Part shown: positions 1 to 64,000 of the stretch, piece by piece
How the letters are laid out: each line of letters opens with the position of its first letter
Numbering within the stretch: the first letter of the stretch is position 1
Origin: a virus
Direction: 5' to 3' (one strand)
DNA length: 64,000 bases
IMG/VR virus record: IMGVR_UViG_3300042868_003730
Coordinates: 1 to 64,000 of that record
Position numbers and translations under genes: made by a program
Notes under the pieces: model-generated
Told to the model about the DNA's origin: nothing
What the model saw: the letters and a program-made list of their open reading frames with translations, nothing else
Database searches by the model: none

Positions 1-2
1 GT

Positions 3-272
3 CGCTTTAGCGGTAAGCGCGAGTGGGAAGAGTGCTATGATGGTTGGGATCTAGCTGATGCTATTAAGGATCTAGGTTTTGTTCGTCCTGATGGCAAGAC
101 ACTGATTCAGCAGCCTCACCTGCGCTTTGATGACAAGCATATGTGGACTCTGGACCACGTTAAGGGATTCACTTTGGGCAGTCCGCTCAAGGCATTCCGT
201 GCCCTAACGCCTGAACAGCGTGAAGTGGCAGCAGCAGAATACCGTAAGGGATTCAAGGTCAATCCGATCTAA
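3..272 (+). CDS. 3' end of a hypothetical protein (truncated by window start)
   Basis: Open frame 3 from window start to TAA at 270-272 (RFSGKREWEECYDGWD...KVNPI*), followed by a strong hairpin. Confidence 0.6.
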   Translation, partial: RFSGKREWEECYDGWDLADAIKDLGFVRPDGKTLIQQPHLRFDDKHMWTLDHVKGFTLGSPLKAFRALTPEQREVAAAEYRKGFKVNPI

Positions 273-309
273 TGCTGATGGTATATCGGGGAGTTACATC
301 CCCGATATT

Positions 310-350
310 CATATAAAAACCCAGGACTAAACACCCTGGGTTTTTATATG
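310..350. terminator. Intrinsic (probably bidirectional) terminator
   Basis: Perfect 16-bp inverted repeat catataaaaacccagg / cctgggtttttatatg with A and T tracts. Confidence 0.7.
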
Positions 351-360
351 GATGTTAAAT

Positions 361-434
361 ACCAATGTAGTTCAAAGGTAGAACAATCGGCTGATAACCG
401 ATAAACGAAGGATCGTTACCTTCCGTTGGTACCA
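361..434 (+). tRNA. tRNA-Ile(GAT)
   Basis: Acceptor accaatg/cgttggt, anticodon arm atcgg-ctGATaa-ccgat, encoded CCA; atypical T-loop ATCGTTA. Confidence 0.8.
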
Positions 435-442
435 AGAATAAT

Positions 443-518
443 GGGGGATTAGCACAGTTGGGAGTGCGTCTGCTTTGCAAGCAGAAGGTCGTCGGTTCGA
501 TCCCGTCATCCTCCACCA
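443..518 (+). tRNA. tRNA-Ala(TGC)
   Basis: Cloverleaf, tctgc-ttTGCaa-gcaga, GGTTCGATCCC, CCA. Confidence 0.93.
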
Positions 519-532
519 TTAAATAGAAAATC

Positions 533-606
533 GCCCCCATAGTTAAGTGGTATAACAGTTGCCTTGTAAGCATCAGTTCGCAGTTCGATTCTGTGTGGGG
601 GCACCA
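533..606 (+). tRNA. tRNA-Thr(TGT)
   Basis: gccccca/tgggggc acceptor, ctTGTaa loop, GTTCGATT, CCA. Confidence 0.92.
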
Positions 607-612
607 AACATA

Positions 613-690
<78 letters not shown>

Positions 691-704
691 CTAAATAAAG
701 TTTT

Positions 705-781
705 CGGAGTGTAGCACAGCCTGATAGTGCGCCTGGTTTGGGACCAGGAGGTCCAAGGTTTGAATCCTTGTACTCCGACCA
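705..781 (+). tRNA. tRNA-Pro(TGG)
   Basis: cggagtg/tactccg acceptor, cctgg-ttTGGga-ccagg, CCA. Confidence 0.92.
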
Positions 782-799
782 ATTCATAAAGGAATGTAT

Positions 800-973
800 A
801 TGAGTGATGGTGGTAAAGGATCTGCGCCGAGACCATATAGCGTGAGCAATGAAGAATACGCTTCTCGCTGGGATATGATCTTCCGCAAGGATCAGAAAGA
901 ATCAGTTGATTTGACTAAAGAATCAGTCGATAGTCAGTCGAAACAGGAAGAAGAAAAGAAAGTGTCTCCTTAG
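800..973 (+). CDS. Small hypothetical protein (57 aa, MSDGGKGSAPRPYSVSNEEYASRWDMIF...)
   Basis: AAGGA Shine-Dalgarno upstream, open frame between two tRNAs; below ORF-track cutoff. Confidence 0.65.
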   Translation: MSDGGKGSAPRPYSVSNEEYASRWDMIFRKDQKESVDLTKESVDSQSKQEEEKKVSP

Positions 974-1037
974 TGTAACGGCAGCATACGGGTCTCCAAC
1001 ACCCTTGGTCGCGGTTCGAATCCGTGAGGAGATGCCA
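964..1037 (+). tRNA. tRNA-Trp(CCA)
   Basis: gtctcct/aggagat acceptor, ctCCAac loop, GGTTCGAATCC, CCA end. Confidence 0.9.
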
Positions 1038-1044
1038 AATATAT

Positions 1045-1119
1045 GCGGGTGTAACTCAGTGGTAGAGTGTCAGCCTTCCAAGCTGTTCGTCGCAGGTTCA
1101 ATCCCTGTCACCCGCTCCA
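1045..1119 (+). tRNA. tRNA-Gly(TCC)
   Basis: gcgggtg/cacccgc acceptor, ctTCCaa loop, TCCA end. Confidence 0.93.
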
Positions 1120-1120
1120 A

Positions 1121-3181
1121 TTATTTACTTGTCGCTCGATAAGTACCATCCCAATCAGTTGGCACTCCAGCTGACTTCATTTCATTGCAACGATCTATCC
1201 ACAGTTCGTAGTAATGATCCATCTGGCTCAAGAAAGAGCCTTTCAGTTCTTTACAGTAACGTATTGCTTCATCAAATTGTTGCGTACGGTAAAGTTCTAA
1301 CATCTTATTATGTTGTTGTGTCTCAAACACATATCCGGAATTTTGCATCATCCAGTCATGCCTTCCGACAACAGTAAAAATCCTAACTCCCTCTGTTTTT
1401 CCTTTTACTGCAATACAGTCTAGTTCTAGTAGTGCATATTCATCTTCTGTTTGTTGAGCAGTTAAGGTGCCAAGAATAATTCTTACACCATAGCCCTTAC
1501 TCTGACCTTCCAATCTAGATGCTAGGTTAACAGAGTCACCGAGACAAGTATAATCAAAACGCTGATTACTCCCCATATTCCCAACCACAACGACGCCAGT
1601 ATTGATGCCCAGACCCATACCAAAGGCAGGGATACCTTCTGGTTCAATTTCTCTATTAAATTCATCTAAACTCTCCATCATTTGTAGTGCTGTTTTCAAA
1701 GCCATCTTTGCATGGTTTGGTTCATCCAATGGTGCATTCCAGAAAGCCATCTGAGCATCACCGATATATTTGTCTAATGTTCCATTGTTCTCAATAATTT
1801 TTGCAGTCATCGCTGTCATATAGCGATTCATAATTTTGGTTAGTCCTTGTACATCTTTTCCATAGTGTTCAGATATTGCTGTGAAGCCTCGAACATCGGT
1901 GAACATAATGGATAACTCTCTTGACTCACCACCAAGTGTAAGTAGCTCAGGATTTCGTTGCAACTTTTCGACCAATGCGGGAGAGAGGTAGGTTCCGAAC
2001 TGTTTCTTGATTTGCAGTTTGGCATTGAGTTCAACAAGGAACTTGACAATGTACCCATGGAAAGAGACAATGGTAAGGGTAAGAATCGGGTACACAGCAT
2101 CAACCAAATAGCCTGATCGAACAAAGAGTTCATTACCTCCATAGTAGGTGCTGACGGCGAAGATGATTGCGAAGATGTATCCATGTTTGAACCTCGTAAG
2201 GTAGAGTGAAAGTATTACTGCTATTACGATGTATAGTAATTCTGCTCCAGTCGCCCAATCAGGTCTGGTGATGTTATCACCATTCAGTAGCGTGTCGATA
2301 ACTGCACCCTGCAGATAGTGCGGAAAGACTGCTCCTGCTGCGGTGGCTACTGGATTATTGAGTCCATTCGCAGTAAGACCTACAATTACAATACCACCAC
2401 CGAAGTCCTCTGGTAATTTCGCAAGAGAATGTTCGATTGGTTTGTGTTTCCAACTAACCCAGATTCTGCCCAGTTCATCTGTCTCGATCTTTCTGAATTG
2501 TGGAATGCGTACTGCTTCAATTCCTGTTGGGTTTACCTTTACCTGGAAAGATGGATCACCAGAAGCAACTCTCAACGTCTCAAGACTGATGCTTGGGTAT
2601 ATTTGATCTGCAACAGAAACCACCATTGGCATTCTTCGGGTAACACCATCAATTTCTGGTAGAGTGTTGACCACACCAATACCAGTGGCATTTTCATTTA
2701 CTGTTTGCACATTTGGCTGAATTGCCTTATAGTGTACACCAACATCACCCTCTCCGATAACTGACACACCTGGTCGGAATGCCTGTGTGACAGAATCAGT
2801 TATTTGATCATTTACTGCTAGGTGTGGGAATACTGTTGGGTTTTCTTTTAGTGCCTTACCTAGTTGAACATCTTGACCAAAGCGATCAGCATCTGGCAGG
2901 TAGACATTAAACACAACCAAGCCAGCATTACGATTATACAAATCTTGTATGATATTTGCATATTCATTTCTTGGGAAGGGGAACTGACCTTTTTCTCGAA
3001 TAAACTCATCGTCGATATTTACCACGTGCACTTGTTCAGAGACGGTGGTATCCTTTGTTAATAGTTGGTCGAAATATCGTAGTCTTACAGATTCGACAAA
3101 TCCAGGATCGTATATTCGAATAGCAACCATCAAAATCATTGTCAACAATGCAGTCCATGGCGATAATATATATTTCTTCAT
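1121..3181 (-). CDS. Membrane-bound CHASE2-domain class III adenylate cyclase
   Basis: N-terminal TM, CHASE2-like region (VVNIDD..FPFPRN..DGVTRRMP), three TM helices, cyclase motifs FTDVRGFT, DKYIGDA, DYTCLGDSVNLASRLEG, VKGK. Confidence 0.93.
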   Translation of the reverse strand: MKKYILSPWTALLTMILMVAIRIYDPGFVESVRLRYFDQLLTKDTTVSEQVHVVNIDDEFIREKGQFPFPRNEYANIIQDLYNRNAGLVVFNVYLPDADRFGQDVQLGKALKENPTVFPHLAVNDQITDSVTQAFRPGVSVIGEGDVGVHYKAIQPNVQTVNENATGIGVVNTLPEIDGVTRRMPMVVSVADQIYPSISLETLRVASGDPSFQVKVNPTGIEAVRIPQFRKIETDELGRIWVSWKHKPIEHSLAKLPEDFGGGIVIVGLTANGLNNPVATAAGAVFPHYLQGAVIDTLLNGDNITRPDWATGAELLYIVIAVILSLYLTRFKHGYIFAIIFAVSTYYGGNELFVRSGYLVDAVYPILTLTIVSFHGYIVKFLVELNAKLQIKKQFGTYLSPALVEKLQRNPELLTLGGESRELSIMFTDVRGFTAISEHYGKDVQGLTKIMNRYMTAMTAKIIENNGTLDKYIGDAQMAFWNAPLDEPNHAKMALKTALQMMESLDEFNREIEPEGIPAFGMGLGINTGVVVVGNMGSNQRFDYTCLGDSVNLASRLEGQSKGYGVRIILGTLTAQQTEDEYALLELDCIAVKGKTEGVRIFTVVGRHDWMMQNSGYVFETQQHNKMLELYRTQQFDEAIRYCKELKGSFLSQMDHYYELWIDRCNEMKSAGVPTDWDGTYRATSK

Positions 3182-4203
3182 TTTGATTGTTTGATGTTGA
3201 TCTTATTGGTTGTGAAATCCTGATTCTTTATATTTATTGTCTTGTTGTCTTGCGTCAACGTGATATCATACCCACGGTCTTTGCTAATTAACATCACGGC
3301 ATCCTGTCCCATATGGCGTTCAATTTGCCAGTAGTAGTTCTTGTCAAAAATGTAAACACTATTTGTTGAGTTGAAACCAACTGCAAACAAATTCATATCC
3401 AAATTATCTAATACATTTGTTAGATAATTGGAGTCAAGTGCATTGACATCTAATGAATTAAATTTCAAAGGATCAACATATGGTTTGAGGTCCAACGCAT
3501 TAAAATCCAATCCGTTAAATGATAATGCGTCTGCTCTTGATGATGTTTCCTGAACAATCTTTTCCATTATTTCTTTTGGCGGAGAAAGTATCATCATATT
3601 ATCAATTGCAGATTCTGATAATAACAAGAGAACTGGCTTGAGTGGTTTAATCTCAGACATTCTCGTTACTGTTGCCTGAAATGCCTGGTTAAGCAATACT
3701 GTTCCTGCAACAGTTTTCACTTCAATCTCACCAACTGATCCATCTACGTTTGGTAGAAGTATTATGGTTGAAGATCCGATCTCATCTACGGTCATAGTAA
3801 AGGCAGTGCCCCGAACTGCAATAGATGCAGTTGGGGTACTGATTGCTACATTCTTATTATTCTCATGGGCAACAGCACCTGATGCATAACGAACAGTGCC
3901 CAGAGCCACTCTCATCACTAACTTACCTGTGCCTTTAGATTTTGGGTCATAGACAAAATCATCAATAACTAATTTTGAATGCTCAATGACCCTAACCTTG
4001 GTGTTATCATCGAAAGTTATACCAATAACACCATTTACAGTTTCCACTTTATCCATAGGCTCGATGCCACCATTCATCTTGGCACCAATTTTGGATTTCT
4101 TTCTTTCTATTTCACCGCTGCCCTTTTCCTCAGTAATTGTTCCTATAGCAGCAAAACAATTAATGCTGAACGATAGTAGTAGAAGTACCAGAACCTGTGA
4201 CAT
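3178..4203 (-). CDS. Secreted FecR-domain protein
   Basis: Signal peptide; FecR-like motifs ITFDDNTKVRV, STPTASIAVRGTAF. Confidence 0.8.
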   Translation of the reverse strand: MSQVLVLLLLSFSINCFAAIGTITEEKGSGEIERKKSKIGAKMNGGIEPMDKVETVNGVIGITFDDNTKVRVIEHSKLVIDDFVYDPKSKGTGKLVMRVALGTVRYASGAVAHENNKNVAISTPTASIAVRGTAFTMTVDEIGSSTIILLPNVDGSVGEIEVKTVAGTVLLNQAFQATVTRMSEIKPLKPVLLLLSESAIDNMMILSPPKEIMEKIVQETSSRADALSFNGLDFNALDLKPYVDPLKFNSLDVNALDSNYLTNVLDNLDMNLFAVGFNSTNSVYIFDKNYYWQIERHMGQDAVMLISKDRGYDITLTQDNKTINIKNQDFTTNKINIKQSK

Positions 4204-4879
4204 TCAATGTGACCTGGTTAGGACGAGTTGTTCCATCCTGTGTTATAGATGCAGTATTGTTGCTGCCGATAATGTTACTCTTAAAAGAGTGTCCTGTCAC
4301 ATTTGAAGTACCATGCGCACCGATTTGTGTTGTGGTCATTGTATTTGAGTTCCCCACAATAACGACCTCATTGAATGTATACTTGCTATTGATGGTATTT
4401 GTAATAGTATTTGAACTTCCGGTGGCAGTCAATGAAAAGTTATAATTACCTGCGTTCGCCGACGTGCCCATATTCAAGTTATGGGTATTGTTGTCTCCGG
4501 TGTATGTCAGATTCAATAAACCAGAACTCGTACCGAAGTTTCCTTGGTTAAGAGTCAAACTGTTTCCATTACCTATTTGCGTGATGTTTGCAGTTGAATC
4601 ACCACCAATGAAGTTACCAATGATGGCGTTGTTCATTCCGTCCTGTATGATTGTGAGAAACATTGAGTTTCCGTCAATCTCGAATGCTGGGGTCAATAGA
4701 CTTGTTCTGTCTCCGACGCTGTTGTCTGACCCAGTTTGTGTAATGCTGACACTAGAGTTATCTGCATCGGTCTGGTCAATGTAAACGGAGTTACCACCAG
4801 AATCTGCCGCCATAGTCAATCCAGAGATCATCATAGTAGATATCGCTGTCATAACAATATTACGGTTAAGGGGTTTCAT
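4160..4879 (-). CDS. Curlin-repeat secreted protein (CsgA/CsgB-like)
   Basis: Signal peptide; N/G/T/S-rich repeats of type xxIxQxGxxN (SITQTGSDN, TIIQDGMNN, NITQIGNGN, SITQDG); directly downstream of csgG. Confidence 0.75.
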   Translation of the reverse strand: MKPLNRNIVMTAISTMMISGLTMAADSGGNSVYIDQTDADNSSVSITQTGSDNSVGDRTSLLTPAFEIDGNSMFLTIIQDGMNNAIIGNFIGGDSTANITQIGNGNSLTLNQGNFGTSSGLLNLTYTGDNNTHNLNMGTSANAGNYNFSLTATGSSNTITNTINSKYTFNEVVIVGNSNTMTTTQIGAHGTSNVTGHSFKSNIIGSNNTASITQDGTTRPNQVTLNVTGSGTSTTIVQH

Positions 4880-4899
4880 TTTAGTTTAATCCTTTTGTT

Positions 4900-5673
4900 T
4901 TATTTGAAAGTCCATAGTTCTTTTCTGCGTCCTTCATAAACCAATTCTTCAACTGCCAATTCAATCGCAGATTTAACTGCGAATACACCAGGTTCAGTTG
5001 AAGTTACACCAATCTCGTTTTCGAATGCCTCAGTTCCCTTCTTGAAGAATTTGAATGTTGATATTGAATTAGCAACACTCAAAATTGTTTTCTGTGTATT
5101 GACAGTAAGAATAACTTCACCTGTCTGTACGTTAATTGCTCGGAGTGAAATTGTTACAATATCTTCTTGGTAACTCGTTTGTGGTCCAATTCCCAAGTAT
5201 GCTACGCCGAAACCACCTGTCTTCTGGTTTGAGTCATAAGATACGATACTACCTTCAACAATCATACCTGCATAAAGTATTGGACGAAGTATGTTTTCTT
5301 CTTTTGCCTCATCTCTTGCACTTCTGATCAGTTGACGTTCTTTTAAGAGATTGTCCAAATTGACTCTCTCGACAATTCTAAACCACTTACCATCACCGAC
5401 ATCTGCCAGTGCCTTCAACAATAATGCCTCACCACCTTGCGTTACTGCGGATGAGAACTTGGCAATGGTGTTAGAATCTTTCTTCTGTCCTGTTTTATCT
5501 GTAAATGAATATACTGCAATAACAATTGGTTGCCCTTTAGCTGGCTCAGGAAATGGTCTTTTGAATTTCGTTGGTTGCATCAATTCAGCAGGTTTAGCAT
5601 TCTGCATGATTGGTGATGTTGAGCAACCAACAAGTAAAGAGGTTACACCAATGAGAAATATAATTCTTAACAT
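4900..5673 (-). CDS. csgG: Curli secretion channel lipoprotein CsgG-like
   Basis: Lipobox LLVGC; AVYSFTDKTGQ, SSAVTQG, WFRIVERVNLDNLLKERQLIR, EGSIVSYDSN motifs. Confidence 0.92.
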   Translation of the reverse strand: MLRIIFLIGVTSLLVGCSTSPIMQNAKPAELMQPTKFKRPFPEPAKGQPIVIAVYSFTDKTGQKKDSNTIAKFSSAVTQGGEALLLKALADVGDGKWFRIVERVNLDNLLKERQLIRSARDEAKEENILRPILYAGMIVEGSIVSYDSNQKTGGFGVAYLGIGPQTSYQEDIVTISLRAINVQTGEVILTVNTQKTILSVANSISTFKFFKKGTEAFENEIGVTSTEPGVFAVKSAIELAVEELVYEGRRKELWTFK

Positions 5674-6111
5674 TTACAGTCCAAATGTTCCAACAGGTAT
5701 AACTATCTGTGTCACATTTCCGTCTTTGTCCGTGACTGTCAAAGAAATCTGGTCTGCATTTCTCGTGTATTGAATCTTATTACCTTCTAGGTTTATAGTT
5801 CCACTATTCTGTGGATTCTCACCGAAAAGATTATTGACTAGTTGGGTTGAAAGTTGAGCATATACTCGACTCTCAAAGTTGTTTAAGAATTTCGCAAGAT
5901 TTGTATTTCCTTTGGCAGTCGCAGCGTCGATTACTGCCTGTTTCCTGGCGGAAATTATTGCTTGGTTTCTTGTGTATTCTGTGTTCTCAATAGTTTGGAT
6001 GTGCGAAGAATATCCAATACCAGTGAACTGAGGAGATTTGAATTGAAATACTTGTTGGGCGTATGTATTATTCGTCAGCAGTATTACTGTGCTTAGTAAT
6101 ATTCTTTTCAT
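5674..6111 (-). CDS. csgF: Curli assembly protein CsgF-like
   Basis: Signal peptide then FQFKSPQFTG (cf. CsgF N-terminal FxNPxFGG), C-terminal VTDKDGNVTQIVIP; adjacent to csgG. Confidence 0.85.
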   Translation of the reverse strand: MKRILLSTVILLTNNTYAQQVFQFKSPQFTGIGYSSHIQTIENTEYTRNQAIISARKQAVIDAATAKGNTNLAKFLNNFESRVYAQLSTQLVNNLFGENPQNSGTINLEGNKIQYTRNADQISLTVTDKDGNVTQIVIPVGTFGL

Positions 6112-6346
6112 TTTTGACTTCTCGCATCATCTGTACAATGTTAATCTTTTGGTTTAATCTAATTAAATCATTATCTAACATTCTGACGCGATCGATCATA
6201 GCAATCAAAACTGCACTGGCTTCACCCAAAACAGGTTTGATTTCTTGTGTCGCCCACTTCCATACATAATAAATAAGGTAACCCATCCCGCCTGCAGCGA
6301 CAATAGGAAACCCATATTTGTTTATCAATTCAGATATATCACTCAT
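6068..6346 (-). CDS. Small membrane protein (GFPI motif, TM plus coiled coil)
   Basis: ORF track; paralogous to 6448..6726. Confidence 0.75.
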   Translation of the reverse strand: MSDISELINKYGFPIVAAGGMGYLIYYVWKWATQEIKPVLGEASAVLIAMIDRVRMLDNDLIRLNQKINIVQMMREVKNEKNITKHSNTADE

Positions 6347-6467
6347 TTTTCATTTCTTGTTCTAGATACTCGGAAAGGCGATATAATTCAATAATCACTT
6401 CTTGTGTATCCAGATTATTCTTGCATTGTTCGAGCAGGTAAGTTATGTCAATCTTTCCTGGCATCAT
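6339..6467 (-). CDS. Possible 42-aa hypothetical protein (MMPGKIDITYLLEQCKNN...)
   Basis: Open frame that fills the gap and overlaps both neighbours. Confidence 0.35.
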   Translation of the reverse strand: MMPGKIDITYLLEQCKNNLDTQEVIIELYRLSEYLEQEMKNE

Positions 6468-6726
6468 TCTTCCCATCAGCTCTGGCAATTCTATCCACAT
6501 CAGGTTTTATTCCCAATGCATTTGACACCAAGGTATCGATTCTGATAACGTCATGGTTCATCGTTTTGACTCTGTTGTCAAGTGCTGAAATTATGCCGAT
6601 TAGACCCCTGACAGAACCCGTAACACCTGCTAGAATGAACTTTAGAGTAAGGAAAACGAAATAACCTGCCGCTATTGCTGCGGCAATTGGAAATCCAACT
6701 TCAGCGACAAGTTTAAAAAAATCCAT
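6448..6726 (-). CDS. Small membrane protein (GFPI motif, TM plus coiled coil)
   Basis: ORF track; first gene of the inverted cassette. Confidence 0.78.
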   Translation of the reverse strand: MDFFKLVAEVGFPIAAAIAAGYFVFLTLKFILAGVTGSVRGLIGIISALDNRVKTMNHDVIRIDTLVSNALGIKPDVDRIARADGKNDARKD

Positions 6727-6744
6727 TACTTTATTTCCCTATGC

Positions 6745-6753
6745 TTTATTTAG
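6745..6753 (-). promoter_or_regulatory. T4-type late promoter driving the csg/cyclase cassette
   Basis: CTAAATAAA on minus strand about 20 nt upstream of ATG 6726. Confidence 0.55.
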
Positions 6754-6809
6754 CTGTATTTGTAGGGTATACTATATACATGTTATGACTTTTCTTATTA
6801 AGGATTATT

Positions 6810-7058
6810 ATGAATTACATTCCAATGAATCGAAACATTATCGTGCGCTGTTCAGAAGGCTCGAAGATTACTGAGTCAGGTATCGTGCTGCAGAATTCAC
6901 AAGAACAAGAGATTGCAATTGTGATCGCAACTGCATCTGATGTTGATGAAGTTTCGATTGGTGACCGAGTTCTGGTGCATTGGCCAGACACGATCAAATT
7001 AGAACTCAACACATACAAAGTTCCGATGAATAATGTGTTGGCAGTTTACGAAGAATAA
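6810..7058 (+). CDS. groES: GroES-like co-chaperonin
   Basis: PMNRNIIVR..KITESGIVL..VSIGDRV Cpn10 pattern. Confidence 0.82.
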   Translation: MNYIPMNRNIIVRCSEGSKITESGIVLQNSQEQEIAIVIATASDVDEVSIGDRVLVHWPDTIKLELNTYKVPMNNVLAVYEE

Positions 7059-7059
7059 T

Positions 7060-7134
7060 GCCTTGTTAGCTCAGTGGTAGAGCGGCTCCTTTACACGGAG
7101 CGGGTCGGCGGTTCGAACCCGTCACAAGGTACCA
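7060..7134 (+). tRNA. tRNA-Val(TAC)
   Basis: gctcc-ttTACac-ggagc, GGTTCGAACCC, CCA. Confidence 0.93.
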
Positions 7135-7141
7135 TTATAAC

Positions 7142-7231
7142 GGAAGTGTGTCCGAGTGGTTTATGGATGCAGTCTTGAAAACTGCCGAATCAGAAATGGT
7201 TCCGTGAGTTCGAATCTCACCACTTCCTCCA
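7142..7231 (+). tRNA. tRNA-Ser(TGA)
   Basis: gcagt-ctTGAaa-actgc, long variable arm, CCA. Confidence 0.92.
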
Positions 7232-7244
7232 GAGTTGAGTTATT

Positions 7245-7403
7245 ATGAAAAGAATATGGGGTTTGTGGGCTAAGGCTCTTGGCGAGAAACAAGGGAAAAC
7301 TGATTCAGACGCAGACAAAGTCGCTCTGATAAGAACTGCCATTGTTCTATTCTATATAACAACCAATCTGTTTATTATTGCTGGTGTCGTAAGGCACTGG
7401 TAG
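7245..7403 (+). CDS. Small membrane protein (52 aa, MKRIWGLWAKALGEK...IAGVVRHW)
   Basis: Open frame with C-terminal TM segment; below ORF-track cutoff. Confidence 0.7.
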   Translation: MKRIWGLWAKALGEKQGKTDSDADKVALIRTAIVLFYITTNLFIIAGVVRHW

Positions 7404-7410
7404 GGAGAAT

Positions 7411-7482
7411 AAGACTCGGTCAGTACGGTGGGACGTGCAGGTGGACAACACATGGACAAGGTTCGAATCCAAACTGAGTTTT
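7411..7482 (+). ncRNA. Candidate tRNA-like structured RNA
   Basis: 10-bp terminal stem, three internal hairpins, GGTTCGAATCC element, no CCA and no normal anticodon arm. Confidence 0.35.
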
Positions 7483-7488
7483 TAGTAT

Positions 7489-7783
7489 GATCGTATGAAG
7501 TAATTAGAAATGAGTTCTGGACGCGGGTTCGATTCCCGCCAGCTCCACCAAAAGCATATTCTGGCTGGTATCGGCAGTAGCCAAAAGGTCTTAGTATGCT
7601 TTTGATGGGGCTGATCAGGTTTTCGACAGGGCGAAAAGTATATGCATGGACGATCCAGTAGGCGATGACTGTAAATCAAGCAAAACAACGTAAATGCAAA
7701 CGACAGCGTCTATGACGTCGCATTAGCTGCCTAAACTCAGCTTAGGGTTTCGGTGGGTTTCCTAGTAACAGAATTACCCACCA
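7489..7783 (+). ncRNA. ssrA: Circularly permuted (two-piece) tmRNA
   Basis: Acceptor piece ending GGTTCGATTCCCGCCAGCTCCACCA (7550) precedes coding piece starting GGGGCTGA (7607); tag frame ANDSVYDVALAA* at 7696-7734; intervening sequence closed by aaagcata/tatgcttt. Confidence 0.88.
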
Positions 7784-7791
7784 CTAACAAT

Positions 7792-7865
7792 TGGGGATTA
7801 GTTAAATGGTATAACATCGGATTTTGATTCCGAGATCACAAGTTCGATTCTTGTATCCCCTGCCA
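7792..7865 (+). tRNA. tRNA-Gln(TTG)
   Basis: tcgga-ttTTGat-tccga, GTTCGATT, GCCA. Confidence 0.92.
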
Positions 7866-7870
7866 GTAGT

Positions 7871-7878
7871 TATAAATA
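7871..7878 (+). promoter_or_regulatory. T4-type late promoter
   Basis: Exact TATAAATA 5 nt upstream of ATG 7884. Confidence 0.6.
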
Positions 7879-7883
7879 AACTT

Positions 7884-8639
7884 ATGACTATTCCAAAATA
7901 CAAAAGTATATTCATATCAGACGTACATCTAGGTACGAAAGACTGCAAAGCAGCGACACTTAATGATTTTCTAAAGAACAACAGCTGCGAAACTCTATAC
8001 CTCGTCGGTGACATTATCGATGGCTGGAGGATTCAACAGAACAAGTGGCGGTGGAAACAAAGCCACACCAATGTTATTCGGAGAATCCTAGGTTGTTCAA
8101 AGGACGGTACGAAGGTAATATACATTGCCGGAAACCATGATGAATTCCTAAGACCACTGTTATCCTATCACATTGGATTTGGTCTCGTAGAGATAGCCAA
8201 TCAGTACGAGCACATTGGAGTTGATGGTAAGAAATACCTCGTAGTCCATGGTGATCTATTCGATGGTATTACCAGACTAGCACCTTGGCTCTCATTCCTC
8301 GGTGATCGCGCATATGATTTTATTCTTAGCGCAAATACTAAGTTAAACTGGGTAAGAAGAAAACTTGGATTTGGCTACTGGAGTTTAAGCAGATTCCTAA
8401 AGTATAAAGTAAAGAAAGCAATTGATTTTGTTTTCCACTTTGAAAAGAATATCGCAAAGTACTGCGCCAAACGAGGTTTTGATGGAGTTATCTGTGGCCA
8501 TATCCATCATGCAGAAATCAAAAACATCGATGGTGTTGTTTATATGAATGATGGTGACTGGGTAGAATCGTGTACGGCATTAGTTGAGCACCACGACGGA
8601 ACCTGGGAAATAATTATGTGGAATCCGCAGGATGAATGA
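7884..8639 (+). CDS. LpxH-family metallophosphoesterase, PlcP (phospholipase C)-like
   Basis: SDVHLG, GDIIDGW, GNHD, HGD, CGHIH, NDGDWVES motifs; start moved to ATG 7884 because the track start lies inside tRNA-Gln. Confidence 0.85.
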   Translation: MTIPKYKSIFISDVHLGTKDCKAATLNDFLKNNSCETLYLVGDIIDGWRIQQNKWRWKQSHTNVIRRILGCSKDGTKVIYIAGNHDEFLRPLLSYHIGFGLVEIANQYEHIGVDGKKYLVVHGDLFDGITRLAPWLSFLGDRAYDFILSANTKLNWVRRKLGFGYWSLSRFLKYKVKKAIDFVFHFEKNIAKYCAKRGFDGVICGHIHHAEIKNIDGVVYMNDGDWVESCTALVEHHDGTWEIIMWNPQDE

Positions 8640-9651
8640 TCGCAAGACAATTCTTATTATCACTGATAACTTACCGGACCAAATAAATGGCGTCGTTACA
8701 ACTTTCAAAAACATTGAAACGTATGCTGATCGTGATGGGTTTGATATTGTTTATCTTGATCCCAGGCAGTTCAATTATATTAGTTGTCCTGGCTATGCTG
8801 ACATTAAACTCTCAATCCCGATTAAGATTGGAAAAAAGATTGAGAGCATATCTCCTGATTTTATCCACATTGCTACGGAAGGTCCAATCGGATTTTTCTC
8901 GCGATGTTACCTGGATAAGAAAAGGATAAAGTACAATACAAGTTATCATACAAAGTTCCCTGAGTTTCTGAAGGAGTTATATGGTATTCCAGAATGTATC
9001 AGTTACGCATACTTTCGCTGGTTCCACAAACACAGTGGGAAAGTTCTAACCACTACAAAGACCATGGTCCAAGAACTGGAAGAACATGGATTTGGTTCTA
9101 GAATAATCCCATGGACTCGCGGAGTTGACAGAAATATATTTGACAAATCTCTTCGATCACAGTATAATGGTAAGGTGTTACTAAGCGTAGGTAGGGTAAG
9201 TAAAGAGAAAGGTATCGAGGATTTCTGTTCTCTGGACTGCTCGAATGGTGGCATTAAGAAAATAGTAGTTGGTGATGGTCCATTGCGAAAAGAATTACAG
9301 GCAAAATATCCAGATGTGGAGTTCGTCGGTACGAAACGAGGAAAAGAATTAGCAGAGTATTATGCCAATGCAGATGTGTTTGTCTTTACGAGTAGGGTTG
9401 ATACTTTCGGTATCGTGATAATTGAAGCATTATCAATGGGTACTCCAGTAGCAGCATATAAAGTTCCTGGACCAATTGATATTATTGAACCTGGTGTCAA
9501 TGGATTTATAGGTGAAGATCTTGTTGATAGTATAAATAGCTGTTTAACACTCGATCGAGATTTGGTTGAGAAGTCAAGTAGTAAGTGGTCTTGGCAAGAA
9601 TGCTGGAATATATTCAAAGAAAATCTAATTTCTGTTCAGAGAGTCGGCTAA
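8632..9651 (+). CDS. GT4 (GT-B) glycosyltransferase, Agt-like glycolipid synthase candidate
   Basis: QINGVVTT, IHIATEGPIG, YHTKFPE, GRVSKEK, DTFGIVIIEAL..GTPV motifs. Confidence 0.88.
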   Translation: MNDRKTILIITDNLPDQINGVVTTFKNIETYADRDGFDIVYLDPRQFNYISCPGYADIKLSIPIKIGKKIESISPDFIHIATEGPIGFFSRCYLDKKRIKYNTSYHTKFPEFLKELYGIPECISYAYFRWFHKHSGKVLTTTKTMVQELEEHGFGSRIIPWTRGVDRNIFDKSLRSQYNGKVLLSVGRVSKEKGIEDFCSLDCSNGGIKKIVVGDGPLRKELQAKYPDVEFVGTKRGKELAEYYANADVFVFTSRVDTFGIVIIEALSMGTPVAAYKVPGPIDIIEPGVNGFIGEDLVDSINSCLTLDRDLVEKSSSKWSWQECWNIFKENLISVQRVG

Positions 9652-9652
9652 T

Positions 9653-10276
9653 ATGAATATCACAAAAGAACAACTAAAACAAATCATTCCAAAAAATCCA
9701 TACGTGGATCATTGGCATGGTGTGTTATCTAAACTATTCCCAGATTATGGAATTGACACTCCAGCCAGAATGGCATCATTCTTGGCTCAATGTGTCCATG
9801 AATCTGGTGGATTCACTACCCTTAAAGAAAATCTAAATTATAGACCAGTAACTCTTCGGAAGATTTTCGGAAAGTATTTCCCCACGGATGCACTGGCTGA
9901 GGAGTATTGCAGCAAGCCAAACAAGCAGGAAGCAATTGCCAATCGAGTTTATGCCAATCGTATGGGTAATGGTGACGAGGCGAGTGGTGATGGTTTTCGT
10001 TACTGTGGAAGAGGTCTTATTCAGTTAACTGGTAGGGACAATTACTCATGGTTTGCTGCGAGTATAGAAATCAGTCCAGAAGATGCATCAGAGTATCTTC
10101 AGACGTTTGAGGGTGCTGCGCAATCTGCTTGCTGGTTCTGGGAAAGCAACAATTTAAATACGTTTGCCGATGCGGGAGACCTTCTTACAATGACCAAGCG
10201 CATCAATGGTGGTACAATCGGAATGGAACATAGAAAACACGAATACGAACACGCAATGAAAGTATTCGGAGGTTGA
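9653..10276 (+). CDS. Glycoside hydrolase family 19 endolysin
   Basis: FLAQCVHESGGF, ENLNY, GRGLIQLTGRDNY, TKRINGG. Confidence 0.92.
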   Translation: MNITKEQLKQIIPKNPYVDHWHGVLSKLFPDYGIDTPARMASFLAQCVHESGGFTTLKENLNYRPVTLRKIFGKYFPTDALAEEYCSKPNKQEAIANRVYANRMGNGDEASGDGFRYCGRGLIQLTGRDNYSWFAASIEISPEDASEYLQTFEGAAQSACWFWESNNLNTFADAGDLLTMTKRINGGTIGMEHRKHEYEHAMKVFGG

Positions 10277-10277
10277 T

Positions 10278-10541
10278 ATGGCTTGCGATAAGAAGATGTT
10301 ACTTGGTGCGTTGATCATATTACTCTTACCTCTGTCATTGGCATTTTGTGGTGGAGACAGGTTTCGCTATCCATGTCAAGATCCTAAGAATTGGGATGAC
10401 GATATGTGTAAGCCACCTATTTGTGATGTTACGAGAACTTGTCCAGAACATATTTTCAAAGGACAGCGAGATCCTAGGTTGGGACCTCCCGAACCAGTAA
10501 ATTTACCAGCTCCGAAAGTAGGAGGAAATTGTGGAAAATAA
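10278..10541 (+). CDS. Cys/Pro-rich exported or lipoprotein-like protein, lysis-region associated
   Basis: Hydrophobic N-terminus then CGGDRFRYPCQDPKNW..C..PIC....CP. Confidence 0.7.
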   Translation: MACDKKMLLGALIILLLPLSLAFCGGDRFRYPCQDPKNWDDDMCKPPICDVTRTCPEHIFKGQRDPRLGPPEPVNLPAPKVGGNCGK

Positions 10542-10989
10542 ATTAATGTATACAGAAGAACAATTAATGGCTCGATTGAAGTTCTTCATCGGGATTTGCT
10601 TGGCATTGACATTGACGGGAATTATTTTCGTCATACTTTACTCAATCCTGTTCATTACTCAACCATTGAATGCGATCAGCCCTATTGATCAGAAGTTCTT
10701 TGAGATGATCATTCCGATTGCAACTTTCCTGACAGGCACCTTGTCTGGTATTATGTTGGCTGGTGGTGATAAAGATCTAAGAGCGAAGGCACTTGAGGCA
10801 GCAAACAAGCCACCTCCTCCAGCTCCTGCTCCAGTTGGATTCCAGCCTGGTTTGTCTACGACTGTAAATAACGGTATGGATTCTCCAGTGTCGAGATATA
10901 CATTCACCCAGACTCAATCTTTCGCTGAACCAATCGTTGGCTTCAATGGAATGTTGGCTCCACCTGCTGCACCGCAACCACTTATCTAG
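10531..10989 (+). CDS. Two-TM membrane protein (holin candidate)
   Basis: Two hydrophobic helices, Pro-rich tail, next to endolysin. Confidence 0.65.
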   Translation: MENKLMYTEEQLMARLKFFIGICLALTLTGIIFVILYSILFITQPLNAISPIDQKFFEMIIPIATFLTGTLSGIMLAGGDKDLRAKALEAANKPPPPAPAPVGFQPGLSTTVNNGMDSPVSRYTFTQTQSFAEPIVGFNGMLAPPAAPQPLI

Positions 10990-10997
10990 GAATAACT

Positions 10998-11189
10998 ATG
11001 ATCAAGAATATCTTATTGTCCGTAACATTAGCAATTTTCTCAATTGGTATTGCTCACGCTGAACCAGAAAAGAAGAAAGTTTGCGTAGAACAAAAGAACC
11101 AAAAGACTGGTAAGACAACTAACGTGTGTAAAGTTATCAAGATCCATAAAAAACTAGAAGTTGCTCCTGTCCCTGAAAAGAAGAAGTAA
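10998..11189 (+). CDS. Small secreted basic protein
   Basis: Signal peptide ending AHA, two Cys, Lys-rich. Confidence 0.7.
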   Translation: MIKNILLSVTLAIFSIGIAHAEPEKKKVCVEQKNQKTGKTTNVCKVIKIHKKLEVAPVPEKKK

Positions 11190-11195
11190 TTGTAT

Positions 11196-11283
11196 GGATA
11201 GTTGGCCGAGTGGTTAAGGCAGCAGTTTGCTAAACTGTCGCTCAGAAATGGGCGCATAGGTTCGAATCCTATACTATCCGCCA
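11196..11283 (+). tRNA. tRNA-Ser(GCT)
   Basis: gcagt-ttGCTaa-actgt, long variable arm, GGTTCGAATCC, GCCA. Confidence 0.93.
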
Positions 11284-11327
11284 GAACGTGACTAAATTAT
11301 TAGTGCGTCAACTGATGAGGTATCATT

Positions 11328-11630
11328 ATGAGTAATCCAGAAGATAAAGTAAAACACAGTCGGCGTTTCTATGATGTTGAAACTCACGTAGAACGTCGCA
11401 AGAAATTGATCAAAGCAAAGTCAGTGTACTTTGATGGTCACTCCACTGATAAACAACCCCACAGACTATACAAGTGTTCAGGAATGAACTGCGGTAACTC
11501 ACATTGCGTAATGTGTGGAAATCCTCGGAAGTTTCTCAAGGAGAAAACTATTCAGGAACGATCCTTCGAGCAGTTACCAATTGATCTTCTTGGTGAAGAT
11601 CTAGATGATGAGATTAATGAATTACGATGA
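11328..11630 (+). CDS. Hypothetical protein with Cys cluster (CGNSHCVMCGNPRK)
   Basis: GAGG SD, ORF track. Confidence 0.75.
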   Translation: MSNPEDKVKHSRRFYDVETHVERRKKLIKAKSVYFDGHSTDKQPHRLYKCSGMNCGNSHCVMCGNPRKFLKEKTIQERSFEQLPIDLLGEDLDDEINELR

Positions 11631-11662
11631 GATTATGATTAGATTAGCGATGAGATTAGTGT

Positions 11663-12133
11663 ATGATGAAAATTGATATAGATGAACTACAAAACTTTAT
11701 TGAATCACAATCAGAGACTACTCGGATTTATTTCGGGGCAGACTCCGAACGTGTCAATGTAAATGACGTATGGATGGTAGATTACCTTTTGGTAGTTGCG
11801 ATTCACATTGATGGAAAACATGGAGCCAAGGTATTCGGAGAAGTGCATCGTGAACGCGAATACGATAAGAGACTTGACCGTCCGAAGATGAGGCTTATGA
11901 CAGAGGTGATGAAGGTCGCTGAGTTGTATCTAAAGTGTGCAGATTTTCTTGAGGATAGACATGTAGAGTTACATCTAGATATCAACCCTCTGGAAATACA
12001 CGGAAGTTCCTGTGCTCTCAATGAGGCAGTGGGCTATATAAAGGGTGTTTGTGGAATTGATCCTGTTGTAAAACCCAATTCCTGGGCAGCAAGTATTTGT
12101 GCTGACAGAATCAAGACCATATTCCCAAAATAA
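11663..12133 (+). CDS. RNase H-like YkuK (DUF458) family protein
   Basis: IYFGADS, RLMTEV, ELHLDIN, KPNSWAASICAD motifs. Confidence 0.8.
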   Translation: MMKIDIDELQNFIESQSETTRIYFGADSERVNVNDVWMVDYLLVVAIHIDGKHGAKVFGEVHREREYDKRLDRPKMRLMTEVMKVAELYLKCADFLEDRHVELHLDINPLEIHGSSCALNEAVGYIKGVCGIDPVVKPNSWAASICADRIKTIFPK

Positions 12134-12156
12134 ACTATTAACTACTGAGGTAAATT

Positions 12157-12348
12157 ATGGAAGAAAAGAAAGTATTCGAATTTAATCTGGCTCTTAATCT
12201 AGATGAAGTTAACACCGTACTGACCGCACTGTCATCGGGGCAGTATAGCGTAGTGTCGGATCTCATTGCTAAGATTCGTGCACAGGCTTTGGGGCAGATG
12301 CCTCCGGAGCAACCAGTTGAAGTCGCTGACGAAGTAGTTAGCGAATAA
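12157..12348 (+). CDS. Hypothetical protein
   Basis: GAGG SD, ORF track. Confidence 0.7.
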   Translation: MEEKKVFEFNLALNLDEVNTVLTALSSGQYSVVSDLIAKIRAQALGQMPPEQPVEVADEVVSE

Positions 12349-12462
12349 GTTACCCACCTTAGGGCACGTTAGTCGTCACGGTTATAGGCGTCCGAGAAAT
12401 TTCACTGTCGCTCGTCAGTCGACCCAGTATAAAGTAAGCTGGACTAATTCATAGGATTCATT

Positions 12463-12873
12463 ATGTTAAATCTAACACTGATTCGTGGTCTCCCTGGCTC
12501 TGGTAAGTCCACTGTTGCTAACCAACTATTAGCTGATATTCCAGGCACATATCACGTAGAGACTGATATGTTCTTTACGGATTACAATGGCAACTATGAA
12601 TGGAATCGCGAGAATCTCGCCGCTGCCCATGAATGGTGTCTAGATCAGACTCGTAGGGCATTACGAAATGATCTCCAAGTATTCGTATCCAATACGTTCA
12701 CTACCCTCCACGAACTCCGTCCATACTTCGCTCTGGCAAAAGAGTTCGAGATTCTTCCTACAGTTATTCTCTGCCAAAATGACTGGGGGAATGTCCACGA
12801 TGTCCCTGTTGGAACTATCCTCAACATGAGGAAGCGATTCGTCTACGATATTTCATCACTCTTCCAGGAGTAG
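12463..12873 (+). CDS. P-loop ATPase/kinase (AAA_33, polynucleotide-kinase-like)
   Basis: LIRGLPGSGKST Walker A, VSNTFT, NVHDVP. Confidence 0.85.
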   Translation: MLNLTLIRGLPGSGKSTVANQLLADIPGTYHVETDMFFTDYNGNYEWNRENLAAAHEWCLDQTRRALRNDLQVFVSNTFTTLHELRPYFALAKEFEILPTVILCQNDWGNVHDVPVGTILNMRKRFVYDISSLFQE

Positions 12874-12930
12874 TTTACTTTTATTCAGTTTCGAGGTATA
12901 ATAACTTATCGAAACGAAATTAGGAAATAA
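12874..12930 (+). promoter_or_regulatory. Early promoter cassette
   Basis: TTTACT-17nt-TATAAT followed by aacttatcgaa and SD. Confidence 0.85.
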
Positions 12931-12931
12931 G

Positions 12932-13132
12932 ATGTTTGACGAAACTAAAGTTCTGGAAGTTGTCAAGAGTGTAACAGACAACGGCGCATATTTCTTCCAG
13001 GGCACTCTGTTCCTAGAGACCGAGGATCCTGAGATCGCAGTTAACGTCTTCATCGCGATCGCGGAGAAGATCACTGCTGCTCTTGCCTTCGGTAAGGCTG
13101 GCCAGGGTGAAACCTACTACGACTTTATCTAA
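12932..13132 (+). CDS. Early hypothetical protein
   Basis: Directly behind early promoter and SD. Confidence 0.7.
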   Translation: MFDETKVLEVVKSVTDNGAYFFQGTLFLETEDPEIAVNVFIAIAEKITAALAFGKAGQGETYYDFI

Positions 13133-13154
13133 AAGTTTAGTTAAGGAGTATATT

Positions 13155-13379
13155 ATGAAGTTTCGCGTAATTGTGAATGGCGTGCATTTCTTCTCTACTA
13201 CCAAGGCCATCCGTAATGGCATCGGTGATCATTACGAAACCAATGCTGCACTCCAGAAGGCACTTGTCTGCCTTGAGACCCCAGTAGTTCGTAAATACTT
13301 TGCTCCGGCACCAACGGTAAAATCCAATGGCATCGCTGGCACCTGGGAAGGTATGTCTGTTCAACTTGATCGGATTTAA
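13155..13379 (+). CDS. Hypothetical protein
   Basis: AAGGAG SD before ATG 13155. Confidence 0.7.
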   Translation: MKFRVIVNGVHFFSTTKAIRNGIGDHYETNAALQKALVCLETPVVRKYFAPAPTVKSNGIAGTWEGMSVQLDRI

Positions 13380-13380
13380 T

Positions 13381-13644
13381 ATGGAAGACCATCTCAAACA
13401 CTTCGCTCTCCTAGCACTGGAGAATCCACATAACCCATACTCTGAAGTCACCAAAGGCGATATCCATTGCTTTGATGACACGGAGTTGTTTCGGTACACG
13501 ATGTATGTGGTGACTGAATGTTTCTACATTATGGAGACACTTCAAAAGAATATGACTCCTGAAGAGACTAGAGCAGCAGAGATGTGCGCTGAGGCAATTC
13601 AGAAAGAGTTCAAACCTGTTATGGATAAAGTAGTAGCCAAGTAA
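13381..13644 (+). CDS. Hypothetical protein
   Basis: ATG right after previous stop. Confidence 0.65.
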   Translation: MEDHLKHFALLALENPHNPYSEVTKGDIHCFDDTELFRYTMYVVTECFYIMETLQKNMTPEETRAAEMCAEAIQKEFKPVMDKVVAK

Positions 13645-13653
13645 GGAGCCAAT

Positions 13654-13941
13654 ATGTCAGGTGGTCATTTTAATTATGAGCAGTATCGTATTCAGCGCAT
13701 TGCAGACTCAATCGAGCAATTGATTCTAAGTAATAATTCAGATAAACTTGATGAGTATGATTACCCTATCGGTCGCCATTACTCAAAGGAAACTATCAAA
13801 GAATTCGAGATTGGACTAGATCATTTGAAGAAGGCTATTATCTATGCACACCGCATTGATTGGTTGGTTTCTGGTGATGATGGTGAAGAATCATTCCATA
13901 CAAGATTGAAGAATGATTTGGAGGAAGATCCAAAATGGTGA
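13654..13941 (+). CDS. Conserved phage hypothetical protein (MSGGHFNY...IDWLVSGDDGEESF)
   Basis: AAGGAG SD; recognisable phage protein pattern. Confidence 0.75.
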   Translation: MSGGHFNYEQYRIQRIADSIEQLILSNNSDKLDEYDYPIGRHYSKETIKEFEIGLDHLKKAIIYAHRIDWLVSGDDGEESFHTRLKNDLEEDPKW

Positions 13942-14144
13942 TGTACTGCTATCCTAAAAAGAGGTACGTTGTTGCTACTGGAGTTTGGCGGAATACCCGT
14001 GGCGGTGGATTCAGGAATTTCCTCACCACTCCTAGTCTTCAACGTGCATTGTCAGTATATCGCAGGTGCAAAGTGAAGACAAGGCAGATTGATGTTCGTG
14101 GGCGTGGATTCAAAGCATATGCACTGATGTGGGAGAAGATGTGA
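13935..14144 (+). CDS. Hypothetical basic protein
   Basis: ORF track, coupled overlaps. Confidence 0.55.
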   Translation: MVMYCYPKKRYVVATGVWRNTRGGGFRNFLTTPSLQRALSVYRRCKVKTRQIDVRGRGFKAYALMWEKM

Positions 14145-14491
14145 TGACTGATTTACGAAAAGCAGCGCAGAAGGCGCTGGAGGCTTGGGATATATATCAG
14201 CAATGGCCGCTTCCTATTCGCCCAGACAAAGAGTTTGACACTCTCCGCGCTGCCCTCGCGCAGCCTGAGCAAGATCCTGTGGCGTGGATACGCAACGAGG
14301 GTGGGCTGTTTGGTAGTGATTGGACGCCTCTCTACACCAACTCACCCCAGCGCAAGCCGATGACGGACATGGCAATTGAGCGCGCATACGATGAACTGCT
14401 ATCACAACCCATGCGGGAGCAGGACAAAAGGGTGATCGTCAACTTTGCCCGTGCCATCGAAAAGGCGCATGGGATTGGGGGTGATGTATGA
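14144..14491 (+). CDS. Hypothetical protein (AQPEQDPVAW-type phage family)
   Basis: ORF track; visibly GC-richer than neighbours. Confidence 0.7.
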   Translation: MTDLRKAAQKALEAWDIYQQWPLPIRPDKEFDTLRAALAQPEQDPVAWIRNEGGLFGSDWTPLYTNSPQRKPMTDMAIERAYDELLSQPMREQDKRVIVNFARAIEKAHGIGGDV

Positions 14492-14558
14492 GTACTTCTG
14501 ATTGGATTCTCCTATATTGCACTGTAGTTGCTTTTGGCTTGGGGATTTGGATAGCAAA

Positions 14559-14804
14559 ATGAAACCACTTTACAAAACAGTCAAAGTAGTGTATGATGCC
14601 CATACCGCAGAGTACAAGGTCTATTATCGTAATTGGTTTCGTTGGCACTATGATCGCGGATATTTTGTTAGCAAATATATGTCTCCTAAGACCGCAAGAG
14701 AAAGTGCAATTGAACGTGCCGAATCTCTTTTGGAGACAGTTGAAGTATTCCGGAAATCTTATTCTCTGCCATGGAAGCATATGAGTTCTTATGAATCAGA
14801 ATGA
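14559..14804 (+). CDS. Hypothetical protein
   Basis: ORF track, probable start MKPLYK. Confidence 0.6.
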   Translation: MKPLYKTVKVVYDAHTAEYKVYYRNWFRWHYDRGYFVSKYMSPKTARESAIERAESLLETVEVFRKSYSLPWKHMSSYESE

Positions 14805-15054
14805 ACTAAAACCAACAGAATCTGAAGTAATTATCGGCAGACTTCGAAAGAAGATTGTTAATTTGATGGACCAGAGGGATGGGTATAAGAATGAACTGGT
14901 TCATTATCGTGAGGTACTTGACCATCATCCTTTCCGTGAGCGAGAATATAAAGAATATAATGCTAGAATCAAAGAACGTGAACGAGTTAAAGCATTGGAA
15001 ACAAGAGTCAAAGAGCAGGAAGAACTTATTAAGTTGCTGAGGAAAGAACAATGA
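14791..15054 (+). CDS. Coiled-coil hypothetical protein
   Basis: ORF track. Confidence 0.65.
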   Translation: MNQNELKPTESEVIIGRLRKKIVNLMDQRDGYKNELVHYREVLDHHPFREREYKEYNARIKERERVKALETRVKEQEELIKLLRKEQ

Positions 15055-15224
15055 GTGAACAAACTGATATTTACACTTGTAAAGCACCAATTCCAAAGTT
15101 TGTTGGTATGTATAAGATTGGCGGAGACCAAGGTTTATGTTTTTCGTTCGAACGAAAACCAAAATGGTTTCACCGTAAGATGATGCAATATTGTCTTGGT
15201 TGGGAATGGAAGGACACAGTATGA
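15051..15224 (+). CDS. Hypothetical protein (57 aa, MSEQTDIYTC...LGWEWKDTV)
   Basis: ATGA overlaps at both ends. Confidence 0.6.
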   Translation: MSEQTDIYTCKAPIPKFVGMYKIGGDQGLCFSFERKPKWFHRKMMQYCLGWEWKDTV

Positions 15225-15439
15225 ACGAACGTATGCTAGAATTAGCCCTGCAAGCAGGTCTCAAGAAAGACCATGGTTCTGATCGTGAGTATATCGGTGA
15301 TTTTGATTGGCGACAGTTTGCTGAGTTGATTGTGAGGGAATGTGCCAGGATTGGCGATTTAAAAGAACAGGACCATGAAGATTATGATCCTGACATATCA
15401 GTTTGGTGGTACATGATGCAGCATTTCGGATTTGAATAA
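15221..15439 (+). CDS. Hypothetical protein, MNERI..FAELIVREC..HFG family
   Basis: Paralogous to 15439..15636 and 33121..33321. Confidence 0.7.
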   Translation: MNERMLELALQAGLKKDHGSDREYIGDFDWRQFAELIVRECARIGDLKEQDHEDYDPDISVWWYMMQHFGFE

Positions 15440-15636
15440 TGAACGAAAAAATACGACAACTTTATGACACTGCAATGGTCGCAGCTGGCAAGGAAAACCA
15501 ATTCGAAACAACTCATCTGCATGTAGCAGAAAAGTTCGCCGAGTTGATCCTACGGGAATGCTGTCTTGTTATTGAGAAACACTATGAACCAGTGTATGAT
15601 GGGCAACTTATCAAGAGATACTTCGGAGTAGAATGA
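15439..15636 (+). CDS. Hypothetical protein, MNERI..FAELIVREC..FGVE family
   Basis: Tandem paralog. Confidence 0.7.
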   Translation: MNEKIRQLYDTAMVAAGKENQFETTHLHVAEKFAELILRECCLVIEKHYEPVYDGQLIKRYFGVE

Positions 15637-15911
15637 TGGCACGTAGAACTAATCTTAATCTCAAGGCAGAATTCAGAGAGTATTATTTGGAATCCTTTGC
15701 GAATCGTCCCACAGGAATCTATCATGAACTAGAAGCCGCATATATCGCTGGTGCTAGAGAAATGGCTCAGGACACTCTGGATACTCTAGGTGATTATGCC
15801 TGTGCTTGCGCTGGCTTGGAACCTGAACTAATCAAGCCAGAAGAAGTATATGATCGTGCGGAGCACTCTCTACAAGTTTATTACACTAAGATTCTGGATA
15901 ATGCCGAATGA
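15633..15911 (+). CDS. Hypothetical protein
   Basis: ORF track, ATGA overlap. Confidence 0.65.
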   Translation: MMARRTNLNLKAEFREYYLESFANRPTGIYHELEAAYIAGAREMAQDTLDTLGDYACACAGLEPELIKPEEVYDRAEHSLQVYYTKILDNAE

Positions 15912-16114
15912 GTGAAGATCTAGTCTACCGTCTTAGGAAACGTGCTGAGATTCGGCGAAAGATACTTACTCGCAAGAGTGTGCAGGAAGGTGAACCAGAT
16001 CGAATCGCTGATCTCCTAGAAGAAGCAGCGAATGAGATCGAACATATTCGCGAAATTCTTGATATTTCCCGTTCGGTAAATAATACCCCAAATGGAAATA
16101 ATATCATCCAATAA
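15908..16114 (+). CDS. Hypothetical protein (LVYRLRKRAEIRR..DRIADLLEEAA)
   Basis: ORF track, ATGA overlap. Confidence 0.7.
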   Translation: MSEDLVYRLRKRAEIRRKILTRKSVQEGEPDRIADLLEEAANEIEHIREILDISRSVNNTPNGNNIIQ

Positions 16115-16255
16115 TTCCCGAACGGGAAATCTATATGTTTAGTTTTATACTGAGAATCTTTGTTATATTATTTTCTATTTGTTCCTTATCCTTGATAGCA
16201 ATAGTTATGTTAGTTCCGATAAATATGTTTATTAGCGGAGTAAAGAGTTTAATAC

Positions 16256-16284
16256 TTTACTTTTTGCCTTGATCAAGGTATAAT
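16256..16284 (+). promoter_or_regulatory. Early promoter
   Basis: TTTACT-17nt-TATAAT. Confidence 0.75.
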
Positions 16285-16290
16285 ACATTT

Positions 16291-16695
16291 ATGAAATTCA
16301 AAGGTAAAGAAGTTCTTGCTCATTTGATGAGGCAGAGAGTCAATGGTCAGGACCAGTGGTTCTGGATTAACCCAATTACAGGTTCTTGTATCTCTCCGAG
16401 ATTTGATATTCAGGCAGCTGCTGATGAATGGTTTAATAATCTTGCAGAAGCGCACAATGAGTCATATGATTTTATAAACAGGCTTACGAATGGCAAGATA
16501 TATAAAGTAAAGGCAGTAGTTGATTTTACTGCCATACTGTCATCGACGAAGATTTGCCCATTCGATGTTGAGCAAGAAGGTAACACTCTTTCTGCTAATA
16601 TTCTTGGTCTAGATCTTTATGATGCCAGGGTTAGGTTCCGCGAATATTTCGACGTATTAGAATGGATTGAAAATGATCAAGAAAATCAAACTTGA
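16291..16695 (+). CDS. Hypothetical protein
   Basis: ATG 6 nt after the -10 box (possibly leaderless). Confidence 0.7.
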   Translation: MKFKGKEVLAHLMRQRVNGQDQWFWINPITGSCISPRFDIQAAADEWFNNLAEAHNESYDFINRLTNGKIYKVKAVVDFTAILSSTKICPFDVEQEGNTLSANILGLDLYDARVRFREYFDVLEWIENDQENQT

Positions 16696-16930
16696 AGAAG
16701 CAGTTGCATTAACTAAAGCAGAGGGCGCTGAGTGTATTGACACCGAGGTACTGCTTTGTGGATACTTCGATACTTGGATAGTTAAGTACCTCGGTGATGA
16801 TTATCGGTTCCGGATGTATACCGATAAGTATAATTCTTGGAATATGTTGAATCCGCAAATGATTGACTTGGCTAAAGTTAAACTGGTAGAGAAAATGGTA
16901 GTAACAACTGAATGGGTTGAGTGCGAATGA
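16673..16930 (+). CDS. Hypothetical protein
   Basis: ORF track. Confidence 0.6.
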   Translation: MIKKIKLEEAVALTKAEGAECIDTEVLLCGYFDTWIVKYLGDDYRFRMYTDKYNSWNMLNPQMIDLAKVKLVEKMVVTTEWVECE

Positions 16931-17643
16931 AAGTTTATATTGGTAAACATCCTTCATATTTTGGTCCATACCAACTAGCAGAGAAGATCCTTTTCTGGAT
17001 GGACAAGGAGAATGACGAACGTGTGCACAATTTTGGTCAGTGGCTCGCTGGTGATTCCGATAAAGTTAAATCTCTTAAGGGTATTCTAGTAGAAGACATC
17101 CAGTCTAATTCACTGTGCAAGTTTCTTACTTGGGTAGATTCCAAGAAGAAGCGCAAGATAGAAGTACGTATTGATAAGTATGATACCTGGAATATGGATG
17201 GTACTCTTGCCTATATCATCCTTCCAATGCTGAAGCAACTACAGGCATCCAAACATGGCTCGCCTTATGTTGATGACGCAGATGTTCCGGAGAATCTTCG
17301 TTCAACTTCTGCGCCTCCGAAAGAGGAAGAGTGGGATACCGATGGAAATCATCACCTTCGTTGGGAGTGGGTTCTAGATGAGATGATCTGGGCATTTGAG
17401 CAACATCACCCAGATACTGATTGGGAGAAGCAGTTCCACTCTGGCGAGCATGACTGGCAGTGGAAAGAATCAGAAACTGAGTATCCAAATCCACTTACTG
17501 GCAAGACGGAAAAGTGCTTGCAGATGTTGCATGGTCCAAACCATACACATAAGTATGATGCGGAAGGTGCTAAGGTTTATTCAGACCGAATTGACAATGG
17601 GTTCAAGTTATTTGGTAAATACTATCGTGGACTCTGGGATTGA
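16927..17643 (+). CDS. Conserved T4-like phage hypothetical protein ([21 protein letters not shown])
   Basis: ORF track; recognisable conserved pattern. Confidence 0.8.
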
Positions 17644-18166
17644 ATTTACACTTGTCAAAATGATACCTCGGCATATTATTACCGCCACCAGTCTTTCCGC
17701 AATGTGGGCAAGTTACTATTGGTCTAGGTCCACGCATATTCTGTTTATGATTTTCTGACTTAGGCTTTCGCAGATTCTGTTTATGCTCTTCTGATAAAGA
17801 TTTACCAGTGTGTGCTATTGACATATTCTGTTTATGCTTTTCTGATTTAGGAACACACATTTTCTGTATGGACTCTTCTGAACAAATATGACCAGAGGAT
17901 CCCTCTCCACCATCAGTTCTATTGAGAAGAATTCCAGTGCTATTATCTTTTCTGCCATACCAGTTAATATATCTTCTCTCCAGAGCAAATGCTCCAAGTT
18001 CTGATAAATTGGTCTCTAAGAAAATGATTTTGGTTTTGTCTTTTGGGACTGGTGTTTTGCCGTGTTTGTCAAAGGCTCTATTGCCTTTACCCTTACCAAT
18101 GTAGTAGGGTGTGCCGTCAGATTTTCTGACGTAGGCATAAACGTAGTAAATAAGTGAGCTGGACAT
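17603..18166 (-). mobile_element. Free-standing GIY-YIG homing endonuclease with NUMOD3-like repeats
   Basis: [23 protein letters not shown]; repeated (K/L)SExHKQNM motifs; C-terminal CPHC; inverted relative to neighbours. Confidence 0.85.
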
Positions 18167-18244
18167 AATGGTTCCTTACTGTTGTTGAAATGTCTAGAGG
18201 TACTGGGAACGGGAATTCCGCGAGTACCACTTATTTAGTGTTTT

Positions 18245-18547
18245 ATGGAGCTTGCGATGAATAATATCATCTCTACGATGATTATCTGGATAAAATATGA
18301 TTATAGATCAAATAATTTTCGTTTTTCGGTTGAGTTGGCTGCTTGGGTTATTAGCGTTGGGTGCGCTTTTACAATGGCTATCACAGTACCCGATCCACCT
18401 CTTCAGTCTTTGTATCCTCTTTGGATTCTTGGTTGCTCTATGTACGCTTGGGCAGCCTATACTCGCCGCTCTTTTGGCATGCTCGCGAATTACATGCTCC
18501 TAGTCTCGATTGATACTATCGGTCTTTTACGAATGATTTTTAATTAG
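18245..18547 (+). CDS. Three-TM membrane protein
   Basis: Hydrophobic helices, ORF track. Confidence 0.7.
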   Translation: MELAMNNIISTMIIWIKYDYRSNNFRFSVELAAWVISVGCAFTMAITVPDPPLQSLYPLWILGCSMYAWAAYTRRSFGMLANYMLLVSIDTIGLLRMIFN

Positions 18548-18555
18548 GAAGTTAA

Positions 18556-19497
18556 ATGTTAAGAATTGACGGTAAGAATAATATCTCTTGTACAGTTATT
18601 GCAGATTCAATGACTGCTGGTAGTCGGATGGTAACTATGGAACTGGAATATCCACGATTCATCCACGCAGAGTTGATGACGCATCGGATGTTGAGTAAGA
18701 ATGCCGCTAGTTCAAGAGCAATTCCTATTAAGAAAATGCACGAGACTATTACGGAAAAGACTGCAATGCCAGTACATTGGGGAAAGAATCAACCAGGGAT
18801 GAGTGCCAAAGAAGAAGTAGATGATCTCGTGAAGCTGGGTGCTGAGGGTGTGTGGAATGCAGCCAGGGATTCTATGCTGAGCCATTCCACTGTTATGAGT
18901 GATATGGGACTACACAAGCAGATCGCCAACAGAATCACTGAGCCATTCCAGATGATGAAAACTGTCATCTCTGGAACCGAGTGGGCTAACCTGATCTGGC
19001 TTCGCCATCACGCAGATGCGCAACCAGAGTTCTACGAACTAGCAGATTGTATTGTTAAGTGTCTTAAGCAGTCAGAATCTATGTTGATTGTTTCTGGCGA
19101 ATGGCATACTCCATATGTTCATCGCTTCCGTGATATCGATGGAGTTCTTCAGTATCTGGATTCCAATGGCGAGAAGTTGAGTAAAGAAGATGCAATCAAG
19201 GTATCGTCCAGCTGCTGCGCCCAAGTATCCTACCGTAGGAATGATGATTCGCTGGAGAAAGCCAAGGACATCTTCGCTCGATTGATTGAATCCGAACCAA
19301 TCCATGCATCTCCTATTGAGCATCAGGCGACTCCAATGAAAATCAAGAATGCTGGACTATATTCACAGGATATGAATCCAACCATCTGGGAAGAAGGCAT
19401 TACGCATATGGATCGTGACAAGAACTACTGGTCTGGCAACCTTCGTGGATTCATCCAGCATCGTAAACTTATCAAGTGCGAGGCGAAATGGGGATAA
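18556..19497 (+). CDS. thyX: Flavin-dependent thymidylate synthase (ThyX/Thy1 type)
   Basis: YPRFIHAELMTHRMLSKNAASSRAIP, HKQIANRITEPF, HASPIEHQA. Confidence 0.88.
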   Translation: MLRIDGKNNISCTVIADSMTAGSRMVTMELEYPRFIHAELMTHRMLSKNAASSRAIPIKKMHETITEKTAMPVHWGKNQPGMSAKEEVDDLVKLGAEGVWNAARDSMLSHSTVMSDMGLHKQIANRITEPFQMMKTVISGTEWANLIWLRHHADAQPEFYELADCIVKCLKQSESMLIVSGEWHTPYVHRFRDIDGVLQYLDSNGEKLSKEDAIKVSSSCCAQVSYRRNDDSLEKAKDIFARLIESEPIHASPIEHQATPMKIKNAGLYSQDMNPTIWEEGITHMDRDKNYWSGNLRGFIQHRKLIKCEAKWG

Positions 19498-19641
19498 GAG
19501 ATTTCCTAATAGAACAGGTCCACAAATTAAATGTGGACCTAGGCTGGCCAGTCATGGAAGACCTACGTACCTGGTCCAACAAAGATCTGCTTGAAGAGTT
19601 CGGAAACCTATCAGTTGAAGTATGGCGCAGGAAAAATCTAG

Positions 19642-19893
19642 ATGACGAATCGTAAGAGTTTGGTTGATGCTGTCGTAGAGATGGCATTGGAGATGGAAAA
19701 GACCGATCCAACGGACTTTGGAATGTTGCCTATCAGTGATGAGGAAGCATATCGATTTATTGCGAATTCGGTCTTAGATAAGGTAATTGACGTAGAATCC
19801 CCCATCGAGAGGGAATTAATGCTACTTTCAGCCTGCACCCACCTTGTAGTGGAAAATTTCGTCCTGAACCAAAGGCTAATGCGTCGGAAGTGA
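19642..19893 (+). CDS. Hypothetical protein
   Basis: ORF track. Confidence 0.65.
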   Translation: MTNRKSLVDAVVEMALEMEKTDPTDFGMLPISDEEAYRFIANSVLDKVIDVESPIERELMLLSACTHLVVENFVLNQRLMRRK

Positions 19894-19950
19894 TTTACTT
19901 TTATTCAATTTCGAGGTATAATAACTTATCGAATTGAAAAGGAAAGTAAA
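19894..19950 (+). promoter_or_regulatory. Early promoter cassette
   Basis: TTTACT-17nt-TATAAT-aacttatcgaattgaaaaggaaag. Confidence 0.87.
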
Positions 19951-20139
19951 ATGACCCGAACCGAAGTCTACTCCACTCTGAAGAAAAACCACCCTGACGC
20001 TACGAACATCTATAAGAATCAGTTCGGCGAGTGGGAAGTGGATATCGAAGAAGAGTATGAAGTGGTGACCCTGACCTACAAGGTCGTGGAAAGCGATCTG
20101 CGGTTCATCAGCGAAGATCGTTTCTTTCATTGCTGCTGA
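19951..20139 (+). CDS. Early hypothetical protein
   Basis: Behind promoter and SD. Confidence 0.7.
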   Translation: MTRTEVYSTLKKNHPDATNIYKNQFGEWEVDIEEEYEVVTLTYKVVESDLRFISEDRFFHCC

Positions 20140-20146
20140 GTAGTAG

Positions 20147-20200
20147 TTTACTTTTATTCAGGTTAGCGGTATAATAAATTATTGAAACGTGAAGGAAAGA
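20147..20200 (+). promoter_or_regulatory. Early promoter cassette
   Basis: TTTACT-17nt-TATAAT. Confidence 0.82.
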
Positions 20201-20203
20201 AAA

Positions 20204-20407
20204 ATGACTGATTATCTGATGAGCCAGGGTTACTCCGCTGAAGAAATCCAGACGATCCTAGAAGAAGTTGAGTACCAGTATGTTCGTGGTGGTACGTTCT
20301 ACTCGGAACTGCTCGACGAAGACCTCGAGTCTTGGGTCGCTGCTGATCCATACGCCTACGAAGGTGAACCAGTTGACATCGAAGTGTTCGAAGACGTCCC
20401 TTTCTAA
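20204..20407 (+). CDS. Acidic early hypothetical protein
   Basis: Behind promoter and SD. Confidence 0.7.
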   Translation: MTDYLMSQGYSAEEIQTILEEVEYQYVRGGTFYSELLDEDLESWVAADPYAYEGEPVDIEVFEDVPF

Positions 20408-20731
20408 TCGGAGTATATTATGACTGTTTCAGAATTGATTGAAGTGTTGCGTGGTATGGACCAGGACAAGGAAGTATCGGTCTGGGATCCTGAATGGGAT
20501 TCTACAACCTGGGTCGACCGCGTGGAAGAGGAAGACAACGAAGTGGTGATTTACTGAGAAATATATTATGAAAAGATTCAACGTATCATTTACAATGGAA
20601 CTGGACGATGAGTTGCCGACAGGAGAAACCATCGACTACACTTCGAAGGTTCTCCATGGTTTCATTCTTCAAGCATTTAATGGTAGTCTGAATGATAATG
20701 AATACATCGAAGATTTGTTAATCCAGCCGGA

Positions 20732-22045
20732 GTGAATATGAGTGAACTCTTTAGCATTATCTCTGCCCTGAAGGTTCATCCTTCAACGATCAACAAGCAG
20801 CAGATCCTCGAAGCCAACAAGGACAACGAAGTCCTGAAGGCAGCATTCAGTATGACGGAGAATCCGTTCTACAATTACTACATCAAAGTAGATAAGGCTA
20901 TCTGGGAAGATGTTCCTGGCGGAGAGGAAGAAATTACATTTGAGTTGCTAAATTCTGTCTTTGACCAGCTGGCTGGGCGTAAGGTAACAGGGCATGCTGC
21001 TCGAGATTATCTGGCAGGTGTTTTGACTAGCCTGACCAAGAAAGACCGAGCAATCCTCCATAGGATCATCAATCGGGATCTGGAGTGCAATGTCGGTACT
21101 GCCATCTGTAACAAAGTTTGGCCAGGTCTGATTCCAGAGATGCCTTGTATGTTGGCATCGAAGATGGATGAGAAGGCAGCTGCATCAGTTGTTCCGAACA
21201 AATATGGCTATATCGTCCAGACAAAGATGGATGGTGGTCGAGCGATGGCTACTGTTAACTTCGATGGTTCAGTAAACATTCGTTCGCGTAATGGCAAGGA
21301 ATTGCTGCTTTATGGATTCTTTGACACTGTTCTGAGTAAGTTCCCTGGCTATGTGTTTGATGGCGAGTTGGTCGTTATGACAGATACTGGCGTAGAGGAT
21401 CGTAAGACAGGTAATGGATTCTTTACCAAGGCAGTTCGTGGTACGATTAACCAGAAAGAAGCATCGCGTTTCCGTTATGTTGTGTGGGATATGATTCCAC
21501 TGGCAGACTTCAATGCAGGTAAGAGCACGGTTCCTTACAAAGAACGTCTCAGTAAGTTGATCGATGCACAGTCGCTGATGACTCCTGGCATTGTTCATCT
21601 GGTTCAATCTCGAATCGTTTCTACGCTTCAGGAAGCCGAAGTGTTCTATTCGGAAATGCTCGAGCGCGGCGAGGAAGGCGCGATTCTAAAGTTCGCTGAT
21701 ATGCCTTGGGAGGATCGTCGTAGTAAGAAGATGATTAAACTCAAAGAAGAAAAGGATATCGATGCAGAAGTAATTGGTGTTACGGAACACACGAAGGTGC
21801 CAGGATGGGTCGGTTCTTTGACCTGTAAGACCGCAGATGGTCTGGTGCAGTTTGATGTTGGGTCTGGGTTCACGGAAGTGGATCGTCAGAAACCATTTGA
21901 TTATTATTTTGGGAAAATTGTGAAATGCAAGTATAATGCACTGATCAGCAATAAGACATCGACTACCAAGTCTTTGTTCCTGCCGATCTTTGATGAAGTT
22001 CGTGATGATAAATTGACTGCTAACTCTCTGAAGGATTTGAAATGA
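20732..22045 (+). CDS. 30: ATP-dependent DNA ligase (T4 gp30-like)
   Basis: TKMDGGR (KxDG), FDGELV, EEGAILK, VGSGF, LFLPIF..VRDDK. Confidence 0.95.
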   Translation: MNMSELFSIISALKVHPSTINKQQILEANKDNEVLKAAFSMTENPFYNYYIKVDKAIWEDVPGGEEEITFELLNSVFDQLAGRKVTGHAARDYLAGVLTSLTKKDRAILHRIINRDLECNVGTAICNKVWPGLIPEMPCMLASKMDEKAAASVVPNKYGYIVQTKMDGGRAMATVNFDGSVNIRSRNGKELLLYGFFDTVLSKFPGYVFDGELVVMTDTGVEDRKTGNGFFTKAVRGTINQKEASRFRYVVWDMIPLADFNAGKSTVPYKERLSKLIDAQSLMTPGIVHLVQSRIVSTLQEAEVFYSEMLERGEEGAILKFADMPWEDRRSKKMIKLKEEKDIDAEVIGVTEHTKVPGWVGSLTCKTADGLVQFDVGSGFTEVDRQKPFDYYFGKIVKCKYNALISNKTSTTKSLFLPIFDEVRDDKLTANSLKDLK

Positions 22046-22287
22046 ATGCTATTGAATTTGCTACGGCTATGTCTACCAATGTCTACTCAATTGAATTTGA
22101 GAAAGTAGATGGTACGATGCGCAAGATGGTCTGTACGCGTATGAGTGAGAAGATTCCATCCGAGGCTGCGCCTAAGAAGGAAACTGTTATTGAGGAAGCA
22201 ACTACTGCTGTTCCTGTGTTTGATGTTGACCTCGAACAGTGGCGTTCGGTTCGACCCAATTCGATTAAGACTATGGAGGTGGTGTGA
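22042..22287 (+). CDS. SH3/WYL-like small protein
   Basis: FEKVDGTMRKMVCT..VFDVDLEQWRS pattern. Confidence 0.7.
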   Translation: MNAIEFATAMSTNVYSIEFEKVDGTMRKMVCTRMSEKIPSEAAPKKETVIEEATTAVPVFDVDLEQWRSVRPNSIKTMEVV

Positions 22288-22556
22288 TGAATGTGAATTC
22301 TTTGGATGAAGTTGGTAAGAAGGCTCTCAAGGACTTCTGTGTTGAGATGAGTTCGTCGATGTTTCGTGGAGAAGCAGAACGTACTCTTCAGAGGGAAGCC
22401 ATCAAGGACTTCGCTGATAACTATGAGATCGATAAGAAGATCCTGCGTAAGATGGCACGAGTTTATCACAAGCAGAATTTCTTCACCACTGTCGAAGAAC
22501 AGAATGAGTTCGAGGCAGTTTACAACCAAGTATTTGAAACAACGAAAGCAATTTGA
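22284..22556 (+). CDS. dsbA: dsDNA-binding protein (T4 DsbA-like)
   Basis: LRKMARVYHKQNF..EFEAVY pattern and size. Confidence 0.75.
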   Translation: MMNVNSLDEVGKKALKDFCVEMSSSMFRGEAERTLQREAIKDFADNYEIDKKILRKMARVYHKQNFFTTVEEQNEFEAVYNQVFETTKAI

Positions 22557-22918
22557 TGAGCACAGTTATTGAAGATGTCGAGTACTTTATGATCGCAGTT
22601 GGTCAGACAGTTGCTCATGATAATGGAACACAGGCATTGCTGTATCGCAAGTTGATCCTGGAAGAATATACCGAGCTACAGGAAGCATTGAGTGCTGAAG
22701 ATGATACCGAGACAGCAGATGCTATTTTTGATCTCTGCTGGGTCGCTATTGGCTACGCAATGTCTCGTGGTTGGGATATGCCAGCAATGTGGGCAGAAGG
22801 TGCCCAGAGCAACTTGAGCAAGATCGATCCGGAGACTGGCGTAGTCAAACGTCGCCCTGATGGCAAGATTCTTAAGCCAGACGGATGGTTGCCTCCTAAC
22901 TTCGCTCAGTTCGTCTAA
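22553..22918 (+). CDS. MazG-like/PRA-PH nucleotide pyrophosphatase
   Basis: LILEEYTEL, ADAIFDL, SNLSK, RPDGKILKP. Confidence 0.85.
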   Translation: MMSTVIEDVEYFMIAVGQTVAHDNGTQALLYRKLILEEYTELQEALSAEDDTETADAIFDLCWVAIGYAMSRGWDMPAMWAEGAQSNLSKIDPETGVVKRRPDGKILKPDGWLPPNFAQFV

Positions 22919-22934
22919 CGAAGGTATTCCAGAT

Positions 22935-23213
22935 ATGCGTAAGAGAAGTAATACCATCTCAAGGGTAACTAGAAAAGTTCCTGAGAACACATTTACTCAG
23001 ACAATTTTAGGTAAAAGAGAACAAACTACATTCAACTGCAAATGTTGTTACGAAAAATTACTTATCGGAGAGTCATATCTGGAATCAAAGAGCAAACGAA
23101 AACATGATAATCAGATTCGCGGGATTTGTGTTTTCTGTTGGGATTTAACTAATGGTCGCGTAAAACAGAAAGAAAAATCTGACGCATCTCTAATGGAGTT
23201 TCTCAACACCTAA
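22935..23213 (+). CDS. Zinc-finger hypothetical protein
   Basis: CKCC..CVFC, C-terminal SLMEFL. Confidence 0.6.
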   Translation: MRKRSNTISRVTRKVPENTFTQTILGKREQTTFNCKCCYEKLLIGESYLESKSKRKHDNQIRGICVFCWDLTNGRVKQKEKSDASLMEFLNT

Positions 23214-23218
23214 TAGTT

Positions 23219-23247
23219 TTTACTTTTATTCAGAATTCAGGTATAAT
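23219..23247 (+). promoter_or_regulatory. Early promoter
   Basis: TTTACT-17nt-TATAAT. Confidence 0.8.
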
Positions 23248-23269
23248 ATATTACTTGAAAGGAAATCTG

Positions 23270-23509
23270 ATGGCGTGGAATCCACCCGAGACGCGAGAAG
23301 AAATTAAGGATACCCTGTTCTTTATGGGCGTTCCCTACGTATATGAGAAGTTGATGGAGCCACGAGGACACGTCTACTTCTTTGAACTACCCAAGGAAAA
23401 TTTCATCTCAATCTACAGCCCGAACTATATGAAGTTCAACAAGAAGACGTTCAAGAGTCCCTATGATCTTAAACGAGAGATCATGCGCGTGTTTTCCTAC
23501 CTACTTTGA
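23270..23509 (+). CDS. Hypothetical protein
   Basis: AAGGA SD before ATG 23270. Confidence 0.65.
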   Translation: MAWNPPETREEIKDTLFFMGVPYVYEKLMEPRGHVYFFELPKENFISIYSPNYMKFNKKTFKSPYDLKREIMRVFSYLL

Positions 23510-23519
23510 AAGAAATATC

Positions 23520-23828
23520 ATGTCCGTAGTCAGCTTCTCTACCTCTCCTGTTGAACTCGCTATTAGCGGAGTCACTGGTCGCCCTCTTTGCTACCTAGTC
23601 ACTACGGTTCGACATTCTGGTCAAAAGATTGATATCAGCTCCAGTAAATATTACTACGTCCCAGAGATCAATCGCTTCGTGAGCCATCGTGGTTCGTATG
23701 CGAAAGTCTTGACCGTAAATGCAACTGGAACATATAACTTCAACAAGAAACTACCAATTGGTGCTTATCAGTTTCGTCCTTCTGCTAACCTCTTGCATGA
23801 AGAAGCAGAAGGAACATTCCGCGGATGA
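23520..23828 (+). CDS. Hypothetical protein
   Basis: ORF track, probable start MSVVSF. Confidence 0.65.
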   Translation: MSVVSFSTSPVELAISGVTGRPLCYLVTTVRHSGQKIDISSSKYYYVPEINRFVSHRGSYAKVLTVNATGTYNFNKKLPIGAYQFRPSANLLHEEAEGTFRG

Positions 23829-23884
23829 TTTACTTTTATTCAGTTTCGCGGTATAATAACTTATCGAATTGAAAAGGAAAAGAA
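23829..23884 (+). promoter_or_regulatory. Early promoter cassette
   Basis: TTTACT-17nt-TATAAT-aacttatcgaattgaaaaggaaaag. Confidence 0.87.
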
Positions 23885-24952
23885 ATGGCTACTACCGCGA
23901 AACGTCTGGCTCTTGTTGAGAAGTTGATGAAGAAGACTGGCGAACCAGAGATCAACAATCTTCGGTACCAGGCTAGTCTGATGCATGCTCTGAACTACTA
24001 CAACGCGGAGTTTAACAACGCGCAGAAGAAGGCATGGTTCCTGTCTTACTTCAAGAAGGAAGCAAAGTTCCCTACGAGCCAGATCCACGAACGTGAGTTC
24101 CGTACTGCTGGCACCCTGTGCCGTATGCTGACTCTGGGTAATGCTCTTGAAGACAAAGAGCTGGATTTCCTCAACAATGAATTCGACCGTATCAAGAATC
24201 TGTCGAAGCCAGATGTTGTGGAAGTTGCTGTAAAGAAGGTCAGCGTTCAGGATCTAATGGAAGATAAAGCCAAGGAGTTCGTTGCTGACTTCAATGGCAT
24301 CCTTGATGAGTTCGTGATGGATCGCAAGGCGATTCCTGACATCGATCGCCTGATGAAGACTCCTCTGACGACTCCTGTGGCTAACAAGGTCGCTCTGAAG
24401 ATCCAGCGTACCTTGCTCGAGTTGCGCGAGGCAGTGGCTGGTACCGATGAGTATCTGGTCGAAGGCTACAGCAACTTCAAGAAGACCGAGCTGAAGAAGT
24501 TGCTGGCTGCATACGAAACCCTGACCGAACGTCTGACCCAGCTGAAGAAGGTCGTGGTTCGCAAGACTCGTACTCCGAAGGCAAAGCCAGTCGGTGTGAT
24601 CGTGGCGAAGATGAAGTTCGCAGCTACCAATGATGATCTTAGTCTGAAGTCAGTCAGCCCTACCTCGATTGTCGGAGCTGATGAGTTGTATTGCTTCAAT
24701 ACTAAGACTCGTCGGATGCAAGTCTACAAGGCTCTTGATGGTATGACTCTGACCGTCAAGGGTACGACGATTATGAATTTCGATATGGAGAAGTCTACTC
24801 AGAAGACTGTACGTAAGCCAGAGACTCTGTCTAGTATTACTGATAAGGGTAAGCGTGTGTATGGCCAGTTTATGAAGGCACTGACTGCAAAGCCTGTTGT
24901 ACCGAATGGTCGGATTAATGCCGACACCCTCCTCCTCGCTACTTTTAAGTGA
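23885..24952 (+). CDS. Conserved T4-like hypothetical protein
   Basis: ALNYYN, EGYSNF, FNTKTR, VKGTTI, QKTVRKP, NGRIN motifs; upstream of rnh. Confidence 0.85.
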   Translation: MATTAKRLALVEKLMKKTGEPEINNLRYQASLMHALNYYNAEFNNAQKKAWFLSYFKKEAKFPTSQIHEREFRTAGTLCRMLTLGNALEDKELDFLNNEFDRIKNLSKPDVVEVAVKKVSVQDLMEDKAKEFVADFNGILDEFVMDRKAIPDIDRLMKTPLTTPVANKVALKIQRTLLELREAVAGTDEYLVEGYSNFKKTELKKLLAAYETLTERLTQLKKVVVRKTRTPKAKPVGVIVAKMKFAATNDDLSLKSVSPTSIVGADELYCFNTKTRRMQVYKALDGMTLTVKGTTIMNFDMEKSTQKTVRKPETLSSITDKGKRVYGQFMKALTAKPVVPNGRINADTLLLATFK

Positions 24953-24958
24953 AAGAAT

Positions 24959-25843
24959 ATGGCAATCCTTATTGATTATAGTCAGCTAGTGATTTCCAGT
25001 TGTCTTGCCTTCGGTTCTGATATGGATAAAGGCAAGGACACCAAGAAAGCAATTGACATCATTCGTCATGCCACCCTGTCTAGTCTGTTGAAGTATAAGA
25101 CCGACTACTCAGCCAAGTATGGTGAGGTAATTCTCTGCGCTGATGGTGGAAAGAACTGGCGTCGTGGGTATTTCCCATACTACAAGGCATCGCGCAAGGG
25201 TTCGCGCGAGAAGTCCAATACTGATTGGAATACGATCTTTTCGTTCGCCTCTGAGTTGCTCGGAGAACTACGTACGATATTTCCATACCGAGCTATCAAG
25301 GTCGATGAGGCAGAGGGTGATGACATTGTGGCTGTTCTGACCAAGTATCTTACGGAGAATGACACAGTTCAGCAGGGATTGGTATCTGATCCTGCTCCGA
25401 TCCTGATTGTATCGAGTGATGGTGACTTCAAGCAACTGCATAAGTTCAAGAATGTCCGTCAGTGGAATCCATTGATGAAGAAGTTCGTGGCCAAGCCAGA
25501 ACCAGACTTCCTCCTTGAGAAAGTTATCAAGGGTGATGCAGGTGATGGTGTTCCGAATGTTCTTTCTCCGGACAATATCTTTACCGTAGAGGGTCGTCAG
25601 AAACCAGTTACGGCTAAGGTAATGGATCGGTTCAAGAGCCAGAATGGTTTGTCTGATGTTGATCAACGCAACTTCCAACGCAATCGAACTCTGATTGATT
25701 TTGACTATATACCAAATGAAGTACAGGAGAAAATTCTCTCTGTATATAATGAGCAACAACCGAAGCGTGATCTCAATGCCATTATGAATTACTTGATGGA
25801 ACATCGCTGCCGACTACTTCTAAATGACCTACAGGCATTCTAA
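24959..25843 (+). CDS. rnh: T4-type RNase H (5'-3' exonuclease)
   Basis: LIDYSQ, WRRGYFPYYKASR, EGDDI, SSDGDFKQL, GDAGDGVPN. Confidence 0.93.
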   Translation: MAILIDYSQLVISSCLAFGSDMDKGKDTKKAIDIIRHATLSSLLKYKTDYSAKYGEVILCADGGKNWRRGYFPYYKASRKGSREKSNTDWNTIFSFASELLGELRTIFPYRAIKVDEAEGDDIVAVLTKYLTENDTVQQGLVSDPAPILIVSSDGDFKQLHKFKNVRQWNPLMKKFVAKPEPDFLLEKVIKGDAGDGVPNVLSPDNIFTVEGRQKPVTAKVMDRFKSQNGLSDVDQRNFQRNRTLIDFDYIPNEVQEKILSVYNEQQPKRDLNAIMNYLMEHRCRLLLNDLQAF

Positions 25844-25845
25844 CT

Positions 25846-26238
25846 ATGAGCAATATCTCTGAAATCCTATCTGCTGCCAATACTGATATCAATACACTCA
25901 AACAACACATCGGTAATAGATATCTACGTAATCTAATGGAAGCGGCGTATATCCCTGAGAAGAAGTTCGTTCTTCCAGAAGGACTTCCAGAATTCAAAGG
26001 CAATCTACAGCACCCAGATCAGATCAGTGGTGCTTTCTGGCAGATTGCTAAGAAACTTGACACCTTCCAACGAGCAGAACTACCTGCTATACGAAGAGAA
26101 AGTATTTTCATCCAGTCACTGGAATCATTGAGCGCGATTGATGCCAAGATTCTTATTGCTGTCAAGGAACAAACACTTCATAAGATGTTCAAGACTCTTA
26201 CGTTGAAGAACCTAAAGGCAGTTGGATACTTCGCATAA
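25846..26238 (+). CDS. Conserved T4-like hypothetical protein
   Basis: LPEG, RRESIFIQSLESL pattern; downstream of rnh. Confidence 0.8.
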   Translation: MSNISEILSAANTDINTLKQHIGNRYLRNLMEAAYIPEKKFVLPEGLPEFKGNLQHPDQISGAFWQIAKKLDTFQRAELPAIRRESIFIQSLESLSAIDAKILIAVKEQTLHKMFKTLTLKNLKAVGYFA

Positions 26239-26687
26239 TGTCAAAGTTCGACCAGTTCTATATGAATGTGGCCACTGGCGCGGCCAATCTCAGTCATGCC
26301 AAAAGAGCACAAGTCGGGGCGGTGGCTGTCAGAGATAGAAATATCCTGGCATTTGGCTACAATGGTACTCTTCCAGGAACAAGTAATGTCTGTGAAGATG
26401 AGCATGGAAATACCAAGGCAGAAGTAATTCATGCTGAGGAGAATCTTCTTATGAAGATGGCCAGGTCTTCAGTCTCAGTTGAGGGAGCAGTTGTATACGT
26501 GACTATGGCTCCCTGCATCAACTGCTCCAGGCTTATGGCCAATGCAGGAATAAAGAAGGTAATCTACCGAGATACATACCGAGACTTATCCGGAGTTGAC
26601 CTACTCAACAAATATGGCATCGAAGTAAAGCAATTCCAAACTATTCTTGACCAAGAGCAGAAAACAGTGTGGAGTGTCTTGGACTAA
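26238..26687 (+). CDS. cd: dCMP deaminase
   Basis: QVGAV, GYNG, HAEEN, PCINC. Confidence 0.92.
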   Translation: MSKFDQFYMNVATGAANLSHAKRAQVGAVAVRDRNILAFGYNGTLPGTSNVCEDEHGNTKAEVIHAEENLLMKMARSSVSVEGAVVYVTMAPCINCSRLMANAGIKKVIYRDTYRDLSGVDLLNKYGIEVKQFQTILDQEQKTVWSVLD

Positions 26688-26690
26688 CAT

Positions 26691-26747
26691 TTTACTTTTA
26701 TTCAATTTCGAGGTATAATAACTTATCGAATTGAAAAGGAAAGAAAA
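26691..26747 (+). promoter_or_regulatory. Early promoter cassette
   Basis: TTTACT-17nt-TATAAT-aacttatcgaattgaaaaggaaag. Confidence 0.87.
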
Positions 26748-26984
26748 ATGAAAGTTGGTGATCTGGTTAAGTCGTTTGATTTTGTCGGCGAATATTCTTG
26801 CTACATGCTCGGTCTGGTGACCAAGATCTCGAAAGAGAACAAGACTGTGACCTGTAAGTTTGTCGCTCGTGTGGTTCGCGGAGAGCCTGTTCCGGCTGAT
26901 GGTCTGGAAGAGTTCACTGCTCCTCTGAATGGTGCATTCTTTATGGATCGCCCTGAGTTCAAAAGGATTCTGGTCTGCAAATGA
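26748..26984 (+). CDS. Early hypothetical protein
   Basis: Behind promoter and SD. Confidence 0.72.
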   Translation: MKVGDLVKSFDFVGEYSCYMLGLVTKISKENKTVTCKFVARVVRGEPVPADGLEEFTAPLNGAFFMDRPEFKRILVCK

Positions 26985-27469
26985 AAATCTACCTTGATAT
27001 GGATGGCGTCCTCGCCAACTTCAACAAGAAGTATGAGGAAGTGTTTAAGATCGATCCAACTACGGTCGCCAAGCGATCTGCTGAATCAGATAAGAACTTC
27101 GAGGAGTTCATTGTCGGATTCCGATTCATTGAACTTGACTACATGCCAAACGCAACTCGGCTGCTAGAGTTCGTCGATGGGCTTGATGTTGACGTCGAGA
27201 TCCTGAGTTCTTCTGGTGGCGCCAAACATCACAGAGAAGTCGAATATCAGAAGAAGATCTGGTTGAACAGCAAACTTCTTCATTACCCAGTGAACATTGT
27301 TCCAGGTGGTAGCAAGAAGGCGGCATTCGCTGCTCCGGATCATATCCTGATTGACGATACGGAAAGAGTTGTCAACAAATATCGGGCAGCTGGTGGTGTC
27401 GCTATTCTGCACCGCGATGATGATATTGATCATACATTTTATGAACTGACGAGGATCTTCGGACAATGA
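26981..27469 (+). CDS. HAD-family 5'(3')-deoxyribonucleotidase
   Basis: YLDMDGVLANF, ILIDD. Confidence 0.88.
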   Translation: MKIYLDMDGVLANFNKKYEEVFKIDPTTVAKRSAESDKNFEEFIVGFRFIELDYMPNATRLLEFVDGLDVDVEILSSSGGAKHHREVEYQKKIWLNSKLLHYPVNIVPGGSKKAAFAAPDHILIDDTERVVNKYRAAGGVAILHRDDDIDHTFYELTRIFGQ

Positions 27470-27738
27470 ACAAGCAAGAAACTGAACTGCTAACTATTAC
27501 TCTTGAGGAGTGCTCTGAAGTAATTCAGGCTATCTCCAAGTGTTTCCGATTCGGAATGGACGGCCAATGGCCAGCTGGTGCTCCGAGTAACAAACAGCAT
27601 CTGGAAGAGGAGATCGGAGATTTGATGTGTATGATTGATATCCTTGAGCGAAAGGGTATTATCGATATCGATGCTGTGCATGCAGCGACTCTGAACAAAC
27701 GTGATAAACTATCTAAATGGAGCAATGTGAACATATGA
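27466..27738 (+). CDS. MazG-like pyrophosphatase
   Basis: EECSEVIQAISK..LEEEIGDL. Confidence 0.82.
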   Translation: MNKQETELLTITLEECSEVIQAISKCFRFGMDGQWPAGAPSNKQHLEEEIGDLMCMIDILERKGIIDIDAVHAATLNKRDKLSKWSNVNI

Positions 27739-28175
27739 CTACCTATACAAGTGAAGTTATTCTCGATCCAGAAACTGGTGAGTACATTCTTGATCTTCCT
27801 GTTGAAGTTACATATGAACTCGGCTGGAACATCGGTGATACCCTAGACTGGACAGTAAATGATAATGGTCAAGTAATTCTTAAGAAAGTAACTAAAATGA
27901 AGACATATGCCGTAGAGACAGTTTCCTCCTTCCGTCATGTATATTTTGTCGAATGTGAAAATGAAGAGCATGCACTGGATACTGTAGCAATGGAAGAGGC
28001 TGAACATTATTTCCAGCATCATCTTGGTGAACATGTTATCACTGCTCGAGAAGTAGACAAGAGCGATATGGTTAAGATCATTCGTGAGACAGAACAACCT
28101 AACCTGACTATGGAAGAGTTCGAAAGTAAGTCATGGATCCAGAACTGTGTTCACGTGGTTGACTATACCAAATGA
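27735..28175 (+). CDS. Protein with N-terminal AbrB/MazE-like domain
   Basis: LDLPVEV..ELGWNIGDTLDW..QVILKK. Confidence 0.65.
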   Translation: MTTYTSEVILDPETGEYILDLPVEVTYELGWNIGDTLDWTVNDNGQVILKKVTKMKTYAVETVSSFRHVYFVECENEEHALDTVAMEEAEHYFQHHLGEHVITAREVDKSDMVKIIRETEQPNLTMEEFESKSWIQNCVHVVDYTK

Positions 28176-28357
28176 ATGCTACCTTCGTGATCTATAGCAG
28201 CGACACGGAGGCGCTGGCTAGTATGGATGAGATTGTGCGGAGGGTTATATCTAAATCCCTCGGTACAGTAGTCATTACTCCAAATGTAGACGAAGAACAG
28301 AAGATGTATTATGAATTTGTCATCAATGTCGAAAGTGATAAACTAAATTTCGTATGA
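28172..28357 (+). CDS. Hypothetical protein
   Basis: ATGA overlaps. Confidence 0.6.
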   Translation: MNATFVIYSSDTEALASMDEIVRRVISKSLGTVVITPNVDEEQKMYYEFVINVESDKLNFV

Positions 28358-28911
28358 ACATCTTTGCTCTTGATAATGATCCGAAAATATGCGCTGAGTA
28401 TCATCTTGACAAACACGTCGTTAAGATGATACTCGAATATAGTCAACTTCTCTCAACTGCCCACAGACTACTCGATGGAAAACAATCTGAATCCCTCTCC
28501 AAGACAGGTCGCCGCACTACTACGTGGAGACTGGACGATGACAGGGACTCTCTCCTGTACAAAGCAACTCACAGCAATCATCCCAGCGCAATCTGGGCGC
28601 GTAAATCTTCAGGGAACTACCAGTGGCTCCAGACTCTGTTGGCTTGTCTCTCCAAAGAGTACACTTTCCGTTATGGAAGAAAGCACAAGTGCGAAACAGA
28701 TGGACTTATTGCCCGTCTAGCAACTCTTCCGACCAATATTCCTATTGGTGATATTACTCCAATTCTGTTGGCTATGCCTGATGACTATAAAGTAGCTGAT
28801 GGAGTTGAATCCTATCGTAATTACTATCGTCTTGGTAAACCACACATCCATTCCTGGAAAGGGAAAGTAGCTGGTCGTCCGATTCCCTCCTGGATTTGGT
28901 GCGGTAAATAG
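28354..28911 (+). CDS. Pyrimidine dimer DNA glycosylase-like protein
   Basis: MNIF.LD, DKHVVKMILEYSQLLSTAH, THSNHPS.IW, EYTFRYG.KH. Confidence 0.82.
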   Translation: MNIFALDNDPKICAEYHLDKHVVKMILEYSQLLSTAHRLLDGKQSESLSKTGRRTTTWRLDDDRDSLLYKATHSNHPSAIWARKSSGNYQWLQTLLACLSKEYTFRYGRKHKCETDGLIARLATLPTNIPIGDITPILLAMPDDYKVADGVESYRNYYRLGKPHIHSWKGKVAGRPIPSWIWCGK

Positions 28912-28938
28912 AAAGTGTGTTAAACTTTAGGAGGGCAT

Positions 28939-29190
28939 ATGCCTCTATACGATAGACGATGTTCGATCTGTGAAGCAGTGTTTGAGATTAGCTGCAAGAT
29001 CAGCGAGAAGTCAAATGAATTTGCTTGTCCTGATTGCAATTCCACTGCAGGAGAATGGCAGATTGGTTCACCAATGGCGATCGCACCAGATAGATTGGGG
29101 CGTGGTAGAGATGGTGGTATGAATGAGGTTCTCCAGAAAATCCATGCGGCAAATCCGAAGGGTACTCTGGGCGAACGGAACTCATTTTAA
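28939..29190 (+). CDS. FmdB-like zinc-ribbon protein
   Basis: MPLYDRRCSIC..CPDC. Confidence 0.82.
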   Translation: MPLYDRRCSICEAVFEISCKISEKSNEFACPDCNSTAGEWQIGSPMAIAPDRLGRGRDGGMNEVLQKIHAANPKGTLGERNSF

Positions 29191-29272
29191 TAATCCATAA
29201 TTGACAATACCTCTAGCATCCTTGACGTAGTTCTGGGTGCTAAAGTCATTTGCATCTAATAAGAAAGAAAAT

Positions 29273-30034
29273 ATGGCAACAAGAAAAACTCCAGTACAAA
29301 GACGCGATGAACAAATTGATAACGATGAGACAACGAATCGTCATCAGCCTGTAAATAATGCTCTGAAGATTAAACTCGATCATCTCAAGACATTCGAGCC
29401 ATTAACTGATAATCAAGGTAAGTTCTTCGAACTATATCGTGGCGGTGCATATTGCGTTGGTTTGTTTGGTAGTCCAGGTGTTGGTAAGACATTCCTATCA
29501 ATGCTCAAAGCAATTGAGGAAGTTCTTGATAAATCGAATTCATTTAAGCAAGTAGTTGTCATCCGAAGTGCAGTCCAGGTTCGTGACCAAGGATTCGTTC
29601 CAGGCGACTTGGATGAAAAGATGGCTATCTATGAACAGCCATACAAAGAGATTAGCCAGACGTTATTCGGTCGCCCAGATGCATGGGAGAGACTGAAGGA
29701 ACAGGGTTATGCTCGCTTCATCTCTACTACTGCTATTCGTGGTATTAGTATTGACGATGCCATCATTATCGTCGATGAGTGCCAGAGTATGACATGGCAC
29801 GAACTGAGTTCAGTTATTTCTCGAACTGGTCATCGATCCAAGATTCTGTTCGTTGGTGATTTGAAACAGAATGACCTCGTGAAGACAAGGAATGATATCT
29901 CTGGTCTGAAGCAATTCCTTGAAGTGCTATATACGATGCCAGAGTTTCAATCTATTGAGTTCACACCGGATGATATCGTTCGAAGCAGTCTGGTTAAGAG
30001 CTTCATTGTAGCATGCGATAAGTTAGGGTACTGA
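29273..30034 (+). CDS. phoH: PhoH-like ATPase
   Basis: GSPGVGKT, GFVPGDLDEK, IRG, IVDECQ, GDLKQND, DIVRS. Confidence 0.92.
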   Translation: MATRKTPVQRRDEQIDNDETTNRHQPVNNALKIKLDHLKTFEPLTDNQGKFFELYRGGAYCVGLFGSPGVGKTFLSMLKAIEEVLDKSNSFKQVVVIRSAVQVRDQGFVPGDLDEKMAIYEQPYKEISQTLFGRPDAWERLKEQGYARFISTTAIRGISIDDAIIIVDECQSMTWHELSSVISRTGHRSKILFVGDLKQNDLVKTRNDISGLKQFLEVLYTMPEFQSIEFTPDDIVRSSLVKSFIVACDKLGY

Positions 30035-30050
30035 TTACTATATCATCGCT

Positions 30051-30092
30051 ACAGTTGAATTATACCTTATGAAAAACAAGTGTAAAATAAAT
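30051..30092 (-). promoter_or_regulatory. Antisense sigma70-type promoter-like repeat (copy 1)
   Basis: Minus strand TTTACA-16nt-TATAAT; near-identical to 50890..50930. Confidence 0.55.
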
Positions 30093-30093
30093 T

Positions 30094-30756
30094 ATGAAAT
30101 TAGTTGAGTATGATGCACTGAAGTCGGTCTGTAAAAGGATCGACTCTCCCTCTGGTAGAAAATACCTAACTCCGGAGGGAAACAGTTACCCCTCGGTCAC
30201 GAGCATTATTAGCATAATGAGTGAGGAGTTTATTCGTGCCTGGAAAGAAGCAGTGGGTGAGTCTACGGCCAACGAGATTAGCCGAAAGGCAGCTACGCGT
30301 GGTACATTGATCCATGAGAACTGCGAGAATTACCTCCAAGGCAAACCTCTGACGTTTAGTATGTTCGAGCAAGAAGAACGCAAAATGTTCGAGAATCTAA
30401 TGCCAGTTATGGAGTCGATTGAGGAAGTGCATGCGATGGAATCCGTGCTCTACTCAGATACTCTTAAGTTTGCTGGCACCGTAGACCTGATCGCCAAAAT
30501 CAATGGCGAGCTGTGCATCCTGGATTGGAAGACCAGCGGTCGTTATAAGTCCTCTGAGGACATCCCAAACTACTTTACCCAGGCAGCGGCGTATGCCTAT
30601 GCCTTCTGGGAAATGACAGGAATTACTGTTCCGAATATCGTAATCGCAATGACTACGGAAGAATTTGGTTTACTTTTATTCAAGGAACCAGTGAAAAAAT
30701 GGATCCCTGAGTTCGTCGAAATTCGCAAGGAATACGCTCGCCAGCGAGGTTGTTGA
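30094..30756 (+). CDS. PD-(D/E)XK exonuclease (Cas4-like phage exonuclease)
   Basis: YPSVTS, RGTLIH, AGTVDL, ILDWKTS, YFTQAAAY. Confidence 0.9.
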   Translation: MKLVEYDALKSVCKRIDSPSGRKYLTPEGNSYPSVTSIISIMSEEFIRAWKEAVGESTANEISRKAATRGTLIHENCENYLQGKPLTFSMFEQEERKMFENLMPVMESIEEVHAMESVLYSDTLKFAGTVDLIAKINGELCILDWKTSGRYKSSEDIPNYFTQAAAYAYAFWEMTGITVPNIVIAMTTEEFGLLLFKEPVKKWIPEFVEIRKEYARQRGC

Positions 30757-30757
30757 T

Positions 30758-30815
30758 TTTACTTTTATTCAGTTTCGGGGTATAATAACTTATCGAAACG
30801 TGAAAGGAAAGCAAA
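30758..30815 (+). promoter_or_regulatory. Early promoter cassette
   Basis: TTTACT-17nt-TATAAT-aacttatcgaaacg. Confidence 0.87.
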
Positions 30816-31070
30816 ATGCGTCGTGTTCAAATCGTCAAGGGTCTCAAGAATTCCCAGCGTATTCGCGTGATTATGGATGGCATCGGTTATAATTCTACCG
30901 TACAGGATTCTCTGGATGGACCATTCACTACTCAGAATAGTGCAATCCACCTGGCTCTGGAAAAGTTGGCGAAGTCCTCTCCAAAATCTACTGGGCTTGC
31001 TACTCGCATCACGACCTATGATAGCAAGATGCGTGCAAAAGAGTTCGATATTCAAATTGATCTGATCTAG
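30816..31070 (+). CDS. Early hypothetical protein
   Basis: Behind promoter and SD. Confidence 0.72.
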   Translation: MRRVQIVKGLKNSQRIRVIMDGIGYNSTVQDSLDGPFTTQNSAIHLALEKLAKSSPKSTGLATRITTYDSKMRAKEFDIQIDLI

Positions 31071-31078
31071 GAATAGAG

Positions 31079-31130
31079 TTTACTTTTATTCGGTTTCGCG
31101 GTATAATAATTTATCGAAACGTAGAAGGAA
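31079..31130 (+). promoter_or_regulatory. Early promoter cassette
   Basis: TTTACT-17nt-TATAAT. Confidence 0.85.
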
Positions 31131-31370
31131 ATGAAAATGCAAGTTTATTCTCTTATCGGTGGGTCAATGTTCGGCGACGACCTTCTTGGCGTGTTCTCTA
31201 CTTTGGAACAACTTATGGACTTCGTGCGTGCTGGTACTGGTCGTGAAGAATATGATGGTGCTTGGTGCTATGATCGCATGGGCTATGTTCAGTCCGAACT
31301 GGGATCGTCTATCGATGTCCGAGTTGAGTTCGTTGATGTTGAGTTCCGTGATTCTGGCTTTTACGCCTAA
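31131..31370 (+). CDS. Early hypothetical protein
   Basis: Behind promoter and SD. Confidence 0.7.
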   Translation: MKMQVYSLIGGSMFGDDLLGVFSTLEQLMDFVRAGTGREEYDGAWCYDRMGYVQSELGSSIDVRVEFVDVEFRDSGFYA

Positions 31371-31381
31371 GGAGAAAAGAC

Positions 31382-31660
31382 ATGAAGGGTGGCACTCTGT
31401 TCTATCGCGTTATTCCTGCTGATCGTGATCGTGGTTACGTTCTGTTGACTGGCTGGGCTAAACCTCTGAATCGTGCTTCGAGTTATACGAACAGTTCGCT
31501 GACTGCTCCGAGCCGAGCATCTCTGAATGCACTGCTCGCTAGCATCAAGGCTACTTCTGGTGCTGATACTCTGGTTGATGCAACTGAACCAGGTATTGTC
31601 AAGAGACTGGCCAAGTTGTTCGGTGAAGTTCCTGTCGTTACTCCTGAGGAAACTGTATGA
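31382..31660 (+). CDS. Hypothetical protein
   Basis: AAGGAG SD. Confidence 0.7.
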   Translation: MKGGTLFYRVIPADRDRGYVLLTGWAKPLNRASSYTNSSLTAPSRASLNALLASIKATSGADTLVDATEPGIVKRLAKLFGEVPVVTPEETV

Positions 31661-31914
31661 TCCCCATCTTTGATCTGAGTTCGTTTTCGTATAACAAACA
31701 GACGAAACATCTGACGATGTACAATGAAGCCACAGTTCATCCGGAGTTCTTTATTCGGTCGAACCACACTGGACGCACTGTTCGGTTCATCGTTGATCAG
31801 GCAGATATGATTCGGAATGAGTTTTACGATGGCGAGATCGCTACGTTCATTCCCTATGAGTATGAAGAACGAATCAATGTTACCCGTGTTGTAATTATTC
31901 GAGGAGAAGGTTAA
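31657..31914 (+). CDS. Hypothetical protein
   Basis: ATGA overlap. Confidence 0.65.
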   Translation: MIPIFDLSSFSYNKQTKHLTMYNEATVHPEFFIRSNHTGRTVRFIVDQADMIRNEFYDGEIATFIPYEYEERINVTRVVIIRGEG

Positions 31915-32147
31915 TGTCTGTTATGTCTAATCTCGCAATCGATCTCGAGAATATGATCGAAGAGGGCTACTCTAATTCTGTTATTGCCGAGGCTCTTGGT
32001 GTCTCAGTTGATATCGTCGCGCAGTTTCGTCAGGAGTGTGATGACATTGATGATTATGACGAAAGTATGGATGGTGACTTCGATTCTGCTCTGGCGTCGG
32101 CAGGATTTGGTACTGATGAAGATTATGGAGGATATAATGAAGAATAG
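31914..32147 (+). CDS. Small acidic protein with HTH-like N-terminus
   Basis: IAEALGVSVDIV; DESMDGDFDSALASAGFGTDEDYG tail. Confidence 0.7.
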   Translation: MSVMSNLAIDLENMIEEGYSNSVIAEALGVSVDIVAQFRQECDDIDDYDESMDGDFDSALASAGFGTDEDYGGYNEE

Positions 32148-32248
32148 TGTTACTGTGCCGCGACCTTACACTAGGGTATCTATCAAACCAAAGCAAGCGC
32201 ATAAGATCGCTACTCGTTATGACCGAAAAAAACTGGACAAGTATAATT

Positions 32249-32422
32249 ATGACTGATAAGGAACTAGAAGAACTCCAGCAGCGCAATGCCCAGCGACTGG
32301 CAGAAGTTAAATTGAGGATGGGCGATAAGTGGCTCCTGCATCCTACCAATAAGGTTACGAAGGAAAAGTGGCAGAAGGTTATCAAGACATCTACCAAAAG
32401 GATTGTTCTTAACAATGTCTAA
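32249..32422 (+). CDS. Hypothetical protein
   Basis: Probable start MTDKEL. Confidence 0.6.
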   Translation: MTDKELEELQQRNAQRLAEVKLRMGDKWLLHPTNKVTKEKWQKVIKTSTKRIVLNNV

Positions 32423-32735
32423 ACTAAAGTTCAAATCAGCTGCAGAGAAACGTCAATACGAAGAGAATCTGCGCAGCTGGGAAAATTTGAAGGCTAAATA
32501 CCCTCCAGCCCTAGTAAAACGTAAGAAAGATACTGACTGGGTGTATTCGCTACCAGTTGCGCGTAATACGGAGAAATTGCAGAGTTTGGTGACCCCTGGT
32601 GGTTCAACTGCTGCAAAACAGTCTATGATGTACACTGGAGACAAAATCAAGGGTATTGGGACTATGCATAAGTCCAATATGGTCCCTGTGTTCTCCAATG
32701 ACGAGGCTAAAGACCTGGCGTCCATGCGGCGATAG
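32415..32735 (+). CDS. Conserved T4-like hypothetical protein (GIGTMHKSNMVPVF..SMRR)
   Basis: Recognisable C-terminal motif. Confidence 0.75.
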   Translation: MSKLKFKSAAEKRQYEENLRSWENLKAKYPPALVKRKKDTDWVYSLPVARNTEKLQSLVTPGGSTAAKQSMMYTGDKIKGIGTMHKSNMVPVFSNDEAKDLASMRR

Positions 32736-32738
32736 TTC

Positions 32739-32796
32739 TTTACTTTTATTCAGTTTCGAGGTATAATAACTTATCGAAGGTTGAAAGGAAAGCAAA
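32739..32796 (+). promoter_or_regulatory. Early promoter cassette
   Basis: TTTACT-17nt-TATAAT-aacttatcgaa. Confidence 0.87.
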
Positions 32797-32913
32797 ATGT
32801 TTGAATCGTTTCTCGCGTGGATGTTTATGCCTGGCACCTGGAATGATGCTATGGTTTACCTTGGGTTTGTCGCTCTTGTCGCTCTGGCTACTCTTGTCGC
32901 TTTTGGAGAATAA
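32797..32913 (+). CDS. 38-aa hydrophobic membrane peptide (MFESFLAWMF...)
   Basis: Directly behind cassette SD; not in ORF track. Confidence 0.6.
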   Translation: MFESFLAWMFMPGTWNDAMVYLGFVALVALATLVAFGE

Positions 32914-32914
32914 G

Positions 32915-33121
32915 ATGAAGAAATTATTGCTTATCGTTGGTGTTACTCTGATGCTTTCGGGTTGTGGTAAGTTTAACCAGACGTGGGACTCTGCAGTATC
33001 TGGGTTTACTACCCGATGCATCGAAGGAACGACGTTCGTAATTCTGGATTCTGATCGCGGTGTTGCAATTACCCCTCTTGTTGGACAGGATGGGCTACCT
33101 AAAGTTTGCGTGTCTGAATAA
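32915..33121 (+). CDS. Small lipoprotein
   Basis: MKKLLLIVGVTLMLSGC lipobox, GGAG SD. Confidence 0.75.
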   Translation: MKKLLLIVGVTLMLSGCGKFNQTWDSAVSGFTTRCIEGTTFVILDSDRGVAITPLVGQDGLPKVCVSE

Positions 33122-33321
33122 TGAATGATCGGATTAAGAAATTGGCTGAGGAAGCTGGCCTAGGTCAGGAACGATGGAATTCCACAGAACAGTTTAATGC
33201 TTTTCTGGAAGAGTTCGCCGAGTTGATTGTAGGGGAATGTGCCGTTGTTGCGGATTATTTCTACTCTCGGAACGATTGTGTGAGTGGTCGAAACATTAAG
33301 AAACATTTTGGAGTTGAATGA
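33121..33321 (+). CDS. Hypothetical protein, MNERI..FAELIV.EC..HFGVE family
   Basis: Paralog of 15221 and 15439 ORFs. Confidence 0.7.
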   Translation: MNDRIKKLAEEAGLGQERWNSTEQFNAFLEEFAELIVGECAVVADYFYSRNDCVSGRNIKKHFGVE

Positions 33322-33518
33322 TGGAAAAACTAGATAAATTTATGAAATATATGCCTGGTCTGTATATGTTTGTTGCGGGATTCATGTTCTTAGTCATGTG
33401 CCAAGATTTCCTCGAAGGAAACATTGGTCTGGCGTTCATTAGTTCCATTTTGTTCTTGGGCAATCTTTGTGCTTACATCCATGATGTGAGGAAGGAAGAA
33501 AATGAATCTGTGCATTGA
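33318..33518 (+). CDS. Two-TM membrane protein
   Basis: Hydrophobic helices. Confidence 0.65.
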   Translation: MMEKLDKFMKYMPGLYMFVAGFMFLVMCQDFLEGNIGLAFISSILFLGNLCAYIHDVRKEENESVH

Positions 33519-33753
33519 CTGCATTCACTTTCGTCGCGCCCAGATGCTCGATTCGAAAGGAATCTGTTATCACCCTCAGGCAGTCATTTCGCGATCGCCA
33601 ATTGATGGCACGGTAACCTACCATAAAGTTGAGGTGATGCGCGCCAAGGTCGATCTTTGCCGCAATTCTGGTGTTCTGTTCCAATCTTTGCCAGTAGGCA
33701 AAGGTAAAACGGATTCCTCTTTATTTGATCGCATGAAGCGATGGTTTCCTTAA
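33502..33753 (+). CDS. Cys-containing hypothetical protein
   Basis: CIDC..C.HP..C pattern. Confidence 0.65.
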   Translation: MNLCIDCIHFRRAQMLDSKGICYHPQAVISRSPIDGTVTYHKVEVMRAKVDLCRNSGVLFQSLPVGKGKTDSSLFDRMKRWFP

Positions 33754-34226
33754 TCAAATATCACATCGTGGCATTTCTCTTGTTGGTAGCTACCTTACCA
33801 ACAAGTTTAGCCACAATGCCACCAAGTATAGATTGGCCCTCTGATGAGGTAATCAGTGAATACAAGTGTATGGTCACTGCTCTTTACTTCGAGGCTCGAG
33901 GTGAATCTATCATCGGTGTCCAGGCAGTCGCTAATGTTATTCTGAATAGAACTACGCACTATAGATTCCCTGGTAGTGTTTGTGAAGTAGTGAAGCAAAG
34001 AAATAAACGTACCTGCCAGTTCAGTTGGTATTGCGATAAGAAACCGCGAATACTGCCTGATACTATCGACATCAAGATAAAGGAAATCGCATACTCTGCA
34101 GTGATCACTAAATCATTAAAAGACGTAACAGGTGGCGCGTTGTTCTTTCATAGCAAAACAGTACAGGGTTGGGAAAGGTTAAATAGAACGAGACAGATCG
34201 GAAATCACTATTTCTACAAATACTAA
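33741..34226 (+). CDS. SleB-like cell wall hydrolase (Hydrolase_2)
   Basis: YFEARGE, VILNR, FPGSVCEVV, CQFSW, IGNHYFY. Confidence 0.9.
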   Translation: MVSLIKYHIVAFLLLVATLPTSLATMPPSIDWPSDEVISEYKCMVTALYFEARGESIIGVQAVANVILNRTTHYRFPGSVCEVVKQRNKRTCQFSWYCDKKPRILPDTIDIKIKEIAYSAVITKSLKDVTGGALFFHSKTVQGWERLNRTRQIGNHYFYKY

Positions 34227-34234
34227 GGATCATT

Positions 34235-34822
34235 ATGGCAACTAGAAAACAATCAGCTAAACAGAAGGAAGACAGTCGCACAAGCCAAGGCGATATGGAG
34301 AACCATTCAGTTCAGTTGCTATTCGGTGAGATTGATATTGAAATCGCAGCAGTAATCTGCGCATGGATTCTTGAATCAAATATGGCACAGAATCCAGAAG
34401 AAAAGCCAGCGGCATTGACAATGATGATCAATAGCGTTGGTGGTGATCTGCATGCAGCATTCGCCATTATTGAATGTATGCGCGGCAGTACTATTCCTGT
34501 TCATACTGTGGCATTGGGTAATATCTGCTCAGCTGGTCTTATGATCTTTATGAGTGGACAGAAGTCGTTTAGAACTCTGACTCCAACCTGCACGATAATG
34601 AGCCACAACTACTCAACTGGTATTGTTGGCAATCACCACGAACTCCTTGCCATCCAGAAGGAACTGAACTTTACGCATCAACGTATTCTTGATGTATACA
34701 AGAAGTGTACTGGACTGCCAGAGAAGGTCATTCTTGAGAAGTTGATTGGTAATCAGGACACGTACCTGACCCCAACTGAGGCACTGGCATTGAAACTAGC
34801 AGATAGGATCGCAGGATTATAG
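34235..34822 (+). CDS. clpP: ClpP-like protease
   Basis: INSVGG, ICSAG (Ser), MSH (His), QDTYL (Asp), EALALKLAD. Confidence 0.85.
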   Translation: MATRKQSAKQKEDSRTSQGDMENHSVQLLFGEIDIEIAAVICAWILESNMAQNPEEKPAALTMMINSVGGDLHAAFAIIECMRGSTIPVHTVALGNICSAGLMIFMSGQKSFRTLTPTCTIMSHNYSTGIVGNHHELLAIQKELNFTHQRILDVYKKCTGLPEKVILEKLIGNQDTYLTPTEALALKLADRIAGL

Positions 34823-34827
34823 GAACT

Positions 34828-34862
34828 CTAAATAATCCATCGAGAACTATTTTGATGGATTA
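34828..34862 (+). promoter_or_regulatory. Late promoter with overlapping RBS-sequestering hairpin
   Basis: CTAAATA at 34828, then taatccatc / gatggatta inverted repeat ending just before ATG 34865. Confidence 0.55.
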
Positions 34863-34864
34863 GC

Positions 34865-36106
34865 ATGCTGGATTTTAGAACTTATATCACCGAGGCAACT
34901 AATGCCCACATGACTCACATTGCCGACCTACCTTTTATCGAAGGTGTGGAAGGTACGCGAAAGGCTATCGCCTATTTGCATGATCTGAGGGACTTCCTAA
35001 ATGGTAGTCCCTCTTCTCACATGGCATCAAAGAATAAGATGTCAGTTAAGTTCGACGGAGCACCTGCTGTTTTCCTAGGTATCGACCCAACTGATGGAAA
35101 ATTCTTCGTCGCAAAGAAGGGTATCTTCAATAAGAACCCAATCGTCTACAAGACTCAGGCTGAAGTCGATGCTGATCTTCAGGGCGACCTACAAGAAAAG
35201 TTCTCGATCCTATTGAAGGAACTGCCTAAGCTGGGCATCAAGTCCGGAATCTTCCAGGGCGATTTGATGTTCACGAAGTCAGATCTCAAGAAAGAAACAA
35301 TTGATGGTGAGCAATATGTTTGCTTCCACCCAAATACGATTGTTTATGCAGTACCAGTATCTTCTCCTCTTGCTGCTAAGATTCAAGCAGCCAAGATCGG
35401 TATTGCTTTCCATACTGAATACACCGGAACAGAATTCGCTAACCTATCAGCGCATTTCGGAAATAAGATTGTTCCGAAGTTCAAAGAGAGCAAAGATATC
35501 TGGGCAGTTGATGCTGCCTTTGAAGATGCTTCCTCAGTAGCTACTCTTTCTCCGGCTGAAGAAGCGAATGTAGATACTCTTCTTAGTGGAATTGATAAAG
35601 TATTCAAGAGCATCGATGGTGTAATGCTCAATGAGATCCATAAAGACAAAGAACTGCTCGATCTGGTTTTGATCTACATCAACTCCAAAGTAAAACAGAA
35701 CGTCAGATCAGAAATGGCATCTGATAAAGCACTTGGCTTCGCTAAGTTTATTGATGATCGTTATCAGAAAGAGATCGAGAAAAGAGCTAGCGCAGCGGGT
35801 AAGGCTACTCAAGAACAAAAGCGATTAAGAGTCCTTGAGTATTTCAAGAAACATGAGAACAAGGAGATCGCAAAGATCTTCTTAGTTGCTGATATGATTG
35901 ATGAGTTAAAGGGTATTCTTATTGCCAAGATGAACCAGATCGGTGGTCTCAAGCACTTCGTCAAGACCAACAGTGGTTTCAAGGTAACCTCTCCTGAGGG
36001 ATTTGTTGCTATCAATAGTGACAATGAGGCAGTAAAACTAATTGACAGATTTGAGTTTAGTCAGAACAACTTCTCTCCAGAGATCATCAAAGGCTGGACT
36101 AAATAA
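34865..36106 (+). CDS. Conserved T4-like protein (DUF6267-like) with ligase/nucleotidyltransferase-type motifs
   Basis: SVKFDGAP, FQGDLMF, PEGFVA, VKLIDR; N-terminus MLDFRTYITEA. Confidence 0.75.
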   Translation: MLDFRTYITEATNAHMTHIADLPFIEGVEGTRKAIAYLHDLRDFLNGSPSSHMASKNKMSVKFDGAPAVFLGIDPTDGKFFVAKKGIFNKNPIVYKTQAEVDADLQGDLQEKFSILLKELPKLGIKSGIFQGDLMFTKSDLKKETIDGEQYVCFHPNTIVYAVPVSSPLAAKIQAAKIGIAFHTEYTGTEFANLSAHFGNKIVPKFKESKDIWAVDAAFEDASSVATLSPAEEANVDTLLSGIDKVFKSIDGVMLNEIHKDKELLDLVLIYINSKVKQNVRSEMASDKALGFAKFIDDRYQKEIEKRASAAGKATQEQKRLRVLEYFKKHENKEIAKIFLVADMIDELKGILIAKMNQIGGLKHFVKTNSGFKVTSPEGFVAINSDNEAVKLIDRFEFSQNNFSPEIIKGWTK

Positions 36107-36130
36107 TATATTCGTCGATTGTCAAACAAA

Positions 36131-37756
36131 ATGAAAAATTACAAATCACTCATTCAAGAAGTTGCTGGGTCAACCATCGTTATGGGCTTCGGAAGACTGA
36201 ATCCTATTACCAATGGTCATGCGCTTTTGTTAGATAAACTTCTTAAGATTGCTTCTGCCAACAGAGCGAAGCACGTGATGTACATCACAAAGACTCAAGA
36301 TAAGAAGAAAAACCCACTACCAATTGAGCGGAAATTATTCTGGTCGAAGAAAGCATTTCCGGAAATCAATTTCGTTGGTTGTGATGACCAAATCCGAACA
36401 GTTATTGAAGCAGCGAAAGAACAGGATGGCAAGTACAAGAACCTAATTCTTGTAGCTGGTTCTGATCGCGTTCCGTCATATGAATCTTTATTGAACAAAT
36501 ACAATGGAACTGAATATAATTTCGATTCCATCAAGGTAGTCTCCGCAGGTGAGCGCGACCCAGACGCAGATGATGCTACTGGTATGAGTGCTTCGAAGAT
36601 GAGAGCAGCTGCGACGAATAATGATTTTGTGTTGTTTAAGAAGGGCGTTCCTGATTCAATTAAGGAACCAGATGCTCGTAAAATGATGCAGGAATTGCGC
36701 ACCCATATGGGCATCAAGTCCGTAGCTGAGATGGCGATTCAAGTTACACCTTCAAGAAATGCATATTACCTCGGTGAGACTTTCCTTATTGGTCAGGTAG
36801 TAAGAGAAGGCAATGAGTATTTCGAGATCCTTGATCGTGGAAGTAATTACGTAACCGTCTCTGATATCAATGGACATATGAAACGTAAGTTCATTCAATC
36901 ACTGGTCGTCGAAGATATCCAGATGCCATACGCTTCCGCAGAGGATGAAGATACGGGATTTTCCTTTAAGGGATTCCATCCTTCTAAGTCATTCCTTAAT
37001 AATCATGATGCAGTGACATCATTCCAGGCTACAATTGGTCGCTATGAAGAAGGAAAGATTGGCGACGCAGTTGGAATTCTTCGTGCCATGCAAAATACTG
37101 ATGAGATGATTCAACACATCGAGAAGATTGTTGATCTAGGGGAACATCCTGGCGATCATACTCTGGTAAATGCAAAGGTAATGGAACATTACGCAAAGAT
37201 CAGAGACAGTCTTATTGGTATTGGTGAGTTCGAGCACCACAGAGATTACCTACAGGCACTTCTATCTTTAGTTCAACTGGCAGAAATAGAAGCACAACCA
37301 ATGGCGGAAAATATGGAAACACCAATCGTTAAACCAAGCGACAAACTAAAAGTAGCCAAGATTATCGCTGATGCTCTTGGTGTTGACTCATCTGGTAGCA
37401 ATGCCGAGACACTTGTTAATAGTGCACTTCGTGCTATGAGGAAGAAAGTTCTCAAACAAGATTCAGTTGCGATCATTGGAAATATGCTTGATCTTGCTGA
37501 CGAAGTAGGTATCAAATACGATAAGAATTTAGTTCCAACTGGTCTAAAAGAAAGTGCTGATCCAGTAAATATGGATACTGAAACAGAAATGCTTGGATTC
37601 GAACAGCTGCGTCGTCGTATTCGCAAACACGCAACCCTCGGCGCACCAGAACAAGAAGAACTTCCTGAGAAACCAGCTGGCGTCGGTTCTAGTCTTGGCT
37701 CATCTTCCGAAACTCATCGTAAACAAAAAGTACGCAAGTTGATGAGTAATGATTAA
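36131..37756 (+). CDS. HIGH-superfamily nucleotidyl(cytidylyl)transferase domain protein
   Basis: FGRLNPITNGH, KNPL, VAGSDR, SAGERDPD, MSASKMR. Confidence 0.88.
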   Translation: MKNYKSLIQEVAGSTIVMGFGRLNPITNGHALLLDKLLKIASANRAKHVMYITKTQDKKKNPLPIERKLFWSKKAFPEINFVGCDDQIRTVIEAAKEQDGKYKNLILVAGSDRVPSYESLLNKYNGTEYNFDSIKVVSAGERDPDADDATGMSASKMRAAATNNDFVLFKKGVPDSIKEPDARKMMQELRTHMGIKSVAEMAIQVTPSRNAYYLGETFLIGQVVREGNEYFEILDRGSNYVTVSDINGHMKRKFIQSLVVEDIQMPYASAEDEDTGFSFKGFHPSKSFLNNHDAVTSFQATIGRYEEGKIGDAVGILRAMQNTDEMIQHIEKIVDLGEHPGDHTLVNAKVMEHYAKIRDSLIGIGEFEHHRDYLQALLSLVQLAEIEAQPMAENMETPIVKPSDKLKVAKIIADALGVDSSGSNAETLVNSALRAMRKKVLKQDSVAIIGNMLDLADEVGIKYDKNLVPTGLKESADPVNMDTETEMLGFEQLRRRIRKHATLGAPEQEELPEKPAGVGSSLGSSSETHRKQKVRKLMSND

Positions 37757-39090
37757 TGGCACAGTTTAATAAAAACACTCAGGAATTTCTCAACCAAGAG
37801 AAAACACTATTTGAAGTTCCAATGATTGCCAACAAGAATGGCGACATTGTTACCACTTCAAATCGGTTTCCAGTCGATGCGGTAATAACAGGCACACCCG
37901 TTGTATCGTTTGGTGGAGTAAATCTAGATGCTTTTGGTAGATTAAGGGTAAGCAATCCACATACACTATTTGATGGCGCACAACGTTATAGAGATGATCC
38001 ATTTAAATGGAATCAAGTAGACACTGGCGCAGCCACAAGTGTATTTCTGCCTAACGAAAGTTCAGTGTTAATGTCGGTCTCAGGCAACGGTGACGAAAGC
38101 CTGAGACAAACTAAATCAGTGTTTGCCTATCAGCCTGGCAAAAGTTTACTGACCATGGTTACCTTTGCTATGACAACACCCACTGCAGGTCTGCGTCAGC
38201 GTGTTGGATTGTTTGGAGCACAGAATGGTGTATACTTTGAAGTAGATGGCACGACTGTGAATCTTGTGATTAGAAAATACACATCAGGATCCGTAGACGA
38301 CACAACAGAAAAGTTTGCTCAGGCAAATTGGAATGGTGATAAACTTAATGGCACTGGCCCAAGTGGAATTACTTTAAATGTCGCAACAGCACAAATTTTT
38401 TGGTGTGATATTGAATGGCTAGGAGTTGGATCAGTTCGTTGTGGGTTTGTAATTGATGGACAGTTCATACTCTGTCATACATTTCATCATGCCAATAGAG
38501 TTGGGTTCAGTAAAGTTTATATGACTACTGCTTCATTGCCAGTTAGATATGAATTAACTAGTACTGGCCCTGCAGGTTCTATGAGAGCAATATGTTCTAC
38601 CGTGATGTCTGAGGGTGGATATATGAATCGTAGTATTACTCGAAGTATTGGAACTAGTTTAACGGGTAAAGATCTAAGTAATACTGTGTATAGACCTCTG
38701 GTATGTATTAGACTCAATTCTGCCAATATTGAATCTGTGGTAGTTCCTTCTAAGTTTGATATATTTGGTTTGCAGTTGGCTGCGTTTTCATATCGCATTA
38801 TAGTAAATCCCACATTAACTGGCGCTAGTTGGACTAGTTCTGGAGCAGACAGTTCAGTAGAGTATGATATTTCTGCCACAGCATTAACAGGTGGAACAGT
38901 TATTGACCAAGGAATTTTTGTAGGATCTAATAAGGGTGGTTCAGCTTCAATCACTTCTAATGATGTAGATTTTAGTCAACAAATTGGTCGTACCATAGCA
39001 GGGGTTAGTGATATTTGGTGTCTAGCTGCTATAGCGACTACAAATAATGATGATGCTGTTGGTGTAGTGACTTGGCAAGAGCATATATAA
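37756..39090 (+). CDS. Putative virion structural protein (lectin-like beta-rich)
   Basis: DAFGRLRVS, YQPGKS, EWLGVGSVR patterns; late region. Confidence 0.7.
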   Translation: MAQFNKNTQEFLNQEKTLFEVPMIANKNGDIVTTSNRFPVDAVITGTPVVSFGGVNLDAFGRLRVSNPHTLFDGAQRYRDDPFKWNQVDTGAATSVFLPNESSVLMSVSGNGDESLRQTKSVFAYQPGKSLLTMVTFAMTTPTAGLRQRVGLFGAQNGVYFEVDGTTVNLVIRKYTSGSVDDTTEKFAQANWNGDKLNGTGPSGITLNVATAQIFWCDIEWLGVGSVRCGFVIDGQFILCHTFHHANRVGFSKVYMTTASLPVRYELTSTGPAGSMRAICSTVMSEGGYMNRSITRSIGTSLTGKDLSNTVYRPLVCIRLNSANIESVVVPSKFDIFGLQLAAFSYRIIVNPTLTGASWTSSGADSSVEYDISATALTGGTVIDQGIFVGSNKGGSASITSNDVDFSQQIGRTIAGVSDIWCLAAIATTNNDDAVGVVTWQEHI

Positions 39091-39093
39091 ATA
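39086..39093 (+). promoter_or_regulatory. T4-type late promoter
   Basis: Exact TATAAATA upstream of dps. Confidence 0.6.
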
Positions 39094-39108
39094 ACAATAA
39101 GGATTATA

Positions 39109-39546
39109 ATGAATGATCTAACCATCTCAATGAAGAAGTTGCTTGCCAATGTATTCTTCTATTACTACAAAGCACATGCATTTCATTGGAACGTAGAGAG
39201 TGTTCTGTTCTCGCAGATCCATGACTTCTTTGGGGATATCTATGCTGATGCTCATACTTCAGTAGATGATATTGCTGAACGAATTCGTATTATGGATGAA
39301 TATGCGCCAACCAATCTGGCTGAATTGTATCAACTGAAGACCATCCAGGAAAGTAATCTTAGTGGTAGCGATGTCGTGAATATGCTTTCAGAACTGGAAA
39401 AGGATAATGAGAGTATCCAGGAAAACTTAACAGAAGTGTTCGGAATGGCAAATTCACTAAATATGCAGGGGCTAGCAAATTACCTCGCTGGTAGATTAGA
39501 GATCCACTCCAAATTCGGTTGGATGATTAAGAGTCATTTGAAATGA
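39109..39546 (+). CDS. dps: Dps/ferritin-like protein
   Basis: HAFHWNVE, H.FF..IY, DDIAERIR, H.K..WM. Confidence 0.9.
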   Translation: MNDLTISMKKLLANVFFYYYKAHAFHWNVESVLFSQIHDFFGDIYADAHTSVDDIAERIRIMDEYAPTNLAELYQLKTIQESNLSGSDVVNMLSELEKDNESIQENLTEVFGMANSLNMQGLANYLAGRLEIHSKFGWMIKSHLK

Positions 39547-39893
39547 GCAATTTAAATAGTTATTTCGTTTCTGCTGAACTTGATCTGTATATTGATCAGG
39601 GAGACGCGTATGATAATGTCGTGACTCTCAATGATGAGTCAGGAAGTCCAATTGATCTAACTGGATTGACCGTAACTGCTTCTCTGAAGAGATATTATAA
39701 CTCAACAAGGGATTACGCTCTAACTGCTGCATCCATTGGAAGTGGAACCAATGGTCAGATTTTATTATCTATGACTGCAGAGACTACTGCATTACTAGTT
39801 GACCCAAGATACGTTTATACTGTCTATGTAACAACCAACAATAAGAAAGTCAAAGTTTTATATGGGCAGGTATTAACATCGCCGATGGCGTAA
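39543..39893 (+). CDS. Putative virion structural protein
   Basis: IDQG..F/Y..PIDLTG..RYVY..GQV pattern. Confidence 0.7.
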   Translation: MSNLNSYFVSAELDLYIDQGDAYDNVVTLNDESGSPIDLTGLTVTASLKRYYNSTRDYALTAASIGSGTNGQILLSMTAETTALLVDPRYVYTVYVTTNNKKVKVLYGQVLTSPMA

Positions 39894-39963
39894 CAATCAC
39901 TATGTTTTCTTATCTAAATAAGAAATAAGAAAACGATCTCTTACTAATTTTATAGGAAATAAT

Positions 39964-40536
39964 ATGAACATAGCAAAATCACAAGACGTGCTTGGAGCAT
40001 CAGTTACTCGTGGAAGCAGCCAGTCTGAACAAATGGAAGTTAGCGGTCGTTATCGCGCGGAATGCCTTGACGCACAGGGTAATGTCAAGTGGGTCGAGGA
40101 TTTCGACAACTTGGTTACCACCCAAGGCAGAAACCACTTGTTAGACCATGGTCTAGCTGGTCCAGCTACTGCTGTTATTGTTCGCATGTCGTTCATTACT
40201 TCTGGTACTCCAGTTGTTGGTGACACATACGCGACCCACGCTGGTTTCACTGAACTTGGTTCGGGTATTATTGCTGCTCGCGGCACACCATCCTTCTCTG
40301 CCGCATCTGCTGGTGCTAAGGCAACTTCGGCAGCAGTTTCTGCTTCTATTGTTGGTACTGGTTCTGTTACTGGTGTGGCAATTAACCTAGTTGTTGGTGT
40401 TGTTGGTAACTTGGGTGTCGTTGCTGATACAGCAACCTCTGGTGGTATCCTGTACAGTGCTGGTCTGTTCGCTGTGGCCAAGTCTGTTTCGTCAGGCGAC
40501 ACTCTCAACGTAACTTACACGACTACATTGACCTAA
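39964..40536 (+). CDS. Putative tail/virion protein
   Basis: NLVTTQG, ILYSAG.F..KSV.SGDTLNVTY; CTAAATA at 39914. Confidence 0.72.
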   Translation: MNIAKSQDVLGASVTRGSSQSEQMEVSGRYRAECLDAQGNVKWVEDFDNLVTTQGRNHLLDHGLAGPATAVIVRMSFITSGTPVVGDTYATHAGFTELGSGIIAARGTPSFSAASAGAKATSAAVSASIVGTGSVTGVAINLVVGVVGNLGVVADTATSGGILYSAGLFAVAKSVSSGDTLNVTYTTTLT

Positions 40537-40567
40537 TTTTCGTTCTTAACGATACTGGTGTTATTGT

Positions 40568-40855
40568 ATGTGTGATGTTGCGGCATTAACACCAGTATTA
40601 AGTTTCAATTATTTGAGTTCAAGAACACAGGTGTATAAAGGCGATCCTGGTCAGGGATTACCTATACACCAACATGAGTTTGCTCACCTTACAGTATGCA
40701 TCCAAGGTAGCATAAAGGTATTGAAGCAAAAGGGGTCGAAAATTTTAACTGTAAATGATAATCCTCTATTACTTACAGCTAATGAGTGGCACGAAATAGA
40801 AATTGTAGAACCAAATACAATATTCTCAAACATTTTCGAGGCGATAAATGGCTAA
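40568..40855 (+). CDS. Cupin-domain protein
   Basis: HQHEFAHLT..ANEWHEI. Confidence 0.8.
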   Translation: MCDVAALTPVLSFNYLSSRTQVYKGDPGQGLPIHQHEFAHLTVCIQGSIKVLKQKGSKILTVNDNPLLLTANEWHEIEIVEPNTIFSNIFEAING

Positions 40856-41042
40856 TTGCATTTTATTAGATCCACAGGGTAATTATGTGAATGCAATAGT
40901 TGCTGAACTAAACGATCCAGTCGACGAAGGTTATACTCTAGTAGAAGTGCCTGCAGGTTCTATCTGGGATGGCACTAAAGTCATAACCATAGAACAGTAC
41001 CAACAACAACGATCAAATACTAAAACAGTAGAGGCATTTTAA
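40848..41042 (+). CDS. Small tail-fibre-associated hypothetical protein
   Basis: VNAIVA..IWDG pattern; coupled to glycine-rich gene. Confidence 0.65.
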   Translation: MANCILLDPQGNYVNAIVAELNDPVDEGYTLVEVPAGSIWDGTKVITIEQYQQQRSNTKTVEAF

Positions 41043-43537
41043 TGCCTACAGTTGTTATAGCCCTAACTAGTGGAACTCGGTGGATAGTTCCAGGGGATTG
41101 CACAAGTGCTACTATTGAATGTATAGGTGCTGGTCGTACTTATGATACGTATGGTACGTATTTAAATGGCGGAGCATATTCTAAAACTAATACTGTTAGT
41201 TTGACTCCTGGCTCTGCAGTATACTTTAACATCGGTTCTAATATTACTGGTGGTGATACTTGGTTTAACAAAACTGCAAATAGTGCTACTACTTCAACCA
41301 CAGATGGATCCTTGGCTAAAGGTGGTGGAACCACTCCAAGTAGTCAAATAGCGGCAGGTGTTGGCGATCTAAAATATCGTGGCGGTACTGGCGGTATAAA
41401 TCATTATTCTCCAAGTGGTTGTTGTGGCTCTAACGATATTGGAGCTGGCGGTGGCGCAGCAGGTCCAAATGGCAATGGTGGCGATGCATTCGTTGATAGC
41501 AGCACTAACTGGTCCGATGGTGGTGGTGGCGCTAACGGAGGAAGTGCTGGTGGCACTGGATATAATTACCCATTATATGCAAATAATGGTGGAAATAACA
41601 GATTTGGAACTGGTGGTGGTGTAGCTCCAGGTGGTGCTGGTACAAATGGCGGTGGTGGTGCTGGTTTATACGACTCTGGCGACGGTGGTGCCGGTTCCCA
41701 GGAAAACATTTGGACAGATTGGCTAGGCAATAACTATGGACCAGGCGGTGGCGTAGGTGGTACATCCTTCTCTACTACTGGTATTCCACCAATCAGCACT
41801 GGTTATGGTGGTGGTGGAGCCAATGGTGGTATAATTATTATTACCTATGAAGCCAATCCACAAACTGCAACATGGACTGAAGTATACACCAAAACAACGC
41901 CAATAAGAATTCCTTACGGCTGCACTCAAGTAATAGCAGAGGGTATCGGTAGCGGAGCACCTGGAACTGTTGTTGCTGCTGGTGGTAACGGCGGTGGCGG
42001 TGGCGCATACGCAAAGAGTATTATTACCAGCGGGTTAGTTGGTAATTCAGCGGCATACGCACAGGTTCAATCTGATGTTCTTTACCCATACAGTGCTGGT
42101 TCTCCAGTAGATACTTGGTTTAATTTAACAGCAAATTCAGCACCAACTGTTTCTACTACTGGTATACTCACTGAGAGAGGATTTAAAGGAGGTACAGCAG
42201 GTAATGCAGCCAATTGTATAGGTACCACCATTTATAGTGGAGGTACTGGCGGGTTTGGTAATACTGCAGGAACTATTTCTCGCGGTGGCGGTGGCGGTGG
42301 ATCAGCTGGTCCTACTGGCGCGGGTAAAAACGGCGGTAATGCATTTAGTTATACAACTAACGTAGCAGGAACTGGCGGTGGTGGCGGCGGTTCTAATGGA
42401 GGGTCGAGTACAGTAGGCTCTAATGGCGCCACCACCATTAGCGGTTCTGGCGGAGCAAGTAGTGATGGAACTGCAGGTGGCGCAGGCTCATCCAGTGCTG
42501 CTATGGGTAACTCCGGTACTAATGGAAGTGGTGGGGCAGGTGGTTATCGAGGTAGTAGTACTTTAGCTTGGGGTGCTGGTAACGGCAGCATGCAAACTGT
42601 ATGGACCAGTGTTGGTGTTAATTATGGTCCTGGCGGAGGCGGTGGTGGTGGAGGAGGAAGTTCCGCCACAACTCAAACTTATCCTGGTAATGGTCTTGGT
42701 TACGGCAGTGGTGGTGGAGGAGCTGGTACTCGCTATAGTGGGTCACCTGTTTATGGTGGAGCTTCTGCACCAGGAATTCTGGTACTTACATTCACCACAG
42801 CAGCAGCAACTGTTGTAAATGATTCTACTTCAGATACAAATTCTATTTCCACGACAGAGAGTGGTTCTAGTTCATCATCTGCTTCTAGTACTGATACCAA
42901 CTCTATTATTTCGTCAGAAATACCTACGCTGATAACAGTAATATCTGCGGCTGAAACTACTTCAACAGCTACCAGTGAAGTTGGTGAAAAACTTCTTAAT
43001 GCATCTATAGCTGAGACCAACAGCACTAGTGATTCATTGATAATTATTCTTGATGTAGTAGTCTCTGATACAACAAATACCAATAGTACAGAATCATCTG
43101 CAGGAACAGTTATTGTAACAGTTACTGATGTGGTTTCCGCGACCGAGAATATAACAGCTGGTGTTGTTTCTCTGCAAGCAGTCACTGATTCTAATGGTGT
43201 TGTTTCTGCGCAGTCATCATTCATCAACGCAAGTGCATTCTTATTCGATTCAAATGCAACGAGTGATGATCAGGCATTCTCGATTTTATTCCTGGTCAAC
43301 TATACAGACATACAAGAAGTTTATTCTGCAGAATACGTATTTGGTGACGCAAATGCGGAAATATATGAATATATCACTGTAACTGATTACAATGACTCAG
43401 CTGTAATATTCAAACAGGTTCCTGGTGCTAAGGTTGTTGCGCAACAGGATTCTCTTCGCAAAGTATCTGCGTCAACTCAGGTTAATAAACGAGTCGCAGT
43501 AACACAAAATGCAAAGACATATATCAACGTTGGCTAA
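41042..43537 (+). CDS. Glycine-rich tail fibre/virion protein
   Basis: Two duplicated Gly-rich modules plus S/T/D-rich repeat region. Confidence 0.78.
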   Translation: MPTVVIALTSGTRWIVPGDCTSATIECIGAGRTYDTYGTYLNGGAYSKTNTVSLTPGSAVYFNIGSNITGGDTWFNKTANSATTSTTDGSLAKGGGTTPSSQIAAGVGDLKYRGGTGGINHYSPSGCCGSNDIGAGGGAAGPNGNGGDAFVDSSTNWSDGGGGANGGSAGGTGYNYPLYANNGGNNRFGTGGGVAPGGAGTNGGGGAGLYDSGDGGAGSQENIWTDWLGNNYGPGGGVGGTSFSTTGIPPISTGYGGGGANGGIIIITYEANPQTATWTEVYTKTTPIRIPYGCTQVIAEGIGSGAPGTVVAAGGNGGGGGAYAKSIITSGLVGNSAAYAQVQSDVLYPYSAGSPVDTWFNLTANSAPTVSTTGILTERGFKGGTAGNAANCIGTTIYSGGTGGFGNTAGTISRGGGGGGSAGPTGAGKNGGNAFSYTTNVAGTGGGGGGSNGGSSTVGSNGATTISGSGGASSDGTAGGAGSSSAAMGNSGTNGSGGAGGYRGSSTLAWGAGNGSMQTVWTSVGVNYGPGGGGGGGGGSSATTQTYPGNGLGYGSGGGGAGTRYSGSPVYGGASAPGILVLTFTTAAATVVNDSTSDTNSISTTESGSSSSSASSTDTNSIISSEIPTLITVISAAETTSTATSEVGEKLLNASIAETNSTSDSLIIILDVVVSDTTNTNSTESSAGTVIVTVTDVVSATENITAGVVSLQAVTDSNGVVSAQSSFINASAFLFDSNATSDDQAFSILFLVNYTDIQEVYSAEYVFGDANAEIYEYITVTDYNDSAVIFKQVPGAKVVAQQDSLRKVSASTQVNKRVAVTQNAKTYINVG

Positions 43538-43552
43538 ACTCTAAATAACACT

Positions 43553-44236
43553 ATGAACGAAAACTTTTTACGTAAAGTACAGGCAGCTACTATTGTTGCC
43601 AAAACTCTTGGGTATGAACCACAGGAGGGGGAAAGTCCAGCTGATATTATTAAGACAGCACTGGCTCTCCAACCAGATTTGACTGAAGAGCAGAAAAAGA
43701 CTCTTCGCGATATGTTAAAGTTGTCAGAATCTATGGGTATTGATGTGGAAGATAAAGACTACTCCGATGACGAACTAGACAAAATGGCTGATGGCGTGAA
43801 AGACTGGGATCATATTATTGATGCCTATGACGATGAAGAACTGGCTATTGTTGATGATGAAACAGGCGAGGAAGTTGATAACCTGAAAGAATCATTTGAG
43901 ATCAATGAGGTATTGTCCAGAGCTGAGCGTATCAGAGCAAAGGCAAGATTCGCAAGAACTGCAACCAAAAGAGAAATCAAAACCAAACTCGCACTTCGTC
44001 GTCAATCTAATTCAGCTACATTCAGCAAAAGAGCCAGACATTTGGCCATGAATATGATGAAAGTTAAACTGGCCAAGAAACCTCTTGCCAATATGACTGT
44101 GCTTGATAAAGAAAGAGTTGAGAGGATTCTTTCTAAGAGGAAAGTTCTTATCAATCGCCTGGCAATGAAACTAATGCCTCGTGTCAAGAAGATCGAGAAA
44201 GATCGTTTACATCACAGAACATTCACACAAAAATGA
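43553..44236 (+). CDS. Putative head-associated protein
   Basis: CTAAATA at 43541; acidic middle, INE-VL site, basic C-half. Confidence 0.7.
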   Translation: MNENFLRKVQAATIVAKTLGYEPQEGESPADIIKTALALQPDLTEEQKKTLRDMLKLSESMGIDVEDKDYSDDELDKMADGVKDWDHIIDAYDDEELAIVDDETGEEVDNLKESFEINEVLSRAERIRAKARFARTATKREIKTKLALRRQSNSATFSKRARHLAMNMMKVKLAKKPLANMTVLDKERVERILSKRKVLINRLAMKLMPRVKKIEKDRLHHRTFTQK

Positions 44237-44892
44237 TTAGACTAAAAGAATTCATTTCCGAAGCAGAGCGCGGCACAAAGAATGCACGTGAGATTGCTGA
44301 TACACTGAAGAAAGCTGGGTACAAGAAACTCGGTGAAGGTGTGGATGCTACTGTCTGGACTAAGGATGATGGTTCAGTGCTGAAGATTATTATGCCTAGT
44401 ACACCTGACTCACAGGCTGCGCTAACATTTATGAATTTTTGGAAGTTCTGTCAGAACCATAAACAACTTCGGTGCTTGCCAAGATTCAAAGAAATCCAGG
44501 GTGAGAATCTAGCGAAGTTTACTCTTAGAAAAAAAGAGTATCTCCAGATCTCAATGGAGAAATTACAACCTCTGGCCAAAGGTAGTGCTGAAGAAATCCT
44601 AGTCTGGCACCTTAGTGATTATGCCACACAGAATACTGACTGGAACACCGTATTCACAGATCTTCATAAAATAGAGAGTTATGAAGATCTCAAACCAAAA
44701 GAACAAAAGAGATATTTGTCTTTCTTGGAAGATAAGAGTAAAGTCTTAGAGTATAAGATGTTGTATACTGTTATGAAACTTCTTTACGTAACAGGATCGC
44801 TAAATAATATGAATTGGGACCTGCATACTGAAAACGCAATGCAGCGAGCAGATGGTACTGTAGTTATCGTCGATCCTTGGCTAACCTTCTAA
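44233..44892 (+). CDS. Protein-kinase-like fold protein
   Basis: LGEGVDATVW, VLKI, MEKL, DLHTENAM, VIVDP. Confidence 0.78.
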   Translation: MIRLKEFISEAERGTKNAREIADTLKKAGYKKLGEGVDATVWTKDDGSVLKIIMPSTPDSQAALTFMNFWKFCQNHKQLRCLPRFKEIQGENLAKFTLRKKEYLQISMEKLQPLAKGSAEEILVWHLSDYATQNTDWNTVFTDLHKIESYEDLKPKEQKRYLSFLEDKSKVLEYKMLYTVMKLLYVTGSLNNMNWDLHTENAMQRADGTVVIVDPWLTF

Positions 44893-44902
44893 AGTAATTA
44901 CA

Positions 44903-47761
44903 ATGAAAACATTCAAAGAACTGTTCGAAAAGAAACTAACTCCAGCTGAGTTAAAGAAGCGCGAAGAAATTGCTAAGGCAATGGAGCGTGAGAATCCAGG
45001 TATGGATATGGGCAAGAAGATGGCCATTGCTACTGCAGCTGCTAAGCGCGTAGCAGAAGAAACTGAAGTTGAAGAAGCATATATGTCCAGCGACCGCAGC
45101 AAGCAAATGTTTAAGCGTAATGAGTTGGACCACGAACTTAGGCATGAAGTAGAACCAAAGCGTTCTGAGCCTGCAGAACCACACGCTGTTCACATCAATG
45201 GTAAGAAGTGGAAAACATTTCCAACCAAGTCACACGCTACTAACGTCGCCAAGAAGATTGCTGGTGCTACTGTTGTAAAAGAATCAATTGATGAGGGCAA
45301 GATTCCGGAAATGAGATATTCGGAAGTGATGAAGAAGATTAAATCTGGAACACACGAAGCAACTCACGATGTCAAGCCAGGCAAGCATGTCGAACTTCGT
45401 CACATTGACTCAGGTAAAAAGACAACAGTTTATGTAAAAGAATCTTCGGAATTGGATGAAGCAACAGATCACCACGCTGACGCGATGGAACACAAGAAAC
45501 AATCTGACGCAGCAATGGATAAGAATGATATGGAAGCATATCATCACCATATGTCGGCTCATCATGAATCAATGGGTCAATGGCACGAGTCAAAGGGTCG
45601 CAGTTCTAATGCTGACAAAGAATACGAAAAAGCAGAAAAGCATCACGAACTAAGCCTGAAGAAATCAAATCAGAAAAACGAAGGAACCGAAATGTTATCA
45701 TTCAAGTATTTCCAGCAAGCACTGGTTGAAGCCAAGAAGAAATGCAAAGAATCTTCAGGTGAGATGGAAATTGCTCATGGTGAATTGCTAAACAAAGATG
45801 AAGATAATGGTAAAGAACTCGACGAAGAAGATGATTATGATAAAATGTTGAAAGACTTGATGAAGAAAGATGGCAAAAGACTTATGCAGAAATACTCTAC
45901 CGATGTTAAGAAGTCTAAAGACCTTGACAGCGGCAAAGAGCTCAAAAAACATATCAAGCAAAATCCAGATGTTGTAAAAACTTATTCAACAGCTGTCAAA
46001 AAAGACAAAAAGATGTATGAAGAAGTAGAGATTGATGAGCAAGCACCTGTTGCTCCAGTTCCTGGAATGAAAGATGGAAAGTACGCTATCATGGTTCATC
46101 CAGAATCAAAGCAGCGCGTGACGATCGAAAGAAAGAACAAGAAGAACTATCCAGCATCTGAAGGCTGGAAAGAAGTTGCTCCTGGTATCAAAGAATCAGT
46201 TGAACTTGATGAAGCAGAATTATTTTATCAGCATGCTAAGAAACTTATGGATCAAGGAAGAGATTCGCATAAGCCAAGTTCTGATGCGCCTTATGGTCGT
46301 ACTTTTCATGGTAATGCATACCACAATCCACCAGGAAAATCAAGATTACATGTGTTGGATAATGGTAAAAAAGTAAAGACAGTCCATGTTCCAGACGAAC
46401 ATATTGAAAAACTGGATACCAAGGGAAAACTTGAATGGCCAAATCATATGGACCCTACAATTGAGAAAAAGCATTTTGATGCATATGCGAAAACCAATTC
46501 CAAGCACATTAGTGAACCAGTTAAAGAATCAGTTGAAGAACTCGATGAAGCAGCAATTACGCACGTTGTCGCAAAGGACAAACTTGCTGCGCACAAAGAG
46601 TTTATGGACAAAGAAGGGTTTAAGGTAACAACAAAACCTCTACCAAAGAGCCACCCAAAACACGCCACCCATATGGGTATTGTTTCTAAGAATAGTCAGG
46701 AGTCTTCATATCACGAAGATGGAAATGCTCATTCTGTCAGCGAATCAGTTGAATTCGATGAATCCTACGACGAATTGAATATGCGTCACAAGTTTGTGTT
46801 TAATAAAACAGCTGCCGGAAAAGCACGTGAAGTGGCTCGTAATCGTGAAGAACTAAAGAGCCAAATGAAGAGACAAAGAGAAATGGGCGGCATTACTGGT
46901 CCTAAAGGTAAATTGCCAGAAGAAGTTGAACTAGACGAGATCTCTACTGCTACAATGAGTCATCAAGGTAAGACTACTCTGAAACATGTCAAGAATCCAG
47001 GTGTTCAACTGCGTATGGCTGCTCATGACATTAAGCCAGGTATCAAGGGATATCGCGATCGCGTTGCCCTTATGCACGCAGCTGATGCTGAAAAGAAGCT
47101 AAAGGAAGAAGTTGAACTGGATGAAGTTTCTCCATTCGACTGGAAAGCCTACGCAAAAGAAAAGGGAACTGCTTCTTCTAACAAGACAAAGACGTTTCAC
47201 GACGTAAAGAAAACTAGCACTGGTACTGTATACACCAAGCAAGTTAATCCAGACGGTACGAGCAAGGGTTCGGGCGATGATGCTGCTAAAACAGCTGAGA
47301 AAGCCGATGCTCCTAAGCGTGGTCGCGGTCGTCCTGCTGGTGTTGGTGCAAAGACTGGTTCTTACAAGCCACGTGATCCAGCGGCTAAGGCTGCGTCTGC
47401 TGCCAAAGCAGCTGCTAGCAAGGCAGCTAACCGCGCAATGCGCAAAGAAGAATTCGATAATGAGTTTATGGGAAGTTTGATTGAAGGTTTCGAGGATGAA
47501 GACTTTGACGAATTCCTATATTGCGAAGAATTTGACGAGTTGGATGAGGCAACGCAAGAAGCCCTGATCAATTTCATTAATGAAAAGAGCTGTGGTTCAT
47601 ACAAAATGAAAGAGTCTCTTACTGGTAAGCAACATAAACTAGATAAGAACAAGAATGGTAAGATCGACAGCCACGATTTCAAACTTCTTCGTAAAGAAGA
47701 AACTGAACAAGTCCAAGAAAGCGTAAATACATATGCTGCTTTCTTAACCAAGAAACAATAA
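44903..47761 (+). CDS. Large modular internal head protein (probable polyprotein)
   Basis: MKTFKELFE N-terminus; repeated (K)ESVELDE/EEVELDE linkers; AT-hook-like KRGRGRP; EF-hand-like DKNKNGKIDSHD. Confidence 0.75.
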   Translation: MKTFKELFEKKLTPAELKKREEIAKAMERENPGMDMGKKMAIATAAAKRVAEETEVEEAYMSSDRSKQMFKRNELDHELRHEVEPKRSEPAEPHAVHINGKKWKTFPTKSHATNVAKKIAGATVVKESIDEGKIPEMRYSEVMKKIKSGTHEATHDVKPGKHVELRHIDSGKKTTVYVKESSELDEATDHHADAMEHKKQSDAAMDKNDMEAYHHHMSAHHESMGQWHESKGRSSNADKEYEKAEKHHELSLKKSNQKNEGTEMLSFKYFQQALVEAKKKCKESSGEMEIAHGELLNKDEDNGKELDEEDDYDKMLKDLMKKDGKRLMQKYSTDVKKSKDLDSGKELKKHIKQNPDVVKTYSTAVKKDKKMYEEVEIDEQAPVAPVPGMKDGKYAIMVHPESKQRVTIERKNKKNYPASEGWKEVAPGIKESVELDEAELFYQHAKKLMDQGRDSHKPSSDAPYGRTFHGNAYHNPPGKSRLHVLDNGKKVKTVHVPDEHIEKLDTKGKLEWPNHMDPTIEKKHFDAYAKTNSKHISEPVKESVEELDEAAITHVVAKDKLAAHKEFMDKEGFKVTTKPLPKSHPKHATHMGIVSKNSQESSYHEDGNAHSVSESVEFDESYDELNMRHKFVFNKTAAGKAREVARNREELKSQMKRQREMGGITGPKGKLPEEVELDEISTATMSHQGKTTLKHVKNPGVQLRMAAHDIKPGIKGYRDRVALMHAADAEKKLKEEVELDEVSPFDWKAYAKEKGTASSNKTKTFHDVKKTSTGTVYTKQVNPDGTSKGSGDDAAKTAEKADAPKRGRGRPAGVGAKTGSYKPRDPAAKAASAAKAAASKAANRAMRKEEFDNEFMGSLIEGFEDEDFDEFLYCEEFDELDEATQEALINFINEKSCGSYKMKESLTGKQHKLDKNKNGKIDSHDFKLLRKEETEQVQESVNTYAAFLTKKQ

Positions 47762-47771
47762 GGAGACAATT

Positions 47772-49085
47772 ATGTCACTATGGGGAAATAAAGATACGGC
47801 AGCTGTAACTGGGTTGGTTGGTATCGTTGGAGCAACATACGGAACCACTACTACTGGTACTTCGGTAGCAGCAGCAGCTACTTATAACGTAACACAAAAA
47901 TCAGCTACTGGTGGTGGCACTGGTGGAACATTCACTATCGTTAAGACTGGTTCTGGTACATCATATAGTGGAGCCACTACTATCACTGGCGTTCTTCCAG
48001 TTAATGGTGGATACACTGCAAGCACTGTCGTTACCATTAGCGGTGCGCAACTTGGTGGCGCCGATGGTACGAATGATATGACATTTACTGTCAACACTCT
48101 ACCTACATCAGCTCTAACTGGCGCTGCTGGTACTTTTACTAATGCTGGTACTGCTGTTGCAGTAACACAAACATTCACTGGTTTAACACAAAAATCTGGT
48201 GGCACTACAACTGGAACTGGCGCAGTCTTTTCTGTCGCTCGTACAGGTGGTACAGCATATTCTTCTAATACAGTCGTTACAGTAACGACTCCAGGAACTG
48301 GATATGTTGCTGGTGATACAGTTAAGATTGATGGCGCATTACTTGGTGGCGTGACAGTAACAAATGATTTAACTGTTACAATTACTGCTGCTCCTACTGC
48401 ATTTACGCTTGAATTAAAAGAAGGCAGTTTCGTTGTTATTGCTGGCGTTAAGTATAAGATTCTTAAAATCAACAGCAATATTTCAGCTACTCTGACTAGT
48501 CTTTATGAGGCTGCTACAGTAACTGGTGGAACGATCACTGAGCATCTGGCACCAACTTTCCTTAGTCTAGCTGATGCTCGTAAGGCAGTATTCGTTTCGC
48601 AAGAAGAAGCTCTTCTGGCAACAAATAAAGCCAAGGGAATTAATGGTGCTGGTTGGTGGTTATTCAATGAGTACACTGATGCTGCTGGCAAAATTCGTTA
48701 CAAAACATCATGCCTTGTCGCTATGACTGTTCTTAATGCAGTTTCTGGTGACTCCGCTGCTACTGGTGAAGATCTGATCGCTTCGGATGCTGAGTCTGTT
48801 GTTACTATTGGCACTCAACCTGCTGCGCAGAATACTTCTAGTGGTGCAGCGACCTTCGGCGTTACTGCGTCGGCTACCTCTGGTACTCTGACCTATCAGT
48901 GGCAACGTGCTCTGGCAGCAACACCAACTCGTTTCACCAATATCTCTGGAGCAACTTCGGCTACTCGCGTACTATCTGGTCAGACCTCAGGCAACACCGG
49001 AGATCTATATCGCGTAGTTATTAGTACAGATGCTGGTGCAGCCAAGGTTACTTCTAATGCAGCTGCGTTGACATTCGTGTCTTAA
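47772..49085 (+). CDS. Thr/Gly-rich virion protein with C-terminal Ig-like domain
   Basis: MSLWG start, two internal repeats, TQP..LTYQWQ..YRVVI Ig-like pattern. Confidence 0.78.
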   Translation: MSLWGNKDTAAVTGLVGIVGATYGTTTTGTSVAAAATYNVTQKSATGGGTGGTFTIVKTGSGTSYSGATTITGVLPVNGGYTASTVVTISGAQLGGADGTNDMTFTVNTLPTSALTGAAGTFTNAGTAVAVTQTFTGLTQKSGGTTTGTGAVFSVARTGGTAYSSNTVVTVTTPGTGYVAGDTVKIDGALLGGVTVTNDLTVTITAAPTAFTLELKEGSFVVIAGVKYKILKINSNISATLTSLYEAATVTGGTITEHLAPTFLSLADARKAVFVSQEEALLATNKAKGINGAGWWLFNEYTDAAGKIRYKTSCLVAMTVLNAVSGDSAATGEDLIASDAESVVTIGTQPAAQNTSSGAATFGVTASATSGTLTYQWQRALAATPTRFTNISGATSATRVLSGQTSGNTGDLYRVVISTDAGAAKVTSNAAALTFVS

Positions 49086-49091
49086 TGATCG

Positions 49092-49463
49092 GTGATTAGT
49101 GAGAAGAACTTCTTGCAGCGTGCTCTGCGCTGCTATGATAATCCTCAGTGTATAACTCTGGATGAATTTCAAGAAGATCTGAATCGTTTTTCTCACATCA
49201 AGAAGATCATAACGAAGTACGTAGAAGGACAAGGCGAAATAAACGATCGCCTTGTCCTTAATCATTTGGTTACTTTGTTTAATGTTTTTGGTTTAGAGGC
49301 GTTATTATTTACTTTGTTCAAAGTAGAACAAAAACATTGGGGTGTTATTTTCCCATTTCTTATTCTTCTAAATAAGTTACCAGATTATATTCCTGAGTTA
49401 CAACTGGAAACAGCGGATATAGAACTGGATAAAAACATAATCGAGAAATTAAGGCAAATCTAA
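49092..49463 (+). CDS. Conserved T4-like hypothetical protein
   Basis: YDNPQC..EFQEDLNRF..RLVLNH..NVFG. Confidence 0.8.
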   Translation: MISEKNFLQRALRCYDNPQCITLDEFQEDLNRFSHIKKIITKYVEGQGEINDRLVLNHLVTLFNVFGLEALLFTLFKVEQKHWGVIFPFLILLNKLPDYIPELQLETADIELDKNIIEKLRQI

Positions 49464-50222
49464 ATGGCACGCATCGTAGACAATCTAGCAGCTCTTAGAG
49501 TAATTTGGTTGTTGGCCACACCATTCGAAAAGTTCGATGCATTCAAGCTGGGACTAATTGATGCTAATGGTGTTAAACTAAAGAAGGCAGAAACTTCTGA
49601 AGAGAGGAATGCCACCTCTATGTTACACCGCCTCGTCTGGAATCTAAAGCGTATCATCGCATTGGCTCCAGGAGGAAAAACTCGTATTGGTAGTTTAGTT
49701 GCCGCATACCTTCTTGTGAAGGAATCTGCTGAGAATGATTACGATGAGATGCAACTTGAAGAAGAGATTCTAAACAAGTTCCAGATTTATAGAAACATTC
49801 ACTTTATTGAAGAAGAAGTGATTGTAGAAGAAGCATTACTTGCATTATTTGAAGACGCACCCGCGAATGTAACTGGTGCTGCGGTCAGTACTGATATTCC
49901 TGTAGTCAGACCGAAAAATGCAAAAAGAAAGTTCGCCTCGTTTGATGTTGATGACGATACGTTTTCTAAATTCAAAAATGGTAAAGCAAAATTCCGTAAA
50001 TGGAGTTCGTATCTAAATCTTGAAGATGATTCTCACAAAGAGATTCATAAGTATGCCAAGAAGAACCCACGTGGTATTCTAGTTATCAAAGACTCCAAGG
50101 GAAATATGAAGGGTATTCGTTACTCAAGAACTGGCGGTGGGAATTGGCATAATGTAAAAAGGAAATCAACTGTCACTGGGTCAATGCAACAAGAATATTT
50201 AACTGTTGAGCGTATCATATGA
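49464..50222 (+). CDS. Conserved T4-like hypothetical (virion) protein
   Basis: PFEKFDAFKLGLID.NG, RLVWNLKR, EDAPAN. Confidence 0.78.
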   Translation: MARIVDNLAALRVIWLLATPFEKFDAFKLGLIDANGVKLKKAETSEERNATSMLHRLVWNLKRIIALAPGGKTRIGSLVAAYLLVKESAENDYDEMQLEEEILNKFQIYRNIHFIEEEVIVEEALLALFEDAPANVTGAAVSTDIPVVRPKNAKRKFASFDVDDDTFSKFKNGKAKFRKWSSYLNLEDDSHKEIHKYAKKNPRGILVIKDSKGNMKGIRYSRTGGGNWHNVKRKSTVTGSMQQEYLTVERII

Positions 50223-50704
50223 TCAGAATCTATATAATCTGTGGAATTGTGGCAGCGGCTCTTCTTGGCCTCTACGCTGTATTCTCTTTCGGTAGATCGT
50301 ATGAACGCACAGAATGGGAATTGAAATACGCCGAAGCAGCAGCAGAAATTAAAGAACTAGAATCTAAAGCAGCTGAAGTTAGTAATGTCGTAGTTACTAA
50401 GTATGTTAATAAGATTCAATACGTTGATAAAGTAAAGATCCAGACAGTTACACAATTCGTGTCGAGTGAGTCAGACAAGTCCTGTGTTATAAATAATGGA
50501 TTCGTGAATGTGCATAATGCTGCCGCAGCTGCTAGTGCTATCGTGGCAAGTGATACAGACAAAGACCAGTCTCAGATCAAACTAAGTAATGTTGCTTCTG
50601 TGGTGGTCGATAACTACGCTGAGTGTAATAAAACCAAATTGCAGTTGGAATCACTTCAAGGATGGGTTCGTGACCAACAAACTTTATGGAATACCACTAA
50701 ATGA
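50219..50704 (+). CDS. Inner-membrane spanin (Rz-like)
   Basis: N-terminal TM, coiled coil, followed by overlapping lipoprotein gene. Confidence 0.7.
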   Translation: MIRIYIICGIVAAALLGLYAVFSFGRSYERTEWELKYAEAAAEIKELESKAAEVSNVVVTKYVNKIQYVDKVKIQTVTQFVSSESDKSCVINNGFVNVHNAAAAASAIVASDTDKDQSQIKLSNVASVVVDNYAECNKTKLQLESLQGWVRDQQTLWNTTK

Positions 50705-50886
50705 AATCTCTGTTTTGTGCTATTTGTCTAGTTCTTTTGGTTGGTTGTGGGGGAACAACAATCCCTGTTATTAAACAAAAGTTTCCTGATCCTCCGGAGT
50801 TACTAATGGCTCCAGTACCTGAACTAAAGAAGTTAGGGGAGACTACTCCAGCTGTAGAACCTAAGAAGTTAGATAAACTCTCATAA
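50701..50886 (+). CDS. Outer-membrane spanin lipoprotein (Rz1-like)
   Basis: LLVGC lipobox, Pro-rich FPDPPELLM. Confidence 0.72.
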   Translation: MKSLFCAICLVLLVGCGGTTIPVIKQKFPDPPELLMAPVPELKKLGETTPAVEPKKLDKLS

Positions 50887-50889
50887 GCA

Positions 50890-50930
50890 CAGTTGAATTA
50901 TACCTGGTAAGAAACAAGTGTAAAATAAAC
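50890..50930 (-). promoter_or_regulatory. Antisense sigma70-type promoter-like repeat (copy 2)
   Basis: Minus strand TTTACA-16nt-TATAAT; near-identical to 30051..30092. Confidence 0.55.
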
Positions 50931-50949
50931 TTTGCACGATAAACTTTAG

Positions 50950-50978
50950 TTTACTTTTCGTTATGGTGGGGGCATAAT
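50950..50978 (+). promoter_or_regulatory. Early promoter of primase
   Basis: TTTACT-17nt-CATAAT. Confidence 0.7.
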
Positions 50979-50984
50979 TACACT

Positions 50985-52004
50985 ATGTCCTTACTTTTCA
51001 TTGATCGCAAATTCGCCAGACTCCTCGGAGCAAGGCTTCTTAACTTTAAGGAAAAGAAGCCAGATCTTTTCACGTTCTCCCATACGTGTGAAGATCGCTC
51101 TCACAGTAAAGTCAAGGCACGCGGATACATCTACCGCCAAGAAAACTCCCTCTATGTCAAGTGCCACCATTGTAGTCTGAGCCACAAACTCTCTACATTC
51201 CTACAACAGGAATGCCCTACTCTGGCTGATGAATACCGTCTTGAGATGTATAAAGAGAAGGTTAACTCTGGTCAACTAACTCAAAGAGTTCCTGAGCGGA
51301 AAGAAGTCATCATACCTAAGGTCTCTCTTGACTCGGTTCTGGATGGATTGATAGCACTATCTACATTACCAAAGAGTCATCCTGCTGTTCTTTATGCAAA
51401 GAAAAGAGCAATCCCTGAAGAACACTACAAGAGCATTTTCTTTTGTCCGAAATTCTTTAAGTATGCAGTAAAGTATAAGGATTCCTTTGCGAAAATGAAG
51501 GAAGATTATCCTAGACTGGTCTTCCCTTATTTTGATGCAAATGGTCGTGTGTATGCCCTGACAGCAAGAGCATTCGGTAATGAAGAACCAAAGTATATCT
51601 TTCTATCTATCGATGAACGCAAGGAAAACATTTATGGAATCTGGAGAATTGATGCTAGCAAACCTATTATCGCAGTTGAGGGACAAATTGACAGTCTTTG
51701 TGTCGACAATGCCATTGCAGTGGGTGGAGCCGACTATAATTCTGCTCTTCTTCGGTCTCTTCAGTCTAATCTGATTATTGTTCCGGATAATGACTTCATA
51801 AGAAACAAACAAGTCGCTGATTCAGTTATGAAGGCTATTAAGGCTGGATATTCTGTCTCTCTTTTCCCTGCTTCATTTAGGTATAAAGATATCAATGAAG
51901 CAACGAAGAAGATGACAAAGCAAGAAATTCAAACAATCATTCTAGATAATGTAAAGCGTGGTGCTGAAGCAGAACTAGAACTTATTTTCCGCAGGAAGTG
52001 TTAA
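50985..52004 (+). CDS. 61: DNA primase (T4 gp61-like)
   Basis: KARGY, CHHC zinc site, RLVFP, VEGQIDSL, PDND, KDINE TOPRIM motifs. Confidence 0.93.
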   Translation: MSLLFIDRKFARLLGARLLNFKEKKPDLFTFSHTCEDRSHSKVKARGYIYRQENSLYVKCHHCSLSHKLSTFLQQECPTLADEYRLEMYKEKVNSGQLTQRVPERKEVIIPKVSLDSVLDGLIALSTLPKSHPAVLYAKKRAIPEEHYKSIFFCPKFFKYAVKYKDSFAKMKEDYPRLVFPYFDANGRVYALTARAFGNEEPKYIFLSIDERKENIYGIWRIDASKPIIAVEGQIDSLCVDNAIAVGGADYNSALLRSLQSNLIIVPDNDFIRNKQVADSVMKAIKAGYSVSLFPASFRYKDINEATKKMTKQEIQTIILDNVKRGAEAELELIFRRKC

Positions 52005-52014
52005 AGGGTATAAT

Positions 52015-52389
52015 ATGAATGTAACTACGTGGGCAAAAGAATATCCATTTATCTCGGATGTATTCGATATGGTTAGTTTTGATCTTATTCGGCTGAGTAA
52101 TGATGAAGATGATATGTTGTATACTATCTTGGTACGCTATGTTATTCTCGATCAGGCACAAGAGAAAGTCACTGGTGGTGTAACTGTTCAGACTGGTATG
52201 TCTGGTTCTACGTTTCTAGAATGCGCAGAGTTGCTTGATCGTCTGGTGAATATTGGATTCTTTAATCAGGCAGTTAGTTCTTATGGTGTGGTTTATTCTG
52301 AAGATATGGAAAAACTCGATGAACTGGATTGGAATAATATCTTGTTGGTCTCTAGTACTTTGATACCAGAACATACAACTATCCAGTGA
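52015..52389 (+). CDS. Hypothetical protein
   Basis: ORF track. Confidence 0.65.
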   Translation: MNVTTWAKEYPFISDVFDMVSFDLIRLSNDEDDMLYTILVRYVILDQAQEKVTGGVTVQTGMSGSTFLECAELLDRLVNIGFFNQAVSSYGVVYSEDMEKLDELDWNNILLVSSTLIPEHTTIQ

Positions 52390-52427
52390 GATCTAAATAA
52401 AAACCCAACCATATTAGGAGATCAAAT

Positions 52428-52778
52428 ATGAACAGAATTGAAATAGGAAATGTCGAAAACATTATGTGTGATGGCGACGCACTTCTCAAATTGTTTAAGA
52501 GTTGTGTTGGAGATAACCTCGGTGATTTTGTTTTTGTTCTTCCAGAAGGTTCTTCTGAGTTGTCAAGAACGATGTTTGATAACTTTATCAATAACATGAA
52601 TTTTGAGTTTAAGCGTGTTTCCAAAGATATTAGAATTCATCGAACAGAAATTAAAGTTCCTGCTCCAGTAGTTGAACCAGTGATTGATGTGATCCCAGAA
52701 GTAGTTCCTGAGCCAGAACCAGAAGTAGTTCCTGAGACAGAAGTAACACCAACGCAAACACCAAAGAGAAAGAGATAA
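52428..52778 (+). CDS. Hypothetical protein with Pro/Glu-rich tail
   Basis: CTAAATA at 52393, AGGAG SD, PEVVPE repeats. Confidence 0.7.
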   Translation: MNRIEIGNVENIMCDGDALLKLFKSCVGDNLGDFVFVLPEGSSELSRTMFDNFINNMNFEFKRVSKDIRIHRTEIKVPAPVVEPVIDVIPEVVPEPEPEVVPETEVTPTQTPKRKR

Positions 52779-52779
52779 T

Positions 52780-54564
52780 ATGATCATTGACTATAGCCGC
52801 GATTCCCTCTTTGATGTACTGGGATTACGTCGCTTAAAAGATTCTTACATGCGGGAAGATGAGACTTCTCCTCAGGATAGATTCGCATACGTCTCTAAGG
52901 CATTCGGCAGTAATGATGCCCACGCACAGAGACTCTATGATTATTCAAGCAAACATTGGCTTAGTTATTCCACACCAATCCTTTCCTTCGGAAGAAACAA
53001 GAAGGGATTGCCAATCAGCTGCTACTTGAATTACCTCGATGATACTGCAGAGGGATTGGTTGATAATCTGTCTGAAACCAACTGGCTCTCTATGATGGGT
53101 GGTGGCGTTGGTATCCACGTTGGTATTCGTGGGTCAGATGACAAGTCCGTTGGTGTGATGCCTCACTTGAAGGTATATGATGCTAGCTCGCTGGCATTTA
53201 AGCAGGGCACAACTCGTCGTGGTTCTTATGCGGCATATCTGGATATCTCTCACCCAGATATTATTCAATTCCTTGAGATGCGTAAGCCAACTGGTGATCA
53301 GAATATGCGCACTCTGAATTTGAACCACGCTATCAACATCAGTGATAAGTTTATGGATATCATTGAGCGTTGTATGCTTGACCCAGAGACTGATGATCGA
53401 TGGGATCTGGTTCAACCACACAATGGTCGAGTAGTTGAGACTGTTTCGGCAAAAGAACTGTGGATGCGTTTGCTTGAGATTCGTATGCAGACAGGAGAAC
53501 CATATATTTGGTTCAATGATACTGCTAATCGTGCACTACCAGAATATCAAAAGGCTCTTGGCCTAAAGATCAATGGTTCGAATCTTTGCTCAGAGATTGC
53601 ACTTGCTACTTCTGAAGATCGCACGGCAGTTTGCTGCTTGTCCTCAGTGAATCTTGAATACTATGATGATTGGAAAGATGATCCACAGTTCTTGTCAGAT
53701 GTTCTTGAGATGCTTGATAATGTGGTTCAGTACTTTATTCATAATGCACCAGATGAAATTGGTCGTGCTCGTTACTCAGCAATGAGAGAGCGTTCAGTTG
53801 GAGTTGGTGCTCTGGGATTCCATGCCTACCTACAGAAGAACAATATTGCCTTTGAGGGTGTTCTTGCTAAGAGTATGAACAACAAGATGTTCTCGTATAT
53901 TCGTAAGCAACTTGATGCAGCGAATGTTCGTTTGGCAGAGGAACGCGGTTCGTGTCCAGATGCTGAAGAGGCTGGAGTTAAGCAACGTCTGACTCATGTC
54001 ATGGCAGTTGCTCCTAATGCATCTAGTTCAATTATTATGGGTAATACCAGCCCAAGCATTGAGCCATATGCAGCCAATGCTTACAGACAAGATACTTCTT
54101 CCGGTGCATTCATTACCAAGAATCGTTTCCTTGATGCTATTATCAAGAAAGAAGCACAGTCGAGAAAAGATGGTTGGTATGATGAGGTCTGGGCTAATAT
54201 CATTGCTGATGATGGCTCGGTGCAGAATCTAGACTGGATGGATGAGAATACTAAGTATGTATACAAGACTTCCTTTGAGATTGACCAACGTTGGATTATT
54301 GAACACGCAGCTGATCGCCAGAATTATATCGATCAGGCTCAGAGCGTGAATCTATTCTTTAGGCCAGATGTCAACGTGAAGTATCTTCATGCTGTTCACT
54401 TTATGGCATGGAAGCATTCATTGAAGAGTCTTTACTATTGCCGTAGCACTAAGTTGCGCAAGGCAGATAAGGTTGGACAGAAGATTGTTCGCCAAAGAAT
54501 TGAAGAAGACATCGACCTACAACAAGTCGCAGAAGGCAGCAGCTGTCTTGCGTGCGAGGGATAA
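52780..54564 (+). CDS. nrdA: Class I ribonucleotide reductase alpha subunit (no ATP cone)
   Basis: ISC, GGGVG, SNLCSEI, APNASSS, SLYY, C-terminal CLACEG. Confidence 0.96.
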   Translation: MIIDYSRDSLFDVLGLRRLKDSYMREDETSPQDRFAYVSKAFGSNDAHAQRLYDYSSKHWLSYSTPILSFGRNKKGLPISCYLNYLDDTAEGLVDNLSETNWLSMMGGGVGIHVGIRGSDDKSVGVMPHLKVYDASSLAFKQGTTRRGSYAAYLDISHPDIIQFLEMRKPTGDQNMRTLNLNHAINISDKFMDIIERCMLDPETDDRWDLVQPHNGRVVETVSAKELWMRLLEIRMQTGEPYIWFNDTANRALPEYQKALGLKINGSNLCSEIALATSEDRTAVCCLSSVNLEYYDDWKDDPQFLSDVLEMLDNVVQYFIHNAPDEIGRARYSAMRERSVGVGALGFHAYLQKNNIAFEGVLAKSMNNKMFSYIRKQLDAANVRLAEERGSCPDAEEAGVKQRLTHVMAVAPNASSSIIMGNTSPSIEPYAANAYRQDTSSGAFITKNRFLDAIIKKEAQSRKDGWYDEVWANIIADDGSVQNLDWMDENTKYVYKTSFEIDQRWIIEHAADRQNYIDQAQSVNLFFRPDVNVKYLHAVHFMAWKHSLKSLYYCRSTKLRKADKVGQKIVRQRIEEDIDLQQVAEGSSCLACEG

Positions 54565-54565
54565 A

Positions 54566-55543
54566 ATGATTAAGAAAACTAAATTAAAACTAACTGACGA
54601 ACGTCAATTCTTCAAGCCATTCTCTTATCCATGGTGCTATGATGCGTTTATGCAATCAGAGCAAATGCATTGGTTGCCTGCAGAGGCTCCGATGTTGGAG
54701 GATGTGAAGGACTGGAAGAATAAGTTAACTGAGAATGAGAAGCGATTCTTGACTCATATCTTCCGATTTTTCACGCAGGGCGACATTGACGTCTCTGGTG
54801 CTTATGTAAAGAACTATCTACCGAACTTCCCTCAGCCAGAAGTTCGAATGATGTTGAGCAGTTTCTGCGCACGTGAGGCGATTCACGTTGCTGCCTATTC
54901 TCACTTGATTGAGACGCTAGGCATGCCAGAAACTACTTACAATGAATTCCTGCAGTATAAAGAGATGCAGGACAAGCACGATTTCATTGCTAGTTTTATT
55001 GAAGAAGACTCCGACACAATTGCTCAACAGATTGCTGTGTTCTCGGCATTTACTGAAGGTCTGCAGTTGTTTAGTTCTTTTGTTATGTTGTTGAACTTTG
55101 CTCGATTCGGTAAGATGAAAGGAATGGGTCAGATCATTGCCTGGTCTATTGCTGATGAATCTCTGCATTGTGAGTCCATGATCAAGTTGTTCCGTGAGTT
55201 TATCAAGGAGAACAAGGATATCTGGAATGATGAATTAAAATCACAAATATATACTGTAGCAGAGAAGATGGTTGAGTTAGAAGATAATTTCATTGACCTG
55301 GCATTTGGGGTTACTGAAATGGAAGGTCTAACTAAAGAAGATGTTAAGCAATATATTCGTTACATTGCTGATCGTCGTCTAATCTCTCTTGGTATGAAGG
55401 GGATTTTCAAAGTAAAGAAGAACCCTCTTCCATGGGTTGATGGCATGCTCGGTACTACTCATACAAATTTCTTTGAGAACAAGAGTACTGATTACGCCAA
55501 GGGTGCATTGACTGGCTCGTGGGAAGATGTCTGGTCAAAATAA
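54566..55543 (+). CDS. nrdB: Class I ribonucleotide reductase beta subunit
   Basis: FFTQGD, EAIH..AY, EGLQLFSSF, DESLH, NFFE; start moved to ATG 54566. Confidence 0.96.
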   Translation: MIKKTKLKLTDERQFFKPFSYPWCYDAFMQSEQMHWLPAEAPMLEDVKDWKNKLTENEKRFLTHIFRFFTQGDIDVSGAYVKNYLPNFPQPEVRMMLSSFCAREAIHVAAYSHLIETLGMPETTYNEFLQYKEMQDKHDFIASFIEEDSDTIAQQIAVFSAFTEGLQLFSSFVMLLNFARFGKMKGMGQIIAWSIADESLHCESMIKLFREFIKENKDIWNDELKSQIYTVAEKMVELEDNFIDLAFGVTEMEGLTKEDVKQYIRYIADRRLISLGMKGIFKVKKNPLPWVDGMLGTTHTNFFENKSTDYAKGALTGSWEDVWSK

Positions 55544-55554
55544 GGATAATAACA

Positions 55555-55704
55555 ATGCAGAAGATCAATTTCGAGTGTGAGAGCTGTGATGCGAAGGGAA
55601 CTATCAGATTACCTTCGGAGTGTGATGGTTATAGAATAGAGGTCTGTCCTTGTTGTGCTGGTCCATTAGATATGGACGAGGACTACGAAGATGACGAAGA
55701 ATAA
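55555..55704 (+). CDS. Small zinc-ribbon protein
   Basis: CESC..CPCC, AAGGA SD. Confidence 0.7.
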   Translation: MQKINFECESCDAKGTIRLPSECDGYRIEVCPCCAGPLDMDEDYEDDEE

Positions 55705-56110
55705 TGGCTGGCATCTACTAGACGGCACTGTTCTCGAAACTCCTCCAACTGACGCAGTAGGGTTTGTTTACCGCATAACTCGGATCTCTGATGGTAAGTT
55801 TTACATCGGTAAAAAGAAACTTACCTTCAAACGATCTAAGATGGTAAAGGGCAAAAGGAAACGATTTACTATCGATTCTGATTGGCTAACCTACTACGGC
55901 AGTTCAGAAGAACTTAAAAATGATGTCAAATCTCTCGGAGAGGATTCGTTTCTCCGAGAGATTCTCCACATGTGTACTACTTTGAGTCAATGTAATTACC
56001 TCGAGACTATGGAGATCTTTAGTAATAGGTGTCTATTACGGGAAGATTGCTACAACTCCTGGGTATCCTGTAAAATTCATAAGAAACACGTCCTTGGAAA
56101 GATGCTTTAA
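55691..56110 (+). CDS. GIY-YIG endonuclease
   Basis: GFVYRIT..FYIGKK, YYGSS, REIL, YLE, YN. Confidence 0.85.
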   Translation: MTKNNGWHLLDGTVLETPPTDAVGFVYRITRISDGKFYIGKKKLTFKRSKMVKGKRKRFTIDSDWLTYYGSSEELKNDVKSLGEDSFLREILHMCTTLSQCNYLETMEIFSNRCLLREDCYNSWVSCKIHKKHVLGKML

Positions 56111-56116
56111 GTTTAT

Positions 56117-56145
56117 TTTACATCTATACATATATCAGGCATAAT
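56117..56145 (+). promoter_or_regulatory. sigma70-type promoter of the modification cluster
   Basis: TTTACA-17nt-CATAAT, GAGG SD downstream. Confidence 0.65.
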
Positions 56146-56171
56146 TACTGAATCGTAACCTGAGGTGAAAA

Positions 56172-57524
56172 ATGGTAAGAAAAATTGTAGCAAATGAAGT
56201 TTATGACTCCAAGCATCTGCTGGGGACTTTCCTTGATGAATCTAATTACGATATTCTAATTGAGGAAGATTGTGATGTTTATGCACCTGCTGGATGCGAT
56301 CTAGCAACAACAGTTGATTGTAAGCCGCAATCTGATTGCGCAGAATGCCCTAAAGGTATTTCCGAAGATAGGGTTGCTTTCAAATTCCGAAAGAACTACT
56401 TCAGCAAGGAACAGCAACAAGCAGCCTATGAAGGTCTGCGTGCTGCAGCAACTCCGACTAATAATCGTGGTACAGCAGCGGGTACTGTTCGCGTCGGTAA
56501 GGCAGGTAATCGTGAGTGGGTCACGGAATACCAGGAAGCAGTAATCAAATACTTTGCTAAACCTTATACCACTATTACTGGTGAAGATCCGCTCGAAGAA
56601 CTATTTGCTAGGAAAGAGCAGATGGCTGAACCTGGTACCATAAACACAGTATGGAGAACAGGTGCTCCGATTGTGTTTGAAGAGTGGGTCGAAGCAACCA
56701 GAAAACTACCAGCAGAAAAACAAAAGTTAGCAGCGAAAAATATCCTTGAGGATAACATCTCAGCTACTACCTACGCCAATGAAGTGCTTAGTGGAATTGC
56801 TGGTGCTTTCGGAAGAACTCCCCGAGTTCCATTCGGTCGTCTTGCTGCATACAATGAGCGCAATCCAGATATGTTTGAAAGAGGTGTGCCATTCCTGCAG
56901 ACACTTGATCGGGCATTTTCTGAACTTATGCCAGAACGCCACGGAGCGCAAAAGAACTTTGTTGATTCATTGGATGAACATTTCCGAATCGCAGATACGG
57001 TGTTCACCACACTGACTATCAATAAGACGTTCCGTACTGCTGCTCACCTTGACGCAGGTGATTATGGCCCAGGATTCTCTAATCTTCTTGTTCTTTCAAA
57101 CGATGGTGATTTCACTGGTGGTTACTTGATTCTTCCTGAGTTTAGGATTGCAGTTAATGTTCGACCTGGCGATCTGTTGCTGATTGCAAACCATACTGCG
57201 ATTCACGGAAACACTCCGATCGTTCTTGGCTCAGAAGCCAGTGAGCGTATCTCCATTGTTGCTTACGCTCGTGAAGATCTTAAGTCACTTGGTACTTGGG
57301 ACTATGAACAGACTCGAAAGAGATACGTTGACAGTTGCAGGGATAATAAAGACCACCCGCACTGGTGGGATCGTTTCACTGGGGTATGGGCAGGAATGTG
57401 GCAATCCAAAGAATGGTATGATTATTTGGTAGCTGCATTGGGTGAAGATGAGGCTCGTGCTAATGACCCAGCTATTTTTGAGATCCACAATAATGGATCA
57501 GTTGGTCTTGAGTCCTTCTTCTGA
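56172..57524 (+). CDS. TET/JBP-like 2-oxoglutarate/Fe(II) dioxygenase
   Basis: FTTLTINK.FRTAAHLDAGD (HxD), GGYLILPE, HGNTPI (distal His), ERISIVAY.RE (2OG Arg). Confidence 0.85.
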   Translation: MVRKIVANEVYDSKHLLGTFLDESNYDILIEEDCDVYAPAGCDLATTVDCKPQSDCAECPKGISEDRVAFKFRKNYFSKEQQQAAYEGLRAAATPTNNRGTAAGTVRVGKAGNREWVTEYQEAVIKYFAKPYTTITGEDPLEELFARKEQMAEPGTINTVWRTGAPIVFEEWVEATRKLPAEKQKLAAKNILEDNISATTYANEVLSGIAGAFGRTPRVPFGRLAAYNERNPDMFERGVPFLQTLDRAFSELMPERHGAQKNFVDSLDEHFRIADTVFTTLTINKTFRTAAHLDAGDYGPGFSNLLVLSNDGDFTGGYLILPEFRIAVNVRPGDLLLIANHTAIHGNTPIVLGSEASERISIVAYAREDLKSLGTWDYEQTRKRYVDSCRDNKDHPHWWDRFTGVWAGMWQSKEWYDYLVAALGEDEARANDPAIFEIHNNGSVGLESFF

Positions 57525-58204
57525 TGTGTGCAGTTATTGGCGCAACAATTAAGAATCCAAGTAGCGCAGATTTTCAAACACTGAAAAGAGTATTCCACGA
57601 ATCCCGCATTCGTGGAATGCACGCTACTGGATTATCATACGTCAAGAACAATAAAATCCACACAAACAAACTTCCAGTATCTGCTGATAAGTTTCCCTTT
57701 GATTGGGATGATTATGTCAATGAAGATGGCAATCTTTATTTGGTGGGTCACTGTCGTTACTCAACTTCAGACCTGCAATATAATCAACCCATTAACAATG
57801 ATACTATATCAGTAGTTCATAATGGTGTGGTGACACAAGAGTCACCAGAGAGCTGGAAAGATAATTATGGTTATGACTGCGTAACAAAGAATGATACTGA
57901 GTTGATCCTTAAATCATTAGAGGCAGATGAATCTCCTCTTGAGCACTGGTCAGAATCATCTCTGGCTGTTTGTGAACTATGGAATGATAAGAAGATTCGG
58001 TTCTACCGAAATGGAAAGCGACCAATTTATTTTACTTCAGTCGATCGCGGAACTATAATTACTTCTACGCGAGATATTGCTATTCGCTCTGGTTTAACTA
58101 ATACCACTGAACTTCCGTATAATACATACGCCACAATTAAGAGTGATGGACTAATTATGGAACAAGTAAGTGTAAACAATAAAGACTTACAGCATACACT
58201 ATGA
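57524..58204 (+). CDS. Class II (Ntn) glutamine amidotransferase
   Basis: N-terminal Cys2, RG.HATG, GHCRYST, HNG, NDTE. Confidence 0.88.
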   Translation: MCAVIGATIKNPSSADFQTLKRVFHESRIRGMHATGLSYVKNNKIHTNKLPVSADKFPFDWDDYVNEDGNLYLVGHCRYSTSDLQYNQPINNDTISVVHNGVVTQESPESWKDNYGYDCVTKNDTELILKSLEADESPLEHWSESSLAVCELWNDKKIRFYRNGKRPIYFTSVDRGTIITSTRDIAIRSGLTNTTELPYNTYATIKSDGLIMEQVSVNNKDLQHTL

Positions 58205-59079
58205 CAAAATACAATCCCAGTAACTTTACGTATGGTATGGAAATAGAGTGGGGTGATGTTCCTCGCTCTTTTGCGATTCCGGATAACCTTGGGTCGTGGG
58301 AATATTCTGAACGGGATATTATAAACCTAAGAGAACCATATCAATATGTCTGCGCTGATCCTCTTGGTGAGACACCACCAGTAGGAGGTGAGATCAACAC
58401 AAAGCCAACTAAAACTTGGCAAGAGCAGGTTGCTCGATACTTTGAGTTGAAAGAATTGTTTGAGTCAAATGGATCTTCTCCTACAGTTGGTGTAACTGCT
58501 CATACGCACATTCACTGTCGTGTTCCTGGGTTGAAGGATGATATCAATGCTCTAAAGTCTTTGACGAAATATATCAAAGAAAATCAGGCAGCAGCTATTG
58601 ATCGAATCTATGGGTTCTACGAACATAATCAGATGAAGGGTGCTAAGGGTGCCAAGATGTATTTGAAGTTCGATGGTGGTCGCCCAATGCCAGATTATAT
58701 GAGCGATAACATTATCAGCAAGGCAACTGACTTCGATTCATTCATCAAGATGCACGCTGCTGGTAAAGATGGTGTATCAATGGGTAGGCCATTTAGATTT
58801 GCCATCAATATGTATGCATTGAAGCATATTGACACAGTAGAGTTTAGGTTGTTCCGTGGTACATTTGACAGAAACCAACTTGAGTCTTGTTTCCGTTTTG
58901 TTCAAGACTTTCTTGATGCTGCGTTGAACGATGGTCCAACTGTTGATGAGTTGTTCTCAAACAATAATTACAATTTCCCTCCAATGATGTGGGATCTAAA
59001 TCAATTCATTGGTTGGGAGAAAACTAAACACCCAGAAGATCGTGGTAAGAAAGTAAGGACATTCGTTGAAGTTATCTAA
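58201..59079 (+). CDS. Amidoligase (COOH-NH2 ligase) family enzyme
   Basis: YGMEIE, GEIN, HTHIH, AIN, TVEFRLFRGT. Confidence 0.8.
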   Translation: MTKYNPSNFTYGMEIEWGDVPRSFAIPDNLGSWEYSERDIINLREPYQYVCADPLGETPPVGGEINTKPTKTWQEQVARYFELKELFESNGSSPTVGVTAHTHIHCRVPGLKDDINALKSLTKYIKENQAAAIDRIYGFYEHNQMKGAKGAKMYLKFDGGRPMPDYMSDNIISKATDFDSFIKMHAAGKDGVSMGRPFRFAINMYALKHIDTVEFRLFRGTFDRNQLESCFRFVQDFLDAALNDGPTVDELFSNNNYNFPPMMWDLNQFIGWEKTKHPEDRGKKVRTFVEVI

Positions 59080-59623
59080 ATGCACACGAGATAAATTTAT
59101 CTCAAGTATTAGCACAGCGAAAGAAGATAATTTTGCTCGCACATTTGTCGCTAAGGCAGATATGCAAGAACAGTGGGATTATTGTCTCGGGTTGTTTGAT
59201 AATACAGGAGATCTTATGGCAGCAATCATTACCACAATCTCCAAAAGGAAACCATTCGTAGCCAACCTTCAATTGTTGCATACATTCGCTAAGCATAGAG
59301 GGCAGGGTGCAGCTAGGTTGCTTTGTGAGCAATCTTTACTGAATGTAAAGAATCACGGAGCTGAGTATTTCCGAGTTTCTTCTGAGATCAATGCTGTTGC
59401 ATTCTATGAGAAGATAGGTTTCAAGTTTTGGGGAAAACAAAAGAGTGGTTGCCAACTTTCGATATTCCGAATTGATGGCGGCACATTCGCTGAGGGTGAT
59501 TATGATTATTATGATTCAATGATCCATAACGCAATCCATAAAAAAGGTAAGGGTGGGTGCGTTGAACTATTTGATATTGCAAAGAATAAAGACAATGGTC
59601 TTCAAGAGTTATTCTCAGCATGA
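59066..59623 (+). CDS. GNAT acetyltransferase
   Basis: HRGQGAA acetyl-CoA motif A, AVAFYEKIGF. Confidence 0.88.
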   Translation: MKLSKCTRDKFISSISTAKEDNFARTFVAKADMQEQWDYCLGLFDNTGDLMAAIITTISKRKPFVANLQLLHTFAKHRGQGAARLLCEQSLLNVKNHGAEYFRVSSEINAVAFYEKIGFKFWGKQKSGCQLSIFRIDGGTFAEGDYDYYDSMIHNAIHKKGKGGCVELFDIAKNKDNGLQELFSA

Positions 59624-60633
59624 ATCATAAAGAACTTCCAAGAGAATCATTTATTCGTTGGTATGCCTGGTCATTAAAATATAATGATTGTGACCCAGCT
59701 GTGTGGGCAACAAATTATCTAAACAAAAGATTCGAGCATAACTCTGAACAGAAACTGTGGCTCGCGTGGTTATACGGAAACACCTATCATCTGCCTACTG
59801 CTTGGGTTCTAATGAATGAGTTTCCTGATTTTGAATTAGCAACAGTTGACCGAACTACTCAATGGAATACTGCTAACTATAAAAGATTACGTTATCAGAC
59901 AGATACAAAATGGAACAAAGGACATCTACCAGTGATGTTCAAATCCTATCAAGAATTTATAGGTGAAGGAAGTCAACATGACCGTATTGAATCATACTAT
60001 GCTGGAAATGCGAAAGAAAATTTTGATTCTTTGTGGAATGTACTTAAAGGAAACCTTCATAAGTTTGGTCGTTATTCTACTTGGTTTTATATGCAGCATC
60101 TCAAACATACTGCTAGTGTTAATGTCGAGCCTACTTCTCTCATGTTGGATGATTATGATGGTTCCCGTTCTCATCGTAATGGGTTACTTATGGCCATCGG
60201 CAGGAATAACGATTATGATAGGAAACTTAGTACAGCGGAGTATCGAGACCTTGAGTCTATTAGCATTGGAATTATCGATGAGATGAGGGATAGGTTTCCG
60301 GAGTTAAAAGATCAGATTGATTTCTTTACAATGGAAACCTGTCTGTGCTCATTTAAGAAAATCTTCAGAGAACACCATGGTCGTTATCTTGGTTACTACT
60401 TAGATCGGCAGGCTGAAGAGATTATGCAATGCGAGAAAGATGGCTGGCATGGTATTGACTGGGAAGTTCTTTGGCAAGCAAGGAATGAAACAATTGATTC
60501 GCGATTGAACAATAAGAGAGGTATTATCAAAGAAAAGTTTACTTCTTTTGTTAGAGAAGGTAAGATTGATAATCTCGAGTGGATGTTCGATGATGAAGAA
60601 TGTAGTAATGTTAGTTTGGAGAAATTCTTATGA
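59620..60633 (+). CDS. aGPT-Pplase2-like amino acid:DNA transferase
   Basis: WLYGNTY, FGRYSTWFY, SHRNGL, METCLCSFKK, RYLGYY motifs; operon context. Confidence 0.78.
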   Translation: MNHKELPRESFIRWYAWSLKYNDCDPAVWATNYLNKRFEHNSEQKLWLAWLYGNTYHLPTAWVLMNEFPDFELATVDRTTQWNTANYKRLRYQTDTKWNKGHLPVMFKSYQEFIGEGSQHDRIESYYAGNAKENFDSLWNVLKGNLHKFGRYSTWFYMQHLKHTASVNVEPTSLMLDDYDGSRSHRNGLLMAIGRNNDYDRKLSTAEYRDLESISIGIIDEMRDRFPELKDQIDFFTMETCLCSFKKIFREHHGRYLGYYLDRQAEEIMQCEKDGWHGIDWEVLWQARNETIDSRLNNKRGIIKEKFTSFVREGKIDNLEWMFDDEECSNVSLEKFL

Positions 60634-61175
60634 GAAAAATCGTAGCAGTTGGTGGTCAACCAGGAACAGGTAAAACTACTCTATTCCGTAAATTTATGGA
60701 AGATAAAACCTGGGAGAAGGTTGAGCCAAAGAAAATGCTTCCTGCTCTTTACTGCAAGGAACTTGATCTTTATGTTCTGGGTAAGTATGAAGAGGGTGAG
60801 ACGTTTGCTGGTACTGACCGATTAAGTATGGCTGTGCAGCCAATCGCTCAGTGTTTTGTTACTGAGACTAAATCGAATGTCTTGTTTGAAGGTGATCGAA
60901 TCTTTAATCAGTCCTTTCTGGAATTCGCTATGGCTCTTCCGGAAGTTGATCTTCAGGTTATCTATCTTAAGGTTTCGCCAGAAACCCTGACTCAACGATA
61001 CGCCGATAGAGGATCAGATCAGTCAGAGACTTTCCTAAAGGGAAGAGCCACTAAATATAATAACATACTTTCAAATTTTGAATTGATGCCCTATATTAAT
61101 GAGTTCGTGAACACTACATTAGAAGATCAATTGAAAGTTATCAAATTTATGGAAAATCATTTAATAGGTAAATAA
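60630..61175 (+). CDS. P-loop nucleotide kinase (candidate hydroxymethyl-base DNA kinase)
   Basis: GGQPGTGKTT, GTDRLS, FEGDR, R..RGS.Q. Confidence 0.82.
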   Translation: MRKIVAVGGQPGTGKTTLFRKFMEDKTWEKVEPKKMLPALYCKELDLYVLGKYEEGETFAGTDRLSMAVQPIAQCFVTETKSNVLFEGDRIFNQSFLEFAMALPEVDLQVIYLKVSPETLTQRYADRGSDQSETFLKGRATKYNNILSNFELMPYINEFVNTTLEDQLKVIKFMENHLIGK

Positions 61176-62267
61176 ATGCTTTCGCTAAAACAATATATAT
61201 CCGAGACAGAAAATAAAATGGCAGCATCTATCAAAAAGAAATTACTGACTCCGTCAAAGTTTGGCTTAAACACAATGAAGCCCATGACTTCGAGTCAAAT
61301 AGTGACTGTTGCCAGAAAGAGATTAATGTCGTTGGATATATCAGATGATGCTAAAAAATTATGTAATTATATAATTGATCAATCCATTGCTGGTAAAGAT
61401 AGTTTCCCTGCAAAATTTAGTGGTGTTTCTAATGAAGATCTTGGTGTTATAACTTCTGACTTCGGTGAGGTTGCTGGCGCCATTTACATGCTAAACTCCA
61501 AAATGGGTTACACTCATGCTAGATTTCCAATTGGAGAGAATGAGCGTCTCGTAGATTACTATCTTGTTAGGGATGGTATTGATGAGAAGATTTCTGCTAA
61601 AGCAGGTCAGGGTGGTGCACCTGCTCTTACTGCTGTAGAGAAAGCATTAGGAGATATTGACACCAAAATACTAAACGATACACAAAAGAAAGCATTAAGT
61701 GTCTTGGACTTTATCAATAAGGGTACTGTTTACGGTGGTGTTCTTGAAGCAGCTAAATTTCTTAAGATGCCTGGGTATAAGGCATTGATATCGATCTTGT
61801 CCAGAAAAGATTTGAAGACTGGTTATAATGCACCAAACATCCCTGACCAACAAGATCTTATCAGAGCTGTTGACGCATGCGGAACTTTTGACTCTTGCAT
61901 GAGTGAGTTCAAGCCTCTGTTCACTGCTGCCAATTTTGTATTAGGTGGTGAGGGTAAGATGAGATCTGTTTTTGATGGAAGCGCAGGATCTAGATATAAG
62001 AAATGGGGCATCCTACACTTTCCAGTTACTAGTGAAGTTATGGGGTGGTTAAATGATCCCGACAATGAAGCAAGAAATTTGTTGACCATGGCTGCTAGAA
62101 CTCTGACAGTTAGTCAGGTTTATTTTGACTATAAATCGAACAATTTTTCATATACAACGAAAACCTTTTCTGACGCTGACTTCAAATTCCATTCTCCGTC
62201 AAGTACACCAAACCCAGTGGGAAACAGAATTGGCATGAAAATGATCAAATCGCCGAAGAAAGAATAA
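61176..62267 (+). CDS. Hypothetical protein, possible PD-(D/E)XK-type nuclease with head-targeting N-terminus
   Basis: MLSLKQYISE; DFGE..FP..N..LVDY..KISAK; TAAATA immediately upstream. Confidence 0.6.
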   Translation: MLSLKQYISETENKMAASIKKKLLTPSKFGLNTMKPMTSSQIVTVARKRLMSLDISDDAKKLCNYIIDQSIAGKDSFPAKFSGVSNEDLGVITSDFGEVAGAIYMLNSKMGYTHARFPIGENERLVDYYLVRDGIDEKISAKAGQGGAPALTAVEKALGDIDTKILNDTQKKALSVLDFINKGTVYGGVLEAAKFLKMPGYKALISILSRKDLKTGYNAPNIPDQQDLIRAVDACGTFDSCMSEFKPLFTAANFVLGGEGKMRSVFDGSAGSRYKKWGILHFPVTSEVMGWLNDPDNEARNLLTMAARTLTVSQVYFDYKSNNFSYTTKTFSDADFKFHSPSSTPNPVGNRIGMKMIKSPKKE

Positions 62268-62320
62268 TTTACTTTTATTCAATTTCGCGGTATAATAACT
62301 TATTGAAGTTTGAAGGAGAA
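62268..62320 (+). promoter_or_regulatory. Early promoter cassette
   Basis: TTTACT-17nt-TATAAT. Confidence 0.85.
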
Positions 62321-62325
62321 ATGAA

Positions 62326-62439
62326 ATGTCCCGTCGCCAATATTGCATGGATCTTATTATTGCTCTTAACCAAGCCAAGGCAGCTGGCGATTTCGTCCGA
62401 GCTGACTACCTTCAACTTTGCATCAATGAGTTGACCTAA
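62326..62439 (+). CDS. 37-aa early hypothetical protein (MSRRQYCMDL...)
   Basis: AAGGAG SD behind promoter; not in ORF track. Confidence 0.55.
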   Translation: MSRRQYCMDLIIALNQAKAAGDFVRADYLQLCINELT

Positions 62440-62693
62440 TGTGGGATAATAAAAAACCACTCAAGGTATTTGGTGTGACTCCCTTGGAGTACCAAATCCT
62501 CACTGTTCTGTACACCATGGATACTGAGGAAGAAATTGAGATCTTCAAGAACAATTTCACTGAACCAGAAAACCGACTCCTCGTAGATCAACTAAAAGTA
62601 GAACTGATCCTCGCTGCGCAGGAAGCATCCTGTCCTGAGATCACCGATGAATACGTTTCGCATATCCTCACTAAGTACAGACTTCCGGTATAG
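62439..62693 (+). CDS. Hypothetical protein
   Basis: TAATG coupling. Confidence 0.65.
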   Translation: MWDNKKPLKVFGVTPLEYQILTVLYTMDTEEEIEIFKNNFTEPENRLLVDQLKVELILAAQEASCPEITDEYVSHILTKYRLPV

Positions 62694-62694
62694 G

Positions 62695-62750
62695 TTTACT
62701 TTTATTCAATTTCGAGGTATAATAACTTATCGAATTGAAAAGGAAAGAAA
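62695..62750 (+). promoter_or_regulatory. Early promoter cassette
   Basis: TTTACT-17nt-TATAAT-aacttatcgaattgaaaaggaaag. Confidence 0.87.
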
Positions 62751-63053
62751 ATGTTTTACGAAGAGATGACCAAAGCCGAAGAACTCCACGGTATCTGGAG
62801 CGACTTCCATAAGGATTATTATGGCTTCCGCCCACGTGGCTATTCTGCTGAACAGTTGCAAGATGAAGCCTGGCTGCAGGAACGCATTGACGAAATCCAT
62901 GCGAGCATTGATCGTCAAAAGGAAACTTTCGCTGGTCGTGAGAATCTCCGCGAACAGGGTTGGTATATCGAAGAAACAGATCCGGTCTATATCCAGAAAG
63001 CCAAGTGGCTGCAGGAAGAACGCGACCGTGAAGAAGCTGAATGGATGAAGTAA
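62751..63053 (+). CDS. Early hypothetical protein (SDFHKDYYGFRPR motif)
   Basis: Behind promoter and SD. Confidence 0.78.
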   Translation: MFYEEMTKAEELHGIWSDFHKDYYGFRPRGYSAEQLQDEAWLQERIDEIHASIDRQKETFAGRENLREQGWYIEETDPVYIQKAKWLQEERDREEAEWMK

Positions 63054-63238
63054 TGGCAACAGAAAGTAAAGAATACCAACAAGGCTATATGGATGGTCTT
63101 GATGGACTTCCATATAAGAATCGTTATCCCGCAGATAGTGTTCAGGGACGAGCATTCCACGCTGGGTGGTTTGCTGGTAATCTAGTTAACAATCGCCGAC
63201 AGTCTGGCGTTCTTCCAGGTGGAAATTTGAATGGCTGA
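63053..63238 (+). CDS. Hypothetical protein
   Basis: TAATG coupling; YQQGYMDG motif. Confidence 0.62.
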   Translation: MATESKEYQQGYMDGLDGLPYKNRYPADSVQGRAFHAGWFAGNLVNNRRQSGVLPGGNLNG

Positions 63239-63641
63239 TATTATTTGTAATCGGATTCGCACCCCAGATGGTACGATCATTGAAAGCAAGAATCGTCATG
63301 ATTATGTATCTCACAAAGATGCCAATGGTCATACCTACGCAGTTGATGGTGGTAAGGATTACCTAAAGCGATCATCTTCAATTGATGCTCCACCAGCTGA
63401 GGAACTCTCTGTGTACTCAGACGATGAGCACTCAGTTATCCGTGAGGTAATGTCCTGGGGAACCTACGGAAAGGAAGGTAAAGATCCGTTCCATTATGTG
63501 CCTCTGAAGGATATGACCTCGGAACATATCCTTGCTTGTCTGAAGAATGTTCCGAATATGCACCCGTCATATAGGGATTCCTTCAAGAGAGAATTGGAAT
63601 TTCGTTTGAATCTACCAGAGATTGACATTACTTTTAATTGA
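63231..63641 (+). CDS. Conserved phage hypothetical protein (RTPDGT..RHDY..VDGG)
   Basis: ORF track. Confidence 0.78.
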   Translation: MADIICNRIRTPDGTIIESKNRHDYVSHKDANGHTYAVDGGKDYLKRSSSIDAPPAEELSVYSDDEHSVIREVMSWGTYGKEGKDPFHYVPLKDMTSEHILACLKNVPNMHPSYRDSFKRELEFRLNLPEIDITFN

Positions 63642-63660
63642 TTATCAGGTATAATATACT

Positions 63661-63993
63661 ATGGATAAGGTTTACAACGAAGAAGGTAAGGTCGCGGTTC
63701 TCTACTCGCCAGGGTATGGGGCTGGTTGGTCTACTTGGGCGCACGATGATTCAGTTCGTCTGAAGGCTCTATTTGATCCCGAAGTGGTTCAGTGGGTTCT
63801 GGATGGAAAGCCAGAAGGAAAGTTCACTGATGATGACTACTTTGACCAGAAGTATGGTGGATATATCTACACTGGAGGTATGTACGACTTGGTAATTGAA
63901 TGGGTAACTCCTGGTACAAAGTTTCGCATCCGTGAACAAGATGGTAATGAGTGGCTGGAATTTATTGATAACATTGAATGGATTTATGCTTAA
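63661..63993 (+). CDS. Conserved phage hypothetical protein (VAVLYSPGYGAGWSTW)
   Basis: ORF track; ATTACT-17nt-TATAAT at 63627-63655 upstream. Confidence 0.78.
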   Translation: MDKVYNEEGKVAVLYSPGYGAGWSTWAHDDSVRLKALFDPEVVQWVLDGKPEGKFTDDDYFDQKYGGYIYTGGMYDLVIEWVTPGTKFRIREQDGNEWLEFIDNIEWIYA

Positions 63994-64000
63994 TATGAAT

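Follow-up and report, generated by a model that had tools for sequence, protein, structure and literature searches.

Viral curli regions and the locus in this genome

The viral curli (T8SS) region of pelagiphages has already been described (Zaragoza-Solas 2020, PMC7029224; Buchholz 2022, PMC9004378; Wittmers 2022, PMC9599517), its common order being one or two small "HK" proteins followed by CsgF, CsgG, a CsgA/B-like protein, FecR, and an adenylate cyclase, with CsgC, CsgD, and CsgE lacking and with alphaproteobacterial affinities. Expression of the block was found in metatranscriptomes, and the frequencies of its genes stand in ratios of about 1 across 65 ocean stations (PMC9599517). The functions proposed so far comprise aggregation and a superinfection shield (PMC9599517), lysis timing (PMC9004378), and the import of small solutes (PMC7029224, PMC9599517). 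Syntenic blocks with both small transmembrane (TM) proteins occur in two cultured T4-like (Kyanoviridae) phages, the Pelagibacter phage HTVC008M (KC465899, 7562–13807) and the Methylophilales phage Melnitz (MZ577097, 50118–56876), which phages carry an additional gene (338 or 441 aa) between those for FecR and the cyclase, annotated in Melnitz as a curlin repeat protein.

The window analyzed here—64,000 nt, positions 1 to 64,000 of the IMG/VR record IMGVR_UViG_3300042868_003730—contains an intact copy of that published block within a complete T4-like phage genome of 147.9 kb. The first-pass annotation had presented the block as a new find, which presentation cannot stand, since the FecR, the cyclase, and the fiber gene were all included in the published description (PMC9599517). 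What the present analysis adds to that work is the two-unit origin of the block, the lack of support for the kinase label of the small proteins, a conserved TAAATA element, the presence of only one curlin gene, and a permuted tmRNA of the beta type.

The block comprises seven solid genes and one doubtful ORF of 53 aa, all on the minus strand at 1121–6726, in the order of two paralogous 92-aa TM/coiled-coil proteins (henceforth sTM1 and sTM2), CsgF, CsgG, a curlin-like protein, a FecR-fold protein, and a CHASE2 cyclase; by their coordinates, neighboring reading frames overlap by 53, 8, 44, 0, 44, and 4 nt, with a single gap of 20 nt. The flanks are a tRNA-Gly (1045–1119, plus strand) and a divergent GroES-like gene (6810–7058, plus strand; Cpn10 23.3 bits, PHROG co-chaperonin 1e-7). 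The order is the same in HTVC008M and Melnitz, whose proteins are only 37–45% identical to the present ones; but whereas the block of those two phages is co-directional with its neighbors, the present one lies between tRNA clusters in inverted orientation. In further contrast to the pelagiphage examples, among whose myophages a second CsgA/B gene often precedes the cyclase, no such gene separates FecR from the cyclase here, the stop of the former overlapping the start of the latter by 4 nt; and the genome carries a beta-type permuted tmRNA at a G+C content of about 42%, which features together suggest that the host could be other than SAR11.

The genes are genuine, and in phages they always occur linked. 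All 28 of the related viral contigs long enough to reveal the order keep that same order, and in each of the 31 loci anchored on sTM1 with at least 8 kb of sequence to either side a cyclase lay within 10 kb. Some phages have a rearranged order and additional genes separating FecR from the cyclase; the FecR gene is invariably preceded by, and overlaps, the curlin gene. Co-occurrence in other genomes, on which the first-pass annotation had made its reading depend, is thus what we found; and the gene identities it had assigned held up when the Pfam domain calls were judged by bit score against the curated cut-offs, with CsgG, CsgF, Curlin_rpt, FecR, CHASE2, and Guanylate_cyc all above them. That csgE, csgC, and csgD were not visible likewise agrees with our Pfam search, in which no such domain appeared in the cassette.

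A core resembling the T4-type late promoter, CTAAATAAA, lies on the minus strand at 6745–6753, 20 nt 5' of the first ATG. The CTAAATA motif is in no excess over chance within the window (13 occurrences against 9.6 expected); the promoter call is backed instead by comparison with relatives. Of 85 distinct 60-nt stretches that precede homologues of the first gene on related phage contigs, 55 contain TAAATA, the highest count for any of the 15 permutations of the same letters, and the majority of the sites lie 17–37 nt from the ATG. The late promoter claimed earlier at the head of the cassette therefore appears to be a genuine one, and the block is probably transcribed late.

Features of the encoded proteins

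CsgF (5674–6111, minus strand; PF10614, 1.1e-15, 58.4 bits against a cut-off of 25.8) has a signal peptide followed by FQFKSPQF at the mature N-terminus, a motif that is kept in relatives and that we take to correspond to the FQFRNPNF of E. coli CsgF, presumably its CsgG-binding N-terminus. CsgG (4900–5673, minus strand; PF03783, 7.9e-54, 182.6 bits against 20.8) aligns over its full length with the E. coli protein (1.2e-47) and has the lipobox LVGC17, whose C17 is invariant among 11 viral homologues. At the positions that we take as the constriction of E. coli CsgG (Y51, N55, and F56) the alignment places a retained Phe (F73), which in relatives is Phe or Leu, and substitutions of Tyr by Ser and of Asn by Lys.

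The curlin-like protein (4160–4879, minus strand) barely exceeds the Curlin_rpt cut-off (PF07012, 21.5 bits against 20.7). The protein has a signal peptide, which is retained along with the gene in every phage copy, and its mature part is 55% T/N/S/G; among PDB sequences its sole match was the CsgA 8enq (E 0.0023). The AF2 model is all-beta, of a strand-turn type (pLDDT 80), and its top structural match was the Pontibacter CsgA 8c50_A (Z 18.1, 190 residues aligned, 22% identity), at a high rmsd of 8.7 Å and with generic beta-helices scoring nearly as well; a Foldseek search against the PDB gave no significant match. The sequence thus points weakly to a secreted CsgA-like beta-solenoid, and the candidate substrate with curlin repeats announced in the first-pass annotation is indeed present. 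This is the sole curlin gene of the complete genome, in which a distinct nucleator of the CsgB kind was not found.

The FecR-fold protein (341 aa; 3178–4203, minus strand; PF04773, 9.1e-7, 29.7 bits against 24) was modeled with moderate confidence (pLDDT 65) as a FecR/PupR-like beta domain at about residues 20–204, a low-confidence linker at 205–270, which is missing or different in the phage subgroup L029–L032, and a small C-terminal beta domain at 275–341. The likeness to the FecR/PupR anti-sigma regulators lies in the periplasmic fold (PupR CCSSD, 6ovk_R: Z 15.1, rmsd 2.8, 137 residues aligned). Unlike those regulators, the phage protein has no cytoplasmic anti-sigma domain ahead of the FecR domain, its N-terminus being a 20-residue segment resembling a signal peptide that leads directly into the beta domain, and it has no anchor beyond that segment; nor did the Pfam search detect an ECF sigma factor or a TonB-dependent transducer in the cassette. 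Residues 17–112 of the model also match the cell-surface anchoring domain of MpIBP (5ix9; Z 7.6, 25% identity).

The CHASE2 adenylate cyclase (1121–3181, minus strand) consists of a TM segment, a periplasmic CHASE2 domain (residues 16–325; PF05226, 2.6e-34, 119.4 bits against 26.3), three TM segments, a class III cyclase domain (421–597; PF00211, 1.2e-20, 74.3 bits against 21.9), and a C-terminal helical tail. The hydrophobic segments are at 5–29, 308–331, and 365–383, with an extra one at 332–352 read by eye from the sequence. In an alignment with CyaC (1wc1), CyaB, and other solved cyclases, where we assumed the CyaC residue numbering in placing the catalytic positions, all six catalytic residues are retained: D429 and D475 for the metal, K471 and T545 for the substrate, and N552 and R556 for the transition state.

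Of the two small proteins, sTM1 (92 aa; 6448–6726, minus strand; phrog_18771, 4.6e-35), with a hydrophobic segment at the N-terminus and a coiled coil at the C-terminus, is the product of the most conserved gene in the block, at 84–95% identity in contigs whose CsgG is only about 45% identical; more than 577 relatives occur in IMG/VR. No Pfam family matched the protein, and a PDB profile search returned only coiled-coil-type matches. Its paralogue sTM2 (92 aa; 6068–6346, minus strand; phrog_18771, 5.7e-31) has the same TM and coiled-coil arrangement and shares the alignment columns GFP...G...R..D.IR; the protein also exhibits a weak 21-residue match to the holin PHROG phrog_4898 (4.3e-4). Matches to YvrJ were also weak (best E 0.07). 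The published label of histidine kinase is unsupported for proteins of 92 aa lacking HisKA and HATPase_c, and none of 20 small-protein homologues gave a Pfam kinase domain even at E ≤ 1. The 53-aa ORF (6339–6500, minus strand), which overlaps both neighbors, has a counterpart only in the closest relative, L003 (67% identity), and no family match in Pfam or PHROG, and we regard it as doubtful that this ORF is a gene.

Bacterial ancestry of the two units

Seven alphaproteobacterial csgG loci were compared with the block. Six contain csgF, and curlin genes matching the phage curlin profile are present; at the locus L128, csgF, csgG, and a 240-aa curlin stand in the phage order. These operons share with the phage the F-then-G order, the adjacent curlin-repeat genes, and the absence of csgE, csgC, and csgD, their CsgG being 40–50% identical; they differ in that FecR, the CHASE2 cyclase, and the sTM proteins are absent from all seven, and in that their curlin genes are often several or much longer.

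Homologues of the cyclase (E ≤ 1e-60), for their part, occur in 136 of 401 Alphaproteobacteria. Among the 29 closest bacterial cyclase loci, seven have a FecR-like ORF within 8 kb, at five of these loci no more than 150 nt away from that of the cyclase, where chance expectation by position would be about 1%, as calculated from an estimated few FecR genes per 4-Mb genome; csgG or curlin was found in none of the 29. The CHASE2 cyclase CyaD1 of S. meliloti and the FecR-domain protein SMc02177 have been discussed together (PMC5498481), and cyclases of this kind with a neighboring FecR gene have the same architecture as the phage enzyme, at 37–44% identity. The bacterial FecR partners vary in size, the smallest having 251 aa and the largest more than 2000 aa; one is an RTX adhesin of at least 2088 aa with a FecR-like domain near the N-terminus; the phage partner differs in being a 341-aa exported protein encoded after a curlin gene. 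The block thus joins an alphaproteobacterial csgF–csgG–curlin operon to a bacterial FecR/CHASE2-cyclase pair, which units have separate bacterial ancestries.

Possible roles during infection

Most likely, the block exports fibers and senses the envelope through cAMP. In the composite reading that we favor, and which we rate somewhat above an even chance, a late curli triad is combined with a FecR/CHASE2 cAMP-sensor pair and the two small TM proteins. The outer-membrane channel would be made by the CsgG lipoprotein, with CsgF as its cap; through it the lone curlin-like beta-solenoid, exported by Sec, would leave the cell and polymerize into a fiber on the surface of the infected cell. The exported FecR-fold protein may act on the membrane-bound class III cyclase at the CHASE2 domain in the periplasm, so that the state of the envelope would set cytoplasmic cAMP, which presumably acts on host receptors. 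The two phage-specific small TM/coiled-coil proteins are constant members of the block, the linkage with the pair holding at 31 of 31 loci. A functional link between the csg and the FecR/cyclase units would complete that scheme, and a single continuous envelope-spanning machine with FecR as its coupler is what we might infer at the furthest.

The separation of the csg operon from the FecR/CHASE2 pair in the sampled bacterial loci counts against such a single machine. The phage encodes no cAMP receptor or cNMP-binding domain (PF00027), which absence weighs against the composite reading, as do the lone curlin with no nucleator and the observation that cells infected with Melnitz did not clump (Buchholz et al., PMC9004378). 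Late expression, moreover, would leave only a short time for a transcriptional cAMP response, a point against a cAMP sensor.

That the two units were never found together in the bacterial loci sampled (0/29 cyclase loci and 0/7 csg loci), and that some phages have a rearranged order with additional genes interposed, would suit two independent cargoes, a fiber exporter and a cAMP sensor, each useful alone with no physical or regulatory link; but the linkage in phages is near absolute, the FecR gene invariably follows and overlaps the curlin gene, and the gene-frequency ratios are close to unity across the ocean stations (PMC9599517), so that we consider this explanation unlikely, if the least improbable of the rivals. 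Somewhat further down we place a gated pore for lysis timing, as put forward by Buchholz et al. (2022; PMC9004378), wherein CsgG/CsgF, repurposed as a channel akin to a pinholin or a secretin, would set off lysis on opening, and the curlin would not serve as a fiber subunit. The late-type promoter, the change in two of the three constriction residues (Y to S, N to K), and the holin-like stretch of sTM2 agree with that proposal; The channel of CsgG, however, sits in the outer membrane, and the target of holins and pinholins is the inner one; every copy, besides, retains a curlin with a signal peptide and a CsgA-like predicted fold. Holins, in addition, are usually very diverse, unlike the conserved sTM1. 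The least probable of the alternatives, in our estimation a slim one, is an import channel (PMC7029224, PMC9599517) in which the CsgG pore, lacking the CsgE gate that is indeed absent from the cassette, would admit small solutes or cofactors to the periplasm, with the FecR/cyclase pair reporting their entry; such a function would leave the conserved curlin and CsgF unexplained, and a FecR protein with no anti-sigma domain, in a cassette with neither TonB-dependent transducer nor ECF sigma factor, fits it poorly, the FecR proteins encoded beside the closest bacterial cyclases including a large RTX adhesin rather than iron-uptake regulators.

The same adhesin lends some substance to a further possibility, to which we accord a low probability, between those of the lysis pore and the import channel: a tether across the envelope, in which the FecR-fold domain would serve as an RTX-type retention plug kept in the periplasm at CHASE2 while the linker and the C-terminal domain are threaded through CsgG, relaying surface events to the cyclase. 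The match to the MpIBP anchoring domain and the long low-confidence linker before the small C-terminal domain are consistent with this model; the Z score of 7.6, however, is middling, and the subgroup with a missing or different linker argues against it. If such a tether were real, cAMP in the infected cell would be set by a sensor of contact or mechanical force that spans the outer membrane, and the bacterial pairs of adhesin and CHASE2 cyclase would work likewise.

Layout of the block, its likely late promoter and its flanks

The virus record is complete (147,921 bp, with direct terminal repeats, the window being its first 64 kb), has a G+C content of about 42%, and is T4-like in gene content, its closest cultured relatives belonging to the Kyanoviridae. 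Between a seven-tRNA cluster (361-1119, +) and a GroES-like gene (6810-7058, +) lies a block of genes, all on the minus strand: sTM1 (6448-6726; 92 aa, phrog_18771, without a Pfam family); its paralogue sTM2 (6068-6346; 92 aa, also phrog_18771); csgF (5674-6111; Pfam 1.1e-15) and csgG (4900-5673; Pfam 7.9e-54); a curlin-like gene (4160-4879; Curlin_rpt 21.5 bits against a cut-off of 20.7); the gene of a FecR-fold protein (3178-4203; Pfam 9.1e-7); and that of a cyclase (1121-3181; CHASE2 2.6e-34, Guanylate_cyc 1.2e-20). A doubtful 53-aa ORF (6339-6500, -) bridges the two small genes, sharing 53 nt with the end of sTM1 and 8 nt with the start of sTM2; of the relatives, L003, the nearest, is the only one that keeps it (67% identity). 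Successive genes overlap by 53, 8, 44, 0, 44, and 4 nt, with a single gap of 20 nt. The Pfam matches and this layout confirm the gene block that the first-pass annotation had reported from the sequence, and we regard the identification as close to certain.

The promoter motif proposed in that annotation, CTAAATAAA, is real, and sits 20 nt ahead of the first ATG of the block. Inside the window, CTAAATA and TATAAATA occur at chance level, with no excess; upstream of the sTM1 homologues, 55 of the 85 different 60-nt regions contain TAAATA—the highest count among all 15 permutations of its letters—mostly 17-37 nt from the start and with TATAAATA as the commonest extension. The retention of TAAATA at those positions makes late transcription of the block likely. 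A scan for sigma-70 promoters and terminators inside the block gave nothing interpretable.

The inverted block has tRNA clusters on both sides, both on the plus strand: that at 361-1119 (Ile, Ala, Thr, Met, Pro, Trp, Gly), whose tRNA-Gly ends only 1 nt from the cyclase stop codon on the opposite strand, and one at 7060-7231 (Val, Ser). At 7444-7804 (+) there follows a circularly permuted tmRNA in two pieces, betaproteobacterial in type (RF01850, 112 bits; RF04321, 137.5 bits) and encoding the tag ANDSVYDVALAA; a tRNA-Gln predicted by ARAGORN (7792-7865) overlaps its 3' end. The tmRNA of the Methylophilales phage Melnitz is reported as alpha-type, unlike the present one, a difference that could point to another host, perhaps a betaproteobacterium; in view of this tmRNA and of the G+C content, the host of this phage may be other than SAR11. 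Farther along, in the stretch 7824-9651 (+), the genes of a calcineurin-like phosphoesterase (Metallophos 8.5e-13) and of a GT4 glycosyltransferase overlap; an exact TATAAATA lies at 7871 just ahead of this pair, and the next ORF (9653-10276, 207 aa) had no Pfam match.

Predicted properties of the gene products

The CsgG aligns over its full length with that of E. coli (1.2e-47), and its lipobox cysteine is invariant in the 11 viral homologues compared; of the residues that we take to form the E. coli constriction (Y51, N55, and F56), the phage protein retains the Phe alone. The CsgF has a signal peptide followed by FQFKSPQF, a motif kept in the relatives. The curlin-like protein likewise has a signal peptide, Thr, Asn, Ser, and Gly making up 55% of its mature part, and its sole match among PDB sequences was the major curlin CsgA (8enq, E 0.0023, with several repeat matches). 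In its AlphaFold model (14 homologues, pLDDT 80) strands of 7 residues are stacked and joined through 4-residue turns. Foldseek of that model against the PDB found nothing significant; the full VIA-align search placed the Pontibacter CsgA at the top (8c50_A; Z 18.1, rmsd 8.7 A, 190 aligned residues, 22% identity), with generic beta-helices close behind (Z about 17).

The FecR-fold protein carries a signal-peptide-like N-terminal segment. In a model of moderate confidence (pLDDT 65), the structural matches are PupR's periplasmic signalling domain for residues 48-204 (6ovk_R; Z 15.1, rmsd 2.8 A) and the cell-surface anchoring domain of the adhesin MpIBP for residues 17-112 (5ix9, Z 7.6); the FecR-fold part is followed by a linker modelled with low confidence and then by a small beta domain at the C-terminus. 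We rejected a role in iron regulation, since the protein lacks the anti-sigma domain and the partners of that domain are absent as well. The cyclase has one hydrophobic segment ahead of the CHASE2 domain and three behind it, and its D429, K471, D475, T545, N552, and R556 line up with the residues that perform catalysis in class III adenylate cyclases of solved structure, from which correspondence we predict an active, ATP-specific enzyme with a cytoplasmic catalytic domain. The PADLOC matches were to Pycsar cyclases alone, enzymes that have the class III fold in common with it; we read those matches as a generic likeness of fold and rejected membership in a defence system.

The small proteins bear the published label "HK", yet at 92 aa each they have only coiled-coil matches in the PDB, and a HisKA or HATPase domain was absent from all 20 homologues searched. 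The histidine-kinase label is therefore unsupported, which shows that this annotation should be dropped: both are transmembrane and coiled-coil proteins. The identity of sTM1 among relatives is 84-95% where that of CsgG and the cyclase is about 45-48%, so that it is more conserved than any other gene of the block and than the neighbouring GroES-like gene (37-52%); such extreme conservation suggests a fixed interaction partner.

Recurrence in phages and bacterial ancestry of two units

The block is abundant in aquatic phages. Its genes also co-occur elsewhere: the order is shared by the Pelagibacter phage HTVC008M and by Melnitz (37-45% protein identity) and is identical in all 28 related IMG/VR contigs whose length allows the comparison. 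A megablast of the block against isolate phages gave no match, the relatives being found by protein-level searches alone. Among 31 sTM1-anchored loci flanked on each side by 8 kb or more, the cyclase lay within 10 kb in every one and CsgG in 26, the other five having the convergent layout, which runs beyond the compared stretch. In one phage subgroup both small genes are downstream of the cyclase on the opposite strand, still adjoining the block. IMG/VR has more than 577 viral relatives of sTM1, and the contigs of some are 235-349 kb long. Searches with the FecR-fold protein gave more than 5,600 matches and, in a separate search of 50% representatives, 127 clusters below 1e-30; viral relatives dominate both results, which offered no cellular context.

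In the 401 alphaproteobacterial genomes sampled, CsgG homologues occurred in eight, one of these being a bin with phage contigs. At the seven bacterial csgG loci, csgF adjoins csgG in six and the curlin genes match the phage curlin profile; FecR, cyclase, and sTM genes were found at none. Cyclase homologues (E <= 1e-60) were present in 136 of the 401 genomes, and a FecR-like ORF lay within 8 kb at 7 of the 29 closest loci—five of the seven at 150 nt or less from the cyclase ORF—and neither csgG nor curlin at any of the 29. This separation of the csg and the FecR/cyclase loci in the sampled bacteria argues that the phage block is a fusion of two bacterial units not seen together in those cells, and it places the FecR-fold protein with the cyclase rather than with iron uptake.

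The bacterial FecR-like partners range from 251 to more than 2000 aa. At the alphaproteobacterial locus L104 (G389:C465) the partner (2-6265, -) is divergent from the CHASE2 adenylate cyclase (6283-8721, +), and its at least 2088 aa hold eleven RTX repeats, domains of the Ig- and cadherin-like kinds and, close to the N-terminus, a FecR-like domain, features that mark it as a type I-secreted adhesin. Similar pairs of a FecR-domain gene and a cyclase gene were seen at L107, L109, L111, L120, and L124, and adhesin and cyclase may form an unstudied adhesin-to-cAMP signalling pair in bacteria. These comparisons support an origin of the block from a curli operon and a pair formed by a FecR-domain protein (in one case linked to an RTX adhesin) and a CHASE2 cyclase.

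Of the five loci from a pattern-based CsgG scan of bacterial genomes, only L037 looks bacterial; the other four bear further genes of the viral block, including at L034, L036, and L038 the sTM pair, and look like phage contigs binned with cells. The viral block is on contigs C129, C173, C200, C240, and C87 of the G001 bin, titled Rhodobacteraceae bacterium, and, besides that bin, at L035, L036, and L038; the MAGs that hold it are labelled Rhodobacteraceae, Pirellulales, Sphingobacteriales, and Pelagibacter, one such contig being of 142 kb. Phage contigs inside MAGs could mislead searches for a bacterial origin.

Proposed mechanism and significance

From homology and linkage we infer that the first unit would be a minimal alpha-type curli apparatus: CsgG, CsgF, and curlin would be exported by Sec, CsgG reaching the outer membrane as a lipoprotein channel capped by CsgF, and the curlin would be secreted and then polymerise on the surface. 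The second unit would be an envelope sensor in which the exported FecR-fold protein acts on CHASE2 and so controls cAMP synthesis; the cAMP would need host factors as its targets, because a search of the phage genome for a cNMP-binding domain found none. The second unit might monitor the first or an outside cue, with secretion load, pore occupancy, or a tethered FecR tail as what is sensed. We give this mechanism somewhat less than an even chance, and the explanation overall a little better than an even chance.

Several less likely rivals must be weighed against this sensor-coupled apparatus, in part from the literature. Zaragoza-Solas et al. (2020; PMC7029224) described csgF and csgG of pelagimyophages as sharing an operon with two hypothetical proteins and one associated with curli, and proposed "sibling capture"; Buchholz et al. 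(2022; PMC9004378) proposed a gated pore timing lysis, one of the rivals, and saw no clumping of infected cells. Wittmers et al. (2022; PMC9599517) reported the region in full (one or two "HK", CsgF, CsgG, CsgA/B, FecR, often a second CsgA/B, and AC) in SAR11 podo- and myophages, with transcripts at sea and inferred alphaproteobacterial origins, and considered roles in aggregation, in shielding against superinfection, and in import. An import channel is another rival. According to the cited literature, known hosts such as SAR11 and OM43 are without the envelope function that the block supplies. The FecR-fold protein might otherwise act as a retention-plug tether, or the two units might be independent cargo, lying apart in the sampled bacteria and together in the phages. 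The interpretation of the block as an envelope-spanning system, given in the first-pass annotation, is supported in part, and was largely anticipated by published work.

The value of this window is mostly confirmatory. In contrast to the published pelagiphage region, where a second CsgA/B gene is frequent, that gene is missing here, the curlin-like gene being the only one in the complete genome; what is added is this compact variant with one curlin gene, from a phage whose tmRNA is beta-type. The block bears on how phages alter the surfaces, the aggregation, and the signalling of their hosts.

Follow-up and report, generated by a model that had tools for sequence, protein, structure and literature searches.

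What does an uncultured phage do with a dioxygenase, a glutamine amidotransferase (GATase), an amidoligase, an acetyltransferase, an amino acid:DNA transferase (AADT), and a kinase encoded in a single coupled run, and at what stage do these enzymes meet its DNA? The operon in question lies in a 64,000-nucleotide window, positions 1 to 64,000 of IMG/VR record IMGVR_UViG_3300042868_003730, which is a complete 147.9-kb genome with terminal repeats from a freshwater T4-like phage. We hold with good confidence that it encodes a post-replicative thymidine hypermodification pathway whose TET and AADT enzymes are probably docked on the sliding clamp. The most likely course is that thymine is oxidised once the DNA has been replicated and that a nitrogen-bearing side chain is then built on it, with the probable role of shielding the phage DNA from host nucleases. 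A first-pass annotation of this DNA presented the enzyme combination as new, which overstated the case, because it has already been described as a gene cluster twice. Lee et al. 2021 reported metavirome contigs that combine a 5-HMUDK, an aGPT-Pplase2, an amidoligase, and a glutaminotransferase with a TET_JBP enzyme in the hydroxymethylase's place (PMC8989533), and O'Toole et al. 2026 associated GATases, P-loop kinases, and AADTs with T-dioxygenases of clade C1 (PMC13229309). In the present phage, two of the enzymes that act on DNA, or possibly three, share a short C-terminal tail of the polymerase's clamp-binding type, a feature that the annotation had missed.

Operon Architecture

The tightly packed operon at 56172-61175 is genuine. 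Six translationally coupled open reading frames on the + strand, designated A to F, stand where the first-pass annotation had placed them, with a 1-nt overlap between A and B (at 57524), 4-nt overlaps at B/C, D/E, and E/F, and a 14-nt overlap at C/D, where gene D begins with a TTG start codon. The extent of the operon had been drawn too short, as a seventh coupled reading frame, gene G (61176-62267, +), starts at the base directly after the stop of gene F. The sole intergenic gap upstream holds a sigma-70-like candidate, TTTACA-17-CATAAT (56117-56145, +), with 10 of 12 matches, and the next promoter-like site, at 62268, comes after gene G; because the region shows no overall excess of promoter-like sites (22 found vs 19.3 expected), the site is a candidate only. 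Reading the sequence of the same gap revealed no late-promoter motif. Between nrdB and the operon lies a gene for a SegE-like GIY-YIG homing endonuclease (55691-56110, +; PF19835, 109.4 bits), which occupies the same position in the related loci L005-L010, where the cassette downstream differs.

Thymine as the Predicted Substrate

Gene A (56172-57524, +) encodes a 450-residue TET/JBP-family 5-methylpyrimidine dioxygenase (PF12851, 74.1 bits) that we predict to be a thymine dioxygenase. Its match to phrog_24024 spans the full length of the protein, H292, D294, H345, and R359 are invariant among 20 homologues, and the HxD motif, distal His, and Arg align with those of human TET2 in a family profile (E 5e-4). 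The full-length protein is encoded in 133 IMG/VR loci. Profile searches of the complete 147.9-kb genome found neither a C5-methyltransferase (PF00145) nor a ThyA-like (dUMP) hydroxymethylase (PF00303). They did find the two enzymes from which a supply of ordinary dTTP had first been argued, namely a divergent ThyX (18556-19497, +) for normal dTMP supply, which carries the motif THR..S....SSR and matches PF02511 weakly at 33.9 bits and TIGR02170 at 39.5 bits, under its cut-off, and a dCMP deaminase (26238-26687, +; PF00383, 78.9 bits). Because both absences coincide with the presence of ThyX and dCMP deaminase, the best reading is that thymine is oxidised within the polymer, which makes thymine in DNA the likely substrate, as the annotation had proposed with 5mC as its alternative; the TET enzyme takes the place of the dUMP hydroxymethylase of other phages. 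Oxidation of T on DNA has a precedent in phage 5mYOX enzymes of clades C1 and C2, which are associated with GATases, kinases, and AADTs (PMC13229309).

It is very unlikely that the dioxygenase instead acts on 5-methylcytosine made by a host methyltransferase, such that cytosine rather than thymine is decorated. Among phage TETs, those in clades A and B do oxidise 5mC, and TET-made 5hmC has been proposed as a P-loop kinase substrate in some contigs (PMC8256090); 5mC is an in vitro substrate of 5mYOX97 and 5mYOX176 as well (PMC13229309). However, this complete phage genome carries no C5-methyltransferase, such an enzyme co-occurs with only 6% of 5mYOX pathways, the rest being read as T-dioxygenases (PMC13229309), and the substrate of the characterised AADT and kinase families is 5hmU (PMC8989533).

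A closer question concerns ParB. The clade C1 clusters exemplified by 5mYOX176/ParB176 resemble the present locus in having a TET/JBP enzyme with no neighbouring C5-methyltransferase, accompanied by a GATase, a P-loop kinase, and an AADT, in being post-replicative, and in having a TET C-terminal extension past the catalytic core (PMC13229309). They differ in that no ParB (PF02195) was found anywhere in this complete genome or adjoining the TET gene in relatives, and the present TET is longer, with a variable Cys-rich insert and a polymerase-type clamp epitope at its C-terminus. O'Toole et al. detected no activity in E. coli for ParB-less members of clade C1 (PMC13229309), and the activity of this phage's ParB-less TET is accordingly a prediction only. 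That inactivity is also what speaks for the cluster modifying no DNA at all, with nucleotides, RNA, or a small molecule as its target, or for a catalytically silent TET. We give this reading the slimmest chance of those considered, since the catalytic residues are intact in every enzyme, polymer-level DNA modification is the only setting known for the families of the kinase and the AADT (PMC8989533), and the operon is conserved across many lake and river metagenomes and 133 viral contigs. The nearest eukaryotic parallel is base J, for which trypanosome JBP1/2 hydroxylate thymine in DNA and the 5hmU is then decorated. The decoration in this phage would be performed by a kinase, AADT amination, and acylation, in contrast to the glucosylation of base J.

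The Tailoring Enzymes

Two of the remaining genes are defining parts of a thymidine hypermodification pathway. Gene F (60630-61175, +; 181 aa) encodes a P-loop kinase of the 5-hmdU DNA kinase type (Ploopntkinase3 PF18751, 36.2 bits) with the Walker A motif GQPGTGKTT, and gene E (59620-60633, +; 337 aa) encodes an AADT of the aGPT-Pplase2 type (ADDT PF18724, 84.5 bits). Identity between this AADT and its homologues from cultured phages does not exceed 28%. Residues E239 and C243 are shared by CBA120 orf248 and by the homologues of mycobacteriophage, Vibrio phage, and Cr30. M6 gp51 and ViI gp247 require the corresponding Glu and Cys (PMC8989533), and Cys247 of PaMx11 gp46 is catalytic (PMC11472151). 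Gene D (59066-59623, +; 185 aa) encodes a GNAT N-acetyltransferase (PF13673, 42.2 bits) with the acetyl-CoA motif RGQGA. Gene B (57524-58204, +; 226 aa) is a stand-alone class II (Ntn) GATase domain (GATase_6 PF13522, 33.9 bits) that aligns with the N-terminal domains of PurF and AsnB, begins MCAVIG with Cys2 as the nucleophile, and carries the motifs RYST, HNG, and NDTE. A caution is that class II GATase domains normally form one polypeptide with the synthase they serve, and that free-standing Ntn relatives can work as amide hydrolases instead.

The family assignments of the first-pass annotation hold for genes A, B, D, E, and F, each of which scores above its Pfam cut-off. The amidoligase assignment of gene C (58201-59079, +; 292 aa) stands by fold, as a glutamine-synthetase-like ATP-dependent carboxylate-amine ligase, and falls short in Pfam, where Amidoligase_2 reaches 13.4 bits against a cut-off of 22. 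An AF2 model (pLDDT 89) matched only glutamine-synthetase-like carboxylate-amine ligases, with 217 chains at Z of at least 8. These included YbdK 1tt4 (Z 10.6, rmsd 4.3, 216 residues aligned) and 1r8g (Z 10.4), and the relatives by fold are YbdK/GCS2, GS, and PafA, at Z about 10. Residues E14, E16, E64, H101/103/105, R199, E214, and R216 are invariant, and a 28% identical homologue from locus L041 passes PF12224.

The pathway that we infer from these assignments would begin with oxidation of thymine in DNA to 5-hydroxymethyluracil by the TET/JBP enzyme, after which the P-loop kinase would phosphorylate the hydroxyl group. Cys243 of the AADT would then attack C6, the phosphate would be expelled, and a nitrogen nucleophile would join the exocyclic methylene, giving a product on DNA for the GNAT to N-acetylate. 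A kinase followed by an AADT with a Glu/Cys dyad and then a GNAT is also the order of the clusters of Lee et al. 2021 and of PaMx11, which makes 5-acetylaminomethyl-dU (PMC8989533). Those clusters also share the TET in place of the dUMP hydroxymethylase and the co-occurring amidoligase and glutaminotransferase, to which no role was assigned there (PMC8989533). In PaMx11 the aminomethyl group arises via glycine and a flavin lyase (PMC8989533), whereas this operon has a GATase and no flavoenzyme; unlike PaMx11 and the Lee clusters, the present phage is T4-like and makes ordinary dTTP.

Where, then, does the nitrogen come from? We compared 36 related loci with enough flank, in which the same TET heads interchangeable cassettes, including a base-J-like route with a TET-associated glycosyltransferase in sister cassettes L008-L010. 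The GATase stands alongside this AADT type and the kinase in 23 of the 36, and 22 of those 23 are without an amidoligase; GATase, GNAT, AADT, and kinase occur with the amidoligase absent in 22/36. The partner of the GATase therefore cannot in general be the amidoligase, and this comparison argues against a strict GATase-amidoligase pair. The Ntn GATase is always found with this AADT type, amidoligase or not, and would most likely give glutamine-derived ammonia for the amination, either directly, to yield 5-aminomethyl-U, or via a donor, which the GS-like amidoligase might build with ATP. The amidoligase of this particular cassette would contribute one further amide bond.

The first-pass annotation had a different order, in which the AADT adds a free amino acid to phosphorylated 5hmU, the amidoligase uses ammonia from the GATase to amidate its carboxylate on DNA, and the GNAT acetylates the amine to give an N-acetyl amino-acid-amide thymine. 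Characterised AADTs do transfer glycine, serine, or putrescine (PMC8989533), GS-like ligases activate carboxylates, and GATases provide ammonia. CmoY of the CmoX/CmoY carboxymethylcytosine-glycine amide system is likewise an ATP-dependent amide-forming ligase acting on a DNA base, with a glutaminase-fused cluster predicted to amidate using ammonia, but CmoY is of the asparagine-synthetase type (AMP-forming) and acts on cytosine, whereas gene C has a GS/YbdK-type fold in a predicted thymine pathway (PMC12783734). A further point for this order, and one that counts against our own, is that GATase, amidoligase, and GNAT have been replaced together in L005 (55-58% identity, with TET and kinase at 91-93%), a single-block exchange that fits a GATase-amidoligase functional unit. 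Against it stand the 22 of 36 cassettes that keep the GATase, GNAT, AADT, and kinase with the amidoligase missing, and the absence from both amidoligase and GATase of the clamp-type tail found on DNA-acting cassette enzymes. On balance we do not favour amidation of an appended amino acid and regard it as unlikely.

Clamp-Type C-Terminal Tails

The phage's gp43 polymerase (PF00136, 120 bits) ends in SLESFFG and its gp55 homologue in ALDQFFGENK, comparable to SLDFLFG and SLDFLYEAND in T4 gp43 and gp55, whose tails are known, interchangeable clamp epitopes (PMC2988020). The TET tail GLESFF (57504-57521, +), a putative docking epitope for the gp45 sliding clamp, ranks first among 190 ORF C-termini compared with the polymerase tail SLESFF (score 25), and [SAGT]L[ED]xFF is kept in 80 of 83 homologues. 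The AADT tail SLEKFL (60613-60630, +), likewise putative, ranks second of 190 (score 19, random P about 5e-4 per protein); [GS]LExF is kept at this end in 37 of 38 homologues, and the CBA120 and mycobacteriophage AADTs are without the tail. The GNAT tail GLQELFSA is only weakly like the polymerase's and borderline (score 12, P about 0.01 per protein), with positionally equivalent GNATs of relatives ending in PSLEEFL(L/V). The comparison suggests that TET and AADT dock on the gp45 replicative clamp, the GNAT less clearly so. Because they carry the same acidic-hydrophobic tail as gp43 and gp55, the enzymes are probably clamp-docked and would act just behind the fork, in a TET family that has no ParB partner. 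As with the epitopes of T4 gp43, gp55, and gp33, the motif is short, follows a linker that varies, and lies at the very C-terminus or close to it (PMC2988020). The T4 proteins known to bear the epitope serve replication and transcription, whereas here it is read from sequence, as a putative one, on base-modifying enzymes; a comparison of T4 C-termini showed the T4 DNA glucosyltransferases to be without it.

The shared tails could instead reflect chance, a degradation or assembly signal, or another partner, with the enzymes finding DNA unaided, an explanation that we think doubtful. Structural proteins have similar endings, such as GLNNFF on the baseplate hub (score 17 by chance) and PLEFFMG on an adaptor, and the Cr30 TET and AADT tails, TGATLF and KWFKVL, fit the motif poorly. 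Prediction of a complex between the gp45 trimer and TET residues 381-450 scored 0.56 (best control 0.00), with contact agreement of at least 57% between runs and partner pLDDT of at least 58. Among solved complexes 58 of 80 reach this mark, as do 2 of 110 mismatched pairs, and passing scores at 0.60 or under comprised 7 of the 80 solved complexes and both mismatches. This pass is weak support that may come only from likeness to the solved RB69 clamp-polymerase peptide complex. On the other side, scores such as those of the first- and second-ranked TET and AADT are expected in about 0.1 proteins per genome, and the tails are invariant though the linker ahead of them differs in both length and sequence, as it does in gp55 (PMC2988020). 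Unrelated DNA-acting enzymes of relatives' sister cassettes (GNAT, TAGT, and GT1) bear such tails, and the co-substrate enzymes (GATase, amidoligase, and sugar-nucleotide enzymes) do not. In phage DLP6, the TET tail ATLGDFFV tracks its own polymerase's tail, ATLDSFFA.

The Seventh Gene

Gene G (363 aa) had no match in Pfam, PHROG, or NCBIfam. Residues D95, E98, D127, and S140-A-K142 do not vary among 26 homologues, and an AF2 model (pLDDT 89) gave weak, nuclease-enriched fold matches (I-Ssp6803I, Z 5.3; HhaI, 5.0; MspI, 4.6), with R.HinP1I at 0.91 in a protein atlas as a lead. These features point to a possible nuclease, perhaps a PD-(D/E)xK endonuclease of the HinP1I/MspI-like type. The gene falls within the segment exchanged in L008-L010.

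Operon and Precedent

Six closely spaced plus-strand genes encode a TET/JBP dioxygenase (gene A, 56172-57524), an Ntn glutamine amidotransferase (GATase; gene B, 57524-58204), a GS-like amidoligase (gene C, 58201-59079), a GNAT enzyme (gene D, 59066-59623), an amino acid:DNA transferase of the aGPT-Pplase2 type (AADT; gene E, 59620-60633), and a P-loop kinase (gene F, 60630-61175). The ORF reading bears out the translationally coupled operon described in the first-pass annotation, with successive overlaps of 1, 4, 14, 4, and 4 nt. Gene G, a seventh ORF (61176-62267, plus strand), has its first base directly after the gene F stop. A sigma-70-like site, TTTACA-17-CATAAT, lies at 56117-56145 within the sole upstream intergenic gap (56111-56171), and the next such site is found directly 3′ of gene G. 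The region holds no excess of sigma-70-like sites over shuffled sequence, and both are therefore treated as candidate promoters.

The gene set belongs to a published kind of cluster, and only its product is new ground. The earlier suggestion of a combination without precedent was thus overstated. Lee et al. 2021 (PMC8989533) described metavirome contigs with genes for a 5-hmdU DNA kinase, an aGPT-Pplase2, an amidoligase, and a glutaminotransferase, one group of which has a TET_JBP gene instead of the hydroxymethylase (their Figure 2, sequences 22-25). Burke et al. 2021 (PMC8256090) reported phage TETs adjoined by kinase and aGPT-Pplase genes. O'Toole et al. 2026 (PMC13229309) described oxidation of thymine on DNA by phage 5mYOX enzymes, with clade C1 consistently tied to GATases, P-loop kinases, and AADTs and many of its members requiring a ParB-like activator. 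Our literature search found no paper identifying the final base of any TET-GATase-amidoligase-GNAT-AADT-kinase cluster. What distinguishes the present variant is a ParB-less, clamp-tailed enzyme set housed within a swappable cassette. Like the ParB-dependent T-dioxygenases of O'Toole et al., this TET is linked to a GATase, a P-loop kinase, and an AADT, but it has no co-located ParB-like activator; the genes 5′ of the TET in relatives encode a DnaB-like helicase and UvsX-size proteins. With the pathway of Lee 2018/2021 the cluster shares a 5-hmdU-type DNA kinase and an aGPT-Pplase of Clade 2 with the essential Cys and a nearby Glu, whereas the nucleotide-level dUMP hydroxymethylase of that pathway has a TET in its place.

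The source record is 147,921 bp long, carries direct terminal repeats, and was judged complete; the window is its first 64 kb. The surroundings are T4-like, with NrdA, NrdB, and a SegE-type GIY-YIG homing endonuclease just upstream of the operon and a family B polymerase, a gp45-type clamp, and a gp55 homologue elsewhere in the genome. A Pfam scan of eight large ORFs at 41-52 kb for the polymerase gave no match of any kind, and the polymerase sits outside the window. The cultured polymerases nearest to it are cyanomyovirus enzymes at ~43% identity. Operon DNA was found repeatedly in river and lake metagenomes of several studies, and none of 50,697 phage records matched the operon by megablast. 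Between nrdB and segE is a small ORF (55519-55704; 61 codons from GTG, or 49 from an ATG at 55556) with a CxxC ... CPCC pattern and a strongly acidic tail, which looks like a zinc-ribbon protein.

Enzyme Families and Substrate

All six families assigned at first reading hold, five by Pfam matches above cut-off and gene C by fold alone. The TET matches PF12851 at 74.1 bits (cut-off 34.9) over residues 235-368. Its HxD...H iron triad and 2-oxoglutarate Arg (H292, D294, H345, and R359) are invariant in 20 of 20 aligned homologues, and a family profile aligned the iron and 2-oxoglutarate ligands with those of human TET2 (E 5e-4), placing the catalytic residues on the TET2 segments AHAHRD, LHATTP, and RISLVFY. 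A C-terminal extension runs ~80 residues beyond the last core strand. Residues 1-200 and 369-450 gave no Pfam match at E ≤ 10, and a protein atlas places the N-terminal part weakly in the TET fold (0.84); neither source gives a sign of a fused ParB-like domain in that part. The nearest cultured-phage TETs (DLP6, Cr30, and C48C1) are just 40-47% identical. In Caulobacter phage Cr30 (locus L001) and Stenotrophomonas phage DLP6 (L002/L097) the family member is annotated "SNF2 DNA repair protein", and that of Cr30 is accompanied by an AADT-like gene and an inositol-1-phosphate synthase. TET residues 41-60 (56292-56351) form a variable insert with C42, C50, C56, and C59 in a C-x7-C-x5-C-x2-C arrangement; roughly half of the homologues in the alignment carry the insert and the others lack it, and it may form a small zinc knuckle.

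The GATase matches PF13522 (GATase_6) at 33.9 bits (cut-off 27); its MCAVIG start gives the Ntn Cys nucleophile, and the RYST, HNG, and NDTE motifs are present. The GNAT (PF13673, 42.2 bits) has the acetyl-CoA motif R-G-Q-G-A, and the kinase (PF18751, Ploopntkinase3, 36.2 bits, cut-off 27) has the Walker A sequence GQPGTGKTT. The AADT matches PF18724 (ADDT) at 84.5 bits. Its E239 and C243 are invariant across nine diverse AADTs, including CBA120 orf248 (ViI-type) and mycobacteriophage, Vibrio phage, and Cr30 homologues, and correspond to the Glu and Cys reported as essential by Lee et al. 2021 (PMC8989533); C243 also corresponds to Cys247 in the PaMx11 gp46 structure (PMC11472151). PaMx11 gp46 itself is too distant from this AADT for phmmer.

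Gene C reaches 13.4 bits against the Amidoligase_2 profile, under the cut-off of 22, over residues 206-236 alone. A homologue in locus L041, 28% identical, passes PF12224 at 23.9 bits. The AF2 model of gene C (pLDDT 89) matches GS-like carboxylate-amine ligases, YbdK best (1tt4, Z 10.6, rmsd 4.3 over 216 aligned residues; 1r8g, Z 10.4), followed by GS, gamma-glutamylcysteine ligase (GCL), and PafA. There were 217 chains at Z ≥ 8, and among the matches listed all are of GS, GCL, YbdK, or PafA/Dop type. Invariant residues are E14, E16, E64, H101/103/105, R199, E214, and R216. PDB sequence searches with genes C and G, the single-sequence TET, and the AADT gave nothing usable.

The complete 147.9-kb genome was searched for other sources of a modified pyrimidine, including the C5-methyltransferase or dUMP hydroxymethylase that the first-pass annotation had proposed looking for. 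It holds no C5-cytosine methyltransferase and no ThyA-type enzyme (PF00303), and therefore no dUMP or dCMP hydroxymethylase; the ParB N-terminal domain PF02195 likewise had no match at E ≤ 1. As first claimed, a dCMP deaminase (clearly present) and ThyX are both encoded, and ordinary dTTP is therefore made. The ThyX is divergent (18556-19497; 33.9 bits in Pfam, under the TIGR02170 cut-off), with a THR..S....SSR signature instead of RHR and a C-terminal extension of ~140 aa. With ordinary dTTP made and neither a C5-methyltransferase nor a ThyA-type enzyme encoded, thymine should be the sole abundant 5-methylpyrimidine in the DNA. We therefore favor a TET that would act on T in DNA, by the same substrate reasoning that Lee et al. 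(PMC8989533) and O'Toole et al. (PMC13229309) applied to such clusters. The families, the intact catalytic residues, and the lack of another 5hmU or 5mC source in the genome argue for the general interpretation offered at first reading, a putative thymine hypermodification pathway.

Clamp-Like C-Terminal Tails

The C-termini of the TET and the AADT form an acidic-hydrophobic epitope similar to that on gp43 and gp55 of this phage. The polymerase (genome 138560-141064; PF00136, 120 bits) ends in SLESFFG and the gp55 homologue (genome 125897-126496) in ALDQFFGENK, both outside the window. These ends mirror those of T4 gp43 (ASLDFLFG) and gp55 (SLDFLYEAND), down to the four residues past the motif in gp55, and the T4 ends are known, interchangeable clamp-binding epitopes (PMC2988020). 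When the C-termini of 190 other ORFs were scored against SLESFF, the best was the TET (GLESFF, score 25) and the second the AADT (SLEKFL, score 19); a score of at least 19 is expected at ~5e-4 per random position set. The GNAT tail, GLQELFSA, is borderline at 12. Baseplate hub, adaptor, and wedge C-termini were also among the high scorers and, as ends of structural proteins, were read as chance matches.

The tail is kept in 80 of 83 TET homologues and 37 of 38 AADT homologues, and the preceding linker varies. The tail is missing from the AADTs of phages outside the T4-like group. The TET and the polymerase of DLP6 have similar ends (ATLGDFFV and ATLDSFFA, respectively). Across sister cassettes the tail is present on a GNAT (PSLEEFLL), a TET-associated glycosyltransferase (GDLSEFF), and a GT1 enzyme (ATLDSLFG) and absent from GATases, amidoligases, small unknowns, a HAD phosphatase, nucleotidyltransferases, and an inositol-phosphate synthase. 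The tail sorts DNA-touching from co-substrate-making cassette genes, which narrows the possible chemistry.

A complex predicted for the gp45 trimer with TET residues 381-450 scored 0.56 (best control 0.00; contact agreement at least 57%, partner pLDDT at least 58). Of 80 solved complexes 58 attained the mark, as did 2 of 110 mismatched pairs; at a score of 0.60 or less it was attained by just 7 of the 80 and by both passing mismatches. The prediction weakly supports docking and, with a like complex already solved, may reflect likeness only. In our judgment the DNA-acting enzymes probably do dock on gp45. Our literature search found no paper tying a replicative clamp to phage base-modifying enzymes. 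Docking of this kind would suggest how, within a single infection cycle, a dioxygenase can get to the majority of thymines in a 148-kb genome, and co-expression of clamp and loader could then activate enzymes that are silent alone.

It is conceivable, at somewhat less than an even chance, that gp45 in T4-like phages functionally replaces the ParB-type CTP clamp of other phage T-dioxygenases. The TET, AADT, GNAT, and sister glycosyltransferases would then be tool-belt ligands of gp45, coupling thymine hypermodification to the fork, and the tail-less GATase and amidoligase would make a nitrogen donor off the DNA. The product would be an undescribed base, for example, an acylated 5-aminomethyluracil formed without the glycine/flavin route. 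Such a replacement, if true, would account for the silence of ParB-less clade C1 TETs expressed by themselves in E. coli.

Cassette Exchange and the Order of Tailoring

The full-length 450-aa TET is encoded at 133 IMG/VR loci, and tblastn synteny with Pfam scans of the variable genes revealed that in relatives it heads interchangeable cassettes across which a TET-kinase-AADT core is conserved. The window's order of GATase, amidoligase, GNAT, AADT, and kinase recurs in L005, L006, L012, L026, and L039. Cassette types were counted wherever at least 4.3 kb of sequence lies downstream of the TET (36 loci). The commonest type (22 of 36) has a GATase, a divergent GNAT, sometimes a 242-aa unknown, an AADT, a 133-147-aa unknown, and a kinase, with no amidoligase. 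One locus combines a GATase, an Amidoligase_2 protein, a second 2OG oxygenase, a low-molecular-weight phosphatase, an AADT, and a kinase. A TET-associated glycosyltransferase with a HAD phosphatase and a nucleotidyltransferase is found at four loci, a different AADT with an inositol-1-phosphate-synthase-like gene at three, and a cytidylyltransferase with a GT1 glycosyltransferase at one; six have none of these cassette genes.

Loci L008-L010 share the window's backbone: their NrdA/B are 94-96% identical and their SegE gene is the same. In them a glycosyl cassette replaces genes B-G between the TET and an 84-aa ORF at 62439. Gene G therefore lies inside the swapped segment. The SegE-type GIY-YIG gene (55691-56110, between nrdB and the TET gene) is also found in L005-L010, and this endonuclease may drive cassette exchange. 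Swapping at one site among near-identical phages illustrates how such pathways diversify under host-nuclease pressure.

For the chemistry itself, the TET would convert T to 5hmU and the kinase would convert 5hmU to 5-phosphomethyl-U. Cys243 of the AADT would then add at C6, the phosphate would leave, and a nitrogen nucleophile would add, after which the GNAT would acetylate the product on DNA. How the GATase and amidoligase enter this sequence is where the cassettes are informative. The first-pass annotation placed amino acid addition first and amidation by GATase plus amidoligase afterward, on the polymer. Joint replacement of the GATase, amidoligase, and GNAT in L005 (55-58% identity, next to a TET and kinase at 91-93%) speaks for that order. 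However, a GATase accompanies the window-type AADT in every case, amidoligase or not, so a strict GATase-amidoligase pair is improbable, and the 22 amidoligase-free loci with GATase, GNAT, AADT, and kinase count against amidation by such a pair. We consider amidation on the polymer unlikely. Our tentative proposal is that the GATase provides ammonia for the AADT reaction, whether as such or by way of a donor that the amidoligase builds; the remaining probability goes to chemistry other than these two routes. The study of post-replicative thymine hypermodification has opened up recently, and a T-hydroxylase, an aminating transferase, and N-acyl tailoring enzymes that work on DNA hold interest for DNA labeling and for sequencing chemistry.

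All amidoligase-free cassettes carry the 133-147-aa ORF, of no family, in the AADT-kinase interval (L069 6385-6786; L063 7072-7515), and amidoligase-bearing cassettes lack it. It may be an alternative to the amidoligase for one step. The 242-aa ORF, where present in amidoligase-free cassettes, lies 3′ of the GNAT (L063 5332-6060). In L041 the second 2OG-Fe(II) oxygenase (PF13640) and the low-molecular-weight phosphatase (PF01451) occupy 4110-5172 between the amidoligase and the AADT, which points to yet another product.

The Seventh Gene

Gene G has 55 homologues and no family match. Invariant positions are D95, D127, S140-A-K142, and E98, the last of which lies in the helix that comes before. 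Its AF2 model is confident (pLDDT 89); fold matches are weak (Z ≤ 5.3) and mostly to PD-(D/E)xK nucleases, led by I-Ssp6803I (5.3), HhaI (5.0), and MspI (4.6), with EcoRV, NlaIV, HincII, and HinP1I later. Foldseek gave no significant match, and the nearest named cluster in the protein atlas is R.HinP1I (0.91). A role as a ParB-type helper was considered and dropped, with no ParB chain among the fold matches listed, which is not proof. A nuclease that would spare modified DNA is an appealing interpretation, though no more than a lead. Homologues of gene G are also found downstream of other cassette types (L019, L045, and L057).
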